From positions 21,524-85,523 of the forward strand of contig CANQRU010000004.1 of the NCBI GenBank assembly GCA_947626395.1: a stretch of 64,000 bases of DNA. The letters are read 5' to 3'. Made by a program: the position numbers and the translations under genes. The notes under the pieces were generated by a model that saw only the letters and a list, made by a program, of their open reading frames with translations, ran no database searches and had not been told where the DNA came from. This DNA is from an uncultured Lachnospiraceae bacterium (GTDB taxonomy: Bacteria; Bacillota; Clostridia; Lachnospirales; Lachnospiraceae). This document shows positions 1-64,000 of this stretch, in pieces. Positions within the stretch are counted from its first letter, which is position 1, and each line of letters begins with the position of its first letter.

Positions 1-375
1 ATCGGCAATTCCGCATACCACCGGGATCAGCACGGCCGCCGTTCCGGTATTGGACAGGAAACCGGACATCACTCCTACGATCACCATGATCGCAATGATC
101 AGCATTCTCTCGCTTTTCGCGAATTTAGTCACGATACCGCCGATCTTATTGGCCATCCCGGTCTCAAACAGGGCCTGGCCTACGACGAACATTCCGACGC
201 AGAGGATCACGTTGCTGTTGACATATCCGGCAAATGTAGAGGAACTGTCCAAAACGCCTGTCAGGTTCAGTCCCAGCGCGACGATCGTAGCTGTGAGTCC
301 CAGCGGAATCTTTTCCAGAATGAAGCTCACCACTGCAAAAAGCAGAAACAACAGTGTAATGGTTGTCGGGGACAT
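1..375 (-). CDS. SLC13/DASS-family (CitMHS-like) anion transporter, N-terminal part; runs off window start
   Basis: Manual translation from ATG at 375 (RBS AAGGAG): MSPTTITLLFLLFAVVSFILEKIPLGLTATIVALGLNLTGVL...GMFVVGQALFETGMANKIG...MSGFLSNTGTAAVLIPVVCGIA, typical SLC13 permease; not in ORF track because truncated. Confidence 0.8.
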   Translation of the reverse strand, partial: MSPTTITLLFLLFAVVSFILEKIPLGLTATIVALGLNLTGVLDSSSTFAGYVNSNVILCVGMFVVGQALFETGMANKIGGIVTKFAKSERMLIIAIMVIVGVMSGFLSNTGTAAVLIPVVCGIAD

Positions 376-588
376 AACTTTCTCCTTTCACTTCCTTGGT
401 TCAATTCGTTCGCGATAGTGCCGGCCGGCTTTATCTTATGGATCCATGATAACACCGCCAAATTGCATAAGTCCAATCAAAAAAACTTTTGCGGCAATAA
501 GAAAAATTAATAGCCCAAAAGGGCCATTTTTTCAAAAATTGTGTTATTCTATACATAAGAAGTTCATAAGAAACGGGGGGGATATCTC

Positions 589-1467
589 ATGACACTGAAC
601 CAGCTGCGCTATTTCAGTACTGCCAGCCGATACCATAATATCTCAAAGGCAGCCAAAGAACTGTTCGTCACGCAGCCCACGGTCTCGAACGCGATCCGTG
701 AGCTGGAGGAAGAATTTTCCATTACATTATTCTACCGGAATGGCAGCCATCTGGAGCTGACCGCGGAAGGCGAAGCATTTCTGGAAAGGGCAAATTACAT
801 ACTCCGCTATTGTATTTCTCTGGAGGCCGAATACAAGGACAACAGCCGGATCAAACCGCCGGTCCGAATCGGTATTCCGCCCATGCTGAGCACCATCTTC
901 TTTCCGGAGCTCTGGGACAGCTTCTGCCAGGAGTACCCGGATATCCCCGTTGTTCTGGAGGAATACGGTTCCGTTCGGGCCTGCGATCTGGTTCAGACTG
1001 ATTTCCTCGATCTGGCCCTGGTTAATATGGAGCTGTTCAACATTGACAAATTCAACAATTCCGTACTGTTCAAAAGCCAGCTCTATTTCTGCGTTTCCGA
1101 ATCCCATCCCCTGGCCGGGCAGCCCGCGGTGAAAATGGAACAGCTTGACGATCAAAGAGTTCTCCTCTTCAACGGAGATTCCGTCCAGACCCAGCTTCTT
1201 ATGACCCGTTTTGATGCCATGAACCTGCACCCGCACATTGTCATGCGAAGCAGCCAGCTGCACACCGTTATGAAATTTGTCCACCAGAGCCAGTGCGGCT
1301 GCTTCCTGTTTAAGGAAATGCTGCCACAGTTTACAGACTGCGTAGGCATACCGCTGGATCCACCCGTCGGCATCAATGTAGGACTGGTCTGGAAGAAGGG
1401 GAAATATGTTACGGAAGAAATGCAGAAATTTATCGCATTTACAGAAAAATTCTCGCGGAGCTGCTGA
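589..1467 (+). CDS. LysR-family transcriptional regulator, divergent from SLC13 gene
   Basis: N-terminal LysR HTH (NISKAAKELFVTQPTVSNAIRELEEE), substrate-binding domain, 292 aa. Confidence 0.95.
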   Translation: MTLNQLRYFSTASRYHNISKAAKELFVTQPTVSNAIRELEEEFSITLFYRNGSHLELTAEGEAFLERANYILRYCISLEAEYKDNSRIKPPVRIGIPPMLSTIFFPELWDSFCQEYPDIPVVLEEYGSVRACDLVQTDFLDLALVNMELFNIDKFNNSVLFKSQLYFCVSESHPLAGQPAVKMEQLDDQRVLLFNGDSVQTQLLMTRFDAMNLHPHIVMRSSQLHTVMKFVHQSQCGCFLFKEMLPQFTDCVGIPLDPPVGINVGLVWKKGKYVTEEMQKFIAFTEKFSRSC

Positions 1468-1503
1468 GTCTGCAGGCAGATCCGCGAGAAAAAATTGCTG
1501 AAC

Positions 1504-2592
1504 TCAGATTTCTCTCAGGCATTCTCTCACTGCCGCCCCGATCTTCTCCGCCATCCGCCAGAACCCCAGATCGTTGGGATGGCATCCGTCGACGGTACAA
1601 TCGTGGTCGGAGAGTCCATATCCCTGAAACAGCGTCTCTCCGTCTATAAAATACACATTACGGTCGCCCCGTTCCAACGCGTTCTGATACGTCCGCCGGA
1701 CCGCTTCCCGGCGCCGCGCGCATCCGCCGCCGTCCGTCGGATTGAAATCCGGCCTTGACACCATAATGACCGGCGTCGCGGGTCTTTCCTTACGATAGAT
1801 CTTAAAAAAACGCTCATGGGTCTGCTCCAGATATTCTTCGCTCGGCGCGTTATGGTCGTAGTCCAGCACAAAGACCGAAACGTCCAGGGACGCCAGATAC
1901 TCCGCCATAGGCACCTCGCCCTTTCCGTTCCCGGAGAACCCCAGATTGATGTAATCGCAGTCCAGCTCCCTGGAAATGAATCCCTCATAGGAATTGCCCG
2001 GCCGGGAGGCGCAGCCTCCCTGGGTGATGGAAGAACCGTAATAAAGAACCGGCTTCGCGTACCGATAGCCGGACGCCGGCTCGATGGCGGCCGTCTTCTG
2101 CAGCCCCAGCCACAGATCCGTGACGCCGCTGTACAGCGGAAGATAGATCAGTACCTCTTTCATCTCGGTACCCCAGAAGTCGATCACACCTTCCAGCCGG
2201 TTCCTCTCTCCGGCCTCCGCGACTGCTGCGGGGATCACGCTCTTATAGTATTCCTGCCGTCCGTTCCTCACCAGATAAACGGCAAATCCGCAGGAGCCCA
2301 CAAACGGCATATGCCCCATCCACGAACAGTCGGCTAAAAGCGCCCGGATCGCCAGATACCGGGAGTTCGTCCGAAACCGGATACGGCCTCCGGCCGTATG
2401 GCGGCAGAGCATCGACACTCCGGGACTGACCAGATCCGCCGTATTCTGGGGCATGCGGCGAAGTACGTCCGAGCCGCGGAAACGGTATAACCCGTAACCC
2501 TGGAATGGTTCTTCGCGACAGTCATGGAAGGTTATATCATCCGGAAGATAGCTGTTGGACGCGAAATTCCGGTCTATTTTCTCAATATTCAT
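1504..2592 (-). CDS. SGNH/GDSL hydrolase with N-terminal extension domain
   Basis: YGSSITQG block I, NLGFSGNG block II, DGCHPND block V. Confidence 0.85.
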   Translation of the reverse strand: MNIEKIDRNFASNSYLPDDITFHDCREEPFQGYGLYRFRGSDVLRRMPQNTADLVSPGVSMLCRHTAGGRIRFRTNSRYLAIRALLADCSWMGHMPFVGSCGFAVYLVRNGRQEYYKSVIPAAVAEAGERNRLEGVIDFWGTEMKEVLIYLPLYSGVTDLWLGLQKTAAIEPASGYRYAKPVLYYGSSITQGGCASRPGNSYEGFISRELDCDYINLGFSGNGKGEVPMAEYLASLDVSVFVLDYDHNAPSEEYLEQTHERFFKIYRKERPATPVIMVSRPDFNPTDGGGCARRREAVRRTYQNALERGDRNVYFIDGETLFQGYGLSDHDCTVDGCHPNDLGFWRMAEKIGAAVRECLREI

Positions 2593-2797
2593 AGTTCGTC
2601 TCCTGATTGTTTTTATACCGGCTTGATTTATCTCAGAAAATCCGTTCAGACCAATTTCCCGTTTTTGTCAATGATAATCCCTGTTTTGCTTCGATAGAAT
2701 CCGGTCAGTCCAGACAAATCCGACCTGCGTCAATGAAATCTGGCTGCCCTGACGAACGCTTCTCCTCGAAGATTTAACTTATCCTAACGATATCCGC

Positions 2798-3349
2798 TCA
2801 CAGATCAAACCGCTCCTTGATCATCCGCGCGACCACTTCCGGCGCCAGTTCCGAGTTGTCGATCTTCATGTAATTCTCAAACGGGATCTCGCCCTCGTAA
2901 CTCTCCAACCTGTACTTCTCATCGTCCCGCACGAGCCGCGCGTTGGATTCCTCGATCTCCCGCTTCGACGCCTTGTTCTTCAATCGGTTTTCCGTCACAT
3001 TTCTCTGCATGCGGACCTCGCGGGAGGCGACCAGCTCCACATAGTAAAACTCGGTGCCGTACGGCTCGAAAATGCTCTTCACCCACTCGACGTAGTCCCA
3101 GTCTTCCTGCATATCAAACGCCCACATGAATGTGAAGATCATCCCATAATTGTCCGATTTCGCAAACTCCTCGAAAATAACCTGGCGAAGCCTTTTGATC
3201 ACCGTGCTGTTGAACCGGCCGAAAACCTCGATCACCGGCTCGATCGTCACATGATTGTGGAACAGGCGCAGTCCCGTGATCTTCGCCAGTTCCTGCCCGA
3301 CGGTCATTTTGCCGACAGCCGCATTGCCTATCATGAACAATAACTTCAT
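2798..3349 (-). CDS. AAA/shikimate-kinase-like P-loop protein
   Basis: MKLLFMIGNAAVGKMTVGQEL Walker A; start overlaps upstream stop (ATGA). Confidence 0.75.
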   Translation of the reverse strand: MKLLFMIGNAAVGKMTVGQELAKITGLRLFHNHVTIEPVIEVFGRFNSTVIKRLRQVIFEEFAKSDNYGMIFTFMWAFDMQEDWDYVEWVKSIFEPYGTEFYYVELVASREVRMQRNVTENRLKNKASKREIEESNARLVRDDEKYRLESYEGEIPFENYMKIDNSELAPEVVARMIKERFDL

Positions 3350-4101
3350 CTGTATACCTCCGCGCACACCGGATAATGATCCGACAGCGTGATCCCGTCC
3401 CGCTCGTCGGTCCATTTCTCCACAGCCCCGCACCGCAGTCCATCGCTTATGAAAATGTAGTCGATGCTGCAGAAGGTCTCTTCCCGGTGGAAACCATGGT
3501 AGGTGATGCCGATCCCCTCTGTCACATTCGTAAACTCCGGATAATCCTTCATGACCGCCATTTCCTCGCTGTCCGGCTCCGCATTCATATCGCCGGTCAG
3601 GATCACCGGCGCCTGCGGGAAGAATTCTGTCTCCACCAGATGCGCCATGATCTGTCTGAGTCCCCGGATCCGGGCCTGCGGCCCTTCGTGATCCAGATGG
3701 GTATTGGCTACGCGGAACACCAGCCCGGTCGCCATTTCCTCAAACACCGCCTCCGTGCAAACCCTCGGGCAGATGCTCTGATCCGGATAGCGGGAGGCCG
3801 GAACCATCGGCGTCTCCGACAGCCAGTATATCTCCAGCCGCATCAGGTTCAGCCGGTCCCAGCGGTAGGCGATCGCCGTCTGCTCATCCCGCAGCTCGCG
3901 GTCGCGGCCGCAGCCAACCACATAATAATCTCGCAGGTTCTCCTTAAGCCATACCGCCACATGGGGCAGGATCTCCTGGAAACAGATGATATCCGGCTGC
4001 TCCTTCCCAATCTTCTCCAGGATCAGATCTTTCCGATAACAGAAATTGTAAATGCCGTCATTTCCGCAGTCGAGGCGGATATTGAATGTTACGATCTTCA
4101 T
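3346..4101 (-). CDS. Endonuclease/exonuclease/phosphatase (EEP) family protein
   Basis: TFNIR, FQE, NTHLD, TGDMN, IDYIF, SDHYPV motifs. Confidence 0.9.
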   Translation of the reverse strand: MKIVTFNIRLDCGNDGIYNFCYRKDLILEKIGKEQPDIICFQEILPHVAVWLKENLRDYYVVGCGRDRELRDEQTAIAYRWDRLNLMRLEIYWLSETPMVPASRYPDQSICPRVCTEAVFEEMATGLVFRVANTHLDHEGPQARIRGLRQIMAHLVETEFFPQAPVILTGDMNAEPDSEEMAVMKDYPEFTNVTEGIGITYHGFHREETFCSIDYIFISDGLRCGAVEKWTDERDGITLSDHYPVCAEVYR

Positions 4102-4314
4102 CGAATTCTCCCTGTCTGTTTATCATTAAATATGCACCAAATATAGAGATTTGTAATTTCCCCCTGAGATCAGTTATGGAAAAGCACATCCTACATTTGC
4201 AGGCGTTCCGTATCTTTGGTCGCCGCTCTCTGTATCTTCGGCGGACACTCCATATCTTCGACTGCCGCTCTGTATCTGTCCGCCCAAATCGAAAAACCTT
4301 ATCCGTTCTGGTTC

Positions 4315-5610
4315 TCACCGCAGCAGTTCCTTAAGCGCCCGCCCGTCCACGTTCAGCAGTTCCACGCCGAGAAGCTTCGCGTACGTCGGCGCCTCATCCA
4401 CAAGCCGCGCCCTCTCGATCACCACATTCTCCTTAAAATCCGGCCCCTTCGCCAGAAATGTCGGCTGCGGCCCCTTCGTGGGCAGATATCCATGGGTCGC
4501 GCGTCCCATGCGGTAATCTGACACGTCGAAATTCGTCACCAGCGGCCGCGTATAATTCTCCCAGAAACCAGTATATCCGTCCGATTCGATCACAAAGGAG
4601 AAATCGCCGTCGAGATGATAATTCCGCGCCGTCTCCTCCACTGTAAACACCTGCGTAAAGCCGTAGATCCCCTCCGCCGCCAGATCCTTGAGAAGCCCGT
4701 AGACCCTATCGTAAAGCGTTTTATCCTTCGGATCCCGCAGATAAACGAGCCCGGACATACCCCCGGCCTGGCACCAGGCGTCCCAGCTTTCCAGAGAGCC
4801 GTCCTCCGCCACCCGGATCAGGCCATGATCCGCCAGCAGCACATTGGGATTTAAGACCCGCTTGCTCTCCATCTGCCCGTGGTCGCTGACCATGACCAGA
4901 TTCGTATTCGCAAGTTCGCCGATCTCCTCCACCGCCTGCATCAGTTCGCCGAGCCACCGGTCCGTCTCCTCCACGGCCGCACGCACCTGATCGCTGAACA
5001 CGCCGGTCGCGTGGCGGGCCCCGTCGATATTGGCCGGATGGACGAAAAGCACATCAGGCCTGGTGCGGCGGATCACATCGGCGGCGCAGAGCACCGCGAA
5101 ATGATCCCGGAACGGATGGCTCTTGATCGCCTTCAGATCCATATTCTTCTCGATGATCCGGATCATCTCGTCGCTCGCGCCCAGCTTCCGCCAGCTTTCC
5201 TGATAGCACGCGTCCTCCTCCGGCGTCTGGGGCCAGTACTCGCTGATCAGGTCGTCGATATACGGATGGGCCCCGGTCACCGGCCAGAACACCGCGGCGG
5301 TCCGATAGCCCGCCTGCTTCGCGGCGCGGAAGATGTCTTCTTTCCATTTCACATTGTCATGCTCCCAAAGCCAGAGACTCGGATACCGGCCCGGCGTCAG
5401 ATGGAAATTGCCCACCACCCGGTGCTTGTCCGGGTACACGCCGCTCATCATCGTCGCATGGCAGGGATAGGTGTTGGTCGGATAGACCGACTCGATCCGC
5501 TCCGCCGCACAGCCGCCGGCCAGATATTTCTGAAAATTGGGAAGCGTCCGCAGATACGCCACATCTTCCCACACCATGGCGTCCGCGGAAAATACGATCA
5601 GCTTTTTCAT
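4315..5610 (-). CDS. Alkaline-phosphatase superfamily nucleotide pyrophosphatase/phosphodiesterase
   Basis: FSADAM, PTNTYPCHATMMSG, DGARH, SDHG, THGY motifs. Confidence 0.85.
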   Translation of the reverse strand: MKKLIVFSADAMVWEDVAYLRTLPNFQKYLAGGCAAERIESVYPTNTYPCHATMMSGVYPDKHRVVGNFHLTPGRYPSLWLWEHDNVKWKEDIFRAAKQAGYRTAAVFWPVTGAHPYIDDLISEYWPQTPEEDACYQESWRKLGASDEMIRIIEKNMDLKAIKSHPFRDHFAVLCAADVIRRTRPDVLFVHPANIDGARHATGVFSDQVRAAVEETDRWLGELMQAVEEIGELANTNLVMVSDHGQMESKRVLNPNVLLADHGLIRVAEDGSLESWDAWCQAGGMSGLVYLRDPKDKTLYDRVYGLLKDLAAEGIYGFTQVFTVEETARNYHLDGDFSFVIESDGYTGFWENYTRPLVTNFDVSDYRMGRATHGYLPTKGPQPTFLAKGPDFKENVVIERARLVDEAPTYAKLLGVELLNVDGRALKELLR

Positions 5611-5729
5611 ACTTGCCCTCCTGAACGAAATCATTCTGTCTCAATTATACATAAACCAGAAAATGCCAAGCGACAGCAGGCATCTCTCTGTACCGTTGGC
5701 CGCGCGGACCGCGAACCACGCTGCGGCGA

Positions 5730-7721
5730 TCAGTACACCGTCACTTCGTCTCCCGCCTCCGCGAACGGCCCCGGCAGCACCGAAAGTCCCCTGTGACCGC
5801 CCAGATAATCGGAGTCGAACACGATATCCGTGCCGTCCGGATTCTCGTACCGCGCCTCCGGCTCAAATGCCTTGCCCAGCGTATCGGAGGAGATCATCCC
5901 CACTCGGAAGTCCTTCACCAGATCATAGATATTCGTTTTCAGCACCATATGGCCGTCCTTCTCAGCCAGTTCGACCTGCACCGGGCTCGTCTCATCCGTC
6001 AGACTGCGGCCTTCCTTCTTCCATCCGGCAGCTCCGGCCAGGTACACATTGCCGTCGGCCCAGACCGGCAGATGGCTGAAATGATACTGCGCAAGCTTGC
6101 CCATATCCGGCGTCTCGCTGTCCATATCGAAATTCACGATCCACTCGTCGTAGGTCGGATAATCGTCCATCACAAAGGTTCCCACGCGGCGGTTCTCCCG
6201 CTGGGCCTTTCCGTCGTTGGAGTCCGCCGCCACGCCGTCCGCCAGATCCTCCATCGGCCATTTCTGGACGAAAATGTTGTTGTAGAAGCGGTCGTCGCCG
6301 TGAAGGATCGTCATGAAGCCCATGACCTCCGTCCGGTGCGGAATGTGATACGGCGTATAGCGGGGTCCTGTTCCCTCTCCGACGCAGGTGAGCGCGCCGC
6401 AGATCAGGTTGTGGACCATGGCGACGCCCTGGGTCGCCATCCGCAGGGTCACGTCCGACAGAAGGATGTTGTTGTCGATGAGTGTGGGGCCGTGGCCGAC
6501 CTCCACGAAGATGTCCTGGCTCCCCATGCCGCCCTTCAGCTGGGTGGCAAATGCGGGCCGCTGGTTGTCGTGAAGCAGATTCTGGGTAATTCTTGTTCCC
6601 TGGGCCTCCCAGTCAGTCCAGATGCCCATCGTGCAGTGATGGATGTGGTTCCGCCGCATGATCACGTCGATGGCCGCGTGAAGCTTGATGCCGGCGATCT
6701 CCGCGCCGCCCAGCTCCTGCATGTTATTGATATGATGGATATGGTTATCCTCGATGATGGAGAATACGCTTCCCATCCGGCCGATGATGCCGCCCTGCTC
6801 GCAGTGGTGGATGTTATTGCGGCGGATGATATGGCTGCCCACCTTCTCCTTCAGCCATCCGTGGTACTGGCCGCGGCAGACCGCGTCGCGCTCCATCTGG
6901 GTCGGGCTCTTCAGATGCTTGTATGTAAAATAATGGTCGTTGTCCGGATCCAGATATTTGCCCAGGCCGATGCCGGCGCATTTGCTGTTGGAAATGTCGC
7001 AGTCCTCGATGATCCATCCTTTGGACCAGTGAGGCCCGATCATGCAGTCCTGATAGGCCGCGGGCGGCGCCCAGGTGGTGGCGGCCTTCGTCACGGTAAA
7101 GCCGCTGACCGTGATATAGCCGACGCCGGTCTTCGAAGGCATGAAGCACTCCCGACGGACGTTGATCTCTATCTTTTCTTTATTCGGATCCGCATCCTGG
7201 AAATTGGCGTAAAATACGGTCCGGCCGTCCTGCTGCACGGCGAACCATTTGTACCGGGACGCCTCCGGGTTCCAGGAACACGGATAGACCTCGCCGGCCA
7301 GGCATTCCTCCAGGGACTGGGCCTCATAGAGCGCCTGATCGTTCAGATAGACGGCTCCGGTGTGGCGGCTGCGCCCCGCGAAATACCAGTCGCCGTAGAC
7401 ATAGGTCGTGTAGGGATTGTAAGCGCCGAATACCGAATTGTCCACGCTGGCCGTCCAGGTGGTGCCCTCGTACTTCGTCCATCCGGTCAGCTCCTCCGCG
7501 CCGGTGATCACCGCCGCCAGCGGCTCCACGCTCCGGTATACGATCCGCGCGTCCTCACGTCCCGCATTCTGCGGATCCACATACTCCCGGTAAATACCCG
7601 GCGCCACCAGCACCTCGTCGCCCGGCTGCGCCGTCTTCGCCGCCTCGCCGATCCGGCGGTATGGCCTCTCCTCGCTTCCATTGCCGTCAAAGCCTGCGTT
7701 TGCATTTACATAAATCTTCAT
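5730..7721 (-). CDS. Right-handed parallel beta-helix glycoside hydrolase, GH120 beta-xylosidase-like
   Basis: DGNGSEERPY..IGEAA..AQPGDEVLVAPGIYRE start, beta-helix repeats (NNIHHC, NHIHH), WTDWEAQG; resembles GH120; no signal peptide. Confidence 0.7.
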   Translation of the reverse strand: MKIYVNANAGFDGNGSEERPYRRIGEAAKTAQPGDEVLVAPGIYREYVDPQNAGREDARIVYRSVEPLAAVITGAEELTGWTKYEGTTWTASVDNSVFGAYNPYTTYVYGDWYFAGRSRHTGAVYLNDQALYEAQSLEECLAGEVYPCSWNPEASRYKWFAVQQDGRTVFYANFQDADPNKEKIEINVRRECFMPSKTGVGYITVSGFTVTKAATTWAPPAAYQDCMIGPHWSKGWIIEDCDISNSKCAGIGLGKYLDPDNDHYFTYKHLKSPTQMERDAVCRGQYHGWLKEKVGSHIIRRNNIHHCEQGGIIGRMGSVFSIIEDNHIHHINNMQELGGAEIAGIKLHAAIDVIMRRNHIHHCTMGIWTDWEAQGTRITQNLLHDNQRPAFATQLKGGMGSQDIFVEVGHGPTLIDNNILLSDVTLRMATQGVAMVHNLICGALTCVGEGTGPRYTPYHIPHRTEVMGFMTILHGDDRFYNNIFVQKWPMEDLADGVAADSNDGKAQRENRRVGTFVMDDYPTYDEWIVNFDMDSETPDMGKLAQYHFSHLPVWADGNVYLAGAAGWKKEGRSLTDETSPVQVELAEKDGHMVLKTNIYDLVKDFRVGMISSDTLGKAFEPEARYENPDGTDIVFDSDYLGGHRGLSVLPGPFAEAGDEVTVY

Positions 7722-7798
7722 AACCTGTAACTCCTTTCCGAACTTTCTCATAGCGGCAGACCGACTGTTTTCTGCCGTTTGAGATTTTTTCAATTATA

Positions 7799-8758
7799 TC
7801 ATACCCCAACTCCCCTGTCATCCGCCAAAGCCGTATTCGCACGCTTATTTCCGCCGAACACTTCCTTCAGCAGATCGATCAGATGCCGCTCCGCGCGGTC
7901 CAGATAAGCGTCTTCCTTATAGACCGCATTCACATCCCAGACGTCGGGTTCGTCCGTGTACTGATAGCAGCAGAACCGATCCGACCCGCCCAGCACTTCC
8001 ACCGCCCGCTCCGGCACAATGGTCACGCCCAGTCCCGCGTCCGCCAGCTGAACCGCCGAGATACAGCTGGACACCTCCATGATATGTTCCGGGGAGATCC
8101 TGTGGCGCTTCAGAAGCGAATCCGCTTTCTTGCGGATCGCATGCCCCTTCTTCAGCAGGATAAACTGCTCTTCTCTGAGCTTTCCGAGATTCACCACATG
8201 GCTGCCGCCCTCCTTCAGCCGGTCCGGCGTGATCACCCCCGGCCCGGCCACCAGATACAGCTTCTCCCGGTAGATCAGCTCCGCCTTCACGCCTTCCGGC
8301 AGTTCCGCCCGGCTCCTGGGAATGATGTAGAAATTAATTTCATCCTTTCCGAGCAGTTCCAGGAGGTTATCGGAATTGGCCTCGTAAAGCCGCACTTCGA
8401 TCCCCGGGAACTGCTGCCGGAACCGTTTCAGTGCCTCAGGCAGCATATAACCGGCCCTTTCCGTGGGAATACCGACGCTGATGCGCCCCTTTTCCCCTCC
8501 GCCGATATCCATAAGCTCCCGCCGCAGATTGCCGGAAAGCGCCAGGATCTTCCTGGCCGTCTCCACATATTTCTCCCCGGCGTAGGTCAGGGTCAGCGGA
8601 TAGTTCTTCCGCTCGAACAGCTTTACGCCCACATCCTGCTCCACCTTGGAGACGATGTAGCTAAGAGAAGGCTGGGAAATATAAAGCTTCCTGGCCGCCG
8701 CCGTGATGCTGCCGCAGTCGGCCACTGTGGTTATATAGGTCATCTCGCGAAAATCCAT
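7799..8758 (-). CDS. LysR-family transcriptional regulator (candidate regulator of the aconitase/dehydrogenase cluster)
   Basis: SITAAARKLYISQPSLS HTH; 319 aa. Confidence 0.9.
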   Translation of the reverse strand: MDFREMTYITTVADCGSITAAARKLYISQPSLSYIVSKVEQDVGVKLFERKNYPLTLTYAGEKYVETARKILALSGNLRRELMDIGGGEKGRISVGIPTERAGYMLPEALKRFRQQFPGIEVRLYEANSDNLLELLGKDEINFYIIPRSRAELPEGVKAELIYREKLYLVAGPGVITPDRLKEGGSHVVNLGKLREEQFILLKKGHAIRKKADSLLKRHRISPEHIMEVSSCISAVQLADAGLGVTIVPERAVEVLGGSDRFCCYQYTDEPDVWDVNAVYKEDAYLDRAERHLIDLLKEVFGGNKRANTALADDRGVGV

Positions 8759-8997
8759 GGTATCGCCTCCGTTCTCTCAAGGATCCTGCCGGAACGCGTA
8801 TGCGTCATAATCTCACAGACCGCGCCCGGACACTTTCGGTTTCCCGCACCGCCCATTTCATAATAAATATTTTAGCATAATCTTCCGTCCGATTCCACAC
8901 AAATACAAAAAATGCGTCACCGGCGCATTTATCGCATACTGACGTAATACAAAAATAAACAGGCGATCCGTCACGAACCGCCTGCGCCACTCCTAAT

Positions 8998-9840
8998 TCA
9001 TTTCCGATAAAACAGAATCCCCAGCGTTCCCGGCCCGCAGTGGCAGGACACCGTGCAGCCGGCCCGGGTATGGATGATCTCCTCAAATGGCGCCAGCTCC
9101 CGCACCGCCTTCTCCACCGCGTCCCGGATCTCCTGATCAATACTGGAATCCGTGATGAAGATCCTTCTGGTATCCACCGTGGAAATGTCTCCCAGCTGAT
9201 CCTTCACATACGCGGTCAGACAACGTCCCATGGCGCCGCGGTATTTCCTGCCCACGCCCATGACACCGTTCTTCACATAGATGCAGGGATGAAGCTTTAA
9301 GAGATTGGCGCCAAGCGCCGCCAGAGCCGTACAGCGCCCGCCCTTCCGCAGATACTCCAGAGTACTCACAAGGAAGCTGACATCCAGCTTCTCCCGCCGG
9401 GCGTCAAGCGTCTTCTTGATCTCCTCCGCATCCACGCCGGACGCCGCCATATCGCAGGCGTCCAGCACCAGATGGGCGATGCCGGTCGACAGGTTCCGGC
9501 TGTCCACCACATAGACATTCCCCAGTTCCTCCGCCGCCAGACACGCGTTCTGGTAGCAGGAGGACATCTCCGCGCTGATCGTAAAATGGACAATGGCGTC
9601 GCATTCTTTCAGAAGCCCGCTGAAAACATCCAGGTATTCCTGAACGTTCACCGCCGCGGTAGAGCCAAGCTGTCCGCTGGCGCTGATCTTCTCGTAAAGC
9701 TCATCCGGGGAAATATCCACGCCGTCCTTATAGCTTGTCCCCGCGCAGTTCACCGTCAGGGGCGTGATCGTAATTCCGTACTTTTGAACCAGTTCCGGCG
9801 TCAGGTCGCAGGTGCTGTCTGCCGTGATCCGTATCCTCAT
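8998..9840 (-). CDS. degV: DegV/FakB fatty-acid-binding protein
   Basis: ITADSTCDL, STAAVN, ISAEMSSCY, YLRKGGR, HCGPGTLG. Confidence 0.92.
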   Translation of the reverse strand: MRIRITADSTCDLTPELVQKYGITITPLTVNCAGTSYKDGVDISPDELYEKISASGQLGSTAAVNVQEYLDVFSGLLKECDAIVHFTISAEMSSCYQNACLAAEELGNVYVVDSRNLSTGIAHLVLDACDMAASGVDAEEIKKTLDARREKLDVSFLVSTLEYLRKGGRCTALAALGANLLKLHPCIYVKNGVMGVGRKYRGAMGRCLTAYVKDQLGDISTVDTRRIFITDSSIDQEIRDAVEKAVRELAPFEEIIHTRAGCTVSCHCGPGTLGILFYRK

Positions 9841-10065
9841 AACCTTAACCTCATCTTTCTCCGTCCGCGTACAGTCGCAGGGTACATCGGCAGCGGCCTG
9901 CGTTTCCGGATCATTTTCTGATGTCAATTATAGTAATCCGGCCGGGAAATGTCAAGAACCGCGCCGATGCGCAGGCCGGCAGGCGCAAATGCGCAGGCTG
10001 TCCGGGAAAATGGTATTCCCCGGACAGCCTGCGCATTCTTTTCAGAGGTAATATGACCGGTTCGC

Positions 10066-11244
10066 TCACTTCTTCAGACTGTCGATGGTCTCCAGCAGAT
10101 AATCGGTGAATTCCGCCGCGCTGGCGCCGTCCACATCGGTGGTGACTACTTTTTTCCGCTCGGTGATCGTGCAGATATCCAGCGCCTGATCCAATACCGC
10201 CTTCCGGTCCGCGTAGCCGATATGGGCCATCAGCATGCCCGCCGCCCGGATCAGGGAGCAGGGATCCGCGTACTCGCCGCGGCCGTGGCTCATCAGATAC
10301 GGGGCCGTGCCGTGGATCGCCTCGAACATGGCGTATTTATTGCCCAGATTGGAGGAGGAAGCAGTACCCAGGCCGCCCTGGTGCTCGGCCGCCACGTCGG
10401 TAACGATATCGCCGTAGAGGTTGGGCAGAACGATGACCTCGATTCCCGCGTTAAACTGCGGATCCATCATTTTGGCCGCCATGGCGTCTACGAGCCGCTC
10501 CTGGATCTCGATCTCCGGATACTCCTCGCCCACCTTGCGGACCGCCTTGATAAAGTTGCCGTCGGCCAGCTTCACGATATTGGCCTTGGTAACGATGGTC
10601 ACATTCTTCTTGCCGTTCTTTCTCGCGTAGTCGAACGCCATTCTTGCGATACGCTCGCTGCCCTGGCTGGTCTGGACCTTGAAATCCACGGCCAGATCGT
10701 CGCTGACCTGAATTCCCTTGTTGCCCCAGATGTACTCGCCCTCGATGTTCTCACGGAAGAAGGTCCAGTCGATGCCCTTCTCCGGGATGCGGATCGGACG
10801 GACCGCCGCGAACAGTTCCAGACCCCGGCGCAGCAGACTGTTGGCGCTGACCAGATTGGGCCAGGGCTCTCCGGCTCTCGGCGTGACCATGGGGCCTTTG
10901 ATCAGGACGTTGCACTTCTTGATCTCTTCGAAGACATCATCCGGAAGGCTCTGCAGCTTCGCCGCCCGGTTCTCGATCGTCATGCCCTCGATATGACGCA
11001 GCTCGATGCGGCCGCTTTCGATCTCCGGCGCCAGCAGGTTATTAAGGACCCGCAGGGCCTGCTTCATGATGATCGGGCCGATGCCGTCGCCGGGCAGAAC
11101 GCCGACAACGATCCTGTCCAGCTTGTCAAAGTCCGTGACCTCCTGGTCCGCCTTCATCCGCTCGATCCGCTCAAACTCCGACCGGATCAGCTCTCCGAAC
11201 TTTTCCTGCGCCGCCCGGATCTCATTTTCTCTGTCCACGCTCAT
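10066..11244 (-). CDS. icd: Isocitrate/isopropylmalate dehydrogenase family, probably isocitrate dehydrogenase
   Basis: GDGIGP, KGP, S-A-N-x3-RR...VRP (Ser/Asn isocitrate-type residues), RENIEGEY, KANIVK, PNLYGDIVTD, EAIHGTAP. Confidence 0.75.
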   Translation of the reverse strand: MSVDRENEIRAAQEKFGELIRSEFERIERMKADQEVTDFDKLDRIVVGVLPGDGIGPIIMKQALRVLNNLLAPEIESGRIELRHIEGMTIENRAAKLQSLPDDVFEEIKKCNVLIKGPMVTPRAGEPWPNLVSANSLLRRGLELFAAVRPIRIPEKGIDWTFFRENIEGEYIWGNKGIQVSDDLAVDFKVQTSQGSERIARMAFDYARKNGKKNVTIVTKANIVKLADGNFIKAVRKVGEEYPEIEIQERLVDAMAAKMMDPQFNAGIEVIVLPNLYGDIVTDVAAEHQGGLGTASSSNLGNKYAMFEAIHGTAPYLMSHGRGEYADPCSLIRAAGMLMAHIGYADRKAVLDQALDICTITERKKVVTTDVDGASAAEFTDYLLETIDSLKK

Positions 11245-11305
11245 TTGAAATACCCTCCTTTACTTCCGTTTCTCTGTTTATGAGAGTATTATAGCGTAAA
11301 TATTC

Positions 11306-11343
11306 TCATAAGTAAAATATATATATTGCTATGTATTTTATAT
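11306..11343. promoter_or_regulatory. AT-rich 38-bp motif copy A, upstream of icd (probable LysR/CcpC-type site)
   Basis: TCATAAGTAAAATATATATATTGCTATGTATTTTATAT, 35/38 identical to 14522-14559. Confidence 0.65.
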
Positions 11344-11407
11344 GATTTTGTCTATCATCTTCTGCTTTGGGACCATCCGCAGGTATTCCGGCATCCTCCG
11401 GCCCGCC

Positions 11408-12328
11408 TCAGAACACCCGGCTCAGCACGATGCACCACACCGGCAGAAGCGCCATCGACAGGATCGTCGTCAGCACCACGCACTGGGAAGCAAATACCTC
11501 GTCGCCGTGATATTTGGCGGCCAGGATCGCCGTCGTGGAACCGGCCGGCATCGCCGCCAAGACGACGGAGAGTCCTGCTGCCGTGGAATCCACATGAAAC
11601 AGCCGGCAGCCGATCATCACGGCCAGCGGGATCGCCAGAAGCCGGATCACAGAAAAGATTACTGTGATCTTATTCACCATATTCTTAAAACCGGCGTCGG
11701 CCAGGATCAGGCCGATCAGCATCATCGTCATCGCCGTATTGCAGCCGCCCAGACTCTTCACGCCGCGGCTCACTACGCCCGGAAGCCGGATCTGGGTCAG
11801 CATCAGGAACATTCCGATGAATACGGCGATGATGCACGGGTGGGTGATAACCTTTTTAAACACTTCCTTCTTATTCGGCGATTCGGTAAAATAGGATACG
11901 CCCGCCGACCACATGACGATCCGCTGGGGGATCAGATAGATGGACGCGTAGAGAAGCCCCAGGGAGCCGTAGAGCCCTTCGGCGATGGGATTGCCCAGGA
12001 AACCGGCGTTGGAGCAGACCGTACCGTACTGCAGGATCATCCGCTGCCGCTTCGGCACTTTCTTATAACAGAAAGCGCTGATCAGCGTGCAGAATAACTG
12101 CAGCACCAGGGAGATCAGAAGGACCTGCAGACCGGCCATCAGAAGTTCCTGGTTGAATTCGATGGAAAACGCGGTAATGATGTTGCAGGGCAGGATGATG
12201 TCGATGACCAGATCCGTCAGCATCTTCTTGCCCTCCGCGGTCAGGATATTCCTTTTCCGAAGGAAAAATCCGACCCCCATCAGGATAAACATCATAAACT
12301 GCAGTTCGAATAAGCCTTCCAAATTCAT
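11408..12328 (-). CDS. AEC (auxin efflux carrier / malate permease) family transporter
   Basis: About 10 TM helices, SNAGFLGNPI, AMPAGSTTAILA. Confidence 0.9.
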   Translation of the reverse strand: MNLEGLFELQFMMFILMGVGFFLRKRNILTAEGKKMLTDLVIDIILPCNIITAFSIEFNQELLMAGLQVLLISLVLQLFCTLISAFCYKKVPKRQRMILQYGTVCSNAGFLGNPIAEGLYGSLGLLYASIYLIPQRIVMWSAGVSYFTESPNKKEVFKKVITHPCIIAVFIGMFLMLTQIRLPGVVSRGVKSLGGCNTAMTMMLIGLILADAGFKNMVNKITVIFSVIRLLAIPLAVMIGCRLFHVDSTAAGLSVVLAAMPAGSTTAILAAKYHGDEVFASQCVVLTTILSMALLPVWCIVLSRVF

Positions 12329-12472
12329 GGTGCACGTCCTCTTTCTCTTTCTGTCTTTCCGCAGCCGCGACAGGCCGGGAAACGCTGCTCCCGGCGACGG
12401 CTGGCCCAGGCATCGTCGCGCCGGGCAGCGGCCGGCCCTTTCGCCGGTTCCGGCCTGACTGTCTGCCTCCGC

Positions 12473-14449
12473 TTACCCGGTGATCACGCCCCGCTGCTTC
12501 AGTTCATTCTTCAGATACCGCAGCTGGCCGCCGCACAGCAGCACCTCCAGCTCGTCGTCGGAGAGATCCAACTTCGCCTTAAATGCGATCTTCTTCGTCT
12601 TGTCCGTGATCGTAACCTCCCGCGCGGCCATCTGGTCGCGCAGACCGTCGATCACGATCTCATCCATCTGGTCGATCTTATCATAATCAGCCGGATCCGC
12701 GAAGGTCATCGGGATCACGCCGTGATTTACCAGATTGCCCTTGTGGATGCGGGCCATGCTCTTGGCGATGACCGCCTTCACGCCCAGGTACATCGGATTA
12801 ATGGCCGCGTGCTCGCGGGAAGAGCCCTGACCGTAATTCTCGCCTCCGATGATGATGCTCTTGCCCAGTTCCCTCGCCCGCTCCGCGAACGACGGATCGT
12901 AGCGGTGGTAGCAGTACTGGCTCATCAGCGGAATATTGGACCGCATGCTGGAGAACTCGGCGCTGGCCGGCGTGATATCGTCGGTAGAAATGTTGTCCCC
13001 CGCCTTTAAGCTGACGCGGCACTCCAGATGCTGTTCGGGAGCGTCCGGCACCGGCAGGAACGCGATATTCGGGCCTTTGACGACCTCCACCTTCTCCCGC
13101 TCCTTTGCGTCCTCGATCGGAGCGATCAGCAGGGCGTCGTTATCCTCCATGAACATCTCCGGCGTATGGATGGTGTCCAGGATCTTCACTTCCTCGCCCA
13201 TGACCTCTTCCGCCGTAGTGAAACGGTCGGTGACGGCGCAGGCCGCCGCGGTCTCCGGGCTTACCAGATAGACCAGGGCGTTGGGATTGCCGGAACGGCC
13301 GCGGAAATTGCGGTTGGTCGTGCGGACCGCCACGCCGTTGGTGGCAGGCGTCTGGCCGATGGCGCAGCAGGGGCCGCAGGCCAGCTCCAGGAAGCGGACT
13401 CCGGCTTCCAGCATCATATCGATGTAGCCGTCCTTCAAAAGCTGCCTGTAGATCTGCTTGGAATCCACGATGCAGGTACAGCTGACATTTTCATGGACAT
13501 GACGTCCCTTAAGAACCAGGGCCGCCTTGGCGATGTCCTTATAGGAGCCGTTGGTGCATCCGCCGATCAGCACCTGCTGGACCGCCTTCTGCTCCGCCTC
13601 GCTGACCTTGCAGACATTATCCGGCTGGTGCGGGCAGGCGATCAGCGGCTCAAGCTCGCTTAAATTGATCTCGATCTCGCCGTCATACTCCGCGCCTTCA
13701 TCCGGCAGAAGCTCTATGTACTGATCCTCTCTTCCCACGGAACGCATGAATCTGCGGACCTGTTCGTCCGCCGGGAAAATAGATGTGGTAGCGCCAAGTT
13801 CGGCGCCCATGTTGGTGATGGTCACCCGGTCTTCGACCTCCAGTTCCGCGGCGCCCGGCCCTACATACTCATAGATCTTCCCAAGACCGCCCTTCACGGT
13901 ATTGCGGCGCAGCATCTCCAGGATCACGTCCTTGGCGCTGCATCCGGGGCGGAGATGCCCGGTCAGGTTCACCTTGATGATCTGCGGCATTTTCAGACGC
14001 ATGGGCACGCCGGTCATGGCGGTCGCCACATCCATGCCGCCCACGCCGATGCACATCATGCCGATGGATCCGCCGTGGGGCGTGTGGCTGTCGCCGCCCA
14101 TGGACAGCTTGCCGGGTACGCCGAAGCGGGCCACATGCACCGCGTGGCAGATTCCGTTACCGGGACGCGACACATAGACGCCGTATTTCTTCGCGATAGA
14201 CTGAAGATAAATATGGTCATCCGGCGTCTTAAAATCCATATACAGCAGGTTGTGATCCAGGTAGCTTACGCTGGTCTCCACCTGGGTCTTGTCAAGGCCG
14301 ATCTGCTCGAACGCCAGGTAGGTCATGACCGCGTTGATGTCGTGGGTCAGGGTCTGATCCACCTTCAGATAGATCTCCTCCCCCGGGACCATGTCCGACG
14401 GCTGCGCCAGATGGGCCGTCAGGATCTTTTTCGACAGGTTCATTGCCAT
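12473..14449 (-). CDS. acn: Aconitate hydratase (compact ~650-aa bacterial type)
   Basis: DHN, GICH, GGDSHT, IGGCTNG, CGPCC, TTNRNF, DDITPA, ENYGQGSSREHAA. Confidence 0.88.
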   Translation of the reverse strand: MAMNLSKKILTAHLAQPSDMVPGEEIYLKVDQTLTHDINAVMTYLAFEQIGLDKTQVETSVSYLDHNLLYMDFKTPDDHIYLQSIAKKYGVYVSRPGNGICHAVHVARFGVPGKLSMGGDSHTPHGGSIGMMCIGVGGMDVATAMTGVPMRLKMPQIIKVNLTGHLRPGCSAKDVILEMLRRNTVKGGLGKIYEYVGPGAAELEVEDRVTITNMGAELGATTSIFPADEQVRRFMRSVGREDQYIELLPDEGAEYDGEIEINLSELEPLIACPHQPDNVCKVSEAEQKAVQQVLIGGCTNGSYKDIAKAALVLKGRHVHENVSCTCIVDSKQIYRQLLKDGYIDMMLEAGVRFLELACGPCCAIGQTPATNGVAVRTTNRNFRGRSGNPNALVYLVSPETAAACAVTDRFTTAEEVMGEEVKILDTIHTPEMFMEDNDALLIAPIEDAKEREKVEVVKGPNIAFLPVPDAPEQHLECRVSLKAGDNISTDDITPASAEFSSMRSNIPLMSQYCYHRYDPSFAERARELGKSIIIGGENYGQGSSREHAAINPMYLGVKAVIAKSMARIHKGNLVNHGVIPMTFADPADYDKIDQMDEIVIDGLRDQMAAREVTITDKTKKIAFKAKLDLSDDELEVLLCGGQLRYLKNELKQRGVITG

Positions 14450-14521
14450 AAGAAATACCCTCCTTTACTCATTTGCCTTAGATAACGTGCATTCTCCTGT
14501 TAATTATATAACTGAGGGCAT

Positions 14522-14559
14522 TCATAAGTAAAATATATATTTTGATATGAATTTTATAT
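14522..14559. promoter_or_regulatory. AT-rich 38-bp motif copy B, upstream of aconitase
   Basis: TCATAAGTAAAATATATATTTTGATATGAATTTTATAT, 35/38 identical to 11306-11343. Confidence 0.65.
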
Positions 14560-14567
14560 TATATCAT

Positions 14568-15452
14568 CTATTGATGACATCCGCGGATATCATTCAGCGC
14601 TTCCCCGATATCCCCGTCGATGCAGACGCTCCGCTCCGCGATCTCCTCCGGGCAGTACGCCTGCCCGTAATTTACGCAGGCATACACGGCCTCCGGATTC
14701 GCCGCCGTCATCTTCCAGAACGGGTACTTGATGATCACGGGCGTGTTGTAGCCTACGCCCAATTCCAGGAAGAGAATCCTCCGCCCATCCTGCCGTGTGC
14801 GCAGGAACTCCTCGTACCGCGCCGCGGCCGCGTGCCAGCCCTCGTCCTCCACGAATTTATCGTCGGAACGCAGATTCATCGTCAGAGGCCGGCCGCAGTG
14901 CGGACAGACCGGAAGCAGTTCCGACGGAACCCGCATATTCTCCTGCCGCTCCATCATCTGCCGGACCACGCTCTCATTGTCATAGGTCTCCTGGCGGCAC
15001 GGACCGGAACACTGAAACAGGCCGTAATCACCCTGGGTGTAGAAAAGCCGCTGTTTGTCAAAACCCGCCTTCTGGAAGCAATGATCCACGTTGGTCGTGA
15101 TGACGAAATAATCTTTCTCTTTAATCAGCGCGAGCAGTTCCTCATAGACCGGCTTCGGCGCGTCCTGATAACGATTGATGAAAATATAGCGGCTCCAGTA
15201 CGCCCAGAACTCCTCCGGACTTGCAAACGGATAGAAGCCGCCGGAGTACATGTCGCGGAACCCGTACCGCGCCGCGAAATCAGAGAAGTATTTCTCGAAC
15301 CGCTCTCCGGTATATACAAATCCAGCGGAGGTAGACAGGCCCGCTCCCGCGCCGACGACCACGGCCTCAGCCGCACTAAGTGCCTCACGGAACCTCCTGA
15401 TATTATCCGAGTAACTCCCGGTAAATTTCGTAATCGATATCTTTAAAGACAT
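14568..15452 (-). CDS. Sir2-family protein, class M (SirTM-like ADP-ribosyltransferase)
   Basis: VGAGAGLSTSAG, TTNVD, TQG (lacks catalytic His of deacetylases), CPHCG, ELGVG; directly downstream of macrodomain gene. Confidence 0.85.
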   Translation of the reverse strand: MSLKISITKFTGSYSDNIRRFREALSAAEAVVVGAGAGLSTSAGFVYTGERFEKYFSDFAARYGFRDMYSGGFYPFASPEEFWAYWSRYIFINRYQDAPKPVYEELLALIKEKDYFVITTNVDHCFQKAGFDKQRLFYTQGDYGLFQCSGPCRQETYDNESVVRQMMERQENMRVPSELLPVCPHCGRPLTMNLRSDDKFVEDEGWHAAAARYEEFLRTRQDGRRILFLELGVGYNTPVIIKYPFWKMTAANPEAVYACVNYGQAYCPEEIAERSVCIDGDIGEALNDIRGCHQ

Positions 15453-16164
15453 TGAAGATCACCTCCGTATCGCCTCTGTACTCCTGCACCGTCCGCACCG
15501 CGATCTCCGCAGCCGGTTTATTCGGGAAATGGAACTCGCCTGTGGAAATACAGCAGAACGCCACGCTTTTGATCCCACGCCGCTGCGCCAGCTTAAGGCA
15601 GGAGCGGTAGCAGGACGCAAGAAGCTCCCGGTCATTCTGCGTTACGCCGCCAAATACAATCGGGCCGACCGTATGAAGGACATACTCGCAGGGCAGGTTA
15701 TAGGCGGACGTAAGCTTCGCCTGACCGGTCGGCTCTTCATGACCCTGCTCCTCCATGATCCCGGCGCAGGCAAGGCGCAGCTGCACGCCGGCGTAGGTGT
15801 GGATCACATTGTCGATACAGCCGTGGCACGGAACATAGCAGCCCGTCATACCGGAGTTCGCCGCGTTCACGATAGCGCCGCATCTCAGCGTGGTGATGTC
15901 CCCCTGCCAGAGATAGATACCCTGCTCCGCAGGCGTCAGATCCTCCAGCTTCGTGACGCCTTTGGCGGCGGTCGCCGCCTGCAGGTACTCGTCCTGCACC
16001 GCCAGGAAATCCTCGCTGATGGGGCGCGGCGGGCGGACGTTCATCAGGGAGCGGAGCAGGCGTTTCTGCCCTTCTTCGCCTGCGGGTACCCGCAGGCCTC
16101 GATACTGCGGCTCCTCATTGATGAGCCGCCTGATCAGGAATATCCGTTTTTCCTCCTGCGTCAT
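15403..16164 (-). CDS. Macrodomain protein-ADP-ribose hydrolase, Zn-macro type
   Basis: GDIT, IVNAAN, GCYVPCHGCIDNVIH Zn loop, HTVGP, FCCISTGEF. Confidence 0.9.
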   Translation of the reverse strand: MTQEEKRIFLIRRLINEEPQYRGLRVPAGEEGQKRLLRSLMNVRPPRPISEDFLAVQDEYLQAATAAKGVTKLEDLTPAEQGIYLWQGDITTLRCGAIVNAANSGMTGCYVPCHGCIDNVIHTYAGVQLRLACAGIMEEQGHEEPTGQAKLTSAYNLPCEYVLHTVGPIVFGGVTQNDRELLASCYRSCLKLAQRRGIKSVAFCCISTGEFHFPNKPAAEIAVRTVQEYRGDTEVIFNVFKDIDYEIYRELLG

Positions 16165-16249
16165 ATTTTTCCACACCTTTCTTTCACCAACTTTATCCAG
16201 TATAGCAAAAACGTCTCCGGCTTTCAACCGCAGACGTTTGAGTTATTGC

Positions 16250-17101
16250 CTATTCTTTCGCGAAGAACGCCGCCGCGATCGCGCCGGGACCGGCATGCGT
16301 GCTGATCGTACTGCCGATCATGGTCGACGGCAGGCTGTCCAGATGCCCCTCCCAGAGCGCGCGGCTGTTCTCGATATACTCCCTCAGAAGACTGTCGTCC
16401 GTCCCGGAATAGGCGAGCATGACCGGCATGTCAAAATCGACGCCGCCCTTTTTCATGATAAATTCCGTCAGCATATTGCTGCTCTGCTTCGACCCCCGCG
16501 CCTTCCCGATGACCTTGACCACGCCGTCCTCCACGCTGAGGACCGGCTTGATATTAAGGAGCGTCCCCGCCAGGCCGGCAGTTTTCGACAGCCGCCCGCC
16601 GCGGACAAGATATTCCAGCGTATCCACTCTCGCCAGAAGGCAGACCCTGGACTTCATCCGGTTCAGCTGCCCCGCAATCTCCCCGGCACCCAGACCCAGG
16701 CTGCGCAGGCGGACCGCATAGTCGATCAGGATCCGCTGACCGATGGTGACAGTCCCGCTGTCCACAATCCACACATTTCCCGGAAACTCCTCCGCGGCGA
16801 TCGTGGCGCTCTGCAGCGTCCCGGAAAGTTTCCCGGAAAGCGTAATGACCACCACCTCGTCTCCATTCTCAGCGGCAGCGCGGAACGCGTCCCCGAACTC
16901 CGCCGGGGAGAGCTGGCTCGTGGTCGGCAGCGTCCTGCATTTCTCCAGCTTCTCGTAAAATTCTTCCGTCGTTATCGTTACGCCGTCCAGGTACTCCACT
17001 CCGTCGATGATCGTCTTCAGCGGCAGCACCGTGACGCCCATTTTCTTCGCTTCGCTCTGCGGGATATCGCAGGCGGAGTCGCTTAAAATTCTTACAGCCA
17101 T
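16250..17101 (-). CDS. degV: DegV/FakB fatty-acid-binding protein
   Basis: ILSDSACDI, PTTSQ, LSGKLSGT, YLVRGGR, HAGPG. Confidence 0.92.
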   Translation of the reverse strand: MAVRILSDSACDIPQSEAKKMGVTVLPLKTIIDGVEYLDGVTITTEEFYEKLEKCRTLPTTSQLSPAEFGDAFRAAAENGDEVVVITLSGKLSGTLQSATIAAEEFPGNVWIVDSGTVTIGQRILIDYAVRLRSLGLGAGEIAGQLNRMKSRVCLLARVDTLEYLVRGGRLSKTAGLAGTLLNIKPVLSVEDGVVKVIGKARGSKQSSNMLTEFIMKKGGVDFDMPVMLAYSGTDDSLLREYIENSRALWEGHLDSLPSTMIGSTISTHAGPGAIAAAFFAKE

Positions 17102-17574
17102 CTGTCAATGACCTCCTGTATCTGATTATTCCTGTTCAGCCCGTCAAAACCGCCGGCCAGCGTTCTTAACGTGCGGTAAAATGTGACAAGATCCTCCTCG
17201 GGGATCCCGCGGCTCACTGTATCCTGGACCTCCGCGGCCACAGCCGAGATGACGTCCGCCAGCTCCCGCCCCTTATCCGTAAGCTCCAGCTTCCATCCGT
17301 AACGCCGCTTCCCATTTCCGTCCCGGGTGAAAATGATCCCCTTCTCGAAGAGCTCGTCGATCTCCCTGGAGACCAGGCTGCGGTCGGACTGCCCGGCCGC
17401 AGCCAGCTCCGACGCCGACATTCCCTCCGGATGTTCCCGCAGCAGATAGATCCAGAACACATGAACTGCCTTCAGTCCGAGCTGCGCCGTGTAGCGCGCC
17501 TTCAGCTTCTGAATACTGCCGTAAATTCCCGATATGAGGGATGAAAATTCTTCAAAACGTTCCTGTTCCAGCAT
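17092..17574 (-). CDS. MarR-family winged-helix regulator, co-transcribed with degV
   Basis: SASELAAAGQSDRSLVSREIDEL...LTDKGR; 160 aa; overlaps degV start. Confidence 0.8.
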   Translation of the reverse strand: MLEQERFEEFSSLISGIYGSIQKLKARYTAQLGLKAVHVFWIYLLREHPEGMSASELAAAGQSDRSLVSREIDELFEKGIIFTRDGNGKRRYGWKLELTDKGRELADVISAVAAEVQDTVSRGIPEEDLVTFYRTLRTLAGGFDGLNRNNQIQEVIDRWL

Positions 17575-17608
17575 GACGGTTTCCCTCCCGAGTCTGTATT
17601 ATAGGACA

Positions 17609-17632
17609 TAAATGTTTACTTGTCAACATTTA
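17609..17632. promoter_or_regulatory. Palindromic operator upstream of MarR gene
   Basis: TAAATGTT-tacttgtc-AACATTTA, perfect 8-bp arms. Confidence 0.55.
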
Positions 17633-17736
17633 ACTTATCAATACTCTGCACGGAATAATATCCTTGCTATTTTCCGCCCTCTATGGTATATTATCCACGT
17701 AAAATCAAACGATTCCACCACTGGGGGAAAGCAATC

Positions 17737-18501
17737 ATGGTTGAAGTTTGGGATGTCACGATTCCGGAGCTGACCGGCGACGAGCCGCGGCGCGCTTACA
17801 TTTACCTTCCGGAGTCCTACCTGCACGAGCCGGACCGGCGCTACCCGGTTCTCTACATGTTCGACGGACATAATGTCTTCTTCGACGAGGACGCCACCTA
17901 CGGCAAATCCTGGGGCATGACGGAATACATGGAATTCTCGGAGACGGAGCTGATCATCGCGGCCGTGGAATGCAACCATCATCCGGACAACGGGCGGCTC
18001 AGCGAGTACTCGCCGTTCTCTTTCAGGGACGTCCACTTCGGCAATATCACCGGACGCGGGCGCGCTACCATGCGGTGGATGATCCGTTCTTTCAAAGCCT
18101 ACATCGACCAGAATTACCGCACGCTTCCCGACCGGAAGCACACCTTCATCGCAGGCAGTTCCATGGGCGGGCTCATGAGCCTCTACGCGGTAACCGCCTA
18201 TAATCGGTATTTCTCCAGGGCAGCGGCGCTCTCGCCCTCCCTCTGGACGAATCCCGCGGGGATCGAGCACATGATCAGGCGGACCGACATTCGGCCCGGC
18301 ACCGTTGTCTACATGGACTACGGCTCCGAGGAAATGAAGAACCACATCGGCATGGAGAAGCAGTTCAAGAAGGTTTCCGGGATGCTTCTGGACCGCGGGA
18401 TCTGGCTCTCGACGCGTATCGTGCCGAACGGCGATCACAGCGAGGCCAGCTGGGAGAAGCAGATTCCGTTTTTCATGGAGACGTTATTATATGACTTATA
18501 A
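17737..18501 (+). CDS. Alpha/beta hydrolase, putative esterase
   Basis: YPVLYMFDGHN, GSSMGG nucleophile elbow, DYG..E, GDHSE. Confidence 0.88.
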   Translation: MVEVWDVTIPELTGDEPRRAYIYLPESYLHEPDRRYPVLYMFDGHNVFFDEDATYGKSWGMTEYMEFSETELIIAAVECNHHPDNGRLSEYSPFSFRDVHFGNITGRGRATMRWMIRSFKAYIDQNYRTLPDRKHTFIAGSSMGGLMSLYAVTAYNRYFSRAAALSPSLWTNPAGIEHMIRRTDIRPGTVVYMDYGSEEMKNHIGMEKQFKKVSGMLLDRGIWLSTRIVPNGDHSEASWEKQIPFFMETLLYDL

Positions 18502-18542
18502 TTGAATGCCGCGCCGCCATCCGGCGCAGGAAGGAGACATTT

Positions 18543-19301
18543 ATGGAGACACAGTATTTCAAGGAATACAGCCCGGCCCTGGGCCGCGATATGGAATGCA
18601 AGGTCTACGGCCACGCCGGCCGCCCCATGATCTATATCCCCTGCCAGAACGGTCGCTTCTATGATTTCGAGAATTTCCACATGGCTGGCACCTGGGGACC
18701 CTGGATCGAGAGCGGCAAGCTGATGGTGCTCTCCGTCGACACGATGGACCAGGAAACCTGGTCCGATACCTACGGCGATCCCCGTCGGCGCATCGAGCGC
18801 CACGAGGCCTGGAACCAGTATGTGGTCGGCGAGGCGGCGCAGAAGATCCGCCATATGGCGATGGAGCGCAACGGCTGGGATGAACTGCCCGGCGTCATGG
18901 TATTCGGAAGCAGCCTGGGCGCCACCCACGCGGTAAACTTCTATTTCCGGTGGCCGGACGTCTTCGACCGTCTGCTGGCGCTTTCCGGCATCTATACGGC
19001 GGAATACGGCTTCGGCGCCTACATGGACGATCTGGTCTATCTGAATTCGCCGGTCCATTACCTGGCCAATATGCCCACCGACCATCCCTACATCGCCAAG
19101 TACAATAAGCACAAGGCGGTAATCTGCGTAGGCCAGGGCCCGTGGGAGATGCCCGATTCCACCCGTCAGCTTCACGGCATCCTGGACTGGAAAGAGATCT
19201 ACGCCTGGGTCGATTACTGGGGCTACGACTGCGCCCATGACTGGGACTGGTGGTATAAGCAGGTCGTGTATTTCGCGCCGTATCTGCTGGATATGGGATG
19301 A
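18543..19301 (+). CDS. Putative esterase family protein
   Basis: YFKEYSPALGRDM, GSSLGA, AHDW. Confidence 0.85.
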   Translation: METQYFKEYSPALGRDMECKVYGHAGRPMIYIPCQNGRFYDFENFHMAGTWGPWIESGKLMVLSVDTMDQETWSDTYGDPRRRIERHEAWNQYVVGEAAQKIRHMAMERNGWDELPGVMVFGSSLGATHAVNFYFRWPDVFDRLLALSGIYTAEYGFGAYMDDLVYLNSPVHYLANMPTDHPYIAKYNKHKAVICVGQGPWEMPDSTRQLHGILDWKEIYAWVDYWGYDCAHDWDWWYKQVVYFAPYLLDMG

Positions 19302-19465
19302 GCCTGAAATCTCCACTCCGTTTCAGCGGATGGAGATTCCCCATTTTGATTCAACACGTTGAATCGATACAAGTAAAAACCGGCATCGCATATGCTGCCA
19401 TAAACCTGCGGGCCGATACACATTTCAGATAAAACAGCAAACCATTACGAGGAGGATATGAAAAA

Positions 19466-20662
19466 ATGAAAAACGTAGTATTTATCTCGCCGAATTTCCC
19501 CACCAACTACTGGCAGTTCTGCCGGGAGCTGAAGAATAACGGCATGAACGTCTTAGGCATCGGCGACGCCCCTTATGACGAGCTGACCGGCGATTTAAAG
19601 AACAGCCTGAATGAGTATTACAAGGTGTCCAGCCTGGAGAACGACGACGAAGTTTACCGCGCCATCGCATTTTTCATCTTCAAATACGGCCGGATCGACT
19701 GGCTGGAGTCCAACAACGAGTACTGGCTGGAGCGCGACGCCCGGTTCCGCACGGATTTCAACATCCAGAGCGGCTTCCAGGCATCCGACATCTCCCGCAT
19801 CAAATACAAATCCAAGATGAAGGAGTACTACAAGAAGGCCGGCATCGTCACCGCGCGCTACCATCTGGTGGACGACTATGCGGGCTGCAAGTCCTTCATC
19901 AAGAAGGTAGGCTATCCGGTCGTCGCCAAGCCGGACAACGGTGTCGGCGCTTCCGACACCCACAAGATCTCAAACGATGAGGAGCTGCAGAAATTCTTCG
20001 ACACGAAGATCCCCGGCGTCCCCTATATCATGGAGGAATTCGTCTACGGCGCGGTCAACTCCTACGACGCCATCATTGATTCCAACGGCGAGCCCATGTT
20101 CGAGACCGGCAATGTGTCCCCCGTCTCCATCATGGACATCGTGAACAACGCGGACAATTCCGTCTATTATATCGTCAAGGATCTGCCCGACGACACCCGC
20201 GCTGCCGGCCGTGCCACGGTCAAGAGCTTCGGCGTTAAGAGCCGCTTCGTGCATTTTGAGTTCTTCCGCCTGCAGCAGGATCAGAAGGGTCTGGGCAAGA
20301 AAGGCGACATCATGGCTCTGGAGGTCAACATGCGCCCCTGCGGCGGCTTCACGCCGGACATGATCAATTTCGCCCACTCCACCAACGTTTATAAGATCTG
20401 GGCCGACATGATCGCCTTCGACCGCTCCACGATGCCGGTGGGCAAGCACGCCTTCTGCGCCTTCGCCGGCCGCCGCGACGGCAAGAACTTCGTCATGAGC
20501 CACGAAGACATCATGGCCAAATACGGCGCGAAGATGAAGATGGTTGACCGCATCCCCGACGCTCTCTCCGGCGCCATGGGCAATCAGATGTATCTGGTGC
20601 TCTGCGACAGTGAAGAAGAACTGAATCAGTTCTATAAGGATGTGCTGGAGTGCAGAGAATAG
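19466..20662 (+). CDS. ATP-grasp domain protein (CPS-large-subunit-like, unknown ligase)
   Basis: VAKPDNGVGA, MEEFV, FVHFEFF, LEVNMRP. Confidence 0.85.
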   Translation: MKNVVFISPNFPTNYWQFCRELKNNGMNVLGIGDAPYDELTGDLKNSLNEYYKVSSLENDDEVYRAIAFFIFKYGRIDWLESNNEYWLERDARFRTDFNIQSGFQASDISRIKYKSKMKEYYKKAGIVTARYHLVDDYAGCKSFIKKVGYPVVAKPDNGVGASDTHKISNDEELQKFFDTKIPGVPYIMEEFVYGAVNSYDAIIDSNGEPMFETGNVSPVSIMDIVNNADNSVYYIVKDLPDDTRAAGRATVKSFGVKSRFVHFEFFRLQQDQKGLGKKGDIMALEVNMRPCGGFTPDMINFAHSTNVYKIWADMIAFDRSTMPVGKHAFCAFAGRRDGKNFVMSHEDIMAKYGAKMKMVDRIPDALSGAMGNQMYLVLCDSEEELNQFYKDVLECRE

Positions 20663-20663
20663 A

Positions 20664-20688
20664 ATTTTTCTGACTTGTTCAGAAAAAT
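20664..20688. terminator. Hairpin after ATP-grasp gene (terminator or operator); degenerate second copy at 20711-20735
   Basis: ATTTTTCTGA-cttgt-TCAGAAAAAT. Confidence 0.5.
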
Positions 20689-20738
20689 ATTGAGCGAATA
20701 TTGCCAGTAAATTTTTCCAGTTTATTCAGAAAAATGTA

Positions 20739-20767
20739 TTGCACACATTCCAGATATATCGTATAAT
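20739..20767 (+). promoter_or_regulatory. Sigma-A promoter with no downstream ORF, driving putative antitoxin RNA
   Basis: TTGCAC(20739-44)-17 bp-TATAAT(20762-67). Confidence 0.7.
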
Positions 20768-20773
20768 ATGTTT

Positions 20774-20866
20774 GACAAGAGAGCCGTTGGCCAGCGCATA
20801 CCTGGCCGCCGGAATGGTTAGAGCAAAGTAGCGCTTTACCTTACCAGAGCGAGGGCGCTACTTTTT
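20774..20866 (+). ncRNA. Putative cis-antisense antitoxin RNA (~90 nt)
   Basis: Promoter upstream; ends in AAAGTAGCGC/GCGCTACTTT hairpin plus T-run overlapping the toxin stop codon. Confidence 0.55.
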
Positions 20867-20944
20867 GCGTGCTGCATATATAACAAGAGTAGCAACGGCG
20901 CAAAGCATAATCACAAATGAAAACAGATCTCCATATGTAACCAT
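20858..20944 (-). CDS. 28-aa hydrophobic type I toxin ('putative holin-like toxin' type)
   Basis: MVTYGDLFSFVIMLCAVATLVIYAARKK; strong RBS AAAGGAGG; one TM helix plus basic tail. Confidence 0.75.
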   Translation of the reverse strand: MVTYGDLFSFVIMLCAVATLVIYAARKK

Positions 20945-21059
20945 AGCACCAGCCTCCTTTCTTTCGTCTGGCGGCTGGCATAACGCCCCAACGGCTCCCT
21001 GGTGAAGCATATTATTGCGGAATATTACCAGTTCCCCTCCGTGGACATAACTCTTTTTT

Positions 21060-21896
21060 TCACGTACATTCCCCATCTTTTTTCTTCCCGCGCCGGTACA
21101 TCTCCTCCGACAGCCGACACATCCGCGCCGCCGTCTCCGCGTCCGACGCGCTCAGGTAGAACCTGGCCTTATGGCAGAAATTCAGATTCGGATCGATCTT
21201 ATGCAGCGTCTCGATATCCGCCCCGGCCCATTCCTCCGGGAACGGGACCTTCGTCTTAAACGACTGGGGCGCCACCGGCACTCCCTGCCCCGCCCAGCCG
21301 CCGCGGCCATCCGGAAACACGCAGTACGTCTTATCCGTGTCCACCAGCACCGACTGCCACGGCACAAACTTAGGCAGTACCACCACATGATCGTCGCTCT
21401 CCTCAAGGGCCTTCCTCACGATCACCTCGGCTCGCTCCTGCGCCCTCATCTGGGACAGATAGCGCCGCAGGATCCCCTCTGCGAAATCCACCGCCTGCGC
21501 AAACCGCTCATCCGGCGAATCCGCGCTGTCCCATTCCGGATTGAACCAGGATACCGCCACCGACAGCATGCACGGCGTCCCGCCGTTGTCCGCGTCGTCC
21601 AGCGCCGCGACGAAATGCTCGCCAAACTCCTTCGCTTCCTTCTCCCCGACCAGCTGAGGGCCGTATTTCTCCCACAGAAGGCCAAACGCCGCATAAGACC
21701 GTCCGTCCGGACGCTTGCGGACCCCCGCCTGATGGTGGTCGAACTCGCCCATGCCGATATCATAGACAATACCGTCGAAGCCGTCTGGTACACTATAACC
21801 TCTCGTAACCTCAAAGTCCGGATAAATCAGCCGCAGAAGCGCTGTCGAGAACACGTCGTCCGCGTGAAATGTGCCGCTGTGAGTGAAACCTTTCAT
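21060..21896 (-). CDS. MYG1-family DHH exonuclease
   Basis: THSGTFHADD, DIG.GEFDHHQ, SYAAFGLLW, DDADNG, FCHK. Confidence 0.88.
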   Translation of the reverse strand: MKGFTHSGTFHADDVFSTALLRLIYPDFEVTRGYSVPDGFDGIVYDIGMGEFDHHQAGVRKRPDGRSYAAFGLLWEKYGPQLVGEKEAKEFGEHFVAALDDADNGGTPCMLSVAVSWFNPEWDSADSPDERFAQAVDFAEGILRRYLSQMRAQERAEVIVRKALEESDDHVVVLPKFVPWQSVLVDTDKTYCVFPDGRGGWAGQGVPVAPQSFKTKVPFPEEWAGADIETLHKIDPNLNFCHKARFYLSASDAETAARMCRLSEEMYRRGKKKDGECT

Positions 21897-22078
21897 AATC
21901 TGTCCGCCTCCTGTAAAGAATCTTTTGTCTGTAAAACAGTTTACCACAGGAGACGCAGGATGTCCATTCGATGTGAAAAAACATGAAAAGCATTGCAAAA
22001 AATCCCTGTATTTATTATGATATTTGTGACTTAGAAGAAAGCGATCGAAAAAGCAAGAAATCCGGAGGTTCAAGAACC

Positions 22079-23095
22079 ATGTACAGCTTCAACAACGACT
22101 ACAGCGAGGGCGCCCACCCCCGCATCCTGCAGGCACTTACAGATACTAATCTGGAACAGAATAACGGCTACAGCGAGGACCGTCACACGGCCCATGCCGC
22201 CGATCTGATCCGCGCCGAGGCAGCCTGTCCCGGCGCCGACATCCACATCCTTGTGGGCGGCACCCAGACCAATTCCGCCGTGATCGCCGCGGCGCTGCGC
22301 CCTCATCAGGCGGTCATCGCCGCCACTACCGGGCATATCAACGTCCACGAGACCGGCGCCGTGGAGGCGTCCGGCCATAAAGTGCTGACCCGGCCCGCCG
22401 CAGACGGCAAGCTGACGCCTGCGCTGATCCGGGATATTCTGGACGCCCATACCGACGAACACATGGTCCAGCCAAAGATGGTCTACATCTCCGACTCCAC
22501 GGAGATCGGCACATTGTACACGAAAGCAGAGTTGGAAGCACTTTCTCTCTGCTGCCGGCAACATGGCCTCTGGCTGTTCCTGGACGGTGCGCGCCTCGGG
22601 GCCGCGCTGACCAGCCCGATAAACGACCTCACGATGGCGGACATCGCCGCGCTGACCGACGTCTTCTATATCGGCGGCACGAAGAACGGCGCATTGTTCG
22701 GCGAGGCGCTTGTCATTATAAATGATTCGTTAAAAACGGATTTCCGCTACCTGATCAAGCAGCGGGGCGCGATGCTGGCGAAGGGGTGGCTCCTGGGAAT
22801 CCAGTTTGAAGAACTGTTCCGCGGCCGCCTTTTCTATGAACTGGCCGCCCATGCCAACGCGATGGCCGCCAGACTCCGAGATGCTCTGACAGAGCGCGGG
22901 TACGAATTCGCTTACCCGCCGCAGACCAACCAGCTGTTTCCCATTTTCACCGACGAAATGATCGAGAAGCTCGGCAGAGATTTCCTGTTCATGCCGGATA
23001 AACGGATCGACGAAAACCACAGAAGCGTCCGCCTGGTCACCTCCTGGGCGACGACGGAAGCCGGGGTAGAGGAGTTCATCCGGGCGCTGGATTAG
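22079..23095 (+). CDS. ltaE: Low-specificity L-threonine aldolase (PLP beta-eliminating lyase)
   Basis: FNNDYSEG, GGTQTN, HINVHETG, LDGARL, GGTKNG. Confidence 0.88.
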   Translation: MYSFNNDYSEGAHPRILQALTDTNLEQNNGYSEDRHTAHAADLIRAEAACPGADIHILVGGTQTNSAVIAAALRPHQAVIAATTGHINVHETGAVEASGHKVLTRPAADGKLTPALIRDILDAHTDEHMVQPKMVYISDSTEIGTLYTKAELEALSLCCRQHGLWLFLDGARLGAALTSPINDLTMADIAALTDVFYIGGTKNGALFGEALVIINDSLKTDFRYLIKQRGAMLAKGWLLGIQFEELFRGRLFYELAAHANAMAARLRDALTERGYEFAYPPQTNQLFPIFTDEMIEKLGRDFLFMPDKRIDENHRSVRLVTSWATTEAGVEEFIRALD

Positions 23096-23109
23096 CCGCC
23101 CCTCTTTCT

Positions 23110-23727
23110 CTACTCCGCCCTCTCCAGAATATCCCGGATATAGTTGCTCATCACCTCAAACGCCACCTTGTTCTTCCCGCTGTTGATCACCACGTCGGCC
23201 AGGGCGCTGGTAGGCTGTACGTAAAGATAATGCATCGGCTTCACGGTAGTCAGATACTGCTCCACCACGCCTTCGATGTCGCGGCCGCGTTCTTTCACGT
23301 CGCGGATCACGCGGCGCAGAATGCGCTCGTCGGCGTCGGCTTCCACGAAGATCTTCACATCCAGAAGCCGCCGCAGACGTTCGTCCGCCAGTACCAGAAT
23401 ACCTTCCAGAAGGATCACAGGTTTCGGCTCCACGAGCACCGTCTCCTTCGACCTGGTGTGAAGCGAATAATCATAGACCGGACACCGGACCGCTTTCCCG
23501 TCCTTCAGATCCTGAAGCTGCTCCAAAAGCAGCTCCGTCTCAAAAGCGCGCGGATGGTCGTAATTCTGCTTCTTCCGCTCCTCGAAAGGAATGTCGTCCT
23601 GAGCCCGGTAGTAATTGTCGTGGTACAGAACCGCCACGTCGTCCCCGAACGCTGCCTTCAGCCGGTTGGTGAAGGTAGACTTGCCCGAACCGGTTCCACC
23701 CGCGATGCCAATGATCACTGTCTTCAT
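23110..23727 (-). CDS. udk: Uridine kinase
   Basis: GIAGGTGSGKST, HDNYY, NYDHP, LEGIL, RDVKERGR. Confidence 0.95.
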   Translation of the reverse strand: MKTVIIGIAGGTGSGKSTFTNRLKAAFGDDVAVLYHDNYYRAQDDIPFEERKKQNYDHPRAFETELLLEQLQDLKDGKAVRCPVYDYSLHTRSKETVLVEPKPVILLEGILVLADERLRRLLDVKIFVEADADERILRRVIRDVKERGRDIEGVVEQYLTTVKPMHYLYVQPTSALADVVINSGKNKVAFEVMSNYIRDILERAE

Positions 23728-23830
23728 CCTCTGTCCCTCCGTGTCCTCTGCCCTGTGTCTCCGGGCGCCGTCTCTGCCTCTGCCGGAATTACAAGAGCAT
23801 TTGTGTCAAAGGTTCTTTTCAGCTAACACT

Positions 23831-24046
23831 TTACACATAGATCTCGCAGTCCGGCTCCACCCGCTTGCAGGCCTTCACCGCCTCCTGCACGATCTCGTCG
23901 AATCTGTCGTCATCCGCCTCGATGATCAGCCGCTGGGTCATAAAGCTGATCGTCGCCTCTTTCACGCCCTCGATCTTATTCACCGCGTCTTCCATCTTCG
24001 CCGCACAGCTGGCGCAATCCACTTCCACTTTGAATTTCTTCTTCAT
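23831..24046 (-). CDS. Small heavy-metal-associated (HMA) domain protein
   Basis: VDCASCAAKME CxxC; 71 aa; RBS GGAGG. Confidence 0.85.
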   Translation of the reverse strand: MKKKFKVEVDCASCAAKMEDAVNKIEGVKEATISFMTQRLIIEADDDRFDEIVQEAVKACKRVEPDCEIYV

Positions 24047-24130
24047 AAGGCATATCCTCCTTGCATATGATATTCGCATTCCATGTTCGCTTCCGGGGAA
24101 TAAATGCGGATCTGACCATCCCGGAATCAA

Positions 24131-24152
24131 CATATGAATAATTGTTCATATG
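24131..24152. promoter_or_regulatory. ArsR/SmtB-type operator upstream of HMA gene
   Basis: CATATGAA-taattg-TTCATATG perfect inverted repeat with TGAA-N6-TTCA core. Confidence 0.65.
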
Positions 24153-24321
24153 ACCATTATATACCTTATGCAGAAAAATGCAAGTATAATTTACATTTAT
24201 ATTGTAAAGCATATTGACGATCTCTTTCAAAGTATTATAAGGCCATTGTCAAAGTATTTCAATATTTTTGAAATAAACAAAATCTTTTCGAAACAATCGT
24301 CAGAAAATACCATCTTGTCAA

Positions 24322-24350
24322 TTGCTCTTTACCAAAAAGTATGATAAAAT
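24322..24350 (+). promoter_or_regulatory. Sigma-A promoter of NCS2 permease
   Basis: TTGCTC-17 bp-TAAAAT with extended TG. Confidence 0.55.
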
Positions 24351-24450
24351 GACTGCGTTACAATAAGCTATCATGTTTCGTGCCGGATGCTTTTCCTGTA
24401 AAAGCATTTTCCACGGAACATGATCCCCGAATGGCAGGAGGAACAAAGAA

Positions 24451-25839
24451 ATGAAAGGGAAGGAAGGAGTTCTCGAAAAAGTGTTTCACTTGAGCGACCG
24501 GCACACGGATGTCAAAACGGAAATCATGGCCGGCATCACCACATTCATGACCATGGCATATATCCTGGCCGTGAACCCCAGCATCCTGTCGGAAGCCGGC
24601 ATGGACAGCGGGGCTGTATTCACCGCCACGGCGCTGGCCGCCATGGTCGCTACGCTTCTGATGGCCGCTCTGGCCAACTATCCGTTCGTGCTGGCGCCCG
24701 GCATGGGACTGAACGCCTATTTCACCTATACCGTCGTCATGGGCATGGGCTATACCTGGCAGATGGCCCTGGCCGCGGTCTTCGTGGAAGGCATCGTCTT
24801 CATCGTGCTGTCGCTGACCAACGTGCGCGAAGCTATTTTCAATTCGATCCCCATGAACTTAAAGCACGCGGTGTCTGTCGGCATCGGCCTGTTCATCGCC
24901 TTCATCGGTCTGCAGAATGCAAAGATCGTCGTCGACAGCTCCACGCTGGTGACCCTGTATTCCTTCAGCGGCTCCGTGAAAAGCGGCGCCTTCACAACGG
25001 AAGGCATTACCGTGCTTCTGGCGATCATCGGGATCCTGATCACCGGCATCCTGGTCGTGAAAAATGTAAAGGGCAGCATCCTCTGGGGGATCCTTGGCAC
25101 CTGGGTGCTGGGCATGATCTGCCAGCTGGTCGGACTTTACCGCCCCGACGCGGCGGCCGGATTCTACAGCATGTTCCCGGATTTCTCCGGCGGCTTCGGC
25201 ATCCGCAGCATGATGCCCACCTTTATGAAAATGGATTTCTCCCGGATCCTGTCCCTAGACTTCCTGGTCGTCCTGTTCGCGTTCCTGTTCGTAGATATGT
25301 TCGACACGCTGGGAACGCTGATCGGCGTCGCCTCCAAGGCGGACATGCTGGATAAGGACGGAAAGCTCCCGAATATCCGCGGCGCGCTTCTGTCTGACGC
25401 CCTGGGCACCTCCGTCGGCGCTATATTCGGAACCTCCACCACCACGACATTCGTGGAGAGCGCCTCCGGCGTTGCCGAAGGCGGACGCACCGGCCTGACC
25501 GCAGTAGTCGCGGCGATCCTCTTCGGACTGTCCCTGTTCCTCTCGCCGATCTTCCTGGCGATCCCGTCCTTCGCTACGGCCCCGGCTCTGGTGGTTGTCG
25601 GCTTCCTGATGATGACCTCGATCACGAAAATCGACTTCAACGACTACTCGGAGACCATCCCCTGCTACATCTGCATCATCGCGATGCCGTTCATGTACAG
25701 CATCTCCGAAGGCATCTCCCTGGGCGTGATCTCCTACGTGGTGATCAATCTGGTGTGCGGCAGGGCAAAAGAGAAGAAGATCAGCGCGCTGATGTATGCG
25801 CTGGCGGTGTTCTTTGTGCTGAAATATATCCTGATCTGA
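24451..25839 (+). CDS. NCS2/AzgA-family adenine/guanine permease (PbuG/PbuO-like)
   Basis: AGITTFMTMAYILAVNP, LAPGMGLNAYF, DMFDTLGT, FVESASGVAEGGRTG. Confidence 0.93.
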   Translation: MKGKEGVLEKVFHLSDRHTDVKTEIMAGITTFMTMAYILAVNPSILSEAGMDSGAVFTATALAAMVATLLMAALANYPFVLAPGMGLNAYFTYTVVMGMGYTWQMALAAVFVEGIVFIVLSLTNVREAIFNSIPMNLKHAVSVGIGLFIAFIGLQNAKIVVDSSTLVTLYSFSGSVKSGAFTTEGITVLLAIIGILITGILVVKNVKGSILWGILGTWVLGMICQLVGLYRPDAAAGFYSMFPDFSGGFGIRSMMPTFMKMDFSRILSLDFLVVLFAFLFVDMFDTLGTLIGVASKADMLDKDGKLPNIRGALLSDALGTSVGAIFGTSTTTTFVESASGVAEGGRTGLTAVVAAILFGLSLFLSPIFLAIPSFATAPALVVVGFLMMTSITKIDFNDYSETIPCYICIIAMPFMYSISEGISLGVISYVVINLVCGRAKEKKISALMYALAVFFVLKYILI

Positions 25840-25884
25840 CGTAAAGCAAAGGGATCCGGACATGCGTCATGTTTGTTCGGATCC

Positions 25885-26565
25885 CTATTGCTCCGGGAGC
25901 GGATCGGAATCGATCACCAGCTCCTTTAACTCTGTATAATCTGACAGATGGCTTCGTACATATTCTCTTTTAAACGCCGCGAAAGGACTTGAGCGATCCA
26001 GCATTGCTTCAAGACTCCTCCGGTATCTTACCTGATCAGGGAAAGCTTTATATCGGTACAGCGTCCGATAAAATGTACCCATTGTTTTACTAAGCTGATC
26101 CACTCGGTACTGACATGCAACAACCCTTATTCCGGTATTTGTCAGCTCAAAACAATTCTGTATCAGCTCGGCAGTCAGCACCTCGCTCTCACATTTCGAT
26201 CTGCTGAGTATCTTCACATGACCATTTTCAAACGTATGCTCCAGTACCAATTCCGGATCTGTCAGGCAGCAGTCTATCACTTTATCATCATATTTCGGAT
26301 TCTTTTTTATACTGTTGCAGTGCCGGCAGGAATAAAACAGGTTATTCCAGTCAAACGCCAGCTCTTTCCGTTTTCGATTATAATGCGGTCTCAGATGCTC
26401 AACCTCAGGATCCGACAGATCTTTCAATTCGCACAGGTAACACTTGTCATGGAAATCCTGCCGCAGCTGCAGGACTACATCTTCTCCGGCATAATCTCCA
26501 TTCGCTTTCAGCGCTTCTGCGGCAAGCGACGCAGGCGGACCCGGGTTCTTTGTGATTTTCACCAT
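25885..26565 (-). CDS. ptuB: HNH endonuclease, Septu PtuB-like
   Basis: CYLCE, EVEHLRPH, FDWNNLFYSCRHCNSIK; 4 bp downstream of the ATPase stop. Confidence 0.8.
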   Translation of the reverse strand: MVKITKNPGPPASLAAEALKANGDYAGEDVVLQLRQDFHDKCYLCELKDLSDPEVEHLRPHYNRKRKELAFDWNNLFYSCRHCNSIKKNPKYDDKVIDCCLTDPELVLEHTFENGHVKILSRSKCESEVLTAELIQNCFELTNTGIRVVACQYRVDQLSKTMGTFYRTLYRYKAFPDQVRYRRSLEAMLDRSSPFAAFKREYVRSHLSDYTELKELVIDSDPLPEQ

Positions 26566-26569
26566 ATCC

Positions 26570-27808
26570 TTACCTCCGATTGGCCAGCTCCAGTTTCAGG
26601 CGGCTGTATTCCGAGGTAATCTCCGGAGCCAGATAATCGGGAATCTCATCCAGATAATATTCCAATTCATCTATTTCAGCATAATCGTCATCTGACAGCT
26701 CCCGTCGATTCACCAATTCCGCATATCTGTCGTACTTTTCTCTCAGTTCTTCCGACAAACGGTCGGCCCCGAAATATCCTTCAACAATTCCTTCATACGG
26801 TAAATTCTTCATGCCGTCCTGCACCAGAATATTCTTTTCCAGATCATAAATAACCGCATTTTCCAGAGAATTCAGCACAAACGGCGAGTGGGTAGAAACA
26901 ATAAACTGGATATTAGGAAACAGCCCGGTAAGAATAGGCAGTATCTTTTTCTGCAATTCCAAATGCAGATGCGCATCGACTTCATCGATCAAAACGATTC
27001 CTTCCATATCAAAGCTTGTGCGAACCTGGCTTTGCGCCTCCATGCGCATGATTAGATCTGAAACGATCTCCAGGATAGCTGAATATCCGCTGGAAAGGGT
27101 ATCAAATCCAAAGGGATCATGCCCGGTTTGCCGGATCGTAAACTGAAATGAATTGATATTAAAATCCAGCGTCAGATCCGGATCCTCAAAAATATCTCTG
27201 AGGATATTCGTAAAGCGCGCAAACCACTCTTCGATCTTCTTCCCCGTATCAGAACCGTCTTTATTTGCGCCGGAAAATGCCTGAACCGCTTTCAGATTGA
27301 CCAGATATTTCCCCAGCTTTGTTCCCGGATTATCCTCCGAGCCATAAAATGGCTGAAATTCCATCTTTTCAATATTTTTATATGGTTCAGGCTGAGACCG
27401 GCGTTCGTCGCCGTAATATGCAAAAATAAATTCTCCTGCCTCATATTTATTCAGCATATCCTGTAAAGAGAAAAACGTCTCTATGGGATATGCTTTAGCC
27501 AGCCTCGCATAGGCCATAAGTCTGTTTCTCTGAGACTTGCGGAGGAACTTACTGTTCATCACTTCAATATGAATTCCATCGCCCACCAAGTCTGCAGAAT
27601 CCGGGGTTATCGCCTTCGTTCCCGCCTTGGCATCACGCAGCAGATATTCCAGATGATACCTCAACGCCTGTAAAACGCTGGTCTTCCCGCTTCCGTTCCG
27701 GCCCGTCAGGATCAGGTTCCTGCTTTCTTTATCAGAGATAGGAATCGATATATTATGCAGATGACGAACGGATATAATATCCAGCTTTGTCAAAAAAGTT
27801 CTTTTCAT
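26570..27808 (-). CDS. ptuA: ABC-type AAA ATPase, Septu PtuA-like
   Basis: TGRNGSGKTS, LSSGY, VLIDEVDAHLH, FIVSTHSPF; visibly lower GC than flanks. Confidence 0.8.
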   Translation of the reverse strand: MKRTFLTKLDIISVRHLHNISIPISDKESRNLILTGRNGSGKTSVLQALRYHLEYLLRDAKAGTKAITPDSADLVGDGIHIEVMNSKFLRKSQRNRLMAYARLAKAYPIETFFSLQDMLNKYEAGEFIFAYYGDERRSQPEPYKNIEKMEFQPFYGSEDNPGTKLGKYLVNLKAVQAFSGANKDGSDTGKKIEEWFARFTNILRDIFEDPDLTLDFNINSFQFTIRQTGHDPFGFDTLSSGYSAILEIVSDLIMRMEAQSQVRTSFDMEGIVLIDEVDAHLHLELQKKILPILTGLFPNIQFIVSTHSPFVLNSLENAVIYDLEKNILVQDGMKNLPYEGIVEGYFGADRLSEELREKYDRYAELVNRRELSDDDYAEIDELEYYLDEIPDYLAPEITSEYSRLKLELANRR

Positions 27809-27876
27809 GCCCGACCTTCCTTTACAATAAAGCATCTACCACATGATATTATCATAGCATATCCCAGCTCTTTTAT

Positions 27877-28557
27877 CTACATTATCTTCAATTCCGCAGG
27901 TAATCCTGAGGCAAAAACACCGATTTTATTGCTCATGGCATAATCCGACACTGCCCGGAAATGCTCGTCATAGGGGTAATTCTTCTGGCTGAACTTAAGC
28001 CACATCTCCGACCAGGACGCGCCAGATGCCAGAAGTTCCTTCACCAGCGGATCGTTCATCGTAGCGTTGCCTTCCTGATGATTCAGATCGACGCAGCCCT
28101 CCTCGTCATAGATGCAGCACTGCAGGTCGCATTCCAGCTTGTCGCACTGATAGGCGAAAAGCGCCTCCGGCGTCTCATGGGCGTCGAATTCCAGAAAAAG
28201 CGCCTCGATCTGCTCCCCATCCAGCAGGCCGCCAAGGATCCGTTGCACCGCCTCATGTTCCATCTTCTCCTTCTCATCCGCCCCGATCTGGAACCGGGTC
28301 AGATCTCCGATCACCGTCTCGCCAATCTCATGAACCGCCAGCATGAAGATCACCTTTCCGATATCGATATCATACTGGTATTCCGACTTCATGGCCAGCG
28401 CCAGCATCTGAACGCCGAATACATGCTCCGCGACGCTCTCGACCCGCTCCCGCCGCACCTTCCAGTCCTTCCAGCCGGTACGGATCACATTTTTCAGGCG
28501 ATTGCAGAGAATATAGTAATCCAATACGCTCTGTTCCTTTGAAATGGTTTCCGACAT
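27877..28557 (-). CDS. HD-domain protein, YfbR/HDDC2-like 5'-deoxynucleotidase family
   Basis: RTGW, ESVAEH, AVHEIGE (HE in place of HD), CDKLE. Confidence 0.8.
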   Translation of the reverse strand: MSETISKEQSVLDYYILCNRLKNVIRTGWKDWKVRRERVESVAEHVFGVQMLALAMKSEYQYDIDIGKVIFMLAVHEIGETVIGDLTRFQIGADEKEKMEHEAVQRILGGLLDGEQIEALFLEFDAHETPEALFAYQCDKLECDLQCCIYDEEGCVDLNHQEGNATMNDPLVKELLASGASWSEMWLKFSQKNYPYDEHFRAVSDYAMSNKIGVFASGLPAELKIM

Positions 28558-28712
28558 CCCTTTCCCCGCCTCTCTTAATTTATCATTCTGTTATCCATGA
28601 ACCATTCCGGCCTTCATTGCCGCATCCATTCCGTGTCTGTAACTATTATAATCCCGAATCATTTCCGCTTCAATACCGTTTCAAACAAATCAAAAAAGTT
28701 GATCGTATCCTA

Positions 28713-28741
28713 TCGAAAAAAGCGCCGGTATGTGATATAAT
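28713..28741 (+). promoter_or_regulatory. Sigma-A-type promoter of STAS-NRPS operon
   Basis: TCGAAA-17 bp-TATAAT with extended TG. Confidence 0.5.
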
Positions 28742-28825
28742 AAGCGAGTATTTTGATTTTAAAGCCTACCGCATTTTCTCACACGCGGGAGCCGCGTGAA
28801 TAAATCATTCCTGGAGGTAACCGTA

Positions 28826-29122
28826 ATGACCATCAACAAAACGCAGCAGGGAACCCGGCTCACGTTTGCGCTGACCGGACGTCTGGACACCAACACCGCG
28901 CCTCAGCTGGAGACGGAGCTTAAACGCAGCATCGACGGCGTCACCGATCTGACCTTTGACTTCGCGGGACTGGAATACATCTCTTCCGCGGGACTCCGCA
29001 TACTTCTCTCCGCGCAGAAGACGATGAATAAGCAGGGCAGCATGACCATCCGCAACGTCAACGAGACCGTCTCCGAAGTGTTCGATATTACGGGCTTTTC
29101 CGAGATCCTCACCATTGAATGA
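28826..29122 (+). CDS. STAS-domain anti-sigma-factor antagonist (RsbV/SpoIIAA-like)
   Basis: GRLDTNTAPQLE, LEYISSAGLR phospho-acceptor motif; 98 aa. Confidence 0.93.
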   Translation: MTINKTQQGTRLTFALTGRLDTNTAPQLETELKRSIDGVTDLTFDFAGLEYISSAGLRILLSAQKTMNKQGSMTIRNVNETVSEVFDITGFSEILTIE

Positions 29123-29125
29123 CCT

Positions 29126-32100
29126 ATGAATATGAACAGAATGAACAAAGAACATACATATGGGCTGACGGCCGCGCAGAGGGAGATCCTGCTCGGCGAA
29201 AGCATTTCCCAGGAGGCCGCTTTCAGCGTCATCTCCGTGAAGCTGATGATCGGAGGACATGACGCCGCAGAAGTTAAGGCCGCCGCCGACCGGGTGATCT
29301 CCTCGGCGGATATTTTCCATGTATCCCTTCACGGCGACGGATTTGTGCAATGCGAATCACGCGATTCCGTCATACTGCCGCCAATGTCCCGCGGTGAAGC
29401 GGAAGCGTATACGGCCCGCCGCGATACCGAGCGGATGGATCCCTCCCGAATGATCTACGAAGCAGAGGTGATCCCCACGGACGGATACGTCCTGCTCTAC
29501 GTCCGCTTCCACCACATCATCATGGACGGCAGAGGGATGTGCCTCTTCGCCCAGCGTGTCCTGGACGCGCTGGAGGGGAAAGCGCTCAGCGATTCCCGCT
29601 TCTTCACGCCGGAGGAGGAGCCGGCGCAGGAGCAGGATGACTACTGGGCGCAGGTCTTTTCGGATTTTTCAGACGGTACCTCCGTCTTTTCCGGGGAACC
29701 GGCGGGCTTTGAGAAGCTGTCGCTCCCATTTCATCTCGGAGCGGTTGCGGACGGCGCGGCGCGCTTCGCGGATGAAATCGGCGTCCACGTGCCCTACGTC
29801 TATCTGGCGGCGCAGGCGCTTTATCTGGCACGGGCTACGGATTCCGACGAAGCAACTGTCCTGATGTCCCGCCTTAACCGAAACGCGGCGACAGCGGAAA
29901 CGCTGGGCTGCTACACCCTGGTCGTGCCCGTCCGTATCCGGCTTAAAGGATGCGAACATTTTTCCGATCTGTGCAGGCGGGCGCAGGAGACGGCGAAAGA
30001 AGCGTCCCTCCACAAGGGCGCGGGCTTTTCTTCCATCGCCCGCGCGTCGAACGTCAAGGGCGCGTTTTCCGAATACGGATTCAATTACTACGATTTCAAA
30101 CTGCGGACGGAGACGGACTGTACGCTTTCCCTCTCCGTCGCGGGCGCGCTTAAGAACCACCTCGTCTGGAACCTGTTCGCGGGCGGCGAATGTACGCTCG
30201 ACGGCCGCGCAGGGATTTACGATGAGGAATCCGCCCGCTTCTTCGCCGACGCCATGCGGCGTATCCTGGAAGACGGCGTGAAGGACATGCCGCTTGAGGA
30301 AATCCGCACGCTGGGCGCGGAGGAGCTTTCCCGTCTGGAACAGATACACGGAGAGGAAATGCCCTTCGGGCAGGACGAAACGATCCCCTCGCTGCTGCGA
30401 AGCACGGCGGCCGCATGTCCCGACGCTCCCGCCGTCTACGCGGGAGACAAAAAGCTCACCTTCAGGGAGCTTGACGAGCAGTCGGACAACATTGCCCGCG
30501 CGCTCATTGACCGGGGCGTAAAGCCCGGAGACCGGGTGGCCTTCATGCTTAAGAGAGACATCCGCCTCCTTCCCGCGCTGTTCGGGATCTCCAAGTCGGG
30601 CGCGGCGTTCATCCCCGTGGATCCCGCCTATCCCGAAGACAGGATCCGCTACATCCTGGAAAACAGCGAAGCAGCGCTCCTTGTCACATCGAAGGACACC
30701 GGCTCCGGCGCGGATATCGACGAACTCCTTATGGGCGGAGTTTCCCCGCTTCCTGACATTAAGCAGGACGCGCTGGCCTATCTCATCTATACGTCGGGCA
30801 CGACGGGCAGGCCCAAGGGAGTCATGCTCACGCACCGGGGCATCGCGAATATCGTAAAGCCGGAAAACAACCCATTTAACCGATATTTTACGAAGCACTG
30901 CAAGGGCCTGACGGCTATCGGCTCGGTATGCTTCGATATTTCGCTGTTCGAGTTTTTTACCGCCCTCTTCAACGGGAAATTCGTGGAACTGGCGGACGAG
31001 GAGGGGATGTTAAACCCGGAACGGCTGGCATCGTGCATCCTCGCCCACAGGGCGGACGCGCTGCACTGTACGCCCTCGCGGCTGGCCAGCTATCTTAGGA
31101 ACCCGCAGTTTCTCAATGCGGCGGAGGGCGTGAAGGCTGTTCTCTCGGCGGGAGAAGTCCTTCCGCAGGCGCTTGTAATCTCTCTCAGTGAGCTTGGAAT
31201 TCATGTTTTCAACGGTTACGGCCCTACAGAGGTTACAATCGGGGCCACGATCACCGAGAGCGGCGATATCCTGTCCATCGGCAGGCCCATCGCCAATACC
31301 GGAATCCTCATCCTCGGCGAAAGCGGCCGCCTACTGCCCTACGGGGCGGCCGGCGAGATCTGCATCTACGGGGCAGGCCTCGGACGCGGCTATTTCAAGC
31401 GGCCGGAGGAGACGGAGAAACGCTTCACCGAGAGGCACGGGAAGAACGTGTACCGCACGGGAGATCTCGGCCGGCTCCTTCCCGACGGAAGACTCATCTA
31501 CATCGGCCGGAGCGACCGGCAGGTCAAGCTTCGGGGTCTTCGAATCGAGCTTCCCGAGATCGAGAACGCCATGCTTTCCTTCCCCGGCGTCACGCAGGCG
31601 GCGTGCCTCGTCAAGAAGAGCAAACACAGCGAACACCTTGCCGCGTTCTACACGGCGGACAGGGAACTTTCCGGCGAACTGAAAGAGCACATTTCCGGAA
31701 CGCTCACCGCCTATATGGTGCCCGATATCTTCAAGCGGCTGGACGCCATGCCGCAGACGGCGGGCGGGAAGACCGACTATAAGGCACTGGAAAAGGAAGA
31801 CGTAGACTTCCGCAAGGCATACCGCGCCCCCTCCGGCGCGCTGGAGACCCTGATCTGCAACGGAATGGCGGAAGTGCTCGGCATCGACCGCGTGGGCGTG
31901 GACGACGATTTCTTCGAGCTGGGCGGCGATTCGTTGGGCGCGATGGAGCTTATGCTCTCCATCGAACAGGGCAACGGCGGAAAAGCGCCGGAATACAACG
32001 ACATTTACCGCTATCCCACCCCCGCGATGCTGGCGGAGTACCTGGCGGGAGAGCAGACCCAGGAACTCTATCCGCTGACAAATCTTAACTACGAAGGGAT

Positions 32101-33223
32101 CGACCGCTTTCTTAAGGCGCGCCCCCGCACAGAGAAACCGGCCCGGCGCATTCTTCTGACCGGCGCGACGGGCTATCTGGGCAACCATATCCTGGCGGAA
32201 CTTCTGAAGCACCCGGAGGTGGAGCACGTCTACTGCCTCGCCCGCTCCAAGAGAAAGGTAACGGCCGAAAAGCGCATCCAGAGCACCCTCTTCTACTACG
32301 CCGAAGACGACTTTTCGGAGGGTGGCAAATGGTCGGCGGTGGAAGGGGATATCTCCGATCCCGCGCTCTTTTCGGAACCCTTCGACGAAAAGATCGATCT
32401 TATCATCAACTGCGCCGCGAATGTGGCCCACTTCGCCTACGGCGACGCGCTCTCCCGCGTCAACGAGACCGGAGTGAACAATCTCATCGCCTACGCCTTA
32501 AAGACCGACGCCCGGCTCGTACAGATATCGACGATAAGCGTAGGCGGCATGGCGGAAACGGCCCGCGCGAAGGATATGCTCTTCACCGAGAACGATTTCT
32601 ATGTGGGGCAGAAGATCTTCAACGAATACATTTACACCAAATTCAAGGCGGAATACGCGCTCCTGCGCGCCGCGGCGGATAAGGGGCTGCCCGTTCAGAT
32701 CATGCGGGTAGGCAACCTGCAGGGACGAATCTCCGACGGCGAGTTCCAGATGAACCTGCGCTCCAACGGATTCACCCGCCGTCTCTCCGCCTATATCGAT
32801 ATCGGGGCCGCGCCCCGGTCGCTCTATGATTCTACGGTGGAATTCTCCCCCGTGGACGAGGTGGCGGGGATGGTCCTCGCCCTGACGGAAAGCGCGGAGT
32901 GCGGCGCGTTCCATGTCTGTCCTCCGGCAGAGACGGCATTTTCCCGCATCTTCGATCTTCTACGGCAGCTTGGCAAGCCGGTGGAGATCATCTCCGACGA
33001 GGAGTTCGCCAGGCTGATACAGGACTTAAAGGCGTCCGGCGAAAAGAGCGGTTCAGTGGAAATGCTCTCCATCGAACGCGGGAACGACGCATACAGCGAT
33101 ATTCCTTTCTCCCGCGCGTACACCGTGGAGCGGCTGCACGCCCTCGGGCGGTCATGGAAGGAGATCACCGATGAATATCTTGAAAAATATCTGACGGCGT
33201 TAGCCGGTATGGATATGTTCTGA
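29126..33223 (+). CDS. Single-module NRPS, C-A-T-R (terminal thioester reductase)
   Basis: C: HHIIMDG; A: YTSGTTGRPKG, FDIS, NGYGPTE, YRTGD, GRSDRQVKLRGLRIE, GGK; T: LGGDSL; R: LTGATGYLG, YIYTK. Confidence 0.93.
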   Translation: MNMNRMNKEHTYGLTAAQREILLGESISQEAAFSVISVKLMIGGHDAAEVKAAADRVISSADIFHVSLHGDGFVQCESRDSVILPPMSRGEAEAYTARRDTERMDPSRMIYEAEVIPTDGYVLLYVRFHHIIMDGRGMCLFAQRVLDALEGKALSDSRFFTPEEEPAQEQDDYWAQVFSDFSDGTSVFSGEPAGFEKLSLPFHLGAVADGAARFADEIGVHVPYVYLAAQALYLARATDSDEATVLMSRLNRNAATAETLGCYTLVVPVRIRLKGCEHFSDLCRRAQETAKEASLHKGAGFSSIARASNVKGAFSEYGFNYYDFKLRTETDCTLSLSVAGALKNHLVWNLFAGGECTLDGRAGIYDEESARFFADAMRRILEDGVKDMPLEEIRTLGAEELSRLEQIHGEEMPFGQDETIPSLLRSTAAACPDAPAVYAGDKKLTFRELDEQSDNIARALIDRGVKPGDRVAFMLKRDIRLLPALFGISKSGAAFIPVDPAYPEDRIRYILENSEAALLVTSKDTGSGADIDELLMGGVSPLPDIKQDALAYLIYTSGTTGRPKGVMLTHRGIANIVKPENNPFNRYFTKHCKGLTAIGSVCFDISLFEFFTALFNGKFVELADEEGMLNPERLASCILAHRADALHCTPSRLASYLRNPQFLNAAEGVKAVLSAGEVLPQALVISLSELGIHVFNGYGPTEVTIGATITESGDILSIGRPIANTGILILGESGRLLPYGAAGEICIYGAGLGRGYFKRPEETEKRFTERHGKNVYRTGDLGRLLPDGRLIYIGRSDRQVKLRGLRIELPEIENAMLSFPGVTQAACLVKKSKHSEHLAAFYTADRELSGELKEHISGTLTAYMVPDIFKRLDAMPQTAGGKTDYKALEKEDVDFRKAYRAPSGALETLICNGMAEVLGIDRVGVDDDFFELGGDSLGAMELMLSIEQGNGGKAPEYNDIYRYPTPAMLAEYLAGEQTQELYPLTNLNYEGIDRFLKARPRTEKPARRILLTGATGYLGNHILAELLKHPEVEHVYCLARSKRKVTAEKRIQSTLFYYAEDDFSEGGKWSAVEGDISDPALFSEPFDEKIDLIINCAANVAHFAYGDALSRVNETGVNNLIAYALKTDARLVQISTISVGGMAETARAKDMLFTENDFYVGQKIFNEYIYTKFKAEYALLRAAADKGLPVQIMRVGNLQGRISDGEFQMNLRSNGFTRRLSAYIDIGAAPRSLYDSTVEFSPVDEVAGMVLALTESAECGAFHVCPPAETAFSRIFDLLRQLGKPVEIISDEEFARLIQDLKASGEKSGSVEMLSIERGNDAYSDIPFSRAYTVERLHALGRSWKEITDEYLEKYLTALAGMDMF

Positions 33224-33236
33224 GAAGGAGGTTATT

Positions 33237-34688
33237 ATGGATCTTAAAATCATTGCACTGTGGACGTTTGCGGTATTTCTCGCGTCGGTATTCAGCGCCG
33301 TTCTCACGGGCATCACGCTTACGCCCAGATACAAGGGACCGGTCCGCGCCGCGGTCTGGGCCGCGGGAGCCGTCGTCGGCTACGGACTTGCGTTCCTGTT
33401 CTACTGGCTGGACCTGACAAACGATATTTTCGGGATCCTGGGACTCTCCGCCATGGTATGCGCGATCGCCCAGTTCCTGTACCGCGACACCTGGTCTACC
33501 AAGCTCTCCGTCGCACTCATGGGATGCCTGGTGGGCAACGTCTCGACGTTCATGCTCTGCGGAACGACGGACTCCCTGCTGGCGCCCGTTCTGGGGCTGA
33601 TCCGGGAGAGCCCCTACGAGGTTCCCAACCTTCTGTTCTTCATCGGGATCAAGGTCGTCGTCTACGTGGTGATCGCCGTGCTGTACGCGCGTTTCCTGGA
33701 AAACCGCCTGCATGCGACCATTGAGACGGTGAGCGGCAAGATGGGGATTTTCGTGCCTCCGCTTTTGATCTCCGTGGTTGGCTTTTACGTGATCAACCTT
33801 ATATCCAACGCGGCCGGCATTTTCCCCAACCACCCGCTCTTCTTCCCGCTCTATCTGACGATGTGCATCATCTTCGTGGTCGAATTCTGGATGATCTTCT
33901 ATTCGGTCAACCAGAGCGCCAAGACGATGAAGACAGAGGCGGAGCTTTCCGTCGCAGCCAATATTCAGAAATCCATGCTGCCCTGCATCTTTCCGGCCTT
34001 CCCGGACCGGGAGGATTTCGACATCTACGCGACGATGGACCCCGCTAAGGAGGTCGGAGGCGATTTCTACGACTTCTTCATGATCGACGAGACCCATGTG
34101 GCGGTGGTCGTGGCGGACGTTTCAGGCAAGGGAGTGCCCGCGGCGCTTTTCATGGTCATCGGCAAGACGCTCATCAAGGACCACTCCATGACGGGCGACG
34201 ATCTGGGCGCGGTGTTTTCCGCGGTCAACGAGATCCTGTGCGAAAGCAACAGCGAGGGACTGTTTATCACGGCGTTCGAAGGCGTTTTAGACCTGGTGAC
34301 AGGCGAACTCCGCTATGTAAACGCGGGGCACGAGATGCCCTTCCTCTGCAGGCGCGGAGAAGGCTACAAGCCCTATAAGATCAAGCCGGGCTTCGTACTC
34401 GCGGGAATGGAGGGGATCCCGTACCACGCCGGCTCGCTGACCATGGAAGTGGGCGACAAACTCTTTGAATACACCGACGGCGTCACAGAGGCGACCGACG
34501 CGAACAACCAGCTCTACGGCATGGAGCGGCTTGAGAAGATCCTCAGCGACAATAAAGACCTGGCGCCCGCGGCCCTGCTGCCCGCAGTCAAAGCCGACAT
34601 CGACGCATTCGTGGGAAGCGCGCCGCAGTTCGACGACATTACGATGCTGTGTCTCGAATATAAGGCGAAACCGGAGGTGCGGCCATGA
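33237..34688 (+). CDS. Membrane-bound PP2C/SpoIIE-family Ser/Thr phosphatase with ~7-TM N-terminus
   Basis: EVGGDFYD, ADVSGKGVPAAL, YTDGVTEA, FDDITML; seven hydrophobic segments in first ~225 aa. Confidence 0.92.
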   Translation: MDLKIIALWTFAVFLASVFSAVLTGITLTPRYKGPVRAAVWAAGAVVGYGLAFLFYWLDLTNDIFGILGLSAMVCAIAQFLYRDTWSTKLSVALMGCLVGNVSTFMLCGTTDSLLAPVLGLIRESPYEVPNLLFFIGIKVVVYVVIAVLYARFLENRLHATIETVSGKMGIFVPPLLISVVGFYVINLISNAAGIFPNHPLFFPLYLTMCIIFVVEFWMIFYSVNQSAKTMKTEAELSVAANIQKSMLPCIFPAFPDREDFDIYATMDPAKEVGGDFYDFFMIDETHVAVVVADVSGKGVPAALFMVIGKTLIKDHSMTGDDLGAVFSAVNEILCESNSEGLFITAFEGVLDLVTGELRYVNAGHEMPFLCRRGEGYKPYKIKPGFVLAGMEGIPYHAGSLTMEVGDKLFEYTDGVTEATDANNQLYGMERLEKILSDNKDLAPAALLPAVKADIDAFVGSAPQFDDITMLCLEYKAKPEVRP

Positions 34689-35092
34689 AGGAACTCACGA
34701 TCGACGCATCGGTCGAGAACACGCCTGTGGTCATCGACTTTGTGAACGAACTGCTGGAGGAATCCGGCTGTTCCATGAAGATCGAAGCCCAGATCGACGT
34801 TGCCGTTGACGAACTTTTCAGCAATATCGCCCTCTACGCGTATGCTCCTTCATCCGGAGCGGCCACTGTGCGGGTAGAATTCCGCGGGGAACCGCCGGCG
34901 GCGGTGATCACCTTCATCGACCGGGGCGTTCCTTTCGACCCGCTTAAGAAGACGGATCCGGACGTCACCCTTTCCGCCGAGGAGCGTAAGATCGGCGGAC
35001 TGGGCATCTATATCGTTAAAAAGAGTATGGACAATATGGAATATGAATACAGGGACGGGCAGAACATTTTAAAGATCACTAAGAATTTCTGA
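34685..35092 (+). CDS. RsbW-like anti-sigma factor / Ser-Thr kinase (HATPase_c)
   Basis: AVDELFSNIA N-box, DRGVPFDP, GGLGIYIV G-box; start overlaps PP2C stop. Confidence 0.92.
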   Translation: MKELTIDASVENTPVVIDFVNELLEESGCSMKIEAQIDVAVDELFSNIALYAYAPSSGAATVRVEFRGEPPAAVITFIDRGVPFDPLKKTDPDVTLSAEERKIGGLGIYIVKKSMDNMEYEYRDGQNILKITKNF

Positions 35093-35107
35093 GACCGGCG
35101 TGGCGGA

Positions 35108-35196
35108 ACGCTGGACGATTAGGAGTTCATGAACATTTTCATCGACGGGGCACGCGAATTCAGCAGGTGCCCCGTCGATGTTTATGCTGAGAAAAT
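35108..35196 (+). pseudogene. Degenerate 89-bp fragment of the downstream ABC permease gene
   Basis: 76/89 identical to 37767-37855; in-frame TAG. Confidence 0.8.
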
Positions 35197-35491
35197 CTTC
35201 GGAATGAACTTCGTCGGAAAAAGCTTGCACTTTTCGCCCATCCGTGATATGCTTAAAGTCCTTTCGCCTATCGCTGGAGACGCGCTGTCAACACGCTTTC
35301 CTGCATACAGGCGCAGTACAGAATGTATGCCGCTGGCACACGTTCTGTCTGGAAATATAATAATCTGGTTCGCTCCTTGCGGAGCGCGCCGGACCGACTT
35401 GGCAAGATATAACATTCAAGCGGCCTCAGACGGCTGTCTTCTTGCGCGGCCTTTGGCCGCACAAGAAGCATCGGATGTCCATCCGATGTGA

Positions 35492-35548
35492 AAAGAGGTA
35501 TAAGAGCATGCTTATAAGCAAGCTTAACGCATGCTCTTATATCTCTTT
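35492..35548. promoter_or_regulatory. Long inverted repeat in leader of ABC exporter
   Basis: 20-bp arms AAAGAG(G/A)TATAAGAGCATGC, 1 mismatch, 17-bp loop. Confidence 0.5.
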
Positions 35549-35599
35549 CCCCGCCGTCTGAACTGTAACGTTCTATAACTACCAGGAGGAAGCAAAACG

Positions 35600-36394
35600 A
35601 TGATTACGATGGAACATGTGTGCAAATCGTACCGGATTGCAAAAAGAAACGCAGGCTTTCGCGAAGCCTGCAGATCCCTCTTCCACCGCGAAACGGAAGA
35701 GATCCAGGCGCTTAAGGACGTAAGCTTCACGATCCGCGACGGCGAGATGGTGGGCTATATCGGCCCCAACGGCGCCGGTAAGAGCTCTACGATCAAGATC
35801 TTAAGCGGTATCCTGACCCCCGACAGCGGGACGGTCCTGGTGGATGGCCGGGTACCGCACCGCGACCGGATCGCTCATGTGAAGGAGATCGGCGTCGTCT
35901 TCGGACAGCGCTCCCAGCTGTGGTGGGACGTGCCCGTCATCGACTCCTTCGAACTTCTGAAGGACATCTATACGATTCCCGACAACATTTATAAGAAGAA
36001 TCTGGAAGAACTGACCGAACTGCTGAACCTGGGGGAACTTCTGCGCTCACCGACGCGGCAGCTGTCCCTGGGCCAGCGGATGCGCTGCGAGATCGCCGCG
36101 TCCCTGCTGCACAGTCCCCGGATCCTGTTCCTGGACGAGCCGACCATCGGGCTGGACGCCGTGTCGAAGCTGGCGGTTCGGGAATTTATCCGGCGGCAGA
36201 ACCAGCTGCACAAAACCACCGTGATCCTGACCACCCACGATATGCAGGACATCGAGGCCCTGGCCAGCCGCATCATTCTGATCGGCAAAGGACATATCCT
36301 GATGGATGGGACCCTGGAAGATATCCGGCGCGGCGGGGAAAATATCGACGAGACGGTAGCGGAACTGTACAGAAGCTACGACATCGCGAACTGA
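35600..36394 (+). CDS. ABC-2 exporter ATP-binding subunit
   Basis: GPNGAGKS, LSLGQ, LFLDEPT, TTH. Confidence 0.95.
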   Translation: MITMEHVCKSYRIAKRNAGFREACRSLFHRETEEIQALKDVSFTIRDGEMVGYIGPNGAGKSSTIKILSGILTPDSGTVLVDGRVPHRDRIAHVKEIGVVFGQRSQLWWDVPVIDSFELLKDIYTIPDNIYKKNLEELTELLNLGELLRSPTRQLSLGQRMRCEIAASLLHSPRILFLDEPTIGLDAVSKLAVREFIRRQNQLHKTTVILTTHDMQDIEALASRIILIGKGHILMDGTLEDIRRGGENIDETVAELYRSYDIAN

Positions 36395-36410
36395 AAGGAG
36401 ATTCCGCCAA

Positions 36411-37214
36411 ATGAAAAAATACCTCTCCTTCTTCCGCCTGCGCTTCGTCCTCGGCCTGCAGTACCGCGTCGCGGCCCTGGCCGGGATCGCCACCCAGTTC
36501 GCGTGGGGTTTCATGGAGATCATGATCTTCACCGCGTTTTACCGGGCGGACGCGGACGCATTTCCAATGAGCCTTTCGGCCACCTCGTCCTACATCTGGC
36601 TGCAGCAGGCGTTTCTGGCGCTCTTTGCCGCATGGATGATGGACAATGAGATCTTCGATTCCATCATAAATGGCGGCATCGCCTATGAACTGTGCCGCCC
36701 CATCGATATCTACAATATGTGGTTCTGCCGGAACGCGGCCAACCGTCTGGCACGGGCCGTACTGCGGTGCATGCCGATCCTTCTGGTCGCGGCCTTTCTG
36801 CCGGAACCTTACGGGCTTGCGGCTCCGGCCAGTGCGGGACATTTCCTGCTGTTTCTGGTCACACTGGTTCTGGGCTTTGCGATGACCGTGTCCTTCTGCA
36901 TGCTGATCTACGTAATGACCTTCTTCACCATATCGCCCCAGGGGCTGCGGATCCTGTTCACCTCGGCGCTGGAATTCCTCACAGGAGGCGTGATCCCGCT
37001 GCCCTTCTTCCCGGACAATGTCCGGCAAGTCATGGAGCTTCTGCCCTTCGCAGCCATGCAGAACGTGGCCCTGCGGATCTACAGCGGAAGTATGAGCGGT
37101 TCGGAAATGCTTAAGGCCGTAACGCTGCAGCTGTTCTGGCTCACCGCCGTCACGGCGGCCGGGAAAATGCTCTGCCGGATGGCCGTCAGGCGCGTAGTCG
37201 TGCAGGGCGGCTAA
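36411..37214 (+). CDS. ABC-2 family permease (DUF990 type)
   Basis: 6 TM, GGIAYELCRP. Confidence 0.88.
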   Translation: MKKYLSFFRLRFVLGLQYRVAALAGIATQFAWGFMEIMIFTAFYRADADAFPMSLSATSSYIWLQQAFLALFAAWMMDNEIFDSIINGGIAYELCRPIDIYNMWFCRNAANRLARAVLRCMPILLVAAFLPEPYGLAAPASAGHFLLFLVTLVLGFAMTVSFCMLIYVMTFFTISPQGLRILFTSALEFLTGGVIPLPFFPDNVRQVMELLPFAAMQNVALRIYSGSMSGSEMLKAVTLQLFWLTAVTAAGKMLCRMAVRRVVVQGG

Positions 37215-37241
37215 GTAACCATTAGAAAGGAATATAACCTC

Positions 37242-38039
37242 ATGCGTAACCTTTCAAGTGCAATCAAACTCTACAGACACTATATCTCCATCAACATCCG
37301 CTCCATGATGCAGTACAAGACGTCGTTCTTCCTCACCGCCATGGGGCAGTTCCTGGTGTCCTTCAATGTATTTCTGGGCATCTTCTTTATGTTTAAGCGC
37401 TTCTCCGCGGTGGACGGTTTCTTCTACAGCGAGGTTCTCCTCTGCTACTCCATCGTCCTGCTGGAATTCTCCCTGGCCGAGATGTTCGTCCGCGGCTTCG
37501 ATACCTTTTCCGGCATGGTACGCACCGGCGAGTTCGACCGCGTGCTGGTCCGCCCCCGCAATGAGATCCTGCAGGTTCTCGGCAGCAAATTCGAGCTGAC
37601 CCGCATCGGCCGCATGCTTCAGGCTGTCGTCATGTTCATCTACGGCATTACCAGAAGCGGCGTCGCCTGGACATTTCCGAAGATTCTGACCGTGGTCTTC
37701 ATGCTGGCCGGCGGCACCGCCGTCTTCTCCGGCCTGTTCATCATCTACGCCGCCCTCTGCTTCTTCACGCTGGATGGTCTGGAGTTTATGAACATTTTCA
37801 CCGACGGGGCCCGCGAATTCGGCAAGTACCCCGTCGGTGTCTATGGTGAGAAAATGCTTCTGTTCGCGACATTTTTCGTACCCTACGCGCTGATCCAGTA
37901 TTATCCGCTGCTGTTCATTCTCGGGCGCCGCACGGCCCCGTTTTACATCCTGCTGCCGCTGGCCGCCTTCTGGTTCCTGATCCCGGCGCTGGCGCTGTGG
38001 AAATTCGGGGTGCGGCACTATACGTCCAGCGGGTCATGA
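37242..38039 (+). CDS. ABC-2 family permease (DUF990 type)
   Basis: 6 TM, GEFDRVLVRP, FGKYP, YTSSGS C-terminus. Confidence 0.88.
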   Translation: MRNLSSAIKLYRHYISINIRSMMQYKTSFFLTAMGQFLVSFNVFLGIFFMFKRFSAVDGFFYSEVLLCYSIVLLEFSLAEMFVRGFDTFSGMVRTGEFDRVLVRPRNEILQVLGSKFELTRIGRMLQAVVMFIYGITRSGVAWTFPKILTVVFMLAGGTAVFSGLFIIYAALCFFTLDGLEFMNIFTDGAREFGKYPVGVYGEKMLLFATFFVPYALIQYYPLLFILGRRTAPFYILLPLAAFWFLIPALALWKFGVRHYTSSGS

Positions 38040-38072
38040 AGAGCAGGAGCGGCAGACAGAACGCACCGATCA

Positions 38073-39707
38073 CTATTTCTTCTTGCCCATCGCCTTCTTC
38101 ACGAGCTTCTTCATCGCTCCGCTGCTTAAGAACGGCGCAAGCGCCATGATATTCGACATATCGGCGTCCGCGGCCTTAAGCGCCAGCCGGTCAAGCGTCT
38201 CATCCTCCAGAAACGGCGCAAGTGCCGGCAGCTGCGAGATATCCACTTCAGCCACCTTATCCGCCAGCCGGTTCAGCGTCTCATCCTCCAGAAATGGCGC
38301 AAGTTCCGCCAGCTGCGAAATATCTGCCTCAGCCACCTTATCCGCCAGTCGGTCCAGCGTCTCATCCTCCAGAAATGGCGCAAGTTTTGACAACTGCGAA
38401 ATATCCACCTCAGCTACCTTATCCGCCAGTCGGTTCAGCGTCTCATCCTCCAAAAACGGCGCAAGCGTTGTCATCAGCGACAGATCCACATCCATTATCC
38501 GATCCGCCAGCCGGTCAAGCGTCTCGTCACACAGAAACGGTGCAAGCTCCGGCAGCCTGGACATCTCCGTATCCATCAGCCGGTCTGCCAGCTGGTCAAG
38601 TGTCTCATCGCTCAGGAACGGAGCGAGCGCCACCATCTGTGAAACATCGACATCCGCCAGCCGGTCCGCCAGATGATCCAGCGTATCATCATCCAGGAAC
38701 GGGGCAAGCGCTGCGATCCGCTCTACAGTTACTTCGGAATCTTCCATCTCCTCCACTAATTCATCCAGATCCTCATCATCCATAAATGGGGCCAGCTGCA
38801 GCAGAAGATCCCAATCGATCCCGCCATCCGGCTTCTCAGCCTCGCCTGCGAACCGGAGAATTTCATCCGGCTGCAGCAGTGGAACCACCGCGGCCAGTTC
38901 CTCCGCGGTTATGCGATCCGACGATGACGGTGATTCCGAAGACGTCGGCGGTGCCGGCGATACAGGGGAACACGGCGACTCCGATGGTATAGGAGGAACC
39001 GGCGGCACTGGCGGCACCGGCGGCACTGGTGGCACTGGTGGCACTGGCGGCACCGGCGGTACCGCAGGTACTGCCGGCATCCTTGAGAGCTTAGGAAACC
39101 TGGCGAATCTTCCAAACCGCGGGCTTTTCGCCGTCTCTTTTCCCTGCAGCGTTCCCTGGCTGTGCGCCGTCTCCTGCTGACTGTCCGCGGGTCCGCCTCC
39201 GCCTTCTGTCTCTCCTGGCTTCTCCGCCGTTTCCGCCAGACTGTCCTCTGGATCTCTTTCCAGCTTCTCCGAGCCGTTTTTCATTTCCTCTTCCGTTTCC
39301 CCCGCGCTTCCGTTCCCCTTCGGAGGCCTTTTCGCCGCGTATACCTCCGCCCGTTCTTCCAGAGCGGCTGTGCCCGCCCCCTCTTCTAAGGAGACCGCGT
39401 CCGTCTTCTCTTCCGAGACGCCTGCCTCCGCTCTTTTCTCAGAACCGGCCGTACCTGCCTCCAGCCGCCGTTCCACCTTCCGGATCACGCCGGCCATCTC
39501 GCCGCCCAGCAGTTCATCCACGCTCATATCAAGCACCGCGCACAGTTCGCCAAGCTTCGAGATGTCGGGCATCGAATTACCTCTCTCCCAGTTGGAAACC
39601 GCCTGATAGCTGACCCCCATCTCGTCCGCCAGCTGCATCTGCGTCATATTTTTGGCGATCCGCCTTCCGCGAATCCGTCTCGCGACTTCTCGTGTATCGA
39701 ATGTCAT
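38073..39707 (-). CDS. XRE HTH protein with Pro-rich linker and nine LAPFL helical repeats
   Basis: MTQMQLADEMGVSYQAVSNWERG; (PPV)n tract; 27-aa repeats. Confidence 0.85.
   Translation of the reverse strand: MTFDTREVARRIRGRRIAKNMTQMQLADEMGVSYQAVSNWERGNSMPDISKLGELCAVLDMSVDELLGGEMAGVIRKVERRLEAGTAGSEKRAEAGVSEEKTDAVSLEEGAGTAALEERAEVYAAKRPPKGNGSAGETEEEMKNGSEKLERDPEDSLAETAEKPGETEGGGGPADSQQETAHSQGTLQGKETAKSPRFGRFARFPKLSRMPAVPAVPPVPPVPPVPPVPPVPPVPPVPPIPSESPCSPVSPAPPTSSESPSSSDRITAEELAAVVPLLQPDEILRFAGEAEKPDGGIDWDLLLQLAPFMDDEDLDELVEEMEDSEVTVERIAALAPFLDDDTLDHLADRLADVDVSQMVALAPFLSDETLDQLADRLMDTEMSRLPELAPFLCDETLDRLADRIMDVDLSLMTTLAPFLEDETLNRLADKVAEVDISQLSKLAPFLEDETLDRLADKVAEADISQLAELAPFLEDETLNRLADKVAEVDISQLPALAPFLEDETLDRLALKAADADMSNIMALAPFLSSGAMKKLVKKAMGKKK
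38993..39078 (-). repeat. 9-bp tandem repeat encoding (PPV)n
   Basis: GGCGGCACT/GGTGGCACT/GGCGGCACC units. Confidence 0.85.
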
Positions 39708-39899
39708 TTCCGTTCCTCGCTTTCTCAAGTTTTGTTCTTGCTGCTGCATGTTATCACTCCGGTTTCTCCGCAGGCAATGCGCCGGCTGCCGCCTGCATAT
39801 CCCTACACTACCACGCAATTCTCCCAAAGCCAAGCAAGCAGCGCTTGAGATACAGGCAACTCTATTATCACTTGAGTCCGCTTCCGATCGGCCGAGGCA

Positions 39900-40046
39900 T
39901 CTCAGCATACGATCTCCACCAAATCGCGGTATCTTGGCACACGATCTCCGCGCGGCCGCGGCACCTCAACACACGATTGCCATCCAGCCGCCGCGCCTCA
40001 GCACACGATCTCCACCCTGGCGCCGCGCCTCAGCACACGATCTCCG
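39900..40046. repeat. Five-copy 32-bp tandem repeat derived from the sbcC 3' end
   Basis: Core ACGATCTCC at 39909, 39941, 39973 (variant), 40005, 40037. Confidence 0.85.
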
Positions 40047-42942
40047 CACGGCTGCCGCCGCTCTTCTCCTTCGTCACGACGATCTGCTTATCGATCTTCT
40101 CCCGCAGCTCCGCCACATGGGAAATGATACCCACCAGACGGTTCCCCTCCGTGAGTCCCGCCAGCGCATTCATGGCCTGTCCCAGAGATTCCTCGTCAAG
40201 CGAGCCGAAGCCCTCATCCACGAACATCGTGTCAAGCCGCACGCCGCCGGCTGACGACTGGATCTCATCGGAAAGCCCCAGCGCCAGGGACAGAGACGCC
40301 TTAAAGGATTCGCCGCCGGACAATGTCTTCACGCTGCGCTCCGTGCCGTTGTAATGATCGATCACGTCCAGTTCCAGGCCGCTCTGGCTCTTATTGTTCT
40401 CCGCCTCACGGCGGCGCTTCAGCTCGTACTGCCCGCCGGACATCACCAGGAAGCGCCGGTTGGCCCTCGCGATGATCCGGTCGAAATAGGTCATCTGGAT
40501 GTAGGTTTCCAGCATGATCTTCTCCCTGCCGGTGATATTGCCGTTGGCCGTGTTGGACAGGGCGCGGATCCAGGCGTAGCGCTTCTCAAGCGTCTCCAGA
40601 TCTCCGGACTTTTCCCGAATATTCCTGAGGGCGTCCCGGTTGGCTTCCAGGCGCACCGCGATCCTCCGGGAATCCTCGATCCGGCTGCTCCGCTGACCGG
40701 CAAGCGTCTGCTTTCTCTCCGTCTCCGCCGCCCGGTCGAGACCAGCATCTCCTTCCAGCTGCTTCTGAAGCTGCTCCGTTCCGGCCTGATATCCGGCGAT
40801 CTTCTGAGCCGAATCACGATACTTCTGCTCCGCGTCCGCCAGCGCCTTCTTCATTCGCACAAGCTGATCGCCCAGTTCCTTCGCCTTCGCTTCGGCAGTT
40901 CTTCTGCTGTCGTACCGCAGGTTCTTTCTGCGCTCCGCGATCTGTTCCTCGCGGGAACGCCGGGTAGCCGTATCGGACGCCAGTTCGGCCTCAAGACCGG
41001 CCGCCTGCTGCTTAAGCGCCGCCAGCGCAGTCTCCTTCTGCGGTACCTCCTGTTCCAATGCTGCCTTCCGCCGGACATTCCTCAGCTCAGCGGCAATCTC
41101 TTTCTCCAGGTCGCGAAGCTCCGCGGCGGCGGCAAGCAGCTCGCTTCCGATCTGCTTCTCCGCAGCGGATCGCCGCCCGGCGGCATCCTGCACCGCCGCT
41201 GCGCTTTCCGCACTGCCGCCGTATGTTCCCACGGCTTCTCCGGACACGCCGCCCGCGCTCTTCTTCTCCGCGGCCATGCCCCGCAGTTCGGCGCTTTCCC
41301 GTCCTGTCTCCGCTTTATCGCCACGGAAGGGCAGCAGCTCTCCGATCTGCCTGTCCAGACTTTCTTCCCTGGCCTCGATCGCCGAGCGCATCCCGGCGCA
41401 CCGCTCGCTCGCGGTTCGTGCCGCTTCCCGCGCGCTCTCCGCGATCTCCCGGGCCTTCTTAAGCTGCGCCTCGGAAGGCGCCTTCTCCGATTTGCCCGCC
41501 GGATGCGGATGATTTACGGAACCGCATACCGGACAAGGCCGCCCTTCGATCAGATTCTCCGCCAGGATCCCCGCCTGCTCATCCAGAAACGCCCGGTTCT
41601 TCGTCTCATAATCGTCCACGGCAGCTTTCTCTGAAGCCACCGCTCTCCGGTACTCCTGCTGCCGCTGCGCAAGCGCCTGCCGCCGCGACTCCAGGTCCTT
41701 AAAGCCTTCCTGCAGATCTCTAAGCCCCTTCTGCCGCTCGGCCGCACGCGCCTTCCGCGCTTCCAGCCTTTCCCGCTTCTCTCCCGCTCCAGCTAACGCC
41801 GCCAGCTCCTGCTTCATCTCTCCCAGCATCCGCTCTTCCCGCTGCGCCGCCTGCCGCTTCTGCTCAAGCGCTCCTTCCTTCTCACGGACACCGGCCGTCA
41901 GCCGCTCCGCTTCCTTCTCCAGATTCGCCAGCTCCTCATACCGCGGCAGCTCCGCCTCTATCTCCGCTTTCTGCGCAGCCAGCACGTCCCCTTCCGCGCT
42001 TCGCGCCTTCTCAGCTTCCCAGGCGTCCTTAAAACCATCGAAACGCGCCGTTTCCTCCTCCAGCGCCCCGCGCGTCCGCTCCAGCTCATGCCGCGCTTTC
42101 TCCTGCATTTCCAGCTTTCCCAGATTGGCGTTCACCTGCTCCAGCTGCTGATCCAGCCCTTCGATCTCCCGGGAAATAAGACGGCCCCTCTCTTCATCCT
42201 TCTCAATCAGCCGCCCGATCAGCTCTGTTACTTCAGCCGCCGGCAGCTCGTCGTTCTTCGCCTTCCGCACATCGATGGACAGCACGTCGTCTTCCCCGCA
42301 CATCACGCCTCCGACGTACTGCTTCAGGCTCCGCCTGGCGTCTGCGCACGCATCGTTCATCGCGCCGGACTCCCGCTTCAGCCGCTCCTGCAGATCCGCG
42401 AACAGCCGCGTCTTAAAGATCTGCCGGAAGATCTTCTTCCTCTCTTCCGTCGGCGCCAGCAGAAGCTTTAAGAAATCCCCCTGAGCGATCATGGCGATCT
42501 GCAGAAACTGGTTCCGGTCGATCCCCATGATCACACGGACGGCCGCGTCCACCTCTCTCTGCTTCGTGATAATGCGCCCGTCCGGATACATAAGTTCCGC
42601 ATCCGCTCTCTGCAGCGTGACCCCCTCGCCTCTGGCCTTCGGCCGCTCGTATTCCGGATTTCGCCTCACCTTATACGTCTTTCCGGCATAAGAAAACTCC
42701 AGTTCCACCTCCGTCGGCGTCTCCGGCGCCGCGTATTTGGAACGGAACATCCCCGGCTCCCGCATGTCTCCGCTGGCCTCCCCATAGAGGGCAAATGTGA
42801 TCGCGTCGAAGATCGTCGTCTTGCCCGCTCCTGTATCTCCCGTGATCAGATAAAGTCCGCTCTCCCCCAGCCGGTCCAGGGGCAGCACCATTTTCCCGGC
42901 GTACGGCCCGAAGGCGGACATCGTCAATGTGATCGGTCTCAT
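40030..42942 (-). CDS. sbcC: SbcC/Rad50 SMC-family ATPase
   Basis: GDTGAGKTT, coiled coil, CPVCG zinc hook, LSGGESF, FVDEGFGSLD, IISH. Confidence 0.95.
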   Translation of the reverse strand: MRPITLTMSAFGPYAGKMVLPLDRLGESGLYLITGDTGAGKTTIFDAITFALYGEASGDMREPGMFRSKYAAPETPTEVELEFSYAGKTYKVRRNPEYERPKARGEGVTLQRADAELMYPDGRIITKQREVDAAVRVIMGIDRNQFLQIAMIAQGDFLKLLLAPTEERKKIFRQIFKTRLFADLQERLKRESGAMNDACADARRSLKQYVGGVMCGEDDVLSIDVRKAKNDELPAAEVTELIGRLIEKDEERGRLISREIEGLDQQLEQVNANLGKLEMQEKARHELERTRGALEEETARFDGFKDAWEAEKARSAEGDVLAAQKAEIEAELPRYEELANLEKEAERLTAGVREKEGALEQKRQAAQREERMLGEMKQELAALAGAGEKRERLEARKARAAERQKGLRDLQEGFKDLESRRQALAQRQQEYRRAVASEKAAVDDYETKNRAFLDEQAGILAENLIEGRPCPVCGSVNHPHPAGKSEKAPSEAQLKKAREIAESAREAARTASERCAGMRSAIEAREESLDRQIGELLPFRGDKAETGRESAELRGMAAEKKSAGGVSGEAVGTYGGSAESAAAVQDAAGRRSAAEKQIGSELLAAAAELRDLEKEIAAELRNVRRKAALEQEVPQKETALAALKQQAAGLEAELASDTATRRSREEQIAERRKNLRYDSRRTAEAKAKELGDQLVRMKKALADAEQKYRDSAQKIAGYQAGTEQLQKQLEGDAGLDRAAETERKQTLAGQRSSRIEDSRRIAVRLEANRDALRNIREKSGDLETLEKRYAWIRALSNTANGNITGREKIMLETYIQMTYFDRIIARANRRFLVMSGGQYELKRRREAENNKSQSGLELDVIDHYNGTERSVKTLSGGESFKASLSLALGLSDEIQSSAGGVRLDTMFVDEGFGSLDEESLGQAMNALAGLTEGNRLVGIISHVAELREKIDKQIVVTKEKSGGSRAEIVC

Positions 42943-44078
42943 AGCTCCTCCTCCCACGTCTTCTCGATCAGCTGCTCCATGAACGCGGCCTGCTCCTCGC
43001 TCATAGGCTGGTTATTCTGCAGCTCATAGAATTCCGCGAATAATTCCAGCGGCGTCCGGCTCTCCACATCCTCTGCGCCTGTAACCTGTACCCCGGCGCG
43101 CGTTCTTTTATTGTCATAATCCAGTTTCATGAGGTTATGGTAAATGATCCGCAGCTTGCCGATGGCGTCCGGCACGTCCTCCTCGTCCGTAAGCGTGATA
43201 TGGACGTAATCCTCCTGCCAGTTCGTATTTTCATAAAATGACCTAAGCGTCAGCTGCTCATAGGTGCCCTTAAGCTCCACCAGGTCCCGCTTCGGCACAA
43301 GCTCTGCTGTGCGGATCTTAAGGCTGCCCTTCTCCGCCAGCTCCACGACCGTCACCGATTTATAGTCGCCTGCCTCGGAGAACGAGTATTTTAACGGCGT
43401 CCCGCAGTAGCGGATCCGCTCCGAGCCGCAGTTCTGCGGCGAATGAATATGCCCCAGGGCCACATAGTCGAACTCCTTAAATACCTCCGCGTCCACATTG
43501 TCGGAACCGCCCACCGAGATCTCCTCCGATTCGGAGCGGGCGGCGCCGGTGACGAACTGGTGGGTAACGAGCACATTGCGGCGGGACAGATCCGGACACA
43601 TATCCGCAATGGCGCAGGCGACGGCGTCCGTATACGAAACGATCTCCTGATCCTCATGGAACCGCCGCACATGGGCCGGCTTTATAAACGGCAGCATATA
43701 GATATCCACCGGCCCGTACGCATCGTTCAGGGAAATGGGCTTTATGCGCCCGTCATAGACCGGCGACATATGGATCCCGCCCGCGTCCATGATCCTCGAC
43801 CCGAAGGCGATCCGCTCCGGCGAATCATGGTTCCCGCTGATCACGAACACCTCAAGTTTCCGTCTCGCCAGACTCACGAGAAATTCATCAAAGAGCTGTA
43901 CCGCTTCCGCAGGCGGAACGGATTTGTCATAGACGTCGCCCGCGATGATCACGCCGTCCGGCTGTTCCTCATCGATGACGCCCAGAATCTTCTTCAGTAT
44001 GTATTCCTGGTCATCCAGCATTGAATATTCATTGACACGTTTGCCCAGATGCAGGTCGGACAGATGGATCAGTTTCAT
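42939..44078 (-). CDS. sbcD: SbcD/Mre11 nuclease
   Basis: HLSDLHLG, AGDVYD, GNHDS, LGHIH, YCGTP. Confidence 0.95.
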   Translation of the reverse strand: MKLIHLSDLHLGKRVNEYSMLDDQEYILKKILGVIDEEQPDGVIIAGDVYDKSVPPAEAVQLFDEFLVSLARRKLEVFVISGNHDSPERIAFGSRIMDAGGIHMSPVYDGRIKPISLNDAYGPVDIYMLPFIKPAHVRRFHEDQEIVSYTDAVACAIADMCPDLSRRNVLVTHQFVTGAARSESEEISVGGSDNVDAEVFKEFDYVALGHIHSPQNCGSERIRYCGTPLKYSFSEAGDYKSVTVVELAEKGSLKIRTAELVPKRDLVELKGTYEQLTLRSFYENTNWQEDYVHITLTDEEDVPDAIGKLRIIYHNLMKLDYDNKRTRAGVQVTGAEDVESRTPLELFAEFYELQNNQPMSEEQAAFMEQLIEKTWEEEL

Positions 44079-44166
44079 GGCGTTCCCTCCTGTATTTTCC
44101 GCTGCATTCATTATAAACTGTAGCCGGACGCTATGCAAGCGGAAAGCGCCGACCGGATGGCACAGT

Positions 44167-44336
44167 CCGACAGGCATGATATCGACAGCCCGACAGACAT
44201 GGTATCGACGAGCCGACAGGCACTGTATCGACAGAACGGCAGGCATAGAATCGACGAGCCGACAGGCACTACGTCGACAGCCCGATGGGCACAGTGTTAA
44301 CGACTCGGCAAATACAATGTTGACAGTCCGGCACAC
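44167..44336. repeat. Seven-plus copies of a 23-bp degenerate tandem repeat upstream of sbcD
   Basis: CCGACAGGCA....TCGAC unit starting at 44167, 44190, 44213, 44236, 44259, 44282, 44305, 44328. Confidence 0.85.
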
Positions 44337-44539
44337 ACATATCCCCCGCCGCCTGCATGATAAACGTCATTTCTGTACATACTATGTTATCCCATTGCAG
44401 CAACTTCTTCCAAACGTCCCCCGGTAGCCTGCGCGATAAAATTCATTTATAAATGCTTGGCTGTCCGCAGTTTTCGCGCTATACTATAACAAGCATCATT
44501 GAAACGCCACAGTACAAAAATCCAGAGGAATATGACCCC

Positions 44540-45406
44540 ATGAACCGTATCATATCCTGGCTGCGGATGACCGACTGGAATATGGACACACCCGCGCCAT
44601 ATTCATTATTCCATATAGCTGTATCCACCGTTGGCATCGCCGCGGCCCTGTGGCTGGCCTGGCGGCTGTCCCAGCCCGCGCCGGGCAGGACATCACCCAC
44701 CACTATGACCGGAACAATGGATACCTCTCGGCCGCCGGCATCTTGTACCGCAACTGAGCCGCAGGACAGCTCGAGGAAAATATGCCGCGTCCTGTTCCTC
44801 TGCGGCCTTCTTCTGGCAGCCGGAGAACTTTATAAGCAGCTCTTCTTATACTACGTAATCTTCGGTACCTATAACTGGTGGTATTTCCCGTTCCAGCTCT
44901 GCAGCATCCCCATGTACCTCTGCCTGCTGCTGCCCCTCTTCCGCAGACACGAGAAAATGTTCCGCATCATCTGCACCTTTCTTCAGGATTTCAGCCTTCT
45001 GGGCGGCATCATGGCGCTGGCGGAGCCGTCCGGCCTTCTGCACCCTTACTGGACGCTGACCATGCACGGCCTGATCTGGCACATCCTGCTGGTCTTTATC
45101 GGACTGGTAATGGCGTTCTCACAGATCCCGGACCGGACAAACACCGGATATCTTCGGACTCTCCCGATGATGGCCGCCTTCTGCGCAGTCGCCACCGCGA
45201 TCAACATCGCCACCGGAGGCGCGGCGGATATGTTTTACATTTCCCCTTACTATCCGGTGACGCAGGTAGTGTTCTACCAGATATCCCTGCAGCTGGGAAC
45301 CGGAGCAGGCATCTGTATCTATGTTCTCTGTCTCTGTGCCGGCGGATATCTCTGCCATTTGCTGTCAGGACGGCTGAACCGTACATTTCATTTCGACAAA
45401 TTTTAA
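44540..45406 (+). CDS. YwaF/TMEM164-like integral membrane protein
   Basis: PYSLFH, PFQLCS, HGLIWH; multiple TM helices. Confidence 0.7.
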   Translation: MNRIISWLRMTDWNMDTPAPYSLFHIAVSTVGIAAALWLAWRLSQPAPGRTSPTTMTGTMDTSRPPASCTATEPQDSSRKICRVLFLCGLLLAAGELYKQLFLYYVIFGTYNWWYFPFQLCSIPMYLCLLLPLFRRHEKMFRIICTFLQDFSLLGGIMALAEPSGLLHPYWTLTMHGLIWHILLVFIGLVMAFSQIPDRTNTGYLRTLPMMAAFCAVATAINIATGGAADMFYISPYYPVTQVVFYQISLQLGTGAGICIYVLCLCAGGYLCHLLSGRLNRTFHFDKF

Positions 45407-45695
45407 TCATATACGGACGCTCTGCTCACAGGGAAATGCAAAAACCCTTCGCCGGCAGATTCCTTGCATACCAATACAAACATAGCATCACCGGCACTCT
45501 GCCCGCACGGAACATAATACAAGCAGAGCGTCACTGGTGTTCTGCTTGCATAGAAATACAGCCGGCGTCTGGCTTCTCCCCGACACCGGCTGTGTATTTC
45601 ATAACCTCTTATTCTGCTTCAGATCCCGGACGTTTTCGTCCGATTCCGCTCTGCTCCAAATACTTCCGCTCCGGAAGCATTTCCTATCCTCCGAT

Positions 45696-46907
45696 TTACC
45701 GGAAATTATAGTACAGCTGCCCCGGCTGAAGCTGAACGCCCTTGGCCTGGGCCATCTCGCTGACTGTCACCAGCTGATATCCCCTGGCAATCAATTCCGG
45801 TACGATCGTCTCCGTGGCTGTCGCCGTCGCGTCGTACAACTCATGCATCAGAACAATATCTCCGTCGCGGACTTTGCTCAGCACCTCGTCAATGGTTTTC
45901 TGCGCGTTCTTGTGCTCCCAATCCCTGGTATCGATACTCCACTGGATCATGGGATAATTCACATTGGCCAGAACCGTCGAATTCTTATTCCCGCCCGGCA
46001 GGCGCACAAGCGCCGGCGCCACTCCTCCGGCGGCGGCAATCGCCGCGCTGCCCTGATCGATCTGGTACCGGATCTGCTCCGCTCCCAATTTCTGCAGGTA
46101 CTTATGCTGATACGTATGGTTGCCCACCTCATGGCCTTCCGCCACCATGCGCTGCACTTCAGAAGCGCGGGACGCACAGCGGTCTCCTACCAGGAAGAAC
46201 GTAGCCTTGGCGCCATACTGTGCCAATGTGTCCAGAATCCGGTTGCCGGCGCCAGTCTGCGGACCGTCGTCATAAGTCAATGCCACCATCGGGCGGTTCG
46301 GATCGATAACTCTGCCAGCCGCGGGCGGTTCCTCAACGACCTCCGCGCTGCCCTGATCCTCCGATGTATTCGCCGGACCGGGGCCAAGCGGTCCCAAAGG
46401 TCCGAAACCGGGAGACGGTGTTTGCGTGCCGCTGTCTGCTGCCGGTCCGGAACCGGACGGACCATTGCCCATCGGGCCTGTTCCGAGAGACGGCGTCCCT
46501 GTCCCCAACGGGCCCTGCGGTGTTCCGGGCTGCCCCTGCGTCTGCTGCCCATTTCCCGTCAGAGGCCCTGTCTGCGACGTCTGGGTATATCCCAGAGGCC
46601 CCGCCGTACGGATCTGCACATTTCCCGCGTCGTCAATCCACGCACCGTCCGCATTCACCCTGTAATTATCCGGCGTCACCGTATTCGCCAGCATATAACC
46701 GTCCGTGTTGAAATAATAGCATTCGGACACGCCATTATTATCTCCGTCCAGCCAGTACCAGCCGCCGCTCAGCCATGACGTACCGCTGTCGTCGTTCATG
46801 TACCTCCACCCCCCGTTATCTGCCACCCAGCCTTTCGCATACGCGCTTCCGGCCATCGCGCAGGCCATTGCCGCGGCCAGAACAGCGGCCGTCCAGAATC
46901 TTCTCAT
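45696..46907 (-). CDS. Secreted polysaccharide deacetylase (CE4) with N-terminal cell-wall-binding repeats
   Basis: Signal peptide, GWYWLDG..YYFNTDGYM, Gly/Pro linker, ALTYDDGP, NHTYQH, RLPGG, VLMHE. Confidence 0.9.
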   Translation of the reverse strand: MRRFWTAAVLAAAMACAMAGSAYAKGWVADNGGWRYMNDDSGTSWLSGGWYWLDGDNNGVSECYYFNTDGYMLANTVTPDNYRVNADGAWIDDAGNVQIRTAGPLGYTQTSQTGPLTGNGQQTQGQPGTPQGPLGTGTPSLGTGPMGNGPSGSGPAADSGTQTPSPGFGPLGPLGPGPANTSEDQGSAEVVEEPPAAGRVIDPNRPMVALTYDDGPQTGAGNRILDTLAQYGAKATFFLVGDRCASRASEVQRMVAEGHEVGNHTYQHKYLQKLGAEQIRYQIDQGSAAIAAAGGVAPALVRLPGGNKNSTVLANVNYPMIQWSIDTRDWEHKNAQKTIDEVLSKVRDGDIVLMHELYDATATATETIVPELIARGYQLVTVSEMAQAKGVQLQPGQLYYNFR

Positions 46908-47041
46908 TGGAATCTCCTCCTTCTGCGAAAACCGTCTCCCTCGTCGGTTTTCACAGTTGTTGTATTTGTATCAATATTTGATATTATAAGACAATTTTCG
47001 ACAAATGTAAACGGCATATCGTCTGCCAGTTTGCACCATCG

Positions 47042-47165
47042 CCGGTTTCAACTGTTAGGCCGTCACGTCGCACCATACCGGTTTCAGCGGCCAAATCATT
47101 ACGCCGCACCGGTTTCAGCTTTCAGACCGTCACGCCGTGTCGGTTTCAATTGTCAGGCCGTCGCA
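47042..47165. repeat. Four degenerate 31-36-bp repeats with CGGTTTCA core
   Basis: Cores at 47042, 47078, 47109, 47140. Confidence 0.6.
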
Positions 47166-47214
47166 TCAAGCAGAAAGCAGCTCGCAGCTGCCGGCCGCCG
47201 CGCTGGCGGCATTA

Positions 47215-48426
47215 TCATCCTGCCGCATTGAACACATATCTGTCCAGCCGCTCAAACGCTTCCCGCACCCGTGAAAGAGGCAGCGCCAGGTTCATGCGGA
47301 TATGACAGGGCCCGTGGAACATCCGCCCGTCCTGCCACGCCACGCCCACGTCCCATCCGGCTTTCTCCAGCCAGTCGATGTCCTTTCCGTGGGCTTTACA
47401 CCATTTCGTGCAGTCCAGGAAAAGCATATAGGTTCCCTCCGGCTTGGCCACTTCCACTCCCTCGAAATGCTTCGCGATGTAATCGCAGGCGAAGTTGATA
47501 TTGCCGGTGATCACCTGGCAGAGCTCGTCCACCCACTCGTACCCCTCCGGCTTATACGCGCCGATCAGAGCGTGCATGGAGAAAACATTTAAAGAATTGT
47601 AATGGGGCTTCTCGCTTTTTGCCGCCACCCGGTCCCGCAGATAGGAATTGTAAATGATATGGTAACTGCCCACCAGTCCCGCCAGATTAAATGTCTTGCT
47701 GGGCGCATACAGGGCCACAGTCCGGTTCCTGGCATCCTCGCTGACCATCTGGGTCGGCACATGCTCATGACCGGTCAGAATGATATCCGACCAGATTTCA
47801 TCGGAAATCACCAGGCAGTCGTTGGCCTTATACACCTCCATGGCCTTCTCGATCTCCCACCGCTCCCAGACGCGTCCGCAGGGATTGTGGGGGCTGCAGA
47901 AGACGGCCACATGGATTTTCTCCGCCTTCAGCTTCGCGTCCATATCCTCATAGTCCATGCGCCAGACGCCATTTTCATCCTTCTTAAGCGGTGAATGGAC
48001 GATGCGAAAGCCGTTATTCCCGATACAGCCGGTGAAACCGATATAAGTCGGGCTGTGCAGCAGCACCGGATCCCCCGGAGCTGCGAACGCGGTCAGCGCC
48101 GAGACCACGCCGCCCAGAACGCCGTTCTCGTAGCCGATGCACTCCTTCGTAAGCCCAGTGACACCGTGGCGCTTCTCCTGCCAGCGGATGATGGAATCGT
48201 AATACTCGTCCGTCAGTTCAAAATACCCGTAAGCCGGGTGCTTCGCCCTCTCGATGATCGCCTCCGGGATCGTCGGACAGGTGGGGAAATTCATATCCGC
48301 CACCCACATGGGGATTACATCGAATCCCTTCCGCGGCTTCGCCGGCGCCATGCCCGTGCCAAGACCGTCCACCGCGATGGCGTCCCGGCCATGGCGGTCC
48401 ATAATGGATGTAAAGTCGTATTTCAT
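47215..48426 (-). CDS. patB: PatB/MalY-family cystathionine beta-lyase
   Basis: MWVADMNF, SPHNPCGR, SDEIW, APSKTFNLAG; true start at 48426 after AAGGAGG. Confidence 0.9.
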   Translation of the reverse strand: MKYDFTSIMDRHGRDAIAVDGLGTGMAPAKPRKGFDVIPMWVADMNFPTCPTIPEAIIERAKHPAYGYFELTDEYYDSIIRWQEKRHGVTGLTKECIGYENGVLGGVVSALTAFAAPGDPVLLHSPTYIGFTGCIGNNGFRIVHSPLKKDENGVWRMDYEDMDAKLKAEKIHVAVFCSPHNPCGRVWERWEIEKAMEVYKANDCLVISDEIWSDIILTGHEHVPTQMVSEDARNRTVALYAPSKTFNLAGLVGSYHIIYNSYLRDRVAAKSEKPHYNSLNVFSMHALIGAYKPEGYEWVDELCQVITGNINFACDYIAKHFEGVEVAKPEGTYMLFLDCTKWCKAHGKDIDWLEKAGWDVGVAWQDGRMFHGPCHIRMNLALPLSRVREAFERLDRYVFNAAG

Positions 48427-48451
48427 GTTGTGTCCTCCTTTGATGTCGGTA

Positions 48452-48526
48452 TTGTGGTCCGTCAACGTGACCACATCCAACCCCTTTAACATGGCCATTC
48501 CGGCGATGTCAGCCGGGGTCATGTCG
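48452..48526 (-). pseudogene. Duplicated 75-bp fragment of the PHP gene 5' region
   Basis: 69/75 identical to 49202-49276 (offset exactly 750 bp). Confidence 0.85.
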
Positions 48527-48618
48527 GCAGCCGCCAGCCGTCGAAAAACGCCGTATAACTCGTAAACAGGCCTGTGAGTCTTTCCAAATTAAGAACCCAC
48601 AGGCCTGTGGTCATCCGT

Positions 48619-49335
48619 CTATTTCCCCAGCAGCGCCTCCAGCACTCCGCCGATGCTCTTCTCCCGCACCGAAAGCTGCAGGTCCGGCTCGTTGATATGT
48701 TCCAGGTAATGGGCGTCCGAGTTGCTGATGATCCGGCAGCCCTCCAGATAGGGATTCTCCCTCTTAAGCCCGTGCAGCTTCTTAAGGTCTTTTACCTCCG
48801 CCGTCGTAAACCGGCTGTCCGGCGGGATGAAACCCAGGTTCGCGATCAGGCTGTTGGCCGTCTTGTCGATGTGGGCCGGGAACATGACGCCGCCGAAGCT
48901 GCGCACCAGCGGCCACAGTTCGTCGAAGGAAATGGTCGTCGCATTGATCAGCAGGTTCGGCTCAGTGCCGCAGACCTCGTCGTTCTCATTATAGATCTGC
49001 TGCTTGCCGAAGATCGCTTCATTGTTCGGGAACGGGATCAGCCGCTCGTACACATAGGCGTCGAAATCCAGGGCCGCCTCCAGCGTCTCGAAAAGGCAGA
49101 CCGCGTGGACTTCCTCCGATGTGTTGATCTCCATGCCGGGAATCGCCAGCACCCCGTACTCCGCCGCCGCGGCCATCAGGGCCGGGCAATTCCGGCAGGT
49201 GTTGTGGTCCGTCAGCGCGATCACATCCAGCCCCTTTAACATGGCCATTCCGGCGATGTTGGCCGGGGTCATGTCGTCGTCTCCGCATGGGGAGAGGCAG
49301 GAATGGATGTGCAGGTCATAATACAGCTCCGCCAT
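48619..49335 (-). CDS. PHP-domain phosphoesterase
   Basis: DLHIHSCLSPC, LTDHN, EEVH, PAHID, NSDAH. Confidence 0.92.
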   Translation of the reverse strand: MAELYYDLHIHSCLSPCGDDDMTPANIAGMAMLKGLDVIALTDHNTCRNCPALMAAAAEYGVLAIPGMEINTSEEVHAVCLFETLEAALDFDAYVYERLIPFPNNEAIFGKQQIYNENDEVCGTEPNLLINATTISFDELWPLVRSFGGVMFPAHIDKTANSLIANLGFIPPDSRFTTAEVKDLKKLHGLKRENPYLEGCRIISNSDAHYLEHINEPDLQLSVREKSIGGVLEALLGK

Positions 49336-49344
49336 GAACTCCCC

Positions 49345-49674
49345 CTACAGAAGCTCATGGACCTGCAGGGCCGCCGTAAAGATCGGTTCGTCGGTGCTCA
49401 AGACCGTCACGCCCTGCTCCTTGGCGCGGGTCCGGCCTACCTCATCCAGGGCCGCGCCCTCGGCGATGATCACGCAGGCCACATCCGCAAGCGTCGCCAC
49501 CGCGATGGTATTTACATTGCCCATCACCGTCACCCATGCGCTGTCTGCCGGTGCTTTTCCCATGGCAATGCTCAAAAGGTCGCAGCAGAATACTCCCGTG
49601 ACCGCGCGGTCCGTATCGTCGCCCGCGTTGACCACATGGAATAACTGCTTATCGATTAACTGCTGTACTGTCAA
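49345..49674 (-). CDS. DRTGG-domain / HPr-kinase-like small protein
   Basis: FCCDLLSIAM, AWVTVMGN. Confidence 0.8.
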   Translation of the reverse strand: MTVQQLIDKQLFHVVNAGDDTDRAVTGVFCCDLLSIAMGKAPADSAWVTVMGNVNTIAVATLADVACVIIAEGAALDEVGRTRAKEQGVTVLSTDEPIFTAALQVHELL

Positions 49675-49820
49675 ATCGCATACCTCCTTCTCTGCTTATG
49701 TCCGAATGTGTTACGGACATTCTTCTGACGACAGTCCGCCTTCTGCCGCGATCTCCGGCACCTGCCCAGTGCACCTTCTGCAGGCCGGCTGCTCTGCCGT
49801 TCAGAAATTGCTCCCACAGA

Positions 49821-51218
49821 TCACTTATTCTCCGGATCCTTCACCTTGTCGTCCAGAAATTCCATCTCCTCGGCGATCCGCTTGATATAATCCTGCAGCA
49901 CCGGGATCACCTCCCGGCCGCCCCGGGTGCCGTCGGCCATATCTCCTGCCAATACCGACACCTCCTGAGACAATTTATGCAGATTCTCTCTCAGATAATA
50001 AATGCAGTCCCGCTCGCTGGCCTCGCCGCGGACGATATCCTCCGCCAGCGCTTTGCAGGTCGGCGCGCCGCAGGAGCCGCAGTCCAGTCCCGGAAGGCGC
50101 TTGCAGAGCCGCTCTACCTGCTCCAGGCGGAAGAAGCTCTCCATCACGTTGTCGCCCAGGCGGAACACCGGCTCGAACTGGATCTCCGTGGTCCACGGCA
50201 CGTACTCTTCCGCGCCGCTGTCCAGGTGACGTCTGGCCACCGGCATGTATTTGCGGAGGCGCTTTAACTTCACCTCGGCCACATACGGATTCTCCACCGT
50301 CAGAACGCCGCCGATGCAGCCGCCGTTGCAGGCATTCAGCTCCACGAATTCCAGGTTCGTGAACTTCTGGTCCTCCAGATCCTCCAGAACCCGGATCACG
50401 TTCTCGATGCCGTCCGCCGCCAGATAGCTCTCAGTAAAAAGCCCGCTGGCCTCGCCGCCGCTGCTGCCCCAGCTGATGCCGATCTTGCCGGAGGTACTGA
50501 CCTCCTCCGCCTCGGCCCCCACCGCTTTCATGTAGGTAAGCAGCTGCGGATACACGTCCTTGATCGCCAGCACCCGATCCACCTGGCTCTTCTCCGTGCC
50601 GAGCGGAGCCTGCACATAGGTCACCTTCGACGGGCACGGAGAAATGAAAATGATTCCGATCTTCTCCCTGGGAAGCCCGGTCTCCTTCATCGCCTTCTCT
50701 GCCGCCAGGCAGGCCGCCACCTCGATCGGCGGGTTGATCGGCAGCAGATGCTCGATCAGATTCGGGAACCGCACGCGGATCAGCCGCACCACCGACGGGC
50801 AGGCCGTGCTGATCAGCGGCAGATCGCCCTGATGCTGCTTGATATAGGTCCTGGTCGCCTCGCTGACGATCTCCGCCGCCGCGCTCACCTCGAACACATC
50901 GTCAAAACCCATCAGCTTCAAGCCGTTTAAGACAATGTTCACGTCCTCCAGATTGTTGAACTGGCTGTACAGGGAGGGCGCCGGCAGCGCCACCGTATAC
51001 TCATACTGTTTGATCGTATCCAGCTTATCATAAGTCGCCTTCTTCGCGTGGTGCGGACAGATACGGATGCACTCGCCGCAGTCGATACAGAACTTGCTGT
51101 TGATCTGCGCCTTGCCGTTCCGCACCCGGATCGCCTGCGTCGGGCACCGCTTGATGCAGTTGATACAGCCCTTGCAAAGCTCCGGATCCAGTCTCACAGA
51201 ATGATAAAACTTATCCAA
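49821..51218 (-). CDS. Atypical [FeFe]-hydrogenase, group D (HydS-like, putative sensor), with N-terminal 2x[4Fe-4S] and C-terminal FeS domain
   Basis: CKGCINC..CP, CIDCGEC..CP; L1 STACP, L2 SPCPSK, L3 ELNACNGGCIGG; LPGLDCGSCGAPTC. Confidence 0.7.
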   Translation of the reverse strand: MDKFYHSVRLDPELCKGCINCIKRCPTQAIRVRNGKAQINSKFCIDCGECIRICPHHAKKATYDKLDTIKQYEYTVALPAPSLYSQFNNLEDVNIVLNGLKLMGFDDVFEVSAAAEIVSEATRTYIKQHQGDLPLISTACPSVVRLIRVRFPNLIEHLLPINPPIEVAACLAAEKAMKETGLPREKIGIIFISPCPSKVTYVQAPLGTEKSQVDRVLAIKDVYPQLLTYMKAVGAEAEEVSTSGKIGISWGSSGGEASGLFTESYLAADGIENVIRVLEDLEDQKFTNLEFVELNACNGGCIGGVLTVENPYVAEVKLKRLRKYMPVARRHLDSGAEEYVPWTTEIQFEPVFRLGDNVMESFFRLEQVERLCKRLPGLDCGSCGAPTCKALAEDIVRGEASERDCIYYLRENLHKLSQEVSVLAGDMADGTRGGREVIPVLQDYIKRIAEEMEFLDDKVKDPENK

Positions 51219-51313
51219 ACGATCACCCCTCTATCTCTTTGCCCGAAACATTCCCCACGATACCGTCAGCGAAAGCACGGCGGAGACACTCACCGCCCGC
51301 TCTCACTTCCGCC

Positions 51314-51736
51314 TCAGATATTCACCACCATCGTGATCGTCGTCCCCACTCCGATCACCGTATCGATCTTCATTTCGTCCGTATACTTCTTCATGTTCGG
51401 CAGTCCCATGCCGGCGCCGAAGCCCAGTGAGCGCACCTCGTCCGGCGCCGTGGACCACCCGGCCTGCATGGCCTGCTCGATATCCGGGATCCCGGGGCCC
51501 TTATCCGCCAGGATCATCAGGATCTTCTCCGGCGTGATCTCCACCGTGATCTCTCCGCCCTCGGCGTGGATCACCATGTTGATCTCCCCCTCGTACATGG
51601 CGATGGACACCTTGCGGATCGCCTCCGGCGGCACGCCCAGACGCTTTAACTTGCTCTTCACGTCGCTGCTCGCTTCGCCGGCCCTGGTGAAGTCATCCGG
51701 AGATATCTCATAGGTCAAACGAATCGCATCAGCCAT
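51314..51736 (-). CDS. Anti-sigma-type Ser/Thr kinase (HATPase_c)
   Basis: AMYEGEINMVIH, DKGPGI, GFGAGMGLPNM. Confidence 0.9.
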   Translation of the reverse strand: MADAIRLTYEISPDDFTRAGEASSDVKSKLKRLGVPPEAIRKVSIAMYEGEINMVIHAEGGEITVEITPEKILMILADKGPGIPDIEQAMQAGWSTAPDEVRSLGFGAGMGLPNMKKYTDEMKIDTVIGVGTTITMVVNI

Positions 51737-52083
51737 TAAATCGCACCTCCATGAAGACCCGCCTGATATAAAAGTCCGCAGGAAGAGAACATCCGGTGTC
51801 CCGTCTCCAGCACCACCAGATCCCGCTCCGCCGCCATGTCCAGGATCGTCTGATCCGGCTTCTTGCCGCGCACGAAGATAATGCAGACGATATCCAGCAT
51901 CTCCGCCGTGCGGATCACCTGCGGATTACAGAGTCCCGTAAGCAGGATCGAATGATCCTTCGAAAACGCGAGCACGTCGCTCATCATATCCGATCCGCAG
52001 GCGCTCTTCACCTCGCGGTCCAGATTCTCCTCGCCCACCAGCACCCTGGCACCCAGTACATTCATCGCATCCCTGACTGTCAT
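51736..52083 (-). CDS. DRTGG-domain protein
   Basis: CGSDMMSDVL, LTGLCNPQVIRTAEM. Confidence 0.85.
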   Translation of the reverse strand: MTVRDAMNVLGARVLVGEENLDREVKSACGSDMMSDVLAFSKDHSILLTGLCNPQVIRTAEMLDIVCIIFVRGKKPDQTILDMAAERDLVVLETGHRMFSSCGLLYQAGLHGGAI

Positions 52084-52282
52084 AAGATCCTCCTCCATCA
52101 AATTTAATAATCGATCCGCGCACCTGAATGAAAACTTATACGAATAGAATACCATCTGCGGCCGGATTTTTCAACATATTTCACACATTTATGCGGCGCG
52201 TTCCGGAAAATTCCCGCCGATCATGCTTTTTTGAAAAGAATTCATTTTGGCAAATAATTTTTGTAGATTTTTTGTCAATTAC

Positions 52283-52300
52283 ATGATAAAATATTAACAC
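52283..52300. promoter_or_regulatory. Possible Rex box overlapping the hydrogenase -10 region
   Basis: ATGATAA-aata-TTAACAC vs TTGTTAA-N4-TTAACAA, 3 mismatches. Confidence 0.3.
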
Positions 52301-52335
52301 GTTGTAAGGCATTACTATTTAGAGGAGGATTAAAC

Positions 52336-52830
52336 ATGGCTTCTAAGAAAGAAACTGTACCTTTCAGAGGCACGCCGGAGCAGGAAGCTGCTCTTAAGAA
52401 GGTCATCGCCGAGCTGAAAGATACAAAAGGCGCATTGATGCCCATCATGCAGCATGCGCAGGAGATCTACGGTTATCTCCCCATCGAAGTCCAGACCATG
52501 ATTTCCGACGAGACCGGCATTCCTCTGGAGAAGATCTACGGCGTGGCTACGTTCTACGCCCAGTTCGCTCTTCAGCCCAAGGGCAAGTATCAGATCTCTG
52601 TCTGCCTGGGAACCGCCTGCTACGTCAAGGGTTCTGGCTCCGTCTATGACAAGATTCAGCAACTTTTAGGCATCTCCGGCGGAGAGTGCACCCCTGACGG
52701 GAAGTTCTCGCTGGATTCCTGCCGCTGCGTAGGCGCATGCGGCCTTGCCCCCGTCATGATGATCAATGACGAGGTTTACGGACGTCTGGTTCCCGACGAT
52801 GTCGCGGGTATCCTGGCCAAGTATGAATAA
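52336..52830 (+). CDS. hydC: Bifurcating hydrogenase NuoE-like subunit (HydC/HndA)
   Basis: VATFY, CLGTAC, CRCVGACGLAP [2Fe-2S]. Confidence 0.92.
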   Translation: MASKKETVPFRGTPEQEAALKKVIAELKDTKGALMPIMQHAQEIYGYLPIEVQTMISDETGIPLEKIYGVATFYAQFALQPKGKYQISVCLGTACYVKGSGSVYDKIQQLLGISGGECTPDGKFSLDSCRCVGACGLAPVMMINDEVYGRLVPDDVAGILAKYE

Positions 52831-52845
52831 CACGGGGAACCTCCT

Positions 52846-53403
52846 ATGATGACCGAAATTTCCCTGAATATCCTGGACGTGGCGGAGAATTCCACCAAGG
52901 CGAAGGCGACTCTCATAGAGATCACGGTGGACGCGGATTTCGCGGCCGATGAATTGACCATTACGATCGCTGACAACGGCTGCGGCATGACGCCGGAGCA
53001 GGTGGAGCGGGTCACGGACCCATTTTTCACAAGCCGCACCACCCGGAAGGTAGGTTTGGGCGTTCCGTTCTTCAAGCTTGCGGCGGAAAGCACCGGCGGA
53101 AGCTTCTCCATCGAGTCCGAGGCGGGCGTGGGAACCACGGTGAAAGCGATCTTTATCCTGTCGCACATCGACCGTATGCCCTTAGGCGACATCAGCACCA
53201 CGATCCACACGCTGGTCGTCTACCACCCGGAGACGGATTTCCTCTACCGTTACCGCTATAACGGGAAGGAGTTTACGCTGGACACAAGGGAATTCAAGGA
53301 GATTCTGGGAGACGTTCCGTTTGCGGAACCGGAGGTATCGGCGTACATACTTGATTATCTGAAAGAAAACAAACTTGAAACTGATGGAGGCGCCGTTTAC
53401 TAG
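52846..53403 (+). CDS. Histidine-kinase-like ATP-binding protein within hydrogenase operon
   Basis: DVAENS, DNGCGM, DPFFTSRT..VGLG; no HisKA domain. Confidence 0.88.
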   Translation: MMTEISLNILDVAENSTKAKATLIEITVDADFAADELTITIADNGCGMTPEQVERVTDPFFTSRTTRKVGLGVPFFKLAAESTGGSFSIESEAGVGTTVKAIFILSHIDRMPLGDISTTIHTLVVYHPETDFLYRYRYNGKEFTLDTREFKEILGDVPFAEPEVSAYILDYLKENKLETDGGAVY

Positions 53404-53424
53404 GCGCCGGATATGGAGGTAATG

Positions 53425-53802
53425 ATGAAATCTCTTGCAGAATTAAAAGCAATCCGTGACAAGATGCAGAGCCAGGTCACCCTTCGCGGCGAGGATCATG
53501 ACCACATCCGCGTGATGGTCGGCATGGCTACCTGCGGCATCGCAAGCGGTGCCCGCCCCGTTCTGACCACACTGTCCAACCTGGTTCAGGAGAAACATCT
53601 GACCGACAAGATCGCGGTCACGCAGACCGGCTGCATCGGCCTGTGCCAGTATGAGCCCATCGTGGAAGTGGCGGAGCCGGGCAAAGACAAGGTAACCTAC
53701 ATCAAGATGACCCCTGAGAAGGCAGAAGAGGTACTGGAGAGACATCTGATCGGCGGTCATGTGGTAGAGAAATACACCTTAAGTTCAGCAGGAATCAAAT
53801 AA
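53425..53802 (+). CDS. hydD: Thioredoxin-like [2Fe-2S] ferredoxin subunit (HydD/HndB)
   Basis: GMATCGIASGA, TGCIGLCQYEP. Confidence 0.9.
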   Translation: MKSLAELKAIRDKMQSQVTLRGEDHDHIRVMVGMATCGIASGARPVLTTLSNLVQEKHLTDKIAVTQTGCIGLCQYEPIVEVAEPGKDKVTYIKMTPEKAEEVLERHLIGGHVVEKYTLSSAGIK

Positions 53803-53814
53803 GGAGGAAACCAG

Positions 53815-55623
53815 ATGTATCGTTCACACGTGTTAGTCTGCGGCGGAACAGGATGTACTTCCTCCGGAAGCCAGCAGATTATGGAAACCCTGAAGGAAGA
53901 GATCGCAAAGAACGGTCTCGATCAGGAAGTCGCCGTCATCCAGACCGGCTGCCATGGACTCTGCGCACTGGGTCCGATCATGATCATTTACCCGGACGCC
54001 ACCTTCTACTCCATGGTGAAGAATGAAGATATCCCGGAGATCGTCTCCGAGCATTTACTGAAGGGACGTGTCGTCACCCGTCTTCTGTATCAGGAGACCG
54101 TCACCGACTCGGGCGTCAAGGCCCTGATCGACACCGACTTCTATAAGAAGCAGCACCGTATCGCGCTTCGCAACTGCGGCGTGATCAACCCCGAGAACAT
54201 CGAAGAGTACATCGGTACCGGCGGCTACCAGGCCCTGGGCAAGGTACTGACCGAGATGACCCCCGACGAGGTCATCCAGGTGCTTCTTGATTCCGGTCTG
54301 CGCGGACGCGGCGGCGCCGGTTTCCCGACCGGCCTCAAGTGGAAGTTCGCGAAGCAGAACGACGCCGACCAGAAGTACGTCTGCTGCAACGCCGACGAGG
54401 GCGACCCCGGCGCGTTCATGGACCGTTCCGTTCTGGAGGGCGACCCCCACGCGGTTCTGGAAGCTATGGCCATCGCCGGCTACGCTATCGGCGCGAGCCA
54501 GGGTTATATCTACGTCCGTGCCGAGTACCCGATCGCAGTACAGCGTCTGAAGATCGCGATCCAGCAGGCCAGAGAGATGGAACTGCTTGGCAATGACATC
54601 TTCGGCACCGGATTTAATTTCGACATCGACTTAAGACTTGGCGCCGGCGCTTTCGTCTGCGGCGAGGAGACCGCCCTGATGACCTCCATCGAGGGCAACC
54701 GCGGCGAGCCCAGGCCCCGTCCTCCGTTCCCGGCTGTGAAGGGACTTTTCGCCAAGCCGACCATTTTGAATAACGTAGAGACGTACGCCAATATCCCGCA
54801 GATCATCATCAACGGTCCGGAATGGTTCGCCTCCATGGGTACTGAGAAGTCCAAGGGAACCAAGGTCTTCGCCCTGGGCGGCAAGATCAACAACACCGGC
54901 CTGGTGGAAGTTCCCATGGGAACCACCCTGCGCGAAGTCGTCGAGGAGATCGGCGGCGGCATCCCGGGCGGCCACAAGTTCAAAGCGGCCCAGACCGGCG
55001 GTCCGTCCGGCGGCTGCATCCCGGCGGAGCATTTCGACATCCCGATCGACTACGACAACCTGATCTCCATCGGCTCCATGATGGGTTCCGGCGGTCTGAT
55101 CGTCATGGACGACACCGACTGTATGGTGGACATCGCCAAGTTCTTCCTGGAGTTCACCGTCGAGGAGTCCTGCGGCAAATGTACTCCCTGCCGTATCGGT
55201 ACCAAGCGTATGCTTGAGATCCTGACGAAGATCACCGAAGGCAACGCGACGATGGAAGACCTGGATAAGCTGGAGGAGCTGTGCTACTACATCAAGGAGA
55301 ACTCCCTCTGCGGCTTAGGCCAGACCGCTCCCAACCCGGTGCTCTCCACGCTGCGCTATTTCCGCGACGAGTATGAGGCACATATCAAGGAGAAGAGATG
55401 CCCGGCCGGCGTCTGCAAGAAGCTGCTGACCTACAACATCGACAGAGAGAAGTGCATCGGCTGCGGCGCGTGCGCCCGTCAGTGTCCGGCAGGCGCTATC
55501 TCCAAGACCGACTACACCGCTCCCGGCAAGAAGCTGCCCGCGATGGCCATCGACCCGAACAAGTGCGTGAAGTGCGGCGCCTGCATGGAGAAGTGTAAGT
55601 TCAGCGCAATCTACAAAAAGTAA
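53815..55623 (+). CDS. hydB: Bifurcating hydrogenase NuoF-like FMN/NAD subunit (HydB/HndC)
   Basis: GRGGAGFPTG, CNADEGDPG, GAFVCGEETAL, CGKCTPC, C-terminal 2x[4Fe-4S]. Confidence 0.95.
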   Translation: MYRSHVLVCGGTGCTSSGSQQIMETLKEEIAKNGLDQEVAVIQTGCHGLCALGPIMIIYPDATFYSMVKNEDIPEIVSEHLLKGRVVTRLLYQETVTDSGVKALIDTDFYKKQHRIALRNCGVINPENIEEYIGTGGYQALGKVLTEMTPDEVIQVLLDSGLRGRGGAGFPTGLKWKFAKQNDADQKYVCCNADEGDPGAFMDRSVLEGDPHAVLEAMAIAGYAIGASQGYIYVRAEYPIAVQRLKIAIQQAREMELLGNDIFGTGFNFDIDLRLGAGAFVCGEETALMTSIEGNRGEPRPRPPFPAVKGLFAKPTILNNVETYANIPQIIINGPEWFASMGTEKSKGTKVFALGGKINNTGLVEVPMGTTLREVVEEIGGGIPGGHKFKAAQTGGPSGGCIPAEHFDIPIDYDNLISIGSMMGSGGLIVMDDTDCMVDIAKFFLEFTVEESCGKCTPCRIGTKRMLEILTKITEGNATMEDLDKLEELCYYIKENSLCGLGQTAPNPVLSTLRYFRDEYEAHIKEKRCPAGVCKKLLTYNIDREKCIGCGACARQCPAGAISKTDYTAPGKKLPAMAIDPNKCVKCGACMEKCKFSAIYKK

Positions 55624-55638
55624 TGGAGGAGAATCGGA

Positions 55639-57387
55639 ATGGCGAATATCAATCTGAAAATTAACGGCATGGCAGTCAGCGCTCCGGCAGGTTCTACCAT
55701 TCTGGAAGCCGCACGGCTTGCCCATATCGAGATTCCTACCCTCTGCTTCCTGAAGGATATCAACGAGATCGGCGCCTGCCGCATCTGTATCGTCGAGGTA
55801 AAGGGCGCTAAGAGCCTGGTTACCTCCTGCGTCTATCCGATCAACGAGGGCATGGAAGTATGGACCAACACCCCGAAGGTGCTGGAGTCCCGCAAGAAGA
55901 CCCTTCAGCTGCTGCTTTCCAACCACAACTGCAGCTGCCTCTCCTGCGTGCGCAGCGGAAACTGCGAGCTGCAGGTCCTGGCCAAGGAGCTGGGCGTGGA
56001 CGACGCGAATTTCTACGCCGGCGAGAAGACCCCGTCGGAGATCGATGATTCCGCGGCTCATATGATCCGCGACAACAGCAAGTGCATCCTGTGCCGCCGC
56101 TGCGTGGCCGTCTGCGAGAAGAACCAGGGAATCGGCGTCATCGGCGCCAACAACCGCGGCTTCAAGACCGCTATCGGCTCCGCCTTCGAGATGGGCCTTG
56201 GCGAGACAAGCTGCGTATCCTGCGGCCAGTGTATCGCTGTCTGCCCCACCGGCGCCCTTCAGGAGAAGTCCCAGATCGACGAAGTCCTGGCTGCGATCGC
56301 GGATCCGGCGAAGCACGTGATCGTGCAGACCGCTCCGGCTGTCCGCGCCGGACTGGGCGAGGAATTCGGCTATCCCATCGGCACCAACGTCGAGGGCAAG
56401 ATGGCTGCCGCCCTTCGCCGCATCGGCTTCGACAAGGTATTTGATACCGACTTCGGCGCTGACCTGACCATCATGGAAGAGGCCAACGAGTTCGTGGAGA
56501 GAGTACAGAACGGCGGCGTGCTGCCGATGATCACCTCCTGCTCCCCGGGCTGGGTCAAGTACTGCGAGCATTATTTCCCGGATATGACCGAGAACCTGTC
56601 CACCTGCAAGTCCCCGCAGCAGATGTTCGGCGCGATCGCCAAGTCCTACTACGCGGAGAAGATGGGCATCGACCCGAAGGATATCGTATCCGTATCCATC
56701 ATGCCGTGTACGGCGAAGAAGTTCGAGATCAACCGTCCGGATGAGGCCGCTAACGGCGTTCCGGATATGGACTACACCCTGACCACCAGAGAGCTGGCCC
56801 GCATGATCAAGAAGGTCGGCATCAAGTTCAACGATCTTCCGGATGAGAAGTTTGACGAGCCTCTGGGCATTTCCACCGGCGCAGGCGTCATCTTCGGCGC
56901 GACCGGCGGCGTTATGGAGGCTGCTCTGCGTACGGCGGTGGAGACGCTGACCGGCGAGGAGCTCAAACATCTGGACTTCACCGAGGTCCGCGGCATCCAG
57001 GGCATCAAGGAAGCCACCTACAAGGTCGGCGACCTGGATGTAAAGGTAGCCGTAGCGTCCGGCCTGGCCAACGCCCGCGAGCTTCTGAACAAGGTGAAAT
57101 CCGGCGAAGCCAACTACCACTTCATCGAGATCATGGGATGCCCCGGCGGCTGCGTCAACGGCGGCGGACAGCCCCAGCAGCCCGGCTATGTGCGCAACAC
57201 CGTGGATATCCGCGGCCTGCGCGCGAAGGTGCTTTACGATGCGGATGCCGGCATGCCGATCCGCAAGTCTCACGAGAATCCGGCGATCAAGGAGCTCTAC
57301 GCGACCTACCTTGGCAAGCCCGGCAGCGAGAAAGCGCATCACCTGCTGCATACCAGCTATATTAAGAGAAAGGTCAATGAGATCTGA
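55639..57387 (+). CDS. hydA: [FeFe]-hydrogenase group A catalytic subunit (HydA/HndD)
   Basis: L1 TSCSPGW, L2 MPCTAKKFE, L3 EIMGCPGGCVNGGGQP; N-terminal FeS clusters. Confidence 0.95.
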   Translation: MANINLKINGMAVSAPAGSTILEAARLAHIEIPTLCFLKDINEIGACRICIVEVKGAKSLVTSCVYPINEGMEVWTNTPKVLESRKKTLQLLLSNHNCSCLSCVRSGNCELQVLAKELGVDDANFYAGEKTPSEIDDSAAHMIRDNSKCILCRRCVAVCEKNQGIGVIGANNRGFKTAIGSAFEMGLGETSCVSCGQCIAVCPTGALQEKSQIDEVLAAIADPAKHVIVQTAPAVRAGLGEEFGYPIGTNVEGKMAAALRRIGFDKVFDTDFGADLTIMEEANEFVERVQNGGVLPMITSCSPGWVKYCEHYFPDMTENLSTCKSPQQMFGAIAKSYYAEKMGIDPKDIVSVSIMPCTAKKFEINRPDEAANGVPDMDYTLTTRELARMIKKVGIKFNDLPDEKFDEPLGISTGAGVIFGATGGVMEAALRTAVETLTGEELKHLDFTEVRGIQGIKEATYKVGDLDVKVAVASGLANARELLNKVKSGEANYHFIEIMGCPGGCVNGGGQPQQPGYVRNTVDIRGLRAKVLYDADAGMPIRKSHENPAIKELYATYLGKPGSEKAHHLLHTSYIKRKVNEI

Positions 57388-57406
57388 GAAGATACGCTTG
57401 ATTAAC

Positions 57407-57439
57407 AAAAGAACCGGGCAGCGTGTCCCGGTTCTTTTT
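57407..57439 (+). terminator. Intrinsic terminator after hydA
   Basis: AAAAGAACCGGG-cagcgtgt-CCCGGTTCTTTTT. Confidence 0.8.
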
Positions 57440-57543
57440 GCATTTCCATGCGAGCAGGGCGCCAGTTTTCACCCGGCCAGCCAAACAACTAATCCCCTCA
57501 AAACAGAACTCCTGCTTTCTTCCATCCCGCCCGCGACAGCACA

Positions 57544-57798
57544 GCGTGACAGGCGGGGCCGGGGCATATCCTGAACGCGATTTACGCAGAAGGGTTAGTC
57601 TTTCTTAATGAAAAAACGTCAGTTTGAGGGCCGGAGCCCCTGACCTCAAGTCAGGGGCGGAGCGGCAACCTGAGCGAGAATTTCTTCAGAAATTCTCGCG
57701 AATTTGCCGTTGCCCTCAAACTGGCGTTTTTGAATTTAGAAAGACTTCCCTTCGGAGTCATGAGCGTCCAGGATATGCCCCGGCCCCGCCCGTCACGC
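57544..57798. repeat. 255-bp nested palindromic (foldback) element, MITE/REPIN-like
   Basis: 35-bp outer IR (33/35), 20-bp inner IR (19/20), two apical hairpins. Confidence 0.75.
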
Positions 57799-57833
57799 GT
57801 ACCCTTCACGACCATGTGCACAATGCTTTCGCC

Positions 57834-59312
57834 TTACTGCCACGTCACATTCTGCTTCGTCTCCCCGCGATGCATCGGCACCTTATCCGCCCCAAGCGCC
57901 TTCAGATTCTCATGGACATTCCTCTTATCCGCCTGCCCGATCATCTCATCGCGCGTCTTCTTCGCAGCAGCCTCCGCCATATTCTTGCTGGGCCCGCCGA
58001 CGCACCCGCCGACGCAGGCCATCCCTTCCACGAAGTCCTCCGCCAGCCTTCCAACCTTCATCATCAGAAGCGCCTTCTTGCACTCCACCGCCCCATTGCA
58101 GCGCAGCACATTAGGCTTAATATCCTCGCCCATCTCATCAAAGCACTGCAGAACCGCCGCCGTCACGCCGCCGCTGTTGCCGAAGCGCTTGCCGTAGGTA
58201 GAACTCTCCTGGTATGTATTATCCTCCGGCTCCAGTTCAATACCCTTGGCATACATCATGGACCGGATCTCGCCATAAGTCATAACATAGTCCGCATTGC
58301 CCTCAATACCATGATCCTGCGCCTCGCTCTTCTTGGCCGTACACGGCCCGATGAAAACCGTAACCGTCTCCGGATCCTGCTGCTTCAGGAAACGTGACAC
58401 GCCGCACATCGGCGACACGGTCGTGGACATATTGTCAAGAAGCTGCGGGAAATGCAGCCGGATCATATTTACAAATGCCGGACAGCAGGATGTGGTCATC
58501 TTCTTGCCTTCCTTGTAAGCTTCCGCCCACTCCTCCGCTTCCGCCGCCGCGGTCATATCGCCGCCCATGCCGACCTCGACCATATCCGCGAAACCGGCCT
58601 TCTTAAGAGCCGTCTTCCAGCTGGCCATCGTGATGCCGGGGCCGAACTGTCCTTCCGTAGCCGGAGCCACCATGGCGACCACCTTCTTGCCGGCGCGGAT
58701 CTCATTGATCACTTTCACCACAGGAGTCTTCGGAGCGATGGCGCCGAACGGGCAGCTGGGAATACAGTTGCCGCAGGCGATACATTTCTTCTCATTAATG
58801 ACGCAGATACCATACTCGTCGTAGGTAATGGCGTCTACCGGACACGCCTTCTTGCAGGGCCGCTCCAGATGAGCGATAGCGCTGTATGGACACGCCTGGG
58901 CGCATTTGCCGCACTCCTTGCACTTCATCGGATCGATATAAGCCCGTGTATCTCCCATGGATATCGCCCCGAAATTACATGCGCTCTGGCAGGCCTTGCC
59001 CATACATTTGCGGCAGTTGTCCGTCACCAGATAGGAAGCGATGGGACACTCCTCGCAGGCCGCGTTGATGACCTGGATCACATTGGGCGACTCCTTGCCG
59101 GTAGGACACTTCCCCTCGGCCAGGCGGATCCTCTGGCGGATGATCTCCCTCTCCTTGTAAATGCAGCAGCGAAACTGAGCCTGGGGTCCGGGAATGATCT
59201 GAAACGGAATCTCGTCGCGCTTCTCTTCCAGCTCGCCGGCCCATGCCAGCTTTGCAACCTCCAAAAGCACCTGATGTCTGATCCTGTTGACGGCTGTCTC
59301 ATTCGATACCAT
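57834..59312 (-). CDS. Monomeric [FeFe]-hydrogenase, group B-like, with ferredoxin domains
   Basis: L1 TSCCPAF, L2 GPCTAKKSE, L3 EGMACVGGCVGGP; FRCCIYKER N-terminus; several CxxCxxC motifs. Confidence 0.85.
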   Translation of the reverse strand: MVSNETAVNRIRHQVLLEVAKLAWAGELEEKRDEIPFQIIPGPQAQFRCCIYKEREIIRQRIRLAEGKCPTGKESPNVIQVINAACEECPIASYLVTDNCRKCMGKACQSACNFGAISMGDTRAYIDPMKCKECGKCAQACPYSAIAHLERPCKKACPVDAITYDEYGICVINEKKCIACGNCIPSCPFGAIAPKTPVVKVINEIRAGKKVVAMVAPATEGQFGPGITMASWKTALKKAGFADMVEVGMGGDMTAAAEAEEWAEAYKEGKKMTTSCCPAFVNMIRLHFPQLLDNMSTTVSPMCGVSRFLKQQDPETVTVFIGPCTAKKSEAQDHGIEGNADYVMTYGEIRSMMYAKGIELEPEDNTYQESSTYGKRFGNSGGVTAAVLQCFDEMGEDIKPNVLRCNGAVECKKALLMMKVGRLAEDFVEGMACVGGCVGGPSKNMAEAAAKKTRDEMIGQADKRNVHENLKALGADKVPMHRGETKQNVTWQ

Positions 59313-59536
59313 ACTCTTATCCTCCGGCTTTTGATATATTGGCAGAAACAAATCTGATTATTAACATTATCGCACATTCTTTCTGTTTCATCAATCCGTT
59401 TTCTTGTATTTTATAAATACAAAAAGCGTTCCTCAGACGTTCTTTTTGCATGCCGGCGCAATACAGAAAGAATATCGCAGGCGTTTTTTTGTGCATACTG
59501 ACATAATTTGAGCAGAGTGTCGTTGGCGTCCCTCCT

Positions 59537-59620
59537 GCATGGAAATGCGGGCAAAGCGTCGCCGGCGCTCTTCCCGCACGGAAATACGGGCAAAGCGCCG
59601 CCGGCGTCCTGCCCTCATGG
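59537..59620. repeat. Two-plus copies of a 39-bp direct repeat
   Basis: GCAYGGAAATRCGGGCAAAGCGYCGCCGGCG at 59537 and 59576. Confidence 0.75.
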
Positions 59621-59626
59621 AATCAC

Positions 59627-59655
59627 AAAAGGGACGGCAGATACTCTGCCGTCCC
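59627..59655 (-). terminator. Intrinsic terminator of the surface-protein gene
   Basis: GGGACGGCAG-5 nt-CTGCCGTCCC followed by T-run on minus strand. Confidence 0.8.
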
Positions 59656-59676
59656 ACAGTATTTCCTGTATTCTGT

Positions 59677-62600
59677 TTACTGGATCCACTCGCCCAGGGC
59701 GTTGACGCGGTAACCGTCCGGCGTCACGGTATCCGTAAGCAGCGTGCCGAGCGTCGCGTCGCTGGCGCTGCTGAAGTAATACCATTTGCCGTCCAGAAGC
59801 TGCCAGCCGGTCAGCATGCGTCCCGCCGTGCCGTTATGATCCGCCTGCAGATAATACCGCTTGCCGTCCAGCGTCAGCCAGCCGGTATCCATAAGACCCG
59901 TACTGCTGAAATGATACCAGTGGGCGCCGTCCTTCTCTGCTACGCAGACCCAGCTGTTCGCCGCCGCCGTGCCGCCTACCTGCAGCGTCCAGCCCTGTTC
60001 ATTCTGAACCCATGCGCCGGCTACAGACTGCGCATTCGCTACATTCGCAGCAGCCGCGTCCGCAACTGTAACCACCGTTGAAATCGCGCTGCCGCTTCCC
60101 GGTACTACGGTCGGAACCGGAGCCGGGGCTGCCGGTCCGCTCTGAGCAGCGCCTGCGGTCGCACCGCCCGTACCGCGGCTGCCTCCGCCGGAACTGCCGC
60201 CGGAACCTCCGCCGCTGTAACCGCCGCTGTGGCCGCCTCCGGAACCGCCGCTGTGGCCGCCGCTGTGACTTCCGGAAGATCCGCTGCCCCCGCCGTTGCC
60301 GGAAGATCCGCTGCCGCTTTCCTCTTCCCCGGAACCGGCGTCGCTTTCCGGTAAGCGGATCAGCTCAAATTCGGCCGTCAACTCTGTATCCTCGTCCGCC
60401 GTAAACTGATACCTGGCGGAAGTACTTACGGTTTCTCCGTCCTTTGTCCAGCGCAGGAACTGATAACCTCCCGCAGGTTCCGCTTCCAGCGTCACCAGAG
60501 AACCGGAACGATACTGTCCCGCGTAACGTACGCTGCCGCCATACGCGGGAACCGCGCCGGCCGATACCGTCACATCCAGGACCGCCGCCGACCATTTGGC
60601 GTAAAGCTCCATATCTCCTGTTACGATATCCCGGTCGAAGTTCCATTGTCTTACATAACCCGGATCCGTATACCAGCCTTCAAACACCGCCAGATCCTTC
60701 GCAGGAACCGCCGGTTTCGGCACATGGCCGCCGTAAGGAGTTGTTCTTGTAAAGGACGCCGGATTGCCTCCCATCGAATAGTAAGTAATCGTATACTGAT
60801 TGACGCGCCATCCGGCATAAAGCGTCGTATCCTGCGTATAAACGGTATTCCCGTTGATCTGTGCGGATGTATCCGGTTCGGTTCCCTCCGCGGGTCTGTC
60901 CGTATACCACCCGATAAAGGTATATCCGGTTCTGACCGGTACAGGAAGCGCCTCCGTCAACTTACCCATCGTGGTAAGCATCGGCGCCGCGTCCGTCCAT
61001 CCTCCGTTAGCGTCAAAGGAAACCGTATACTTGGTCTGATGCACCGTCACATCTGCGGTATTCCCCGTCATCGTCACGCCTTCCGGCAGCACGCATTCAG
61101 CGCTGACCGTCAGTTTCTCCAGCGTCTCGTCGCCGCCGATGCTCAGAAGCCCGCCGGTCAGGGTCGTATCCCCCACCGGCTGGTGACCTGCGAAACCGGA
61201 CGACAGCCCCCAGCTGGTCCTCAATATCTCCGTCGCGTCCGCCTCGGGATAAACGCCATCCGCGGTCATCACGGAGAATAAAACCTTCTGCCCTATATTC
61301 ACGAAAGCGCTCTCCGGGCTGACAGTAACCGCCTTCAGCGTCCGGGGTTCCGCCTTCAGATAACGGTAAGCCGTTGTCGGGATACCAAGCTTCCTCGTAT
61401 CATTCTTCACACGGAATTCCGCCACAACGCCGCCTTCCGCTTTCTGCTCGTTGCCGATAACCACATAATCGCCGCTATAGACACCGTCAAAGGACAGGTC
61501 CGCGTCGATGGCCGCCCGGTCTCCTCTGGCCGTCACCTTCGCGCCGCCGCTGATCGTGACACTTCCGGCGTAGCCATTACTGCCCATGCCGATTCCCGAT
61601 GCTCCCGCGCCGCCTTCCGCCGTCACCGTACCGCCCTTGATCTCGATGGTTCCTCCCGAAGAGGATGACCCGCCGCCGATTCCTGCGCCGCCGGTGATTA
61701 CATCACCCTCGACAGTGTAACTCGTAACCTCCGAGCCGCCTGTCGCGTTAACCGTTCCTCCGTTAATAACGATATGGCTGCCTCCGGCACCGATACCGGG
61801 GCCGTCGCCGATTCCTTCAGCGGTAACGCTGCCCCCGTTGATCGTGATTACAGCGCCCTGACCGCCGCTGCCTGTTCCGATACCCGCGCTTCCAGTCCTG
61901 GCGTCAGAATTCAGGTCTCTCGCAGGAGCCGCGATTACCGAGCCGCTGTTGATCGTAATATCCCCGGAAGTTCCGGTTACACTGCCGGAAGCTCCTCCTC
62001 CGATCGCGGCGTAAAGGGAAGACTTGCTGTAAGCCATAAGCGTCCCTCCGGTCTTATCCTGACCGTAAATCGTCAGCGACGCTCCCGACACAACGCAGAT
62101 ACCACTATTCGCCGTCAGCGTGGCGCCTCTGCTGAGAACCAGCTTGACATCCCCTTCCAGAATCTCGATCCGGTTATTGAACGTCTGGCTGTCCTTCAGA
62201 TAGTACCACATATCCGCATCTGCGGAATTCGTCCATTTGTAATCGCTTGCGGAAACCGTTTTGATATGATCCTGTCCCACCCGGTCGTAATGCGGGGTTC
62301 CATCCGCGCCCACGTAGGAAATCGTGCCGCACTCGGCGCACTGATACATACAGTGCTTTCCTTCCACGGCTTCCACATAGTTGCACGTTTCATCATGCTG
62401 CCCTCTCTCATGGGGACAATCCAGCACCTTCTGCTTCGCCCCATTGCCGGGAGTCGCTTCCGACGGCGTCGCAACATCCACTTCGATATAACAGTCATCC
62501 GTATGCACATGCTCACACGCATGACCCTCTACCGGCGCCACATAACCGCAGCTGCTGTCATGAGCCTGATGATGCTCGCAAAGCCCGCTTCCCCGCAAAG

Positions 62601-62691
62601 GCTCCTCCGCATACGCGGTAACGCCCATACCAGTGATCGTAAGGGCCATGCTGAGCAACACCGATAAAGCCTTCCTGATGCCCTTCTTCAT
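59677..62691 (-). CDS. Large secreted surface protein: His/Cys-rich N-domain, Gly-rich beta-solenoid, InlB B-repeats, Gly/Ser linker, cell-wall-binding repeats
   Basis: Signal peptide; CEHHQAH/CEHVHTDDCY; AGIGGG repeats; YTVSFDANGG..RTGYTFIGWY and YTITY..FEGWY..LYAKW; TGWLTLDGKRYYL. Confidence 0.88.
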   Translation of the reverse strand: MKKGIRKALSVLLSMALTITGMGVTAYAEEPLRGSGLCEHHQAHDSSCGYVAPVEGHACEHVHTDDCYIEVDVATPSEATPGNGAKQKVLDCPHERGQHDETCNYVEAVEGKHCMYQCAECGTISYVGADGTPHYDRVGQDHIKTVSASDYKWTNSADADMWYYLKDSQTFNNRIEILEGDVKLVLSRGATLTANSGICVVSGASLTIYGQDKTGGTLMAYSKSSLYAAIGGGASGSVTGTSGDITINSGSVIAAPARDLNSDARTGSAGIGTGSGGQGAVITINGGSVTAEGIGDGPGIGAGGSHIVINGGTVNATGGSEVTSYTVEGDVITGGAGIGGGSSSSGGTIEIKGGTVTAEGGAGASGIGMGSNGYAGSVTISGGAKVTARGDRAAIDADLSFDGVYSGDYVVIGNEQKAEGGVVAEFRVKNDTRKLGIPTTAYRYLKAEPRTLKAVTVSPESAFVNIGQKVLFSVMTADGVYPEADATEILRTSWGLSSGFAGHQPVGDTTLTGGLLSIGGDETLEKLTVSAECVLPEGVTMTGNTADVTVHQTKYTVSFDANGGWTDAAPMLTTMGKLTEALPVPVRTGYTFIGWYTDRPAEGTEPDTSAQINGNTVYTQDTTLYAGWRVNQYTITYYSMGGNPASFTRTTPYGGHVPKPAVPAKDLAVFEGWYTDPGYVRQWNFDRDIVTGDMELYAKWSAAVLDVTVSAGAVPAYGGSVRYAGQYRSGSLVTLEAEPAGGYQFLRWTKDGETVSTSARYQFTADEDTELTAEFELIRLPESDAGSGEEESGSGSSGNGGGSGSSGSHSGGHSGGSGGGHSGGYSGGGSGGSSGGGSRGTGGATAGAAQSGPAAPAPVPTVVPGSGSAISTVVTVADAAAANVANAQSVAGAWVQNEQGWTLQVGGTAAANSWVCVAEKDGAHWYHFSSTGLMDTGWLTLDGKRYYLQADHNGTAGRMLTGWQLLDGKWYYFSSASDATLGTLLTDTVTPDGYRVNALGEWIQ

Positions 62692-62779
62692 CCTGAATTC
62701 CTCCTTTTTGGAAAGACGTGTTTTATAAAAAATATAAGGATACTCCTATAGTTATTATTATATATGCCCCCCCGGAATG

Positions 62780-63970
62780 TCAATCTTTTTTTATGCTTTT
62801 TTCTGCCTTTTTCAAGGCTTCCCTCTTCATTCTGCGGACCCGGTTGATATGCCGCTCGAAATCGCCGCTTTCGATCAGTTCCGCCAAAACATACTGAAGA
62901 TAAGTCGGCACCGTACACGCGTAGAATCCCAGCTTTTCCATAAATTCAGGAATCAGATGACGCGGCAGCACCATATAGCCCGCACGGAGCGACGGGGAGA
63001 CCGTCTGGGAAAACGTATTCATGTAGATCACATTGTCGCCGGACGATAAGGCGAACAGCGTCTCTTCCGGCTTCGTAAGCACCGAGAATTCCGATTCGAA
63101 GTCATCTTCCACCAGATATCTCCCGGGCTTCGCTGCCCAGCGGATATACTCGTGGCGTCTGGACGCCGACGCGGTCACGCCGCTGGGGAAGCTGCGGTAC
63201 GGGGAAATATGCAGTATCTCCGCCCGGCTGGCCTTCAGCGCGGCGCTCTCGATGCCGTCGCTGCCTAACGGCAGCTTCTCGATCCGCACATCGCAGGCCC
63301 GGTAGACCTGCTCGATCTTCTTGTAGGAAGGCGACTCGATGCCGTAGATCCGGCCGCGGCCCAGAAGTTCCACGATCAGGCCGTAGAGATACTCGGAACC
63401 GGAACCGATGACGATCTGTCCGGCGTCCACCGTGATCCCCCGGCTTCTGTCCAGATACCGGCTGATCGCTCCGCGGAGTTCCGGGACGCCCAGATTCGGC
63501 GACCGGTTCAGGATCCCCTCTCCATGGTCGGAGATCACTTTACGCATAGCTCTGGAAAGCACCGTAAATGGAAATGCGGGAAGCGCTCCTGCCGCTGTCT
63601 GTCCTCCCGGATCCGCCCCTTCCGTCCGGGCCGGCGCCCATTTCCCCGTATCCGGCACGCGCGGTGAGCCGGCCGGCGGCTTTTCCCGCGCGCCGGCATT
63701 ATCCGGCGGAGAAGTAAAGCCATCGTCCACCCGGAAGATCACATAATATCCGCTCCGCTGTCTGGATTCCACATATCCCTCGTCGCCAAGCAGCGCGTAG
63801 GCGTGTTCCACCGTTACTGTACTGAGCCCAAGTTCTCCGGCAATGACCCGTTTGGACGGCAGCTTGCCGCCGCAGGGATAGATTCCCCGCACAATATCGT
63901 CGCGAAGCTGCCGGTACAGCTGCAGATAAGCCGGAGCCGGATCATCACGATCCATCAGATATCTCATCAT
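62780..63970 (-). CDS. GntR/MocR-family PLP-dependent regulator (PdxR-like)
   Basis: PAYLQLYRQLR..LPSKR..GYVESRQRSGY; IGSGSE; VEDDFESEF; LRAGYMV. Confidence 0.9.
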   Translation of the reverse strand: MMRYLMDRDDPAPAYLQLYRQLRDDIVRGIYPCGGKLPSKRVIAGELGLSTVTVEHAYALLGDEGYVESRQRSGYYVIFRVDDGFTSPPDNAGAREKPPAGSPRVPDTGKWAPARTEGADPGGQTAAGALPAFPFTVLSRAMRKVISDHGEGILNRSPNLGVPELRGAISRYLDRSRGITVDAGQIVIGSGSEYLYGLIVELLGRGRIYGIESPSYKKIEQVYRACDVRIEKLPLGSDGIESAALKASRAEILHISPYRSFPSGVTASASRRHEYIRWAAKPGRYLVEDDFESEFSVLTKPEETLFALSSGDNVIYMNTFSQTVSPSLRAGYMVLPRHLIPEFMEKLGFYACTVPTYLQYVLAELIESGDFERHINRVRRMKREALKKAEKSIKKD

Positions 63971-64000
63971 TTTCCCACGCTCCCGAATGTATTGCTGCTT

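Follow-up and report, generated by a model that had tools for sequence, protein, structure and literature searches.

The C-A-T-R NRPS, seven-helix PP2C phosphatase, apparently active kinase and phosphorylatable STAS protein encoded side by side in this DNA, from a rabbit-gut Clostridia bacterium, are inherited jointly across gut and rumen Clostridia; their arrangement recurs in about 100 independent loci, far beyond chance, and the unit does not include a sigma factor. We propose that the four genes form a single accessory cassette that has spread horizontally and functions as one unit, and that the trio of switch proteins acts as a sigma-independent, SiaABCD-like gate that is fitted with an intramembrane sensor and controls the synthetase, or the export step, at the level of proteins, a reading that we hold with a probability of about one half.

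The features on which this reading rests lie in a window of 64,000 nucleotides, by which we mean the whole stretch of DNA analyzed:

28713–28741, + strand: promoter-like site, TCGAAA-17 nt-TATAAT with a TG extended -10 (consensus scan)
28782–28798, + strand: small leader hairpin, CACGCGG-GAG-CCGCGTG, just 5' of the ribosome-binding site (read from sequence)
28826–29122, + strand: STAS protein, 98 aa (Pfam STAS PF01740, 59 bits, 3.7e-16)
29126–33223, + strand: monomodular NRPS (C-A-T-R), 1365 aa (Pfam)
29150–30325, + strand: divergent, N-terminal C domain of the NRPS
30398–31771, + strand: A domain
31853–32044, + strand: T domain
32150–33220, + strand: thioester reductase domain
33237–34688, + strand: membrane PP2C phosphatase gene (Pfam SpoIIE, aa 285–475)
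33237–33977, + strand: predicted seven-helix membrane domain of the phosphatase, aa 1–247 (AF2; no Pfam match)
34089–34661, + strand: PP2C (SpoIIE-family) catalytic domain, aa 285–475 (Pfam SpoIIE, 8.4e-43)
34685–35092, + strand: RsbW-like serine kinase, 135 aa, with a 4-nt overlap with the PP2C stop (Pfam HATPase_c_2, 1.9e-22)
35140–35180, + strand: terminator-like hairpin, 14-bp stem followed by TTTAT (read from sequence)
35600–38039, + strand: ABC-2 type exporter (Pfam ABC_tran, ABC2_membrane), with an ATPase (35600–36394) and two permeases (36411–37214 and 37242–38039)

The layout STAS–NRPS–PP2C–RsbW-like kinase, as described in a first-pass annotation of this DNA, was confirmed in every detail, including the gaps of 3 nt and 13 nt and the 4-nt overlap (ATGA) between the PP2C and kinase genes. 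The STAS protein starts at the ATG at 28826, behind GGAGGT (the Pfam ORF runs from 28796). A sigma-A-type promoter had been claimed as well: the TG-n-TATAAT site is indeed present and its TGnTATAAT is kept in the closest relatives (loci L027 and L002), but the consensus scan overall did not rise above shuffled sequences; a functional promoter at 28713–28741 is plausible. The corresponding region of more distant groups has a different sequence that also bears TATAAT. Both hairpins are kept in L027 and L002, and the one at 35140–35180 is likely to mark the end of a four-gene operon. The ABC-2 exporter, kept only in these two relatives, probably has its own promoter and may be an optional part that exports the NRPS product; other loci of the minimal type carry different ABC exporters downstream.

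Pfam matches bear out the domain calls for the synthetase (Condensation, residues 9–312; AMP-binding, 425–757; AMP-binding_C, 811–882; PP-binding, 910–973; NAD_binding_4, 1011–1248), which also aligns over its full length with the NCBIfam MxcG model at 404 bits, a score under the cut-off. The catalytic motifs, earlier described as intact, proved to be invariant among homologs. This holds for the HHxxxDG motif (H129–G135), the GGDS serine (S936), TGxTGxLG (1012–1019) and Y1168/K1172 of the NRPS (73 homologs); for Ser-Ser-Ala-Gly-Leu-Arg within the STAS motif Y-[LIV]-S-S-A-G-L-R (56 homologs; Y-I-S-S-A-G-L-R in the window protein, with S53/S54 as candidate phospho-serine); for the N, G1 and G2 boxes of the kinase (58 homologs); and for the metal-binding aspartic acids of the PP2C (D276, D294, D414, D466/D467). 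The 10-residue A-domain code, DI[F/Y]HLAGIGK, is likewise invariant among the 73 NRPS homologs. The suggestion that the C domain is a starter domain that N-acylates the first residue fared less clearly: its best PDB matches, led by the C domain of TomB, include two that we take to be lipoinitiation C domains and that weakly point to such a role, but the domain is very divergent and these matches reach only ~32 bits. The PPTase gene said to be missing from the window is indeed absent there, the sole PF01648 match of the genome (C4:97451–97783) lying 12 kb beyond the window end; the genome has only an AcpS-like gene and no Sfp-type PPTase, which counts against our preferred explanation, in which the T domain would have to be primed.

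The membrane domain of the phosphatase, modeled alone with AF2 (pLDDT 88.8, pTM 0.84), is predicted to form seven helices joined by short loops, with the conserved polar residues (D63, K89, C108-G109-T-T-D112, K139, N187, N191 and E216; alignments A2–A5) within the helices; a Foldseek search against the PDB returned no match (best E 0.3, TM ≤ 0.25). As the modeled domain has no extracellular part, a cue would have to be sensed within the membrane, and the domain may thus be an intramembrane sensor. It occurs almost only beside this synthetase and, among 120 clusters listed of 158, only fused to SpoIIE. Taken by itself, the PP2C catalytic domain is a generic one, with >598 matches and ~70% identity to PP2Cs that have other N-termini; its fold matches are the RssB C-terminal domain, Rv1364c RsbU-RsbW and SiaA-PP2C. 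The STAS protein scores 68.7 bits, above the cut-off, against the NCBIfam anti-sigma factor antagonist superfamily.

A relative of the NRPS is encoded by 215 species genomes. In 73 non-redundant NRPS loci (39–96% identity), the PP2C gene lies immediately downstream; the kinase is free in 58 of these and fused in 6, while a STAS gene is found in 56, directly upstream of the NRPS in 50. When the search was seeded with the membrane domain alone, 76 of the 80 loci had the NRPS as the immediate upstream neighbor (2 were cut by contig ends). The first-pass annotation had named a four-gene order not conserved elsewhere as one ground for rejecting its proposal; the order proved to be clearly conserved. 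A STAS–NRPS gap of 2–7 nt, found in many lineages, speaks for tight coupling, and all four genes have dN/dS values of 0.05–0.15 (NRPS 0.10–0.15, STAS 0.08–0.12, PP2C 0.05–0.10). Against the proposed unit we count the variable location of the STAS gene, which follows the kinase in ~8 loci (upstream and downstream copies belong to one family), and the lack of any STAS–NRPS or kinase–NRPS fusion among the best 120 NRPS homologs. In several related loci, A-T-C-A-T-R enzymes of the gut Clostridia type lie directly upstream of the cassette. Correlated pairwise divergences (NRPS–PP2C, r = 0.87; NRPS–kinase, 0.72; NRPS–STAS, 0.65) speak for our reading; against it we note that such correlation is also expected from plain vertical co-inheritance.

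It is very improbable that a common Clostridial trio and a small NRPS are merely adjacent, without a functional link, and travel on one mobile island. The patchy spread (4 of 301 genera in the family, with absence from one genome of the same genus) would fit such an island, on which unrelated genes may hitch-hike, and correlated divergence by itself is no proof of interaction; however, the genes stay adjacent in several families, at NRPS identities as low as 39%, and where the gene order has been shuffled the NRPS–PP2C pair is always kept together; the membrane domain is almost absent elsewhere, and the spacing is tight (2–13 nt gaps, 4-nt overlap).

The earlier observation that no sigma factor gene lies in the window was upheld by a sigma-70 search, and a sigma HMM run over 162 loci (2.6 Mb) placed a sigma gene near the cassette in no more than 2 distinct loci of about 100. 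Classical partner switching on an unlinked sigma factor, with the kinase holding a SigF, SigG or ECF sigma encoded elsewhere, is rather unlikely, though it has points in its favor. The NRPS product would then be an autoinducer that the membrane PP2C detects, dephosphorylated STAS would free the sigma factor, and the output would be transcription. The three protein families do exactly that elsewhere; the genome has 20 sigma-70-family matches; an invariant A-domain code and an invariant membrane pocket fit a fixed signal–receptor pair; a sigma gene (r2 and r4 regions) lies directly upstream of the kinase gene in L061; and an NRPS-less switch in one genome (L214, G301), which resembles a receptor-only genotype, speaks for a pure sensor over a synthetase gate. 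Yet the only sigma factors of the SigB/F/G class in the genome are SigG and SigF, the latter adjoined by its own SpoIIAA and SpoIIAB, with no SigB-like orphan; the kinase scores 24–30 bits against the RsbW and SpoIIAB equivalog models, whose cut-offs are 135–155 bits; and in relatives fusions join the kinase to the membrane PP2C, which tethers it to the membrane (L016, L062, L064, L067, L079, L095), or to MatE pumps (at least 12 related loci). Archaea lack sigma factors. The association is nevertheless retained in a published archaeon (PMC2812497). Synteny, the kinase fusions to phosphatase and exporter, the lack of a spare SigB-type factor and the archaeal occurrence together favor an output other than a sigma factor, and a switch without one is likely to govern the small molecule itself or to respond to it.

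One such output would be transport rather than synthesis, with the STAS protein docking on a kinase-like domain or on the ABC ATPase of an exporter for the product or an importer for the substrate. The MlaB–MlaF pair, in which a STAS protein regulates an ABC ATPase, is a precedent (the cassette STAS has a weak MlaB match, 24.5 bits), many related loci have a MatE–HATPase_c_2 fusion next to the partner genes, and the commonest accessory genes encode exporters and amino-acid importers (SBP_bac_3/permease with ATPase; SDF). For the window, this reading points to the downstream ABC-2 exporter as target. However, that exporter is kept only in close relatives and apparently has its own promoter, the window transporters lack a kinase-like domain (the kinase HMM, run on all ORFs, matches the free kinase only), and the invariant pair is NRPS–PP2C, not transporter–PP2C. 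We consider control of transport in place of synthesis distinctly improbable.

Under the sigma-independent gate that we prefer, the synthetase would load one fixed amino acid, its divergent N-terminal C domain would acylate this residue from an acyl-CoA or acyl-ACP donor, and reductive release would yield an N-acyl amino aldehyde or alcohol. A membrane cue, most likely this lipophilic product or its acyl precursor, would set PP2C activity against that of the kinase and thus the phosphorylation state of the STAS protein. Dephosphorylated STAS, or kinase sequestered by STAS, would then bind a pathway protein and turn synthesis or release on or off; because an exporter–kinase fusion is absent here, the likeliest target in this window would be the synthetase itself. 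The first-pass annotation had offered two such inferences from the sequence, a make-and-sense circuit or direct control of the synthetase by the STAS/kinase switch. The genome also encodes two further orphan STAS paralogs (63% and 43% identical), so that the switch may have other outputs, which we count against the proposed gate.

The claim that no characterized system has this layout stands as regards characterization, but the layout itself was already noted in 2010 by Leahy et al. (PMC2812497), in Methanobrevibacter ruminantium M1 (mru0066–mru0071 and mru0512–0516) and Syntrophomonas wolfei (Swol_1094). There, serine phosphatases and an anti-sigma factor antagonist flank an R-terminated NRPS that begins with a C domain, a companion cluster holds a PPTase and a kinase of the anti-sigma type, and sensing and regulation of the NRPS were proposed; the paper gives annotation only, with no comparative analysis, mechanism or product (PMC2812497). 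Our locus set includes three Syntrophomonadaceae loci (L097, L098, L102). Compared by annotation, mru0068 has two modules and an adjoining MatE pump, whereas the window NRPS is monomodular and is accompanied by an ABC-2 exporter.

MxcG (myxochelin), TomB (tomaymycin) and NpsB (tilivalline) share the C-A-T-R order and reductive release, although the cassette NRPS scores far under their family cut-offs. Their aryl donor is handed over by distinct loading proteins (MxcE/F, TomA, NpsA/ThdA), genes for which are absent from the window, and we know of no partner-switch linkage for them. Guo et al. 2017 reportedly described dipeptide-aldehyde/pyrazinone NRPSs of gut Clostridia; these and AusA are also R-terminated, and the former come from gut Clostridia, but the cassette NRPS consists of one module, starts with a divergent C domain and has a single specificity code that does not vary.

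The RsbU/RsbV/RsbW–SigB and SpoIIE/SpoIIAA/SpoIIAB–SigF systems of Bacillus are built from these three protein families too, and the cassette proteins share their catalytic and phospho-acceptor motifs. The cassette differs in having no cognate sigma gene, a kinase under the family cut-offs, an enzyme gene inside the operon and, as phosphatase input, a predicted seven-helix membrane domain of unknown fold. In SypE/SypA (Vibrio), HsbA (Pseudomonas), HenR (Anabaena, PMC13555669) and MlaB–MlaF, the STAS phospho-state acts on a non-sigma target (enzyme, transporter or other); SypE and Rv1364c are kinase–PP2C fusions, as in six cassette-related loci, and the HenR module is a precedent for a switch with an enzyme output (PMC13555669), although none of these four systems involves a natural-product assembly line. 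A further parallel is SiaABCD of Pseudomonas aeruginosa, in which the PP2C SiaA, kinase SiaB, switch protein SiaC and enzyme SiaD are encoded in a single operon (PMC8457831, PMC7647112). Like the cassette, it combines a membrane PP2C, a kinase and a small phospho-switch protein with an enzyme, which the switch controls in SiaABCD and would control in the cassette, and it lacks a sigma factor; SiaA-PP2C also ranks among the top matches of the cassette phosphatase, by fold as well as by family. However, the enzyme under control is a diguanylate cyclase rather than an NRPS, and SiaA receives its input through another membrane region and a HAMP domain. SiaC carries its phosphate on a threonine and falls outside the Pfam STAS family. 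As the cassette phosphatase scores 37.8 bits against the NCBIfam SiaA model (cut-off 700), the resemblance is one of working principle, not of family membership.

The first-pass annotation described a cassette of four co-directional genes with gaps of 3 nt and 13 nt and a 4-nt overlap (ATGA), and this arrangement was borne out in every detail. The features of the region are as follows.

28713-28741, + strand: putative promoter with an extended -10 element (promoter-like sequence)
28826-29122, + strand: STAS gene (Pfam); the open reading frame runs from 28796, and the actual start is the ATG at 28826, behind GGAGGT
29126-33223, + strand: NRPS gene, 1365 aa, with Pfam domains Condensation (aa 9-312), AMP-binding (425-757), AMP-binding_C (811-882), PP-binding (910-973) and NAD_binding_4 (1011-1248), i.e., C-A-T-R
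33237-34688, + strand: phosphatase gene, 483 aa, with SpoIIE/PP2C (aa 285-475) as its sole Pfam match
34685-35092, + strand: kinase gene, encoding a HATPase_c_2 protein of 135 aa (Pfam)
35140-35180, + strand: hairpin with a 14-bp stem, downstream of the kinase gene, the last of the four
35600-38039, + strand: ABC-2 exporter, next after the hairpin

A divergently oriented HD-domain gene lies on the other flank. The catalytic motifs, previously called intact, are present in all four proteins and invariant across the family, and the window is indeed free of sigma-70 genes, the 20 such hits in the genome all lying elsewhere. Rfam searches of the operon and its flanks returned no genuine RNA family; a hairpin (CACGCGG-GAG-CCGCGTG, 28782-28798) in the leader, just ahead of the STAS ribosome-binding site, is kept in the two closest relatives.

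To place the cassette in a wider context, the check on the four-gene order that had been proposed for other genomes was run. Searching one genome per species yielded 19 loci initially and, once diverse homologues had been aligned for the search, 215 loci encoding an NRPS relative; the protein database holds at least 120 clusters with the same C-A-T-R architecture (45–98% identity), some with hundreds of members. Gene order, tabulated by tblastn and ORF calling for 73 non-redundant loci (NRPS identity 39–96%), places the PP2C gene directly after the NRPS gene in these 73. The kinase is a free gene in 58 of them, and in six more it forms a C-terminal extension of the membrane phosphatase, while the STAS gene is found in 56, in 50 of which it lies immediately upstream of the NRPS gene, often with a gap of 2–7 nt. 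Only one locus (L036) has about 1 kb of downstream sequence but no PP2C gene, and its genome carries a STAS-PP2C-kinase-STAS set on another contig.

The PP2C catalytic domain by itself is generic, with at least 598 matches and about 70% identity to PP2Cs that have different N-termini, and an alignment of the full phosphatase recovered generic PP2C motifs. We therefore seeded the reverse synteny test with the N-terminal seven-helix part of the phosphatase alone (aa 1-247, the membrane domain), and consider this the stronger of the two tests. It detected 110 relatives; among the best 80 loci, 76 have the NRPS gene directly upstream, two are cut by a contig end and two carry a switch (STAS, PP2C and kinase) lacking the NRPS. 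In the 120 listed of 158 clusters, the membrane domain never occurs without a fused SpoIIE, in some cases with HATPase_c_2 in addition, and has no other fusion partner. The pairwise divergences of the four proteins correlate with one another (NRPS-PP2C r = 0.87, a value reached by 0 of 500 permutations), which fits inheritance as a unit and would equally result from plain vertical co-inheritance. All four genes have dN/dS values of 0.05–0.15 between the window and its relatives. We conclude, with a probability of about 0.9, that the cassette is a functional unit.

This unit is widespread, occurring in about 215 species genomes of gut and rumen Clostridia (Lachnospiraceae, Oscillospiraceae, Acutalibacteraceae) and in some Syntrophomonadaceae; the source of the window is rabbit-gut metagenomes, for which a look-up of sequencing runs turned up rabbit-gut DNA and no RNA runs. 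Within the window's own family it is present in only 4 of 301 genera, and it is absent from one genome of the same genus, a patchy distribution that indicates an accessory and probably mobile element. That same-genus genome (G168) was considered as an empty site and dropped, having about 70% nucleotide identity and no synteny. Two further candidates were discarded in the course of the comparison: read-through from the STAS gene, whose TGA is in frame with the NRPS start, since gaps and frames vary by lineage (2, 3, 6, 7 nt and more); and a division of STAS proteins into upstream and downstream classes, since the tree intermingles both positions.

The window represents a minimal form, in which an exporter follows STAS-NRPS-PP2C-kinase. 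A larger form, found in many Lachnospiraceae loci, contains, besides STAS, NRPS, PP2C and kinase genes, genes for an A-T-C-A-T-R NRPS, an Sfp-type PPTase, a MatE pump whose tail is kinase-like, a Cys-rich protein of 63–71 aa, a polar amino-acid ABC importer, an SDF transporter and a cNMP-binding protein. The presence of importers suggests uptake of the loaded amino acid for use by the pathway. In at least 12 of the larger loci the tail of the MatE exporter is a diverged kinase-like domain; unlike these related loci, the window encodes no exporter with such a domain. Very weak matches to the kinase HMM (E 0.02–0.08) were also obtained for importer ATPases that are about 120 aa longer than usual (L048:8461-9627, L201:1146-2312, L204:942-2078), in their tails, and for the N-termini of SDF transporters (L041, L049, L099); these could be degenerate docking domains or noise. 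The Cys-rich protein (CDNxRPCPCTYxCPRHGKCCACVAHHRDN...; L021:7406-7606, L023:4066-4269, L025:4455-4646 and numerous further related loci) is usually encoded after the kinase gene and shows 82–90% identity between loci whose NRPSs diverge far more; it matches no Pfam family, and the window's genome lacks it. In another locus (L225:512-9394), arranged as STAS-PP2C, an NRPS in two ORFs and PP2C-kinase-STAS, two membrane phosphatases flank the NRPS, which is possibly broken.

The surroundings of the cassette in the window hold several further features. The kinase and ABC ATPase genes are separated by a 507-nt spacer (35093-35599) that is 99.8% and 97.4% identical to those of the two closest related loci (L027 and L002, respectively), above the 94–97.7% identity of the genes that flank it. 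Within it are several hairpins, one of which shows a compensatory G-C to A-T change, and a promoter-like site; it has no match in Rfam and may be a structured leader of the exporter, and a 120-aa ORF inside it is non-coding, being split by a 1-nt insertion in L002. In the spacer, the first 94 nt (35108-35200), which include the terminator-like hairpin, are an 85% copy of 37767-37860, inside the second ABC-2 permease gene, and this duplicate may be the scar of a rearrangement by which the cassette and the transporter genes came together. Close upstream of the four genes (25885-27835, - strand, low GC of 0.45), genes for an AAA_21/AAA_15 ATPase (421 aa) and an HNH endonuclease-like protein (226 aa) have the look of a defence island.

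The NRPS appears catalytically complete in all four domains. The C domain is strongly divergent (Pfam 71 bits; best PDB matches about 32–33 bits), with an HHxxxDG motif whose H129, H130, D134 and G135 are invariant in 73 sequences; its best PDB matches include the TomB C domain and what we take to be the starter C domains of RzmA (7C1H) and the CDA synthetase (4JN3). The A domain has its core motifs and Lys517 and exceeds the cut-off of the adenylation model TIGR01733 (343 bits), the GGxS serine of the T domain (the pantetheine site) is invariant across the family, and the Rossmann motif and YxxxK of the R domain are all present, though the thioester reductase model TIGR01746 scores 153 bits against a cut-off of 213. 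Given these domains, an N-acylated amino aldehyde or alcohol would be a reasonable product class. As had been claimed, the window contains no PPTase gene: a PF01648 search of the genome (98.5% complete) found a single match, an AcpS-like ORF of 154 aa that lies 12 kb past the window end, and no Sfp-type PPTase, the type encoded within the cluster in related loci.

The ten specificity residues of the A domain, mapped by hand with PheA numbering, are DI[F/Y]HLAGIGK and invariant in the family. The code of the window, DIFHLAGIGK, bears only partial likeness to the Hpg, Ser and Glu codes, and the A domain was therefore assigned no substrate. Glycine specificity, for which a very high PDB score to LgrA seemed to speak, was rejected: the score adds together two separate matches to A domains, of about 306 and 314 bits, and nothing on specificity follows from it. 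Since the code is invariant, all family members should load one and the same amino acid, which would be unusual for a secondary-metabolite family this deep. This points to a single conserved product, as predicted from the code, with a physiological or signalling role rather than that of a diversifying antibiotic.

The proteins of the switch are equally well preserved. The STAS protein exceeds the Pfam and NCBIfam cut-offs and its phospho-site motif S-S-A-G-L-R is invariant in 56 homologues, while the kinase (HATPase_c_2, Pfam 80 bits) has N, G1 and G2 boxes invariant in 58 homologues and scores only 24–30 bits with the RsbW and SpoIIAB models (cut-offs 135–155), being an equivalog of neither. 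The metal-binding residues D276, D294, D414, D466 and D467 of the phosphatase (Pfam 147 bits) are invariant in 65 sequences, and Foldseek relates its catalytic domain to the RssB C-terminal domain, Rv1364c RsbU-RsbW, SiaA-PP2C, RsbX and SpoIIE. AlphaFold2 models, built with 43–65 homologues, reached a pLDDT of 85 for the whole phosphatase and of 88.8 (pTM 0.84) for the membrane domain alone, which is modelled as seven helices with very short loops, the last helix continuing into the PP2C domain. Foldseek found no PDB match to the membrane domain (best E 0.3, TM at most 0.25), and conserved polar residues (D63, K89, the FCGTTD motif, K139, N187, N191, E216) lie within its helices or at helix ends. 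The confident model would thus represent a new fold with a conserved polar core. As the phosphatase has no extracellular domain, any cue must be sensed inside the membrane, and the modelled domain is a candidate receptor for a lipid-like ligand.

What the switch controls is a separate question, for which the first-pass annotation had proposed either a make-and-sense circuit or direct action on the synthetase. A sigma factor, the classical output, is not part of the conserved unit: a region-2 HMM applied to 162 fetched loci (2.6 Mb) found a sigma gene in just two distinct loci of about 100. One of these is a real counter-example, in which a sigma-70 gene (L061:870-1487, regions 2 and 4, 206 aa) lies immediately upstream of the kinase gene, the sole such case in about 100 loci. 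An unlinked sigma factor may also serve as the kinase partner; within the SigB/F/G class the window's genome encodes only SigG and SigF, which adjoins its own SpoIIAA and SpoIIAB genes, SigE and SigK being present as well. The low kinase scores with the RsbW and SpoIIAB models and the kinase-type domains joined to the membrane phosphatase or to MatE exporters in other loci also speak against a sigma output. On balance, we consider it probable that the output is something other than a sigma factor, and give roughly even odds to a pathway that is gated at the protein level.

If it is, parsimony would make the NRPS the best candidate target in the minimal form, since no gene outside the switch is otherwise conserved universally; for the larger variants, the exporter is just as strong a candidate. 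Several findings call for caution here: the position of the STAS gene is variable, with upstream and downstream copies forming one family; the switch is kept without any NRPS in one genome; and the window's genome encodes two orphan STAS paralogues and a second SpoIIE-family protein. Moreover, none of the 120 best NRPS homologues is a STAS-NRPS fusion. That the NRPS itself is the target in this window is less likely than not. In the NRPS-less genome (G301), a locus with STAS, seven-helix PP2C, kinase and STAS genes (L214:1228-9339) is immediately preceded by two ORFs of 804 and 907 aa without Pfam match, and no NRPS orthologue exists in the whole genome; it could be a receptor-only genotype or a switch with a different partner enzyme. 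The orphan STAS paralogues (C23:3498-3791, - strand, 63% identical to the cassette STAS; C5:43217-43537, + strand, 43%), with no kinase or phosphatase gene beside them, may be further substrates or outputs of the switch. The copy on contig C23 was examined as a second enzyme-linked STAS, as it lies by a pyruvate:ferredoxin oxidoreductase (PFOR) gene, and rejected, having its own promoter behind the PFOR terminator. A count of one SpoIIE-family gene, obtained with our own PP2C HMM, was likewise replaced by the two found with Pfam.

Sensing of the NRPS product by the membrane domain is rather unlikely. No more probable is the complete circuit, in which the membrane domain would be the cognate receptor of the synthetase's lipophilic N-acyl amino aldehyde or alcohol, with the STAS output switching the assembly line on or off. 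We know of almost no post-translational control of NRPS assembly lines, so that a dedicated phospho-switch on an NRPS, if true, would be a new control layer over natural-product synthesis and, with the phosphatase as receptor, the first NRPS gated by phosphorylation-dependent partner switching. The NRPS-made molecule and its receptor-phosphatase would then form a new kind of signal-receptor pair, genomes such as that of L214 would be eavesdropping receivers with the receptor only, and the persistence of partner-switching genes beside NRPS genes in a methanogen would be accounted for. The hypothesis is open to direct testing, as cultured carriers exist (Lachnospiraceae bacterium 10-1, Lachnospiraceae bacterium P6A3, Bacterium D16-51 and Bacterium D16-36).

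Among known systems, MxcG, TomB and NpsB have the C-A-T-R architecture in common with the NRPS of the window, which has full-length likeness to MxcG. However, in their pathways the C domain is supplied by separate aryl-acid loading proteins, whereas the window and minimal-type loci contain no stand-alone A or T genes, and the model scores lie far under the cut-offs. Guo et al. in 2017 reportedly described R-terminated NRPSs of gut Clostridia that release (di)peptide aldehydes, and A-T-C-A-T-R NRPSs are neighbours of the cassette in loci related to the window. With RsbV/RsbW/RsbU-type modules, the cassette shares a STAS protein with a phospho-Ser, a GHKL serine kinase and a PP2C of the SpoIIE family; the sigma partner normally encoded alongside was looked for and found neither in the window nor in more than 2 of about 100 loci, and the cassette was therefore not classed as a SigB- or SigF-type module.

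Archaea, to our knowledge, have no sigma factors. In the archaeon M. ruminantium M1, an NRPS is flanked by two serine phosphatases, an anti-sigma antagonist and a MatE pump (Leahy et al. 2010, PMC2812497), and a second cluster contains a PPTase, an antagonist, a phosphatase and an anti-sigma-type kinase (PMC2812497). This association in a sigma-less organism is a further argument against a sigma output. It was reported in 2010 as a remark within a genome annotation (PMC2812497), the products of these NRPSs were still unidentified in 2021 (PMC8024701), and we found no comparative or mechanistic study of the association in the literature. Partner switching with enzyme targets has precedents: an Anabaena module controls a glycosyltransferase (PMC13555669), and in SiaABCD the switch protein binds a diguanylate cyclase directly and controls it (PMC8457831, PMC7647112). 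The cassette matches the gene content of SiaABCD, in which a PP2C, a kinase, a small switch protein and an enzyme gene form one sigma-free operon. We regard the cassette as a real, conserved and uncharacterised system that, judged by this likeness, would work most like SiaABCD, yet lies outside the SiaABCD family.
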